IMG/VR virus record: IMGVR_UViG_3300005977_000012
Span: 1-9,942 of that record
DNA: 9,942 nt
Direction: 5' to 3' (one strand)
Shown here: piece by piece, positions 1 to 9,942 of the stretch
Layout of the letters: the number at the start of each line of letters is the position of its first letter
Position numbering within the stretch: the stretch's first letter is position 1
The notes under the pieces: model-generated
The model's input: only the letters and a program-made list of their open reading frames with translations
Database searches by the model: none
What the model was told of the DNA's origin: nothing
Program-made: the position numbers and the translations under genes

Positions 1-1
1 C

Positions 2-475
2 GGCACGCTTTTCGATACTTCTGCCAGGTGGAACGAATGCGAGAAGCTAGCCAACGGAAACAAACGTATGTTTTGGGAATGCTATCAATCACCGAGGTTC
101 ATGAACCTGGATAAGCCTAAGTGGGACGTTATCACGTTTGTGCAACAGTTGATTGAAGAGAAAAAGCCAGAAGTGATAGCAGTAGTCAGTGGGCGTTCGG
201 AAAAACAGCGTGAAGACACTCTCAAACAGCTGTCTGCGATAGGGATAGAGCCAAACGAGGTCGTGCTGAGGGCTGAGAAGGACTTCAGGAAAGACCATGA
301 GTTTAAGAGCGATGTGGTAAGGAAGCTCAGGGAAAAATATGGAGAGGGTAAGGTAATAGCGATAGATGATAGTGACGCGGTGCTACAATATTTGGGAAAA
401 GAAGGGGAGATAGAAGTAATAGATGCGAAAAAGATAGAAAAAAAAGAGAGAAAGGAGAATACGAATACCCTGTGA
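2..475 (+). CDS. HAD-superfamily phosphatase (PNKP/PseT 3'-phosphatase-like), 5'-truncated by window edge
   Basis: The frame is open upstream of the called ATG at 68, from position 2: GTLFDTSARWNECEKLANGNKRMFWEC... GTLFD is the tail of HAD motif I (DxDGTL). Motif II is VVSGR, the motif III Lys lies in KDHEFK, and motif IV is AIDDS. Confidence 0.8.
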   Translation, partial: GTLFDTSARWNECEKLANGNKRMFWECYQSPRFMNLDKPKWDVITFVQQLIEEKKPEVIAVVSGRSEKQREDTLKQLSAIGIEPNEVVLRAEKDFRKDHEFKSDVVRKLREKYGEGKVIAIDDSDAVLQYLGKEGEIEVIDAKKIEKKERKENTNTL

Positions 476-500
476 TAAGGAGAGGAAGAGAGGAAAAAAA
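476..500 (-). terminator. Pyrimidine/oligo-T terminator of ORF 501-1232 (convergent gene junction)
   Basis: The minus strand reads TTTTTTTCCTCTCTTCCTCTCC directly after the stop codon. Confidence 0.55.
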
Positions 501-1232
501 TTATGAAGAGGAAGAAGAGAGGTCTGATTTGATCTGGAGCAGAAGAAATGGGGAAAGGTGACACGGGTTTTTGTTATATGCCAAAACGTAATGAACACAA
601 ATCGGCGAGATGTTATATTGTAGTGCTATTTTCTCTATCATTTTTCTGTCAACTGCTGTATTGTTAGTACTTTTGCTCCAGAGATTGTACTTCCACCAAT
701 CACTGTCATCACAACTATTATCTTTATCGCCGAGCATCTTGTTAAAATGACATACTATTTTTTGCAAATCACTGCTTACTGGCATAGGTTCTTCTTTAAT
801 GTTGTAATACTTTATGACATACTTGTTTGAACTGTTTGCTAGTTGTAAAAGTGTGTATAAAAGTGCGTGAACATGTGGTGGGGCATTGTAGTATGACTCG
901 TGTAGAAATAACGTGAAGAAGAAGTATGGTATTTTCAGATTAACAAGAGAATTAACAAACTTCTCGATGCTTATTAGCGAAATCAGTGGGAATTTTTTGC
1001 TGTATGGATCTGCGATTTCAGCTTGAGGCAGTTCTTTTTTTAACCTGTCAAATTTACTCGGTTTTGTTAAAATAAATAATGGTGTCAGTATTTCATTCCC
1101 TTCAAAATTGATCGTTGTGGTCATCTGGATTTCGTAAAAGTTGGAGTAAAATGCTAACTCCGCAGGATTTATGTAACCTTGGGAAAGCAACCACTTGAAT
1201 TTTTTTACCTCTGGTTGAAACTGTTCGCTCAT
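501..1232 (-). CDS. Hypothetical protein, 243 aa; C-terminal half weakly resembles AGOG/HhH glycosylase fold
   Basis: Long ORF with a GAGGTGA RBS (1239-1245) overlapping the upstream gene's TGA. PMPVSSDLQKI and EKIALQYNISPICVHYVL resemble recalled AGOG motifs IPIPVDxRI and KIAxxxGIPPLHIDxxLW. The function call is low confidence. Confidence 0.8.
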   Translation of the reverse strand: MSEQFQPEVKKFKWLLSQGYINPAELAFYSNFYEIQMTTTINFEGNEILTPLFILTKPSKFDRLKKELPQAEIADPYSKKFPLISLISIEKFVNSLVNLKIPYFFFTLFLHESYYNAPPHVHALLYTLLQLANSSNKYVIKYYNIKEEPMPVSSDLQKIVCHFNKMLGDKDNSCDDSDWWKYNLWSKSTNNTAVDRKMIEKIALQYNISPICVHYVLAYNKNPCHLSPFLLLQIKSDLSSSSS

Positions 1233-1243
1233 TTTTGGTCACC

Positions 1244-1849
1244 TCAGAACACATAGAACTTTCTCTGCATCGATGAATAGTGCCAAAGCCTTCCGAATCC
1301 TGCCAACTGCGATAGCTGTACTACAAGCTCGTACGGTAGCCCAGAAATATAGACTCCTCCTTGTTTTAGTAACAATTTAATTTTCTCGAATTCGTTCAAT
1401 TCTATAGTAATCACTTCTGTATCGTTGTATTTTTTACTTAATAATTCTAAAGCATACTTTGCTAGAAACAGTGGCGATTTCTCATCGGCACTAAGTACTT
1501 CTTTCGTCGTTATAAAGTACTTTAGTGATATCGTATGGCGTAAAACTAAAATTGCCCCTATAATTCCGCCTGTCCCGCTAACTGCTACAGAGGCAGGGGA
1601 GGAGATTCTGGCATCTGTAACTAATTGATTGTAAACGAACTCTACTGGCACCTGTGGTGCTTGCTCGGCACTGTTTATTGCAAAATCGACGTGTTGCCTT
1701 TCGATCCTAGGAGACTTTAGGATGGTCTCCCAGGTTATTTGCTGGGTTGTTTGCGTAGAATTAGGATTTGTTTGATTTGTAGAATTAGGATTATTAGGAT
1801 TTGTTTTAACTTGTGATTGGGGGTTTGATTTAACTTGTGGAGAGGACAT
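1244..1849 (-). CDS. Hypothetical protein, 201 aa, N/P/Q/T-rich disordered N-terminus
   Basis: ORF 31 nt downstream of TATA CTTAAATA (1881-1888). The N-terminus is built from 24-nt-period repeats (1755-1768/1779-1792; 1805-1815/1829-1839). Confidence 0.85.
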   Translation of the reverse strand: MSSPQVKSNPQSQVKTNPNNPNSTNQTNPNSTQTTQQITWETILKSPRIERQHVDFAINSAEQAPQVPVEFVYNQLVTDARISSPASVAVSGTGGIIGAILVLRHTISLKYFITTKEVLSADEKSPLFLAKYALELLSKKYNDTEVITIELNEFEKIKLLLKQGGVYISGLPYELVVQLSQLAGFGRLWHYSSMQRKFYVF

Positions 1850-1880
1850 ATTTGATCAATCGTATTTTTGCCAAACCAGA

Positions 1881-1909
1881 TATTTAAGTTTTCTGCACAA
1901 CCAGTTAGG
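1881..1909 (-). promoter_or_regulatory. Palindrome-BRE-TATA promoter module, copy 1
   Basis: Minus strand CCTAAC TG GTTGTG CAGAAAA CTTAAATA; aligns gap-free with copies 2-5. Confidence 0.8.
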
Positions 1910-1957
1910 AGGAAAAGAGGTTGAGGCGAGTGAGGAGGAGGGAAGAAAGAAGATATC

Positions 1958-1999
1958 AAACAGATGTTTATGAGAAGAAATAAATAAAAAACGGGTTAG
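1958..1999 (-). terminator. Conserved cassette 3' module A (oligo-T terminator + AAACAGnTGTTT palindrome)
   Basis: Plus strand AAACAGATGTTT-14 nt purine-rich-ATAAAAAACGGGTTAG, 9 nt past the stop of ORF 2009-2542. Near-identical to 3011-3052. Confidence 0.75.
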
Positions 2000-2008
2000 T
2001 TTCAGATT

Positions 2009-2542
2009 TCAGAGTACCTTATCATAATACTCCCATTCCCTTCTTTTCCTCTCCTCCAAATACTCTTCCAAATATCTGTCGATACATTGTATGATATCGA
2101 TATCGTTGATCCTCGAGTCATTTGAATCATCAACATACGCCATGTTACCAGGCTTCGGCATGATCTCTATAAACTTTTTCAGTATTGTGTGTGCCTTCGG
2201 ATCGCTTAGTATATCCCATAGTTCATTGTAATAGTGCATCCCATACTCTAAGATAACAGTTTCTTTAATGCCGTCAGTGTCCACATTGACTTCTTTTATC
2301 GTTATTATTGCTGAATTTAGTGGTGCAAACACCCATAAGCTAAACTTAAAGTACTTACCATGTAAAAGTTGGTAGATTAATCTGTTGTTCTGTTTGTCTA
2401 CCTTTGCAGGTCTTAAAAACTTGCCCCTTGCAAAGAGTAGTTCATGTTTAATGCTTTCTGTTATATGACCGTCTGTTCTATGCCTACTTGTTGCACTATA
2501 ATGCCTACTTGTTACACTATACTCTATTTCTTGCCTTGCCAT
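2009..2542 (-). CDS. Hypothetical protein, ~177 aa; possible distant AcrIIIB1 (SIRV2 gp48)-like family member
   Basis: ATG at 2542 is preferred over TTG at 2554, which lies only 20 nt from the TATA box, at or before the expected TSS. The pattern FLRP...YxLLxGKYxKFSLW...DPxAxxILKxFI resembles, from memory, Sulfolobales virus proteins of that family; unverified. Confidence 0.8.
   Translation of the reverse strand: MARQEIEYSVTSRHYSATSRHRTDGHITESIKHELLFARGKFLRPAKVDKQNNRLIYQLLHGKYFKFSLWVFAPLNSAIITIKEVNVDTDGIKETVILEYGMHYYNELWDILSDPKAHTILKKFIEIMPKPGNMAYVDDSNDSRINDIDIIQCIDRYLEEYLEERKRREWEYYDKVL
2480..2521. repeat. 21-bp in-frame tandem duplication (YSVTSRH/YSATSRH)
   Basis: ATGCCTACTTGTTGCACTATA (2480-2500) and ATGCCTACTTGTTACACTATA (2501-2521); 1 mismatch. 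Confidence 0.95.
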
Positions 2543-2574
2543 TCTTTTCCCCAATATACTTTCGATAACGAAAA

Positions 2575-2610
2575 TATATAAATTTTCTGCCTAACCTATT
2601 AGGCAGAAAA
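2575..2610 (-). promoter_or_regulatory. Promoter module copy 2 with a perfect 28-bp inverted repeat
   Basis: TTTTCTGCCTAA-CCTA-TTAGGCAGAAAA (2583-2610) abuts TATA box TTTATATA (2575-2582, minus strand). Confidence 0.85.
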
Positions 2611-2686
2611 GGATAGAATAAACACCGTATACCATCCTTCAAGACGCGGAGCAGATCGAGGGCTTGGTACGGCGAAAACAACTCTA

Positions 2687-2727
2687 AAATAGCTGTTTGA
2701 AAAAAGAAAGGATAAAAAACGGGTCGG
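2687..2727 (-). terminator. Conserved cassette 3' module B
   Basis: Plus strand AAATAGCTGTTT-13 nt purine-rich-ATAAAAAACGGGTCGG, 8 nt past the stop of ORF 2736-2921. Confidence 0.7.
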
Positions 2728-2735
2728 CTTTTAGG

Positions 2736-2921
2736 TTACGATGTAAGCGAATATAACTTATATAACTCCATCTGGATTTTTTGCACAGCAAAATAAGCTT
2801 CACCTAGCTTATTTTTGTCCAGATTATCCTTCTTAATCTCATCAACAAATTGTTGCAACTCACTGAGATCATTTTTTAGCATTTCTATGATTTTGTCCAC
2901 CATTATTTCATCCGGGTTCAT
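2736..2921 (-). CDS. Small helical hypothetical protein, 61 aa, probably leaderless
   Basis: ATG lies 25 nt downstream of TATA TTTAAATA (2947-2954). The ORF is bracketed by the promoter and terminator modules and has an amphipathic helical pattern. Confidence 0.8.
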   Translation of the reverse strand: MNPDEIMVDKIIEMLKNDLSELQQFVDEIKKDNLDKNKLGEAYFAVQKIQMELYKLYSLTS

Positions 2922-2931
2922 TGCACTTAAT

Positions 2932-2994
2932 TATTGTTAAGGCTGGTATTTAAATCTTCTGCCCAACTAGTTAGACGGGAAATGACGAGCTGGA
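2932..2994 (-). promoter_or_regulatory. Promoter module copy 3; 63-bp direct repeat of 3282-3344
   Basis: 61/63 identical to 3282-3344 (offset 350 bp). Core on the minus strand is TCTAAC TA GTTGGG CAGAAGA TTTAAATA (2947-2975). Confidence 0.9.
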
Positions 2995-3010
2995 TACGCC
3001 TAAAACTCGA

Positions 3011-3052
3011 AAACAGCTGTTTGCGAGAAGAAGCGAATAAAAAACGGGTTAG
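3011..3052 (-). terminator. Conserved cassette 3' module C
   Basis: Plus strand AAACAGCTGTTT-GCGAGAAGAAGCGA-ATAAAAAACGGGTTAG, 6 nt past the stop of the 3059-3259 ORF. Confidence 0.75.
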
Positions 3053-3058
3053 ATTAGC

Positions 3059-3259
3059 TCACATCGAAACACTGTCCTCGTCGTAACCATAGTCGAAATC
3101 TGCGTCGTCAAATCTATACACAACATTAGTGCAGTCCTCCTCGTCGTAATTGTCTAGACAAAGCTCTTCATACAGCATTTCTAGCATTTCATCTTTTTCA
3201 TCTTTTTTCGTCCACTTCTTCTTTTTGGGAGTGAGAGTCTTTTTGGGAGTGAGAGCCGT
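3059..3259 (-). CDS. Unannotated 66-aa basic-N/acidic-C protein with ACG at the start position (non-canonical start or start-lost pseudogene)
   Basis: Minus strand GAGGTG-TTCTAG-ACG, then an open frame (M)ALTPKKTLTPKKKKWTKKDEKDEMLEMLYEELCLDNYDEEDCTNVVYRFDDADFDYGYDEDSVSM*. It fills the slot between promoter copy 4 and terminator C. Confidence 0.7.
   Translation of the reverse strand, partial: TALTPKKTLTPKKKKWTKKDEKDEMLEMLYEELCLDNYDEEDCTNVVYRFDDADFDYGYDEDSVSM
3220..3255. repeat. 18-bp perfect in-frame tandem duplication
   Basis: TCTTTTTGGGAGTGAGAG at 3220-3237 and 3238-3255 (LTPKK repeated). Confidence 0.95.
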
Positions 3260-3281
3260 CTAGAACACCTCAATTATCAAC

Positions 3282-3344
3282 TATTGTTAAGGCTGGTATT
3301 TAAATCTTCTGCCCAACTAGTTAGATGGGAAATCACGAGCTGGA
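3282..3344 (-). promoter_or_regulatory. Promoter module copy 4; direct repeat of 2932-2994
   Basis: Core 3297-3325 is identical to 2947-2975; AACAGCTGTT lies at 3344-3353. Confidence 0.9.
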
Positions 3345-3392
3345 ACAGCTGTTGTCTAAGAGCTTAAAAACAAGTTTCCCCTAGATTAAAGT

Positions 3393-4346
3393 ATGGCTAT
3401 GGATTTTCGTCAGGAAGAAGGCAATAAAAACATCGTCAACGACTCATTTGAATTCTTCGTCGATCTCGTCAGGACGAGTCCAAAACGCACTAAGGCTGAG
3501 AAAACATCACTTAAGGTTACTGAATTAGCTAAAAACGGTTTTGTCGTAACAGCAAAAATTAGAACTTTGACTGCTTCGGGTTTTCCAGAGGTATTTGATA
3601 AGCTTGCGGAAAAGGCTGACGAGTTTGCTAATTCAGTATCGGAATTTACTGGGGCTGAGCTAATTGATGATAAAAATTACAGGGTCAGGGAAGCCTCAAT
3701 ACTCTCCTTTTTAATATTAACAGACGCTATGAAGTCCTTAAAAATACTTGAGAAGCTGGACAACCTAATAAATAAATTAACTCTGCGTGAATACCTTTAC
3801 CTCTACAACTCCAAACTCCCCTTGCTGAACGCGGAAATAGGAGATATCCTAAGGTTTGCGAAGGAGGTGTGCGGTGACGCCTGCAATAATTTATCTGTTG
3901 AAAATCTCCGCAACGGGCTTGTCCCTCTTCTGCTAATGGGTCTAAGCAGTGAGATCAGTCTGGACGAGGAAGGGAAGAAGAAGAGGTATATGACTACGGG
4001 GTTAGGATTATACATTCTTAATTTCTTAAAATCTCATAACACGTATACCCTGGATAAGGCAAGTTATAAAGAATTAATACGCAACCTGAATAATATATTC
4101 GATTTGCATAAATTTATCGTCAAAAATATATCGGATCTTATAAACGAATCCCCGATGTCTATCTATTCGAGATACTACGGAGACAAGAGCTATTCTCCAG
4201 GCTTATTAGAATTAGACATGGCAAATTTTATGCTAAGTATCGCTTATCAGTACGACGAAATGTCAAGTAAAATATCGCCGAGATACTTAGCTGACTTTCC
4301 GAGGTTGAACCTAAATTATATATTAAATAGGATTATCTTGGCTTAG
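3393..4346 (+). CDS. Hypothetical protein, 317 aa, with a probable internal winged helix-turn-helix
   Basis: Long ORF divergent from the cassette array, with TATA-like CTTAAAAA at 3364-3371 (leaderless). The segment LSVENLRNGLVPLLLMGLSSE...GKKKRYMTTGLG fits the wHTH recognition helix + wing pattern (LxxLxxxGL...Yx[LT]TxxG). Confidence 0.8.
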   Translation: MAMDFRQEEGNKNIVNDSFEFFVDLVRTSPKRTKAEKTSLKVTELAKNGFVVTAKIRTLTASGFPEVFDKLAEKADEFANSVSEFTGAELIDDKNYRVREASILSFLILTDAMKSLKILEKLDNLINKLTLREYLYLYNSKLPLLNAEIGDILRFAKEVCGDACNNLSVENLRNGLVPLLLMGLSSEISLDEEGKKKRYMTTGLGLYILNFLKSHNTYTLDKASYKELIRNLNNIFDLHKFIVKNISDLINESPMSIYSRYYGDKSYSPGLLELDMANFMLSIAYQYDEMSSKISPRYLADFPRLNLNYILNRIILA

Positions 4347-4353
4347 ACTTTCT

Positions 4354-4376
4354 AAAAAGAGAAAGAGAAAAAAGAA
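4354..4376 (-). terminator. T-rich terminator at convergent junction
   Basis: The minus strand reads TTCTTTTTTCTCTTTCTCTTTTT right after the stop of ORF 4377-4583. Confidence 0.55.
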
Positions 4377-4583
4377 TTATTGACTTTGTGGTTGGTTTTT
4401 GGTGTTGTTTTGTTTAGGCTTGGGTTTGAAAACGATTACCTTATTTTGTGTGTCTAAGAATGGGTCATAATCATCGACTAAAAACACAGCTGATTTCCCC
4501 GGCACAGATATATAATAGAGGGGGTATACCTTACCGTTTTTTTTCGTTGATTTTATCCTCCATCTGAGCTTTATTTCGACCAT
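4377..4583 (-). CDS. Small basic AbrB/SpoVT-like (swapped-hairpin) DNA-binding protein, 68 aa
   Basis: The called GTG at 4595 is part of the GGTGA RBS, so ATG 4583 is preferred. KKNGKVYPLYYISVP...NKVIVFKP matches an AbrB-like beta-hairpin pattern. Confidence 0.6.
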   Translation of the reverse strand: MVEIKLRWRIKSTKKNGKVYPLYYISVPGKSAVFLVDDYDPFLDTQNKVIVFKPKPKQNNTKNQPQSQ

Positions 4584-4641
4584 CTGTGTTTTCACCTATT
4601 ATATAATTATGAGTTATAGCCTTAAAAAGTGGTCGAGATAG

Positions 4642-5370
4642 TTAGGCAGAAAGCTTACGCAAGATTTCGACGGCGTCTTTTGTCTGAGTGTATCGTACAA
4701 TATATCTGTAATCTTGATGACCCGTTATCTTCGCAATAAGTGCGGGGTCTGTGGCATTTTTTACAAGGAAGGAGATCGGTGCGTATCGTAACGAATGTGT
4801 ATTAATCTTCAGGTACTTCCGTGCAAACATTCTTAGCCTCGCTTTTAGTTTATCATCAGCGATTGTGAGTATCGATTTGTACGCTGATCTGTTTCTGATA
4901 ACCTCAGGAATAATGAAGACCCTTGTATTACCGTGCTTTTCTGCTTGAAGCCAGAACTCCCTTTGTCCTGACTCAACAAACGTCTTAAAAGCCCTTATCG
5001 CCTCGCCTATTCTAGCTCCGTTTAACAGCTGTATGAGGAGGATAGCGACGTACGCCTCCTGGGGCATCAAGTTGATATCAAACAGCTGTTTGTACGCAGA
5101 CGTGAGTACTTTCTTTGCTTCGAGGAAATCCACGGAGTAGTCCCAACTGTGTTCTATCTTCTTCTTGCCGAGCGGTCTCAGGATCTTCTTAAGTAACTCA
5201 CTCTCCTCTCTCTTTCCTTTCTTCTTCTCCTCCTTCAGCCCCAGCTTCACTGCGATAAGGTCGACGATATCCTTCCATCCCTTCTCCCTAGCTTCTTTAA
5301 GATACTCCAGAAGTTTAGGAGAGTTGTCTGGAAGGTTCTGAATTATTTGTTTAAGTTCGTCCTTGTCCAT
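4642..5370 (-). CDS. int: Tyrosine recombinase/integrase, short form (~242 aa)
   Basis: Catalytic set R (NGARIGE), K (AEKHG), HxxR (THSLRY), H (TGH) and Y (VRYTQ). ATG 5370 follows the methyltransferase stop (alternative GTG 5379). Confidence 0.92.
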   Translation of the reverse strand: MDKDELKQIIQNLPDNSPKLLEYLKEAREKGWKDIVDLIAVKLGLKEEKKKGKREESELLKKILRPLGKKKIEHSWDYSVDFLEAKKVLTSAYKQLFDINLMPQEAYVAILLIQLLNGARIGEAIRAFKTFVESGQREFWLQAEKHGNTRVFIIPEVIRNRSAYKSILTIADDKLKARLRMFARKYLKINTHSLRYAPISFLVKNATDPALIAKITGHQDYRYIVRYTQTKDAVEILRKLSA

Positions 5371-5375
5371 TTTTC

Positions 5376-5999
5376 TCACATCCCTTTAGAACTATACTTG
5401 TCAATCACGTTATCATGTTCTAAATTGAATACACAAACGTCAATGTTAGTATTAATTTTGTCTTTCTCCTTTACGTTGCAAAACGTTATCCATACAACTT
5501 TTTCTGAAACCTTATTGAGCATATTCAGGATTTCATCATGTTTGTCCAGTCCCGAATAAACCCCTACATCATACTTGCCCAGGTACTGCAGGTCATCTTC
5601 TGTTACATACTTGATGACGTAGTTGAGGCTAAGCCCCTTTTCCACCACCTCTGGGAAAATGTAGTTACTGTAAATTACAGCATAAGGAGCCCAGCCTTCG
5701 AAAGTATCTACATGTTTAGCATAATGCGACAATACATAAGCTAAATACCCGTTACCTCCTCCTATTTCAATTACCTTCTTGCCCTTGACGATATCCACGA
5801 GTTTTTCAAGTTCCTTAATTTTACTCACGTCGTCGTAATCCCAAACCAACGGCACTTTCCAGCCTAAGTCCTCGTCTACTCTTGCGTATTTGATCGACAT
5901 CCTCATTGACTGTTTCTCGGCGTGACTGTCAATAGTGTAAATGATATTCTTAGGGATTATTTTAGGGCGTATTTCACCAATTTCCTTAAGTTCAATCAT
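5376..5999 (-). CDS. Class I SAM-dependent methyltransferase, substrate unknown
   Basis: Motif I VIEIGGGNGYLA, acidic residue after beta2 (VDTFE), KYDVGVY strand; GGTGAGG RBS. Confidence 0.85.
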   Translation of the reverse strand: MIELKEIGEIRPKIIPKNIIYTIDSHAEKQSMRMSIKYARVDEDLGWKVPLVWDYDDVSKIKELEKLVDIVKGKKVIEIGGGNGYLAYVLSHYAKHVDTFEGWAPYAVIYSNYIFPEVVEKGLSLNYVIKYVTEDDLQYLGKYDVGVYSGLDKHDEILNMLNKVSEKVVWITFCNVKEKDKINTNIDVCVFNLEHDNVIDKYSSKGM

Positions 6000-6010
6000 T
6001 TTTCCTCACC

Positions 6011-6244
6011 TTACTCCTCTTCATAGAGATCCATGTCCTCTTCCAGCTCCTCTTCCTCTTCTTGGCAGAGGATTTCGCATAAATCCCCGCATACCTCCCA
6101 TGTACAGTCCTCACAACTCGTTGCTCTACTGCAGATCTCATCTACTTCGTCCTCTATCTTTTCTATCTCTTCCTCATCTTCTTCTTCATAGAGATCCATT
6201 TCGTTTTCTTCCTCATCTTCTTCCCAATCTTCTTCCACTTTCAT
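6011..6244 (-). CDS. Extremely acidic small protein with a 6-Cys core
   Basis: 41 D/E in the 78-aa called ORF. Core CSRATSCEDCTWEVCGDLCEILC; MDLYEEE occurs twice. GAGGTG RBS; the start is ATG 6244 or GTG 6238. Confidence 0.85.
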   Translation of the reverse strand: MKVEEDWEEDEEENEMDLYEEEDEEEIEKIEDEVDEICSRATSCEDCTWEVCGDLCEILCQEEEEELEEDMDLYEEE

Positions 6245-6261
6245 CACCTCACATGAGCTTC

Positions 6262-6735
6262 CTACGAAAAATTCTCATTTAACATCGACGATGAAGAAGT
6301 AGATAACGACCACCCTTCATCGTAGCGTTTCACGTACTCAACCAGATGTTTGAACTGCATGAATTCGTAGACCTTGCACGTACCGTCCTTGAGTTTCACC
6401 ATAACCCTGCTGTCTGCGTTCTCAAGCACCAGTGCTTTACATAATACCTCGTTGTCATATCTGCCCAGGTCTCTCATTATAGGCTCTACGACTTCGAACT
6501 TAAGCCCACGGTTCTTGATCTCTTCAAGGAGCCTCATTTTGACGGACTCAGGTACCACAGGAATTAGCAGAACTCTTTCGTATGTTTTACCGTTGAAATT
6601 CCTCATCTCGTCTAGAAAGTCCTCAACGTTGTATATTCCTTTATTATATATTATGATATTATAGCCCGCGTCCTTCAGTACTTTCTCTTGGGCTGGTAAC
6701 AATTTCTCCCTGGAAACCCATATTGCGACCTTCAT
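6262..6735 (-). CDS. Hypothetical 157-aa alpha/beta protein; possible Csx15/16/20-like (ring-nuclease-like) fold
   Basis: GAGGTG RBS and ATGA overlap with the upstream gene. N-terminal WVSRExLLPAQxxxL and central PVVP resemble the SRH/SH...Q motif families (recalled, unverified). Confidence 0.8.
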   Translation of the reverse strand: MKVAIWVSREKLLPAQEKVLKDAGYNIIIYNKGIYNVEDFLDEMRNFNGKTYERVLLIPVVPESVKMRLLEEIKNRGLKFEVVEPIMRDLGRYDNEVLCKALVLENADSRVMVKLKDGTCKVYEFMQFKHLVEYVKRYDEGWSLSTSSSSMLNENFS

Positions 6736-7031
6736 GATGACACCTCAACGACAACTATTTCGAATTTGTTGGGGTCTATCCTGCCGTTATGAAGTCTCTC
6801 GGCTTCCGCTATCCATTCCTCAACGCTTTCAAATCCACTATAATCTGTATACTCACTTAGTGAGAAGGGTGAGAGAGGGGCTATTGCGATAACCTTACCG
6901 TAGAACTTCTTATCCCCTACTTTCATTACGACCTTTTTACCTACTCTATAGTACCCTTTCCTTCTAATCGTTGCAACTAATTTAGCTCCATTCAAAATGT
7001 ATTTTTGTACAGTAAATGAATTGAAAATCAT
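6732..7031 (-). CDS. ASCH (PUA-like) domain protein, 99 aa
   Basis: ILNGAKLVATIRR (GxKxxTxR) and SGFESVEEW motifs. The likely start is ATG 7031 (GAGGTGA RBS, ATGA overlap with the upstream stop), not 7142. Confidence 0.85.
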   Translation of the reverse strand: MIFNSFTVQKYILNGAKLVATIRRKGYYRVGKKVVMKVGDKKFYGKVIAIAPLSPFSLSEYTDYSGFESVEEWIAEAERLHNGRIDPNKFEIVVVEVSS

Positions 7032-7351
7032 GTGTGGGTCACCTCGCTTATGAAAGGCTTTACTTCTATTTGATCTGTGAATATTCTCCATATGAAATCG
7101 TCTAGAGAAAGAAATCCGCATCCTCCCTCTACCTGTAGGCATTTGAAATGTACTTCAGAACAATACCAAGGCTCTTTGAATACTACGTCGAAATCGGCTA
7201 TGTACCCCAAATAATCCATATATAGTATAATTCTCAGCTTCTGCAATCCCTCTTTCAAGACGTTTAAATAGTCGATTAGGTCTCTCATTTCTTCCTCATT
7301 TAGTTCATCTTTGTCATGTAATTTTCTAACAATTTGCCATAAATATTTCAT
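7028..7351 (-). CDS. Hypothetical protein, 107 aa
   Basis: AGGTGA RBS overlapping the upstream stop; coupled to neighbours on both sides. Confidence 0.8.
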   Translation of the reverse strand: MKYLWQIVRKLHDKDELNEEEMRDLIDYLNVLKEGLQKLRIILYMDYLGYIADFDVVFKEPWYCSEVHFKCLQVEGGCGFLSLDDFIWRIFTDQIEVKPFISEVTHT

Positions 7352-7362
7352 GCAGAGGTCAC

Positions 7363-7593
7363 CTAACTCTGGAGGTCTATGATAATATCTTCTATCTCTT
7401 CTACTATTTCTTCAATATATTCCAACCTACTTTTGAGAAATTCCCGTTCGTTAAATTGTTCTTCATTAAGATTTTCATCAAGATATGCATCAATTTTCTT
7501 AATCATATCTTTGATACTATCTTCAGCATTCTCTAAATCCAATTGGGCGTCTTTCAAATAATCTATAATTTCCTTATACGGAGTATCGACCAT
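7363..7593 (-). CDS. Acidic coiled-coil/helical hairpin protein, 76 aa
   Basis: GAGGTGA RBS; about 24 D/E residues; heptad-like hydrophobic periodicity. Confidence 0.8.
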   Translation of the reverse strand: MVDTPYKEIIDYLKDAQLDLENAEDSIKDMIKKIDAYLDENLNEEQFNEREFLKSRLEYIEEIVEEIEDIIIDLQS

Positions 7594-7604
7594 GATGGGT
7601 CACC

Positions 7605-8177
7605 TCACCCCTCCTCTTCAATTTTCCTTATTTCTATTTTAGTGTCATCACCAAACTCCACTCTGATTTTCTTGTACACACCAGGGATCTCTAAATATAG
7701 GACGTCAGCGTGGTTAAACCCAGTCCTCATCCTGACGTTTTCAACATCGTCAGGGTCTATAGGTTCGTTGCATTCGCTTATCTTGTATATAGAAGAAAGT
7801 GTAGCCTTGTTGCCTTCGACATCATATTCTAAAAGTACAGATAGTATTTCTCCACTTCTTCCTCTTATTACTCCGAATTCGTAAAATCTTGTATTTGAAG
7901 AATATATTATAATTGGAAGAGGAGCTATATCACATAAGGAAGACATTACAGATTTTAACATTAGATAGACGAATATTTTACTTATGTTACTATCTCCGTT
8001 TCTGTTCAGATTCTCACTAAGACTTGCAAGATGGACATAGAGACTCTCAAAACGCCGATGGGGTTCGAATTCATTTAGTTTGTCTTTTTTTATATTAAGC
8101 CACTCCCAAAAAAATTGAATTTCGTTCTCTTTATTTTGACTTAACTCCCTCTTATCGTTCATTTCGCTTTCCCTCAT
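7605..8177 (-). CDS. Hypothetical protein, 185-190 aa; first gene of a long leftward operon
   Basis: TATA-like TTTTTAAA at 8198-8205 (minus strand). Start is ATG 8177, or ATG 8162 with a GAGGG RBS. Confidence 0.8.
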   Translation of the reverse strand: MRESEMNDKRELSQNKENEIQFFWEWLNIKKDKLNEFEPHRRFESLYVHLASLSENLNRNGDSNISKIFVYLMLKSVMSSLCDIAPLPIIIYSSNTRFYEFGVIRGRSGEILSVLLEYDVEGNKATLSSIYKISECNEPIDPDDVENVRMRTGFNHADVLYLEIPGVYKKIRVEFGDDTKIEIRKIEEEG

Positions 8178-8279
8178 ATTATCCTCTCAAACAGAAGTTT
8201 AAAAAGCCCAACGAGTTTCGCTTTGGGCCGAAAGAGAAATGTTTTTAGTTCACCATTCCCATGTTTTATATGAGGGAAA
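8168..8279. promoter_or_regulatory. Divergent promoter region flanked by a 12-bp inverted repeat
   Basis: TTTCCCTCATAT (8168-8179) and ATATGAGGGAAA (8268-8279). TATA-like boxes on both strands, plus a degenerate palindrome GCCCAACGAGTT at 8206-8217. Confidence 0.6.
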
Positions 8280-8960
8280 ATGAAGGAAGTAAATTTAGAC
8301 GGATTGTTAAAAGCAGAATTAGTAAACATCGAAGAAAATAACGATAAGTTAAAAATAACGTTTAAGGTTACTGCCAGCGAGCCATTAGCGTTCAAACTTA
8401 ATAACAATGTTATTGCGATTACAGAACATTATGACATTTATGAAGTAGCTTTACAGGTATTTCCAGCAATAAAGCTCACATATTCAGTGAAAAATATTGC
8501 CACAGATAATAAAGAAATATCAACGTTTGAATATCTTATAGACATAGATACTCTGGGCTTCAGTGACTATGACGAATTTAAACAGTTTTTAATTAAATAT
8601 CCGAAATATATACGTTATCTGGAATTTGTGTACCGTCTCGTTAGCATGCGACCATGGTCATTCTTACTTAATATTTCTAGTATTTCATACAAAAATAATA
8701 TAAAATTTGGTAAAAATGAAATAGAAATAACTGTGGAAAAGGTACGCATCAGTAACTTCCTCGGGAAACACAATTTTAATGAAAATATAACGTTCAGAAT
8801 ACTGAACAGAAATAACTATGCAGTACTGTCTGTGGCAAATATCTCTCTTGTAGATTTCGGCATTAGTATTATGTATAATGACTTCATTAAAATACTAGAA
8901 GAAGAACCAAAACCAATATTGAACACATTAATAATGCTAATAATAACTCTACTAGACTGA
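8280..8960 (+). CDS. Hypothetical protein, 226 aa
   Basis: Long AT-rich ORF with a GAGGG RBS, followed by a T-rich tract at ~8988-9016. Confidence 0.8.
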   Translation: MKEVNLDGLLKAELVNIEENNDKLKITFKVTASEPLAFKLNNNVIAITEHYDIYEVALQVFPAIKLTYSVKNIATDNKEISTFEYLIDIDTLGFSDYDEFKQFLIKYPKYIRYLEFVYRLVSMRPWSFLLNISSISYKNNIKFGKNEIEITVEKVRISNFLGKHNFNENITFRILNRNNYAVLSVANISLVDFGISIMYNDFIKILEEEPKPILNTLIMLIITLLD

Positions 8961-9116
8961 CACGTTTAATTATGACCTAAAGCAAAAGTTTTTCCTTCCT
9001 CACCTATTTCTTTTCCCTGGAGCTGACCTCTGGGGGGGTCGAAAGAGAGAATAACTCCAACAGCTGTTTTAAGACTTTGCCATTCGTTCCGTTACCCTCC
9101 ATCACCCTACTTACCG

Positions 9117-9145
9117 TCTAACTGGTTAGACAGAAGGCTTAAATA
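9117..9145 (+). promoter_or_regulatory. Promoter module copy 5 (no ORF directly downstream)
   Basis: TCTAAC TG GTTAGA CAGAAGG CTTAAATA; palindrome GTCTAAC-TG-GTTAGAC at 9116-9131; AACAGCTGTT upstream at 9059-9068. Confidence 0.8.
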
Positions 9146-9194
9146 TTGGCGAGGCATAAATGCATATATCTTTTCTATTCTCATTTACTTTCAC

Positions 9195-9224
9195 CCTAAC
9201 TGATTAGGTAGAAAAGTATAAATA
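9195..9224 (+). promoter_or_regulatory. Promoter module copy 6
   Basis: CCTAAC TG ATTAGG TAGAAAAG TATAAATA, upstream of ORF 9259. Confidence 0.75.
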
Positions 9225-9258
9225 CCTGTTTAACAAATATGTTCAGAGGGTAGTATAA

Positions 9259-9726
9259 ATGACTACATTAAAATCCATAAAATCAGTAGTCATTGATATA
9301 ACACGCCTAGTTTTATTATTTCTAGTAATGTTTTTACCATTAATCTTTATAATCGTACTGAGTCAGTTAGCTGTATTGGCTGTAAAAATAGACTCACTAC
9401 TAGGAATTTTCTTGTTTTTACCTGCTGTTATACTTATGCATTATTTTCTTGGTAAGTACGGATCTATCTACAAATTAGTTTTCACAGGAGACGATATACA
9501 GTTTTCAGAAGAACACAAAGATATCAATATGGCACTGCTAGCAGGCTCAGCAATGTACTTAGTAACGATTATCGATATTTCGAGGCTTCTCATAAATACA
9601 CCTTGGTCTTTAACAAAAATTGGTCTAGGGATCATTATTGTACTTCTGCTCGTTTATGTTCTACATAATAGAAGCTACTATAATGCTTTAAAACTTATAG
9701 AAAAAATCTGGGGATTACTCTCCTAA
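9259..9726 (+). CDS. Membrane protein, ~4 TM helices; probably the N-terminal part of a disrupted longer gene
   Basis: Four long hydrophobic stretches and a GAGGGT RBS. The +1 frame continues from 9707 to the window end with only one stop (9812-9814). Confidence 0.75.
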   Translation: MTTLKSIKSVVIDITRLVLLFLVMFLPLIFIIVLSQLAVLAVKIDSLLGIFLFLPAVILMHYFLGKYGSIYKLVFTGDDIQFSEEHKDINMALLAGSAMYLVTIIDISRLLINTPWSLTKIGLGIIIVLLLVYVLHNRSYYNALKLIEKIWGLLS

Positions 9727-9942
9727 AGGAGAATATGATAAACTATATAATTTTCTAAAGAGCTTAGGTTTTCTTCCTTCTGACATTTGGGAAAATCGAG
9801 TACTTAATTCCTAAGGTGTTAATGAGTTCAAGGACAGGAACGATGACCAGCTACGTATATATTATACTAAAGTTTCGGCAGGAGACGAAACTACGTATTT
9901 TATTGATAAGATAGAGGTTGAGCTTGAGGAAAATATACAGAA
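9707..9942 (+). pseudogene. Probable out-of-frame C-terminal continuation of the membrane protein
   Basis: After A6 (9701-9706) the shifted frame reads SGDYSPKGEYDKLYNFLKSLGFLPSDIWENRVLNS*GVNEFKDRNDDQLRIYYTKVSAGDETTYFIDKIEVELEENIQ. This is protein-like and has no start of its own. Confidence 0.5.

What the first reader, a model, noticed from the sequence alone, without database searches (positions are those of the whole stretch)
1881..3353. Tandem array of modular single-gene cassettes with shared 5' and 3' modules (integron-like or anti-defence array)
Seen: on the minus strand the unit [29-bp palindrome-BRE-TATA] - [one unrelated small ORF] - [CTAACCCGTTTTTTAT...AAACAGCTGTTT module] occurs three times (ORFs 3059-3259, 2736-2921, 2009-2542). 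A fourth promoter module then heads 1244-1849. The flanks are conserved (one 63-bp repeat with 2 mismatches; 3' modules at 1958-1999, 2687-2727, 3011-3052) while the cargo genes share nothing. 3' modules A and C begin with CTAAC-NN-GTT, the same core as the promoter palindrome. A tyrosine recombinase lies 1.3 kb away. Established: early and anti-defence genes of Sulfolobales viruses tend to be small and share conserved strong promoters, and repeated promoter elements promote gene shuffling in some phages. Inference: this is an exchangeable cassette array for host-takeover/anti-CRISPR genes, shuffled by homologous or recombinase-mediated exchange between the modules.
Basis: partly seen in the sequence, partly recalled or inferred. 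Interest (0 to 1): 0.85.

Follow-up and report, generated by a model that had tools for sequence, protein, structure and literature searches.

The report
Shuffling gene cassettes in archaeal virus
In this hot-spring archaeal virus, small accessory genes are each boxed in by the same terminator-plus-promoter spacer, and about 35 related sequences show these spacers are where genes are gained, lost and reordered, much as in T4-like phages and not as in an integron.

Summary
The window is an SMV3/SMV4-like bicaudavirus contig. On the minus strand, 3354-1850 holds three single-gene units followed by the virion-protein operon. Each unit is separated by a composite spacer: an oligo-T terminator, 14 nt, an AAACAGCTGTTT palindrome, a linker, then an imperfect palindrome overlapping BRE/TATA. 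None of these motifs is expected by chance.

The promoter part is already published as the "anti-defence gene" regulatory motif of SMV2-4 (Bhoobalan-Chitty 2024). That paper lists the syntenic SMV3 and SMV4 genes.

What appears new is the comparative result. About 35 related metagenomic loci carry 1-4 cassettes upstream of the same virion gene. They are drawn from at least 8 cargo families, in at least 15 architectures and in different orders. Homology breaks at the promoter core or at the terminator/CAGCTG block. One identical nuclease allele sits in three arrangements. This resembles PeSL-mediated modular shuffling in T4-like phages.

The integron or integrase reading is not supported: every cassette has its own promoter, there is no attC-like fold, and no breakpoint points to the integrase. 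An anti-defence role is plausible but untested. The same promoter class also drives a virion protein. One cargo ORF (3059-3259) has lost its start codon.

The parts
3343..3354 (.). CAGCTG palindrome variant (CAACAGCTGTTC) in the divergent intergenic region. It lies 30 nt upstream of promoter 1 and about 10 nt upstream of the TATA-like box of the plus-strand 317-aa gene.
3282..3344 (-). Promoter module 1 (class D). Imperfect palindrome plus BRE/TATA core at 3324-3297, TATA at 3304-3297. It is one copy of the 63-bp repeat.
3059..3259 (-). Cargo C: small ORF with a basic N-terminus and acidic C-terminus. The ancestral ATG was lost through a 3-nt deletion. It carries in-frame 9- and 18-nt insertions, and its first ATG is at 3187. 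Intact 56-66-aa homologues exist in other contigs.
3011..3048 (-). Spacer block 1: oligo-T terminator CCCGTTTTTTAT (3048-3037), a 14-nt pyrimidine tract, then the AAACAGCTGTTT palindrome (3022-3011).
2932..2994 (-). Promoter module 2 (class D, leaderless), core 2974-2947. It is the second copy of the 63-bp repeat. It is a mosaic of an L021-type upstream part and a window/L010-type BRE.
2736..2921 (-). Cargo B: 61-aa SSV1 D-63-family protein (helical hairpin, four-helix-bundle dimer). It is the most widespread cargo of these arrays.
   Evidence: Pfam PF20940 at 72 bits against a cut-off of 27; PDB 1SKV E 3.6e-10
2687..2723 (-). Spacer block 2: terminator (2723-2712), 14 nt, then the palindrome variant AAACAGCTATTT (2698-2687).
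2575..2610 (-). Promoter module 3 (class F, TATATA box, Shine-Dalgarno leader). It contains a 12-bp-arm palindrome at 2610-2583 that overlaps BRE.
2009..2542 (-). Cargo A: 177-aa AFV1-ORF157-family nuclease (DUF3258). The equivalent of the catalytic Glu86 is aligned and conserved. The N-terminus carries an in-frame 21-bp tandem duplication (2480-2521).
   Evidence: PDB 3II2 E 4.9e-18; Pfam PF11646 at 24.9 bits against a cut-off of 25; phrog_25994
1958..1995 (-). Spacer block 3: terminator (1995-1984), 14 nt, then the palindrome variant AAACATCTGTTT (1969-1958).
1881..1908 (-). Promoter module 4 (class V) heading the virion-protein operon. It is a recurrent homology breakpoint at its TATA end (window 1881-1882).
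1244..1849 (-). Virion structural protein, a homologue of ATV ORF187. It forms the conserved right flank of the array, followed by a second virion protein at 501-1232.
   Evidence: phrog_17386 E 8e-90 and phrog_16306
3393..4346 (+). 317-aa protein of unknown function, divergently transcribed. It forms the left flank of the array in this lineage and is absent in several relatives.
4642..5379 (-). Tyrosine integrase of the SMV/ATSV type. It is conserved in relatives, and no evidence links it to cassette exchange.
9058..9225 (+). A second site with the same grammar: CAGCTG palindrome (9058-9069), a promoter module with no ORF behind it (9118-9145), then a second palindrome promoter (9197-9225) driving the 155-aa membrane ORF at 9259-9726.

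Best explanation
The segment is a hyperplastic accessory-gene region of an SMV-type bicaudavirus. It consists of monocistronic cassettes separated by one composite intergenic module: an oligo-T terminator, a pyrimidine tract, the AAACAGCTGTTT palindrome, a linker, and an imperfect palindromic operator overlapping BRE/TATA.

The module does two things.
1. It insulates the cassettes and co-regulates them. The palindrome over BRE is most likely the operator of a dimeric, virus-encoded regulator. This step is inferred.
2. Because the same about 30-170 nt recur between unrelated genes, within a genome and between co-infecting relatives, the modules act as portable homology. Homologous recombination or short-patch gene conversion between them inserts, deletes, duplicates, replaces and reorders cassettes. 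The outcome is shown by comparison. The enzymology is inferred to be host or viral general recombination, not the integrase.

Functionally this is the archaeal-virus counterpart of the promoter-terminator PeSL cassettes of T4-like phages. The cargo is a pool of small accessory genes shared among Sulfolobales virus families. An anti-defence or host-takeover role for them is plausible but not shown.
For: Modules are real and non-random. They are conserved across relatives as one block.

The promoter motif occurs only in SMV-like contigs of IMG/VR. It is the motif class published for SMV2-4, with the syntenic SMV3 gp46-48 and SMV4 gp40 listed.

Variation: about 26 non-redundant related loci show at least 15 architectures upstream of the same virion gene. 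Examples are cassC-D63-NUC (window), D63-NUC-ZNF (L010), NUC-D63-ZNF (L027, L054), NUC-ZNF (L056), D63-ZNF-NUC-D63 (L058), D63-cassC (L021), cassC-D63 (L051) and D63 alone (L013, L014, L024).

Breakpoints:
- Window versus L010 is 97-100% identical up to the TATA of promoter 1, then collapses at window 3280.
- Window versus L021 is 90-100% identical in the left flank and across the whole terminator-CAGCTG-promoter 2 block, with the two cargos swapped.
- Homology with L027, L052, L054, L056 and L058 (92-95%) ends at the TATA of promoter 4.
- L058 equals the window plus one extra ZNF cassette inserted between D63 and the nuclease, with the spacer duplicated. Its promoter is a three-part mosaic: window spacer, window promoter-4 core (37/37), then a new leader.
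- Three flank classes reassort around the 28-nt core, giving D/F, D/V, F/V and V/D chimeras.
- Promoter 2 of the window is itself a mosaic.

A 100%-identical 171-aa nuclease allele lies in three arrangements in independent assemblies.

The left and right flanks have discordant relatedness. For L021 the left flank is 93% identical and the virion gene 72%. For L010 the figures are 95% and 88%.

Against: - All relatives are metagenome assemblies, so no rearrangement was observed happening. Misassembly is unlikely because exact shared runs are at most about 44 nt, and several architectures recur in independent JGI and ENA assemblies. It is still not formally excluded for singletons such as L014 and L058.
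- The count of alignment ends in modules (88% against 33% of the region) is partly circular, because repeated modules generate short alignments by themselves.
- No transcription data exist for this virus, so the promoter, terminator and operator functions are inferred from archaeal consensus and from the cited paper.
- The binding protein is unknown, and no obvious DNA-binding protein is encoded in the window.
- Module conservation could be explained by regulatory selection alone. Recombination would then be a by-product, not a selected property.
Confidence: 0.7

Rival explanations
1. Integron-like system. The nearby tyrosine recombinase excises and captures cassettes by site-specific recombination at the palindromic modules.
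For: A tyrosine integrase lies 1.3 kb away. The modules contain palindromes. Cassettes vary in number and order.
Against: - Every cassette has its own promoter and terminator, whereas integron cassettes are promoterless.
- The spacer has no attC-like single-strand fold (z +0.44).
- Palindrome arms are 5-12 bp around a 2-4 bp centre, unlike a recombinase core site.
- Crossover points vary within and at both edges of the 28-nt core and form patches.
- The integrase is the conserved SMV/ATSV genome integrase. It is separated from the array by other genes, and SMV4's other sites with this promoter lie about 7-9 kb from it.
Confidence: 0.05
2. An ordinary set of co-regulated monocistronic genes. 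The modules are alike only because they share a regulator, and the differences among relatives reflect vertical divergence, ordinary indels or assembly chimeras. There is no module-mediated exchange.
For: Promoter and terminator function alone would conserve the motifs. All comparison sequences are metagenomic contigs.
Against: - Identity drops abruptly from above 95% to noise exactly at module edges, while flanks and spacers stay collinear.
- Cargo order is swapped.
- An identical nuclease allele lies in three contexts.
- Promoters are chimeric.
- The same architectures recur in independent assemblies (L012/L013; L017-19; L054, L055, L057, L059).
- Shared exact runs are too short to mislead assemblers.
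Confidence: 0.08
3. Functional reading: the array is specifically an early-expressed anti-defence (anti-CRISPR, antitoxin) island. The palindrome is the operator of an Aca-like autorepressor. This could be true alongside the best explanation.
For: - The same motif class was used to predict anti-defence genes in SMV2-4, including the syntenic genes.
- In SMV4 the motif precedes an AcrIII-1/B116-family gene and an RHH (CopG) gene.
- A C2H2-like protein and the D-63 protein (labelled 'ADa' in the paper) are recurrent cargo.
- The genes are small, variable and non-core.
Against: - The same promoter class heads the virion structural operon here and in 15 or more relatives.
- None of the three cargo genes of the window belongs to a validated Acr family.
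- There are no expression-timing data.
- One cargo gene is start-less.
Confidence: 0.35

Closest known systems
PeSL (promoter-early stem-loop) mobile regulatory cassettes of T4-like phages (Arbiol 2010, PMC2839356; Comeau 2014, PMC4122927)
   Same: Both are composite terminator/promoter motifs repeated between small, non-essential, often ORFan genes in hyperplastic regions. In both, insertions, deletions and replacements between relatives have end points in the motifs, and homologous recombination between motifs is the proposed mechanism.
   Different: Here the virus and transcription machinery are archaeal: BRE/TATA with a palindromic operator in place of a sigma-70 promoter, and an oligo-T terminator without a stem-loop. 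There is an extra AAACAGCTGTTT palindrome. Mini-circles have not been looked for. The exchanged homology can be as short as the 28-nt core.
Regulatory-sequence-defined putative anti-defence genes of archaeal viruses (Bhoobalan-Chitty et al. 2024, PMC11065993)
   Same: It is the same promoter class (conserved BRE/TATA with inverted repeats overlapping BRE) in the same virus group. SMV3 gp46-48 and SMV4 gp40, syntenic with this array, are in their list.
   Different: The words recombination, shuffling and terminator do not occur in that paper's main text, and it mentions neither the terminator/CAGCTG half of the module nor cassette order variation. It states that such genes lie 'randomly' in SMV genomes. 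The proposed regulator, SMV2 gp37, has no detectable similarity to the D-63 cargo tested here; other window proteins were not compared with it.
Integron (IntI, attI, attC cassettes)
   Same: Both are tandem arrays of single-gene cassettes of unrelated function with conserved boundaries and variable content. A tyrosine recombinase is in the neighbourhood.
   Different: Here the cassettes carry their own promoters and terminators. There is no attC-like folded site, no attI/Pc arrangement, and the integrase is not adjacent.
Intergenic repeats of halovirus HF2 that carry promoters (PMC8707807)
   Same: This is an archaeal virus with families of repeated intergenic sequences that contain promoters (abstract seen).
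   Different: It is a tailed haloarchaeal virus with unrelated sequences. I did not read the paper beyond its abstract, so I cannot say whether cassette shuffling was shown.
Aca-controlled acr operons of phages
   Same: Both have a palindromic operator overlapping a strong promoter in front of small variable genes. Candidate autoregulators (RHH, C2H2-like) lie under the same promoter class in relatives.
   Different: No regulator-operator pair has been demonstrated. The units here are monocistronic, not an acr-aca operon.

Membership tests
PeSL-type modular shuffling cassettes | A composite promoter plus terminator motif repeated in intergenic regions of a variable region | tested here: met
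   The terminator-CAGCTG-operator/TATA block occurs 3-4 times in the window and is conserved in about 35 related loci.
PeSL-type modular shuffling cassettes | Indels, replacements and reorderings between relatives end in the motifs | tested here: met
PeSL-type modular shuffling cassettes | A sigma-70 early promoter and a stem-loop terminator | tested here: not met
   The promoter is archaeal BRE/TATA and the terminator is an oligo-T tract. The spacer has no significant fold, and sigma-70-like hits are at chance level. The array therefore works like a PeSL but is not a member by sequence.
PeSL-type modular shuffling cassettes | Excised mini-circles from motif-to-motif exchange | not testable with these tools
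   This needs reads or inverse PCR.
Integron | Promoterless cassettes, each ending in a folded attC site | tested here: not met
   Each cassette has its own BRE/TATA promoter. The spacer's ssDNA fold has z +0.44.
Integron | An IntI-type integrase adjacent to attI and a common promoter Pc | tested here: not met
   The integrase is of the SMV/ATSV type (phrog_9208). It is separated from the array by the 72-aa and 317-aa genes, and in relatives by varying content.
SMV-type regulatory-motif regulon (putative anti-defence genes, PMC11065993) | Conserved BRE/TATA with virus-specific inverted repeats upstream of the gene | tested here: met
   The syntenic SMV3 and SMV4 genes are listed in the paper's Supplementary Data 1.
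SMV-type regulatory-motif regulon (putative anti-defence genes, PMC11065993) | Transcription immediately after infection | not testable with these tools
   No transcriptome is available for this virus.
SMV-type regulatory-motif regulon (putative anti-defence genes, PMC11065993) | Demonstrated inhibition of a host defence | not tested
   Support is indirect only: SMV4 gp61 (PF08960, the B116/AcrIII-1 family) has the same promoter.
SSV1 D-63 family (cargo B) | Match to Pfam PF20940 above the gathering score, and to the solved structure 1SKV | tested here: met
   72 bits against 27; 1SKV E 3.6e-10 over residues 5-59.
AFV1 ORF157 nuclease family (cargo A) | Sequence match to 3II2/DUF3258 with the catalytic Glu86 retained | tested here: met
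   3II2 E 4.9e-18 over residues 25-161. A Glu is aligned with Glu86 (residue role from PMC4187194). The Pfam score of 24.9 is just under the cut-off of 25. Nuclease activity was not tested.

The most novel reading that the evidence does not exclude
The palindromic operator/promoter cores are not merely passive homology but dedicated exchange sites of an archaeal-virus gene-cassette system. In this reading a site- or structure-specific enzyme cuts at the palindromes, releases cassette circles and captures them in co-infecting genomes. Candidates are the recurrent AFV1-ORF157-type nuclease, whose fold distantly resembles retroviral integrase, or the neighbouring integrase. This would be a functional analogue of integrons that evolved independently in viruses of Archaea.
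Probability: 0.06. Interest if true: 0.9.

Novelty: new variant of a known kind. Interest (0 to 1): 0.58.

Why it matters
Archaeal virus genomes are notoriously mosaic and full of small ORFans, but the mechanics of accessory-gene turnover are poorly documented. This locus gives a concrete, sequence-defined mechanism. A composite terminator/operator/promoter spacer both regulates the cassettes and serves as the exchange point.

The natural variant series shows insertion, deletion, reordering and promoter-core patches. It suggests that the PeSL principle, known from T4-like bacteriophages, has arisen independently on archaeal transcription signals.

Practically, it does three things:
- It refines the published promoter-based hunt for archaeal anti-defence genes. 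Hits should be read as cassettes, terminator/CAGCTG blocks can delimit them, and the same promoter also drives a virion gene.
- It points to a second, undescribed genome-wide palindromic motif.
- It offers short, portable regulatory modules for Sulfolobales genetics.

Tried and rejected
- Two mistyped versions of the promoter pattern found nothing in the window. The same typos in collection scans only picked up a variant with one extra base before TATA. The corrected pattern was used.
- A scan of 185,579 species genomes for the virion protein found no provirus, so no integrated copy or att site could be examined.
- No tRNA, tmRNA or Rfam family is present in the window. The bacterial promoter/terminator scan is uninformative for an archaeal virus.
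- SMV2 gp37, the regulator proposed in the literature, is not related to the D-63 cargo and has no Pfam hit.
- The 317-aa flank protein has no Pfam, PHROG or PDB relative.
- A literature search for the CAGCTG palindrome returned only unrelated papers.
- I considered and rejected the idea that the virion protein might be the ATV RNA-polymerase inhibitor ORF145. It is the homologue of ATV ORF187.
- The statistic on alignment ends is reported only with the caveat that it is partly circular.
- The partial promoter-like string at 4641-4657 was not pursued.
Full report
WHAT THE WINDOW IS. The 9,942-bp window is a complete IMG/VR contig (UViG_3300005977_000012, also JGI Ga0081474_124580). It is about 82% identical over 54% of its length to Sulfolobus monocaudavirus SMV4, and over 20% to SMV3 (Bicaudaviridae). 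The region of the finding is the least conserved part: only 41% (SMV3) and 18% (SMV4) of 1850-3400 aligns, at 73-76% identity. The gene order is as follows.
- A polynucleotide kinase-phosphatase fragment.
- Two virion structural proteins on the minus strand (501-1232 and 1244-1849; the latter is the homologue of ATV ORF187).
- The array.
- A divergently transcribed 317-aa gene (3393-4346).
- A 72-aa gene.
- A tyrosine integrase (4642-5379).
- Further conserved genes of unknown function.

CHECK OF THE OBSERVATION.
- The promoter core has five copies with <=2 mismatches against none expected in 200 shuffles. It consists of the half-sites CTAAC and GTTAG two bases apart, then CAGAA, three bases and a TTTAAATA or TTTATATA box. 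Four copies lie on the minus strand (3324-3297, 2974-2947, 2602-2575, 1908-1881) and one on the plus strand (9118-9145).
- The inverted repeat extends into the BRE region. In promoter 3 it forms 12-bp arms.
- The 63-bp repeat (2932-2994 and 3282-3344) differs at two positions.
- Each of the three cargo genes is followed by CCCGTTTTTTAT, a 14-nt pyrimidine tract and the 12-bp palindrome AAACAGCTGTTT or a one-mismatch variant.
- The three cargo ORFs are unrelated to each other.

Three corrections are needed.
- First, ORF 3059-3259 begins with ACG. An alignment with the orthologous cassette of locus L021 shows that a 3-nt deletion removed the ATG behind a GAGGTG Shine-Dalgarno motif. Two in-frame insertions are also present. 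A nearly identical 66-aa version with an intact ATG exists on an ENA contig. The window copy is either translated from the internal ATG at 3187 (42 aa) or is decaying.
- Second, the CAGCTG palindrome is not a property of gene 3' ends. One copy lies upstream of promoter 1, where no gene ends on that strand. Another lies 49 nt upstream of the plus-strand promoter at 9118. Further copies sit inside genes.
- Third, the fourth promoter heads a virion-protein operon.

WHAT THE CARGO IS.
- Cargo B (2736-2921) is a clear member of the SSV1 D-63 family (Pfam 72 bits against a cut-off of 27; PDB 1SKV).
- Cargo A (2009-2542) is a homologue of AFV1 ORF157 (PDB 3II2, E 5e-18). That protein is described as a new class of nuclease with catalytic Glu86, and the equivalent Glu is aligned here.
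- Cargo C belongs to a tiny family known only from metagenomes, with a basic N-terminus and a very acidic C-terminus.
- These cargo families are shared with fuselloviruses and the filamentous virus AFV1. The cargo pool is therefore common to Sulfolobales viruses and is not specific to bicaudaviruses.

WHAT IS ALREADY KNOWN. Bhoobalan-Chitty et al. (2024, PMC11065993) derived virus-specific consensus regulatory sequences and used them to predict "anti-defence genes". For SMV2 they note inverted repeats overlapping BRE and propose a repressor. Their Supplementary Data 1 lists four genes that are syntenic with this array:
- SMV3 gp46, the virion protein homologue;
- SMV3 gp47;
- SMV3 gp48, the D-63 homologue, labelled a helix-turn-helix "ADa";
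- SMV4 gp40.
The promoter half of the finding, and its reading as an early/anti-defence signal, is therefore published for the nearest relatives. The words recombination, shuffling and terminator do not occur in the paper's main text.

COMPARATIVE TEST. I collected 28 metagenomic loci through the virion protein, nine more through exact cargo proteins, and SMV3 and SMV4. All show the same grammar upstream of the virion gene: promoter, one small gene, terminator, CAGCTG palindrome, next promoter. Content is anything but fixed. In the orientation of the virion gene (VP) the arrays read as follows.
- cassC-D63-NUC: the window.
- D63-NUC-ZNF: L010.
- NUC-D63-ZNF: L027, L052, L054, L055, L057, L059.
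- NUC-ZNF-52aa: L056.
- D63-ZNF-NUC-D63: L058.
- D63-cassC: L021.
- cassC-D63: L051.
- D63-ZNF: SMV3, L019.
- D63-s80: L036.
- D63 plus a long D63-like gene: L020.
- The long D63-like gene alone: SMV4.
- D63 alone: L013, L014, L024.
- ZNF plus a reversed 91-aa gene: L030.
- The reversed gene alone: L005.
The 317-aa left-flank gene is itself present or absent. Several architectures recur in independent JGI and ENA assemblies. The longest exact run shared by two modules is about 44 nt. Assembly chimeras are therefore an unlikely general explanation, although singletons cannot be certified.

WHERE HOMOLOGY BREAKS.
- Sliding identity between the window and L010 is 97-100% through the 317-aa gene and promoter 1. 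It collapses within about 20 nt after the TATA box, at window 3280.
- Against L021, identity is 90-100% in the left flank and promoter 1, at noise level across the cargo, 90-100% again across the whole terminator-CAGCTG-promoter 2 block, and at noise level again. The two genomes carry the same two cargo families in opposite order, on a collinear scaffold of modules.
- Homology of 92-95% with L027, L052, L054, L056 and L058 runs through the nuclease gene and its downstream spacer. It stops at the TATA end of promoter 4. Behind it those genomes carry D63 or ZNF, not the virion gene.
- L058 is the clearest case. It has the window's D-63 allele (96% aa, 93.5% nt) and the nuclease (92% aa), with one extra ZNF cassette between them and the spacer duplicated. 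The promoter of the inserted cassette consists of the window's spacer upstream part, a core identical (37/37) to the window's promoter 4, and a different leader.
- Across all loci the sequences flanking the 28-nt core fall into three classes. Class D is leaderless, with cargo D63, cassC or s80. Class F has a TATATA box and a Shine-Dalgarno leader, with cargo ZNF, NUC or long D63-like. Class V has a pyrimidine-rich upstream region, with the virion gene as cargo.
- Most promoters are concordant, but D/F, D/V, F/V and V/D chimeras exist.
- The window's promoter 2 combines an L021-type upstream part with the BRE variant of the window's own promoter 1.
- A 100%-identical 171-aa nuclease allele occurs in three different arrangements.
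- The two flanks of the array have discordant relatedness to the window. For L021 the left flank is 93% identical and the virion gene 72%. For L010 the figures are 95% and 88%.
- Alignment ends are concentrated in the modules (88% against 33% of the region). That figure is inflated by the repeats themselves, and I give it little weight.

MECHANISM. The data fit recombination between modules: reciprocal exchange or short-patch conversion, within a genome or between co-infecting relatives. They do not fit a site-specific system.
- Crossovers are not at one fixed phosphodiester. They lie at the 5' edge of the core, inside it, at the TATA end, shortly after the start codon (L022 and L058 against the window), or in the terminator/CAGCTG block (L051, L058).
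- The spacer has no single-strand structure (z +0.44).
- Every cassette has its own promoter.
- The integrase is the conserved genome integrase of the group. It is not adjacent to the array, and SMV4's other sites with this promoter lie about 7-9 kb from it.

The closest known system is therefore the PeSL cassette of T4-like phages, not the integron. It is a functional analogue, not a member. The signals here are archaeal (BRE/TATA and oligo-T, no stem-loop), and there is an additional palindrome. From general knowledge, not tested here, Sulfolobus recombination tolerates very short homology and produces short, discontinuous conversion tracts. That would suit 28-nt cores.

REGULATION AND FUNCTION. 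In SMV4 the same promoter class precedes four genes:
- gp40;
- an RHH/CopG protein (gp58; PF01402);
- a B116/AcrIII-1-family protein (gp61; PF08960);
- more weakly, the virion gene.
Across all loci it drives D-63 homologues, the virion protein, a 120-aa protein with a C2H2-like motif (sub-threshold Pfam hits), the nuclease, coiled-coil proteins and membrane proteins. The palindrome over BRE is most simply the operator of a dimeric regulator. RHH or C2H2-like cargo under the same promoter would then be autoregulated, as with Aca proteins. This is inference, and none of these candidates is encoded in the window. An anti-defence role for the window's cargo is possible, but it is weakened by the virion operon sharing the promoter class.

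SECOND MOTIF. AAACAGCTGTTT is strongly over-represented. The window has 6 sites with <=1 mismatch against 0.03 expected. SMV4 has 29 sites in 50 kb, 17 of them in the 12% of non-coding DNA. In SMV4 many intergenic copies are preceded by a T-run and followed by GAG and a TATA-like box just upstream of a start codon. This looks like a second operator/promoter class. In the arrays the motif sits 14 nt after the terminator and 18-84 nt before the other palindrome. I found no description of it. Its role is open: an insulator or roadblock, an upstream activator site, or a repressor site.

VERDICT. The cassette-exchange idea is supported by natural variants, with homologous rather than integrase-mediated exchange. 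The integron analogy is rejected. The anti-defence function is left open. The promoter motif is published. The composite module and its role as the exchange point appear to be a new, archaeal variant of a mechanism known from T4-like phages.

Noticed in passing
window 224-235, 1958-1969, 2687-2698, 3011-3022, 3343-3354, 5080-5091, 9058-9069; SMV4 locus L049 genome-wide: The 12-bp palindrome AAACAGCTGTTT is a genome-wide motif of SMV-type viruses. The window has 6 sites against 0.03 expected. SMV4 has 29 sites in 50 kb, 17 of them in the 12% non-coding DNA. Many SMV4 copies are followed by GAG and a TATA-like box just before a start codon, as if this were a second operator/promoter class. No description was found in the literature searched.
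   Followed up: partly
window 9118-9145 (+) and 9197-9225 (+): There is an orphan promoter module with no ORF behind it. About 50 nt downstream lies a second palindrome promoter that drives the 155-aa membrane ORF at 9259-9726. At the equivalent place locus L007 carries a 187-aa gene (7833-8396, minus strand). This may be the footprint of a lost cassette.
   Followed up: partly
window 3257-3262 and 3187: Cargo C has lost its ATG through a 3-nt deletion relative to L021. Protein P0009 on ENA contig L051 keeps the ATG in an otherwise near-identical 66-aa version. One public gene call for the window reads this ORF from ATG 3187 through the TGA stop, as if TGA coded for Trp.
   Followed up: yes
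window 2480-2521 and about 3210-3250: Two cargo genes carry in-frame tandem duplications: 21 bp x2 in the N-terminus of the nuclease, and 18 bp x2 in cargo C. A short-period repeat also encodes the Asn/Thr/Pro-rich N-terminus of the virion protein (1755-1811).
   Followed up: no
window 4641-4657 (+): A partial promoter-like string (GTTAGGCAGAAAGCTTA, no TATA box) sits at the stop codon of the integrase, on the opposite strand. It resembles the promoter of SMV2 gp37, the proposed regulator gene. It could be a remnant or chance.
   Followed up: no
window 5080-5091; SMV4 locus L001 7238-7249: A perfect CAGCTG palindrome lies inside the integrase gene at a conserved position. In SMV4 the integrase is annotated as two pieces (gp44, gp45) that split exactly around this site.
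   Followed up: no
loci L006, L007, L008: A promoter variant with one extra base between CAGAA and the TATA box (CAGAAAAGTTTAAATA) is used in other SMV-like contigs, including an IMG/VR contig of 48.8 kb.
   Followed up: no
locus L058 (ENA ERZ27246777, 1748 bp): This array carries two different D-63 alleles: one 96% identical to the window's, and a second partial copy downstream of the nuclease. The cassette family is therefore duplicated within one genome.
   Followed up: partly

What the first reader, a model, noticed from the sequence alone, without database searches (positions are those of the whole stretch)
1881..9224. Six copies of a palindromic operator fused to BRE-TATA, plus two degenerate copies: a regulon
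Seen (promoter strand): 1881-1909 CCTAAC TG GTTGTG CAGAAAA CTTAAATA; 2575-2603 CCTAAT AG GTTAGG CAGAAAA TTTATATA; 2947-2975 and 3297-3325 TCTAAC TA GTTGGG CAGAAGA TTTAAATA; 9117-9145 TCTAAC TG GTTAGA CAGAAGG CTTAAATA; 9195-9224 CCTAAC TG ATTAGG TAGAAAAG TATAAATA. Spacing to TATA is fixed to within 1 nt. Degenerate copies lie at 8206-8217 (GCCCAACGAGTT, 11/12 to copy 3, abutting the operon's TATA where the BRE should be) and 4639-4652. Established: archaeal activators bind just upstream of the BRE, while repressors overlap BRE/TATA. Inference: one dimeric factor could activate the cassette promoters and repress the integrase operon.
Basis: partly seen in the sequence, partly recalled or inferred. 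Interest (0 to 1): 0.7.

Follow-up and report, generated by a model that had tools for sequence, protein, structure and literature searches.

The report
Shared operator on archaeal virus promoters
Six strong promoters in this fragment of a Sulfolobus tailed-spindle virus carry the same 26-bp symmetric protein-binding site overlapping their TFB-recognition element; it is a real, virus-specific regulatory signal, but one already reported for the closest relatives, and it more likely switches these genes off than on.

Summary
The window is an SMV3/SMV4-like Sulfolobus monocaudavirus contig. All six copies are at the stated coordinates (6 matches against 0 in shuffles).

It is a dyad, TTTC-N4-TAAC-N2-GTTR-N4-GAAA, and its promoter-proximal outer arm is the BRE itself. 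The TATA box follows 1-2 nt later. The same module precedes small genes in SMV1, SMV3, SMV4, YNP1 and about 50 metagenomic contigs. SMV2 and its close relatives carry a variant, CTTAC/GTCAG. ATV, ATSV and 185,579 cellular genomes do not have it.

The motif-bearing genes I find in SMV3 and SMV4 include every "anti-defence gene" I could read for them in Bhoobalan-Chitty et al. 2024. The motif is therefore already published for those viruses, and this contig is a new member.

Because the site overlaps the BRE, repression is more likely than activation. In relatives the same site lies about 60-70 bp upstream of the TATA box of the two capsid genes, which are the "full-time/late" genes in SMV1a RNA-seq. 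That suggests a regulator whose effect depends on site position.

The best candidate binder is the small basic all-beta protein encoded at 4377-4583. The evidence for it is circumstantial.

The 4641-4652 copy is a genuine half-site at that gene's promoter. The 8206-8217 copy is not supported.

The parts
1881..1915 (-). Copy 1: operator (TTTC..CTAAC-TG-GTTGTG..GAAA), BRE and TATA. It drives the 201-aa and 243-aa virion-protein operon (1849 to 501).
   Evidence: The orthologous promoter is conserved in 12 contigs. ATG lies 32 nt after the TATA box.
2575..2609 (-). Copy 2: the most nearly perfect palindrome (11 of 12 arm positions paired). It drives a 177-aa homologue of the AFV1 ORF157 nuclease (2542 to 2009).
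   Evidence: The gene matches PDB 3II2 at E 5e-18 and Pfam DUF3258.
2947..2981 (-). Copy 3: drives a 61-aa homologue of SSV1 D-63 (2921 to 2736). The transcript is nearly leaderless.
   Evidence: (PF20940, E 4e-20)
3297..3331 (-). Copy 4: a 95% identical duplicate of the 66-nt copy-3 promoter module. The reading frame behind it is interrupted by an in-frame TAG at 3260-3262. The longest intact ORF is 42 aa (3187 to 3059).
   Evidence: (family D1)
9111..9145 (+). Copy 5: the upstream member of a tandem pair, 78 nt before copy 6. No gene of its own follows (only a 15-codon ORF). It is either a second promoter for the 155-aa gene or a promoter left behind by a lost cassette.
   Evidence: The same pair occurs in metagenome contig L071.
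9189..9224 (+). Copy 6: operator with ATTAG in the right arm and one extra nt before the TATA box. It drives a 155-aa membrane protein (9259-9726).
4641..4652 (-). Half-operator TTTCTGCCTAAC (minus strand). It consists of the last three codons and stop codon of the integrase, and lies 10 nt upstream of a TATA-like CTTTTTAAG (4621-4629) that precedes the 68-aa gene.
   Evidence: (I25)
4377..4583 (-). 68-aa basic all-beta protein of the SMV1 gp33 family (72 aa if translated from the GTG at 4595). It is the candidate operator-binding regulator.
   Evidence: This is an inference; binding has not been shown.
8206..8217 (-). It is not supported as an operator and belongs to a separate inverted repeat.

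Best explanation
The six sequences are copies of one lineage-specific operator, about 26 bp long and dyad-symmetric (TTTC-N4-TAAC-N2-GTTR-N4-GAAA). It is built into strong archaeal promoters so that its TATA-proximal outer arm is the BRE.

The operator marks a set of single genes and short operons. In this window these are a nuclease-like protein, a D-63-like protein, a membrane protein, two virion-associated proteins and one decayed gene. This is the same promoter class that Bhoobalan-Chitty et al. 2024 used to predict early/anti-defence genes in SMV3 and SMV4.

The proposed mechanism is inferred, not shown. A virus-encoded dimeric protein binds the dyad. Because the dyad covers the BRE, binding competes with TFB and shuts down these otherwise strong promoters once the protein has accumulated.

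In relatives the same site sits about 60-70 bp upstream of the TATA box of the two capsid genes. There it cannot occlude the promoter and may instead sustain or activate transcription.

The most likely binder is the 68-aa basic all-beta protein encoded at 4377-4583, whose own promoter carries a half-site.
For: Reality and conservation. The window has 6 matches against 0 expected. The same module occurs in SMV1, SMV3, SMV4, YNP1 and about 50 viral or metagenomic contigs, in front of non-homologous genes. Modules fused to a TATA box number 1-6 per genome against 0.09 or fewer in shuffles, and there are none in ATV or ATSV. In the orthologous promoters the operator, BRE and TATA box form conserved blocks within otherwise variable intergenic DNA.

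Overlap with the BRE. TTTC, which no search pattern constrained, mirrors GAAA.

A DNA site, not an RNA hairpin. The arms are conserved in sequence, and mismatched positions show no compensatory changes.

Virus-encoded specificity. The composite does not occur in any Sulfolobales genome among 185,579 species; the 14 single hits are all in unrelated organisms, about the chance number. SMV2 and two related contigs use CTTAC/GTCAG within the same frame.

Agreement with the literature. The genes I find behind the motif are SMV3 gp46, 47, 48, 62, 69 and 71 and SMV4 gp02, gp40 and gp61. All of these SMV3 and SMV4 genes are listed in Supplementary Data 1 of PMC11065993.

Distal copies. SMV1/1a gp03 and gp11, and their SMV3 and SMV4 homologues, carry the operator far upstream of the TATA box. 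PMC12199143 reports gp03 and gp11 as the 'late/full-time' exceptions inside the early gene region. In SMV1 gp03 the spacer carries an 11-bp insertion, one helical turn.

Candidate binder. The family is present in exactly the genomes that have the operator (SMV1, 1a, 2, 3, 4, YNP1, YNP2) and is absent from ATV and ATSV. Its own promoter carries a half-site in the SMV1/3/4-like lineages and a full variant site in the SMV2-like lineages. The half-site is not imposed by integrase coding. The fused two-domain forms in the SMV2 lineage, whose two repeats have diverged, go with an asymmetric operator.
Against: No binding, transcription-start or expression data exist for this virus.

The candidate protein has no recognisable DNA-binding fold. 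The monomer model (pLDDT 78) and the tandem model (pLDDT 62) find nothing significant in the PDB. Neither Pfam nor PDB sequence searches give a hit.

Its co-occurrence with the operator is partly synteny and shared ancestry; the SMV2-type co-variation may be a single evolutionary event. A small basic protein encoded next to an integrase could instead be an excisionase.

Copy 1 drives genes annotated as virion proteins, which does not fit a purely 'early, then shut off' class. An activator that contacts TFB from a BRE-overlapping site cannot be excluded. The temporal class of the fused-operator genes is unknown even in SMV1a.
Confidence: 0.55

Rival explanations
1. The site is bound by a host (Sulfolobales) transcription factor that these Yellowstone viruses have co-opted. 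The viral small protein is unrelated to it, for example an excisionase.
For: The same core (TAAC-NN-GTTA) is used by viruses of two different groups, the SMVs and YNP1, which probably share hosts. No viral protein with a recognised DNA-binding fold tracks the motif.
Against: The composite is absent from all reference Sulfolobales genomes, although that scan required the fused BRE/TATA. The SMV2 lineage has a changed core while keeping the frame, which is easier to explain if the binder is encoded by the virus. ATV and ATSV, which infect related hosts, lack the site.
Confidence: 0.2
2. One of the small proteins transcribed from the motif promoters is the autoregulator, in the manner of Aca. Candidates are the D-63-like protein (flagged 'ADa' for SMV3 gp48 in PMC11065993) and the RHH protein (SMV3 gp63 / SMV4 gp58).
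For: The D-63 homologue sits behind copy 3 and in most arrays. The RHH gene carries the fused operator in SMV1, SMV3 and SMV4. RHH repressors classically autoregulate.
Against: The D-63 homologue is absent from SMV1, SMV4 and YNP1, all of which have the operator. RHH homologues are present in ATV and ATSV, which lack it. SMV3 gp63 binds the different aCcr1 box (PMC9976878), and GTAATAC boxes lie downstream of the TATA box in the RHH promoters.
Confidence: 0.1
3. The palindrome is a recombination or cassette-boundary signal, or simply a duplicated strong-promoter module spread by recombination. On this view no dedicated binder exists and the element acts only as an extended promoter.
For: The same 66-nt module precedes unrelated genes, and copies 3 and 4 are a recent duplication. 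A half-site lies at the end of the integrase gene. Gene content behind the promoters differs between contigs.
Against: Dyad symmetry beyond the BRE, distal copies detached from any TATA box in front of capsid genes, one-helical-turn spacing variation and lineage-specific core changes are not expected of a passive promoter module.
Confidence: 0.1

Closest known systems
Virus-specific regulatory sequences of predicted anti-defence (early) genes in archaeal viruses, including SMV2, SMV3, SMV4, STSV1/2 and SYV1 (Bhoobalan-Chitty et al., Nat Commun 2024, PMC11065993)
   Same: Both involve a strong BRE/TATA with a shared flanking sequence in front of single small genes. The SMV3 and SMV4 genes listed there are the ones I find behind this motif. 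For SMV2 the paper already notes inverted repeats overlapping the BRE and suggests a repressor.
   Different: The paper holds the SMV3/4 motif only as a logo, which I could not read. It does not describe the full dyad, the distal copies at capsid genes or the gp33-family protein. It proposes other regulators: SMV2 gp37, and a D-63-like 'ADa' in SMV3. It also counts the major capsid protein homologue SMV4 gp02 and the virion-protein gene SMV3 gp46 as anti-defence genes.
Aca-type autoregulated control of anti-CRISPR promoters (Aca8 in rudiviruses; bacterial Aca1/Aca2)
   Same: In both, an inverted repeat overlaps the core of a very strong early promoter, and a small virus-encoded dimeric repressor is proposed to damp it.
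   Different: No Aca8 homologue or HTH protein is linked to the motif here. The candidate binder is an all-beta protein of unknown fold, and it is not transcribed from a full-operator promoter in this lineage.
SSV1 F55 and SIRV1 SvtR (RHH repressors of archaeal viruses)
   Same: These are small viral proteins that bind repeated sites overlapping TATA/BRE or the transcription start of several viral promoters, setting the temporal programme.
   Different: They are RHH proteins that bind tandem or other repeat types. The RHH protein of this virus group recognises a different box (PMC9976878).
Position-dependent dual regulators of Archaea (TrmBL1/Tgr of Thermococcales; Ptr2 and Lrp-type activators at upstream sites)
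   Same: One site class acts negatively when it overlaps the core promoter and positively when it lies upstream. This fits the fused and distal copies found here.
   Different: Those are host wHTH/Lrp proteins with experimental support. Here the dual role is inferred from positions and from one published RNA-seq classification in SMV1a.

Membership tests
ADG-type regulatory promoter class of archaeal viruses (PMC11065993) | Predicted strong promoter: a consensus TATA box with a purine-rich BRE (G at -6, A at -3) | tested here: met
   All six copies have YAGAAR followed 1-2 nt later by YTTAWATA or TATAAATA.
ADG-type regulatory promoter class of archaeal viruses (PMC11065993) | A conserved sequence around the promoter is shared by several genes of the same genome | tested here: met
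   There are 6 copies in 9.9 kb against 0 expected, and the same module occurs in relatives.
ADG-type regulatory promoter class of archaeal viruses (PMC11065993) | The genes are single small genes not in operons | tested here: inconclusive
   Copies 2, 3, 4 and 6 precede single genes. Copy 1 precedes a two-gene virion-protein operon. Copy 5 has no gene of its own.
ADG-type regulatory promoter class of archaeal viruses (PMC11065993) | Immediate-early expression and anti-defence function of the genes | not testable with these tools
   There are no expression data for this contig. In SMV1a the distal-operator genes gp03 and gp11 are 'full-time/late'.
Aca-like autoregulated repressor circuit | The regulator gene is itself under the operator | tested here: inconclusive
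   The candidate gene has a conserved half-site here and a full variant site in SMV2-like contigs. Binding is untested.
Aca-like autoregulated repressor circuit | The regulator has a recognisable HTH or RHH DNA-binding domain | tested here: not met
   The candidate has no Pfam or PDB sequence hit, an all-beta model and no significant Foldseek match.
   Pfam, the PDB profile search and two Foldseek searches gave no AbrB-family hit. The beta-beta-alpha-beta-beta order per repeat in a low-confidence model is compatible with the fold but does not demonstrate it.
aCcr1-box regulon (RHH aCcr1 and viral homologues, PMC9976878) | [quoted passage not shown] | tested here: not met
   The operator core TAAC-NN-GTTA differs from the published box and lies upstream of the TATA box. 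GTAATAC-type boxes occur separately in the RHH gene promoters.

The most novel reading that the evidence does not exclude
The SMV1-gp33 family (68 aa, all-beta, with no known relatives) may be a new class of sequence-specific transcription factor of archaeal viruses. On this reading it binds the 26-bp dyad as a dimer, or as a fused pseudo-dimer in the SMV2 lineage, where the operator core has co-changed. It would act in a position-dependent way: it would exclude TFB at BRE-overlapping sites of accessory or anti-defence genes, and sustain the two capsid-gene promoters from about 90 bp upstream of the transcription start.
Probability: 0.3. Interest if true: 0.7.

Novelty: new member of a known kind. 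Interest (0 to 1): 0.42.

Why it matters
Transcription programmes of large spindle-shaped archaeal viruses are almost unknown, and no regulator of the SMV group has been identified. The motif has already been used as a bioinformatic flag for anti-defence genes.

This work shows three things about it. It is a full dyad overlapping the BRE. It also occurs detached from the core promoter in front of the capsid genes. It tracks one small uncharacterised protein family.

That cautions against reading every motif-bearing gene as anti-defence, because capsid and virion proteins are in the set. It also gives a concrete, cheap experiment: one 68-aa protein and two operator variants. That experiment could define a new archaeal viral transcription factor and explain the 'complicated' timing of the SMV1a capsid genes.

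Tried and rejected
First collection scan: I miscounted the spacing, so it recovered only copy-6-type sites. I repeated it correctly.

Host regulon: the genome-contig scan gave 14 single hits, all in unrelated bacteria or archaea and none in Sulfolobales.

RNA hairpin reading: rejected, because mismatched arm positions never show compensatory changes. Rfam and tRNA scans of the window were empty.

D-63-like protein, 317-aa protein, integrase and RHH protein as universal binders: rejected on phyletic grounds. For the RHH protein the published aCcr1 box also argues against it.

ATV 'homologue' of the small protein: this is a spurious 26-aa match inside an acetyltransferase gene.

Fold assignment of the small protein: the monomer model, the PDB profile search and the tandem model gave nothing significant.

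The same ORF later came in through locus L052, fetched by the scan for the SMV2-type operator.

Widening the protein family: the IMG/VR scan added nothing new. The metagenome scan added 40 loci, which were used for the co-variation analysis.

The 8206-8217 site: it was scored and aligned and dropped.


Full report
What the window is.
The 9,942-nt window is IMG/VR contig UViG_3300005977_000012. It is about 82% identical over half its length to Sulfolobus monocaudaviruses SMV4 and SMV3 (Bicaudaviridae).

Gene order:
- the 3' end of a polynucleotide kinase/phosphatase gene;
- on the minus strand, two 'virion structural protein' homologues (243 and 201 aa);
- a 177-aa homologue of the AFV1 ORF157 nuclease (PDB 3II2, E 5e-18);
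- a 61-aa SSV1 D-63 homologue;
- a decayed ORF;
- on the plus strand, a 317-aa protein with no family;
- on the minus strand, a long operon from 8177 down to the integrase (4642-5379), followed by a 68-aa gene;
- on the plus strand, 226-aa and 155-aa genes.

Checking the observation.
A degenerate pattern covering them gives 6 matches against 0.00 in 200 shuffles. The similarity between copies is concentrated on the motif, the BRE and the TATA box. The exception is copies 3 and 4, which are a 66-nt, 95% identical duplication. Spacing to the TATA box differs by one nucleotide, and only in copy 6.

The element extends further than described. I used 35 distinct instances collected from relatives. 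The four bases TTTC, located 4-7 nt upstream of CTAAC, were in no search pattern. They carry 0.8-1.4 bits each and mirror the GAAA of the 'BRE'. The reverse strand of each site also scores as an operator.

The site is therefore a dyad of about 26 bp: TTTC-N4-TAAC-N2-GTTR-N4-GAAA. The inner AAC/GTT and the outer TTTC/GAAA are symmetric. The positions between them vary without any compensatory change. That pattern fits a protein-binding DNA site and not an RNA hairpin.

The two 'degenerate copies'.
The site at 8206-8217 scores 1.8 bits with the operator matrix. The best site in a shuffled window averages 8.2 bits. In SMV3 the AAC..GTT core there is lost, although the rest of that divergent promoter is nearly invariant. 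The bases belong to another inverted repeat, GCCCAA-N11-TTGGGC, whose stem changes in a compensatory way in SMV4. I do not count it as a copy.

The site at 4641-4652 is a perfect 12-nt arm without a partner (11.9 bits, marginal). It is conserved in SMV1, SMV3, SMV4 and in every single-domain metagenomic locus examined.

These bases are the last codons and stop codon of the integrase (..LSA* or ..LST*). Integrases of SMV2, YNP1, YNP2, ATV and ATSV, which are not followed by the small gene, end in AS, GS, AD or SD, with unrelated codons. Integrase coding therefore does not impose the arm. It goes with the promoter of the downstream 68-aa gene (TATA-like CTTTTTAAG at 4621-4629).

Distribution.
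The composite (core, BRE and TATA box) occurs in 22 stretches of IMG/VR. There are 59 instances in 40 metagenomic loci. They often form arrays 320-900 nt apart, in front of genes that are not homologous between contigs.

In complete genomes the counts of TAAC-NN-GTT fused to a TATA box are: SMV1 1, SMV3 6, SMV4 4, YNP1 4, ATV 0 and ATSV 0. Shuffles give 0.09 or fewer.

SMV2 has five or six copies of a variant, CTTAC-NN-GTCAG, in the same frame. In IMG/VR that variant is found only in SMV2. Two metagenomic relatives also have it.

YNP2 has one degenerate fused copy and one core next to its own homologue of the small gene.

In 185,579 reference genomes the composite gives 14 scattered single hits, none of them in Sulfolobales. 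The signal is therefore viral and lineage-specific.

What is already known.
Bhoobalan-Chitty et al. 2024 (PMC11065993) searched archaeal viruses for strong BRE/TATA promoters that share a flanking 'regulatory sequence' in front of single genes. They called the genes putative anti-defence genes (ADGs), and SMV2, SMV3 and SMV4 were included.

Their Supplementary Data 1 lists SMV3 gp46, 47, 48, 62, 69 and 71 and SMV4 gp02, gp40 and gp61. Those are the genes behind the sites I find; I also find sites at SMV3 gp63 and at SMV4 gp39 and gp58. I could not see their logos, because figures are not held in the library. The gene-for-gene agreement nevertheless makes it very likely that this is their SMV3/4 motif.

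For SMV2 they already remark that inverted repeats overlap the BRE and suggest a repressor. The finding is therefore a new instance of a published promoter class.

How it probably works.
The first part is shown by the sequence: the dyad covers the BRE, so a protein occupying both arms would occupy the TFB site. By established archaeal precedent (repressors overlap BRE/TATA, activators sit upstream), the six promoters in this window are more likely repressed than activated by the binder.

The second part is inference from relatives. SMV1, SMV1a, SMV3 and SMV4 also carry the operator without an adjacent TATA box. In those cases the real BRE/TATA begins 52 nt after the 21-nt operator core scored (63 nt in SMV1 gp03, an 11-bp, one-turn insertion). 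These copies lie in front of two genes only, the homologues of SMV1 gp03 (major capsid protein) and gp11.

[quoted passage not shown] The operator offers an explanation: one factor acting negatively at BRE-overlapping sites and neutrally or positively from about -90.

This also shows that the motif class is not specific to anti-defence genes. SMV4 gp02 ('ADG.73') is the capsid-protein homologue, and copy 1 here drives virion-protein homologues.

Who binds.
The phyletic profiles among nine complete genomes are as follows:
- the D-63 homologue is found only in SMV3;
- the 317-aa protein is found only in SMV4 and, distantly, in ATSV;
- RHH (aCcr1-like) proteins are also present in ATV and ATSV;
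- the integrase is present in all nine.

SMV3 gp63 is known to bind a different box (PMC9976878). GTAATAC boxes sit downstream of the TATA box in the RHH promoters.

Only the 68-aa protein family (SMV1 gp33) matches the operator distribution. It is present in SMV1, 1a, 2, 3, 4, YNP1 and YNP2, and absent from ATV and ATSV.

Its own promoter carries a half-site in the SMV1/3/4-like lineages. In SMV2 and in contigs L062 and L063 it carries a full variant operator abutting the TATA box. In L064 it carries CTAAC-N6-GTTAG abutting the TATA box.

In SMV2-like viruses the protein is a fusion of two diverged copies of the domain, and the operator there is asymmetric (TTAC against TGAC). Single-domain proteins go with the symmetric operator.

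The weaknesses of this case are considerable:
- The family has only close relatives and no Pfam or PDB hit.
- The monomer model (pLDDT 78, five strands) and the tandem model (pLDDT 62) match nothing significant.
- The co-variation may be a single event.
- An excisionase role cannot be excluded.

I put this assignment at about 0.4.

Verdict.
One degenerate copy is a genuine conserved half-site, though it lies at a different promoter from the one proposed. The other degenerate copy is not supported.

The 'regulon' reading holds. The proposed direction of regulation (activate the cassettes, repress the integrase operon) does not. The motif class has been published for the closest relatives, so the finding is a new member of a known kind. 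It has a testable extension: the dyad overlaps the BRE, distal capsid-gene copies exist, and there is a candidate regulator of a new family.

Noticed in passing
window 225, 1959, 2688, 3012, 3344, 5024, 5081, 9059 (10-mers); also SMV1, SMV3, SMV4 and ATV genome-wide: The palindrome AACAGCTGTT, often extended to the 18-bp CTCAAACAGCTGTTTGAG, is strongly over-represented. The window has 8 copies with at most 1 mismatch against 0.37 expected. Exact copies number 17, 20, 22 and 9 in SMV1, SMV3, SMV4 and ATV against about 0.06 expected, but only 0-2 in SMV2, ATSV and YNP1/2. It occurs in coding DNA (including a conserved copy inside the integrase gene) and in non-coding DNA. In the cassette region it lies between the T-run after the upstream gene and the CTAAC operator. 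[quoted passage not shown] Its distribution does not follow the CTAAC operator, so it is a separate element of unknown function.
   Followed up: partly
window 2929-2946 and 3279-3296 (minus strand, just downstream of the TATA boxes of copies 3 and 4); also the VP201 promoters of 12 contigs: [quoted passage not shown] The virion-protein promoters have a conserved GTTAG-containing block in the same place. A second operator may therefore flank the TATA box.
   Followed up: no
window 3188-3277: The gene behind copy 4 is broken. An in-frame TAG (3260-3262) follows a TTG start. An 18-nt tandem duplication lies at 3224-3259. Only a 42-aa acidic ORF remains intact.
   Followed up: partly
L044 (SMV1) about 41,770-41,985 minus strand; L053 (SMV1a) about 38,640-38,855 minus strand: An unannotated RHH (aCcr1-like) ORF with a GTG start lies behind the only fused operator of SMV1/SMV1a. 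It is antisense to the annotated 'gp40'. The aCcr1 paper, as far as I could read the passage, appears to say that SMV1 has no aCcr1 homologue.
   Followed up: partly
window 8178-8279: The divergent promoter region between the 190-aa operon and the 226-aa gene is almost invariant between the window, SMV4 and SMV3. It contains an inverted repeat, GCCCAA-N11-TTGGGC, with a compensatory change in SMV4. This is probably a separate regulatory site.
   Followed up: partly
window 5376-7351: The genes between the integrase and the 76-aa gene (a 207-aa methyltransferase-like protein, a 78-aa acidic protein, and 136-aa and 107-aa ORFs) have no counterpart in SMV1-4. This is a variable insertion inside the conserved operon.
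   Followed up: no
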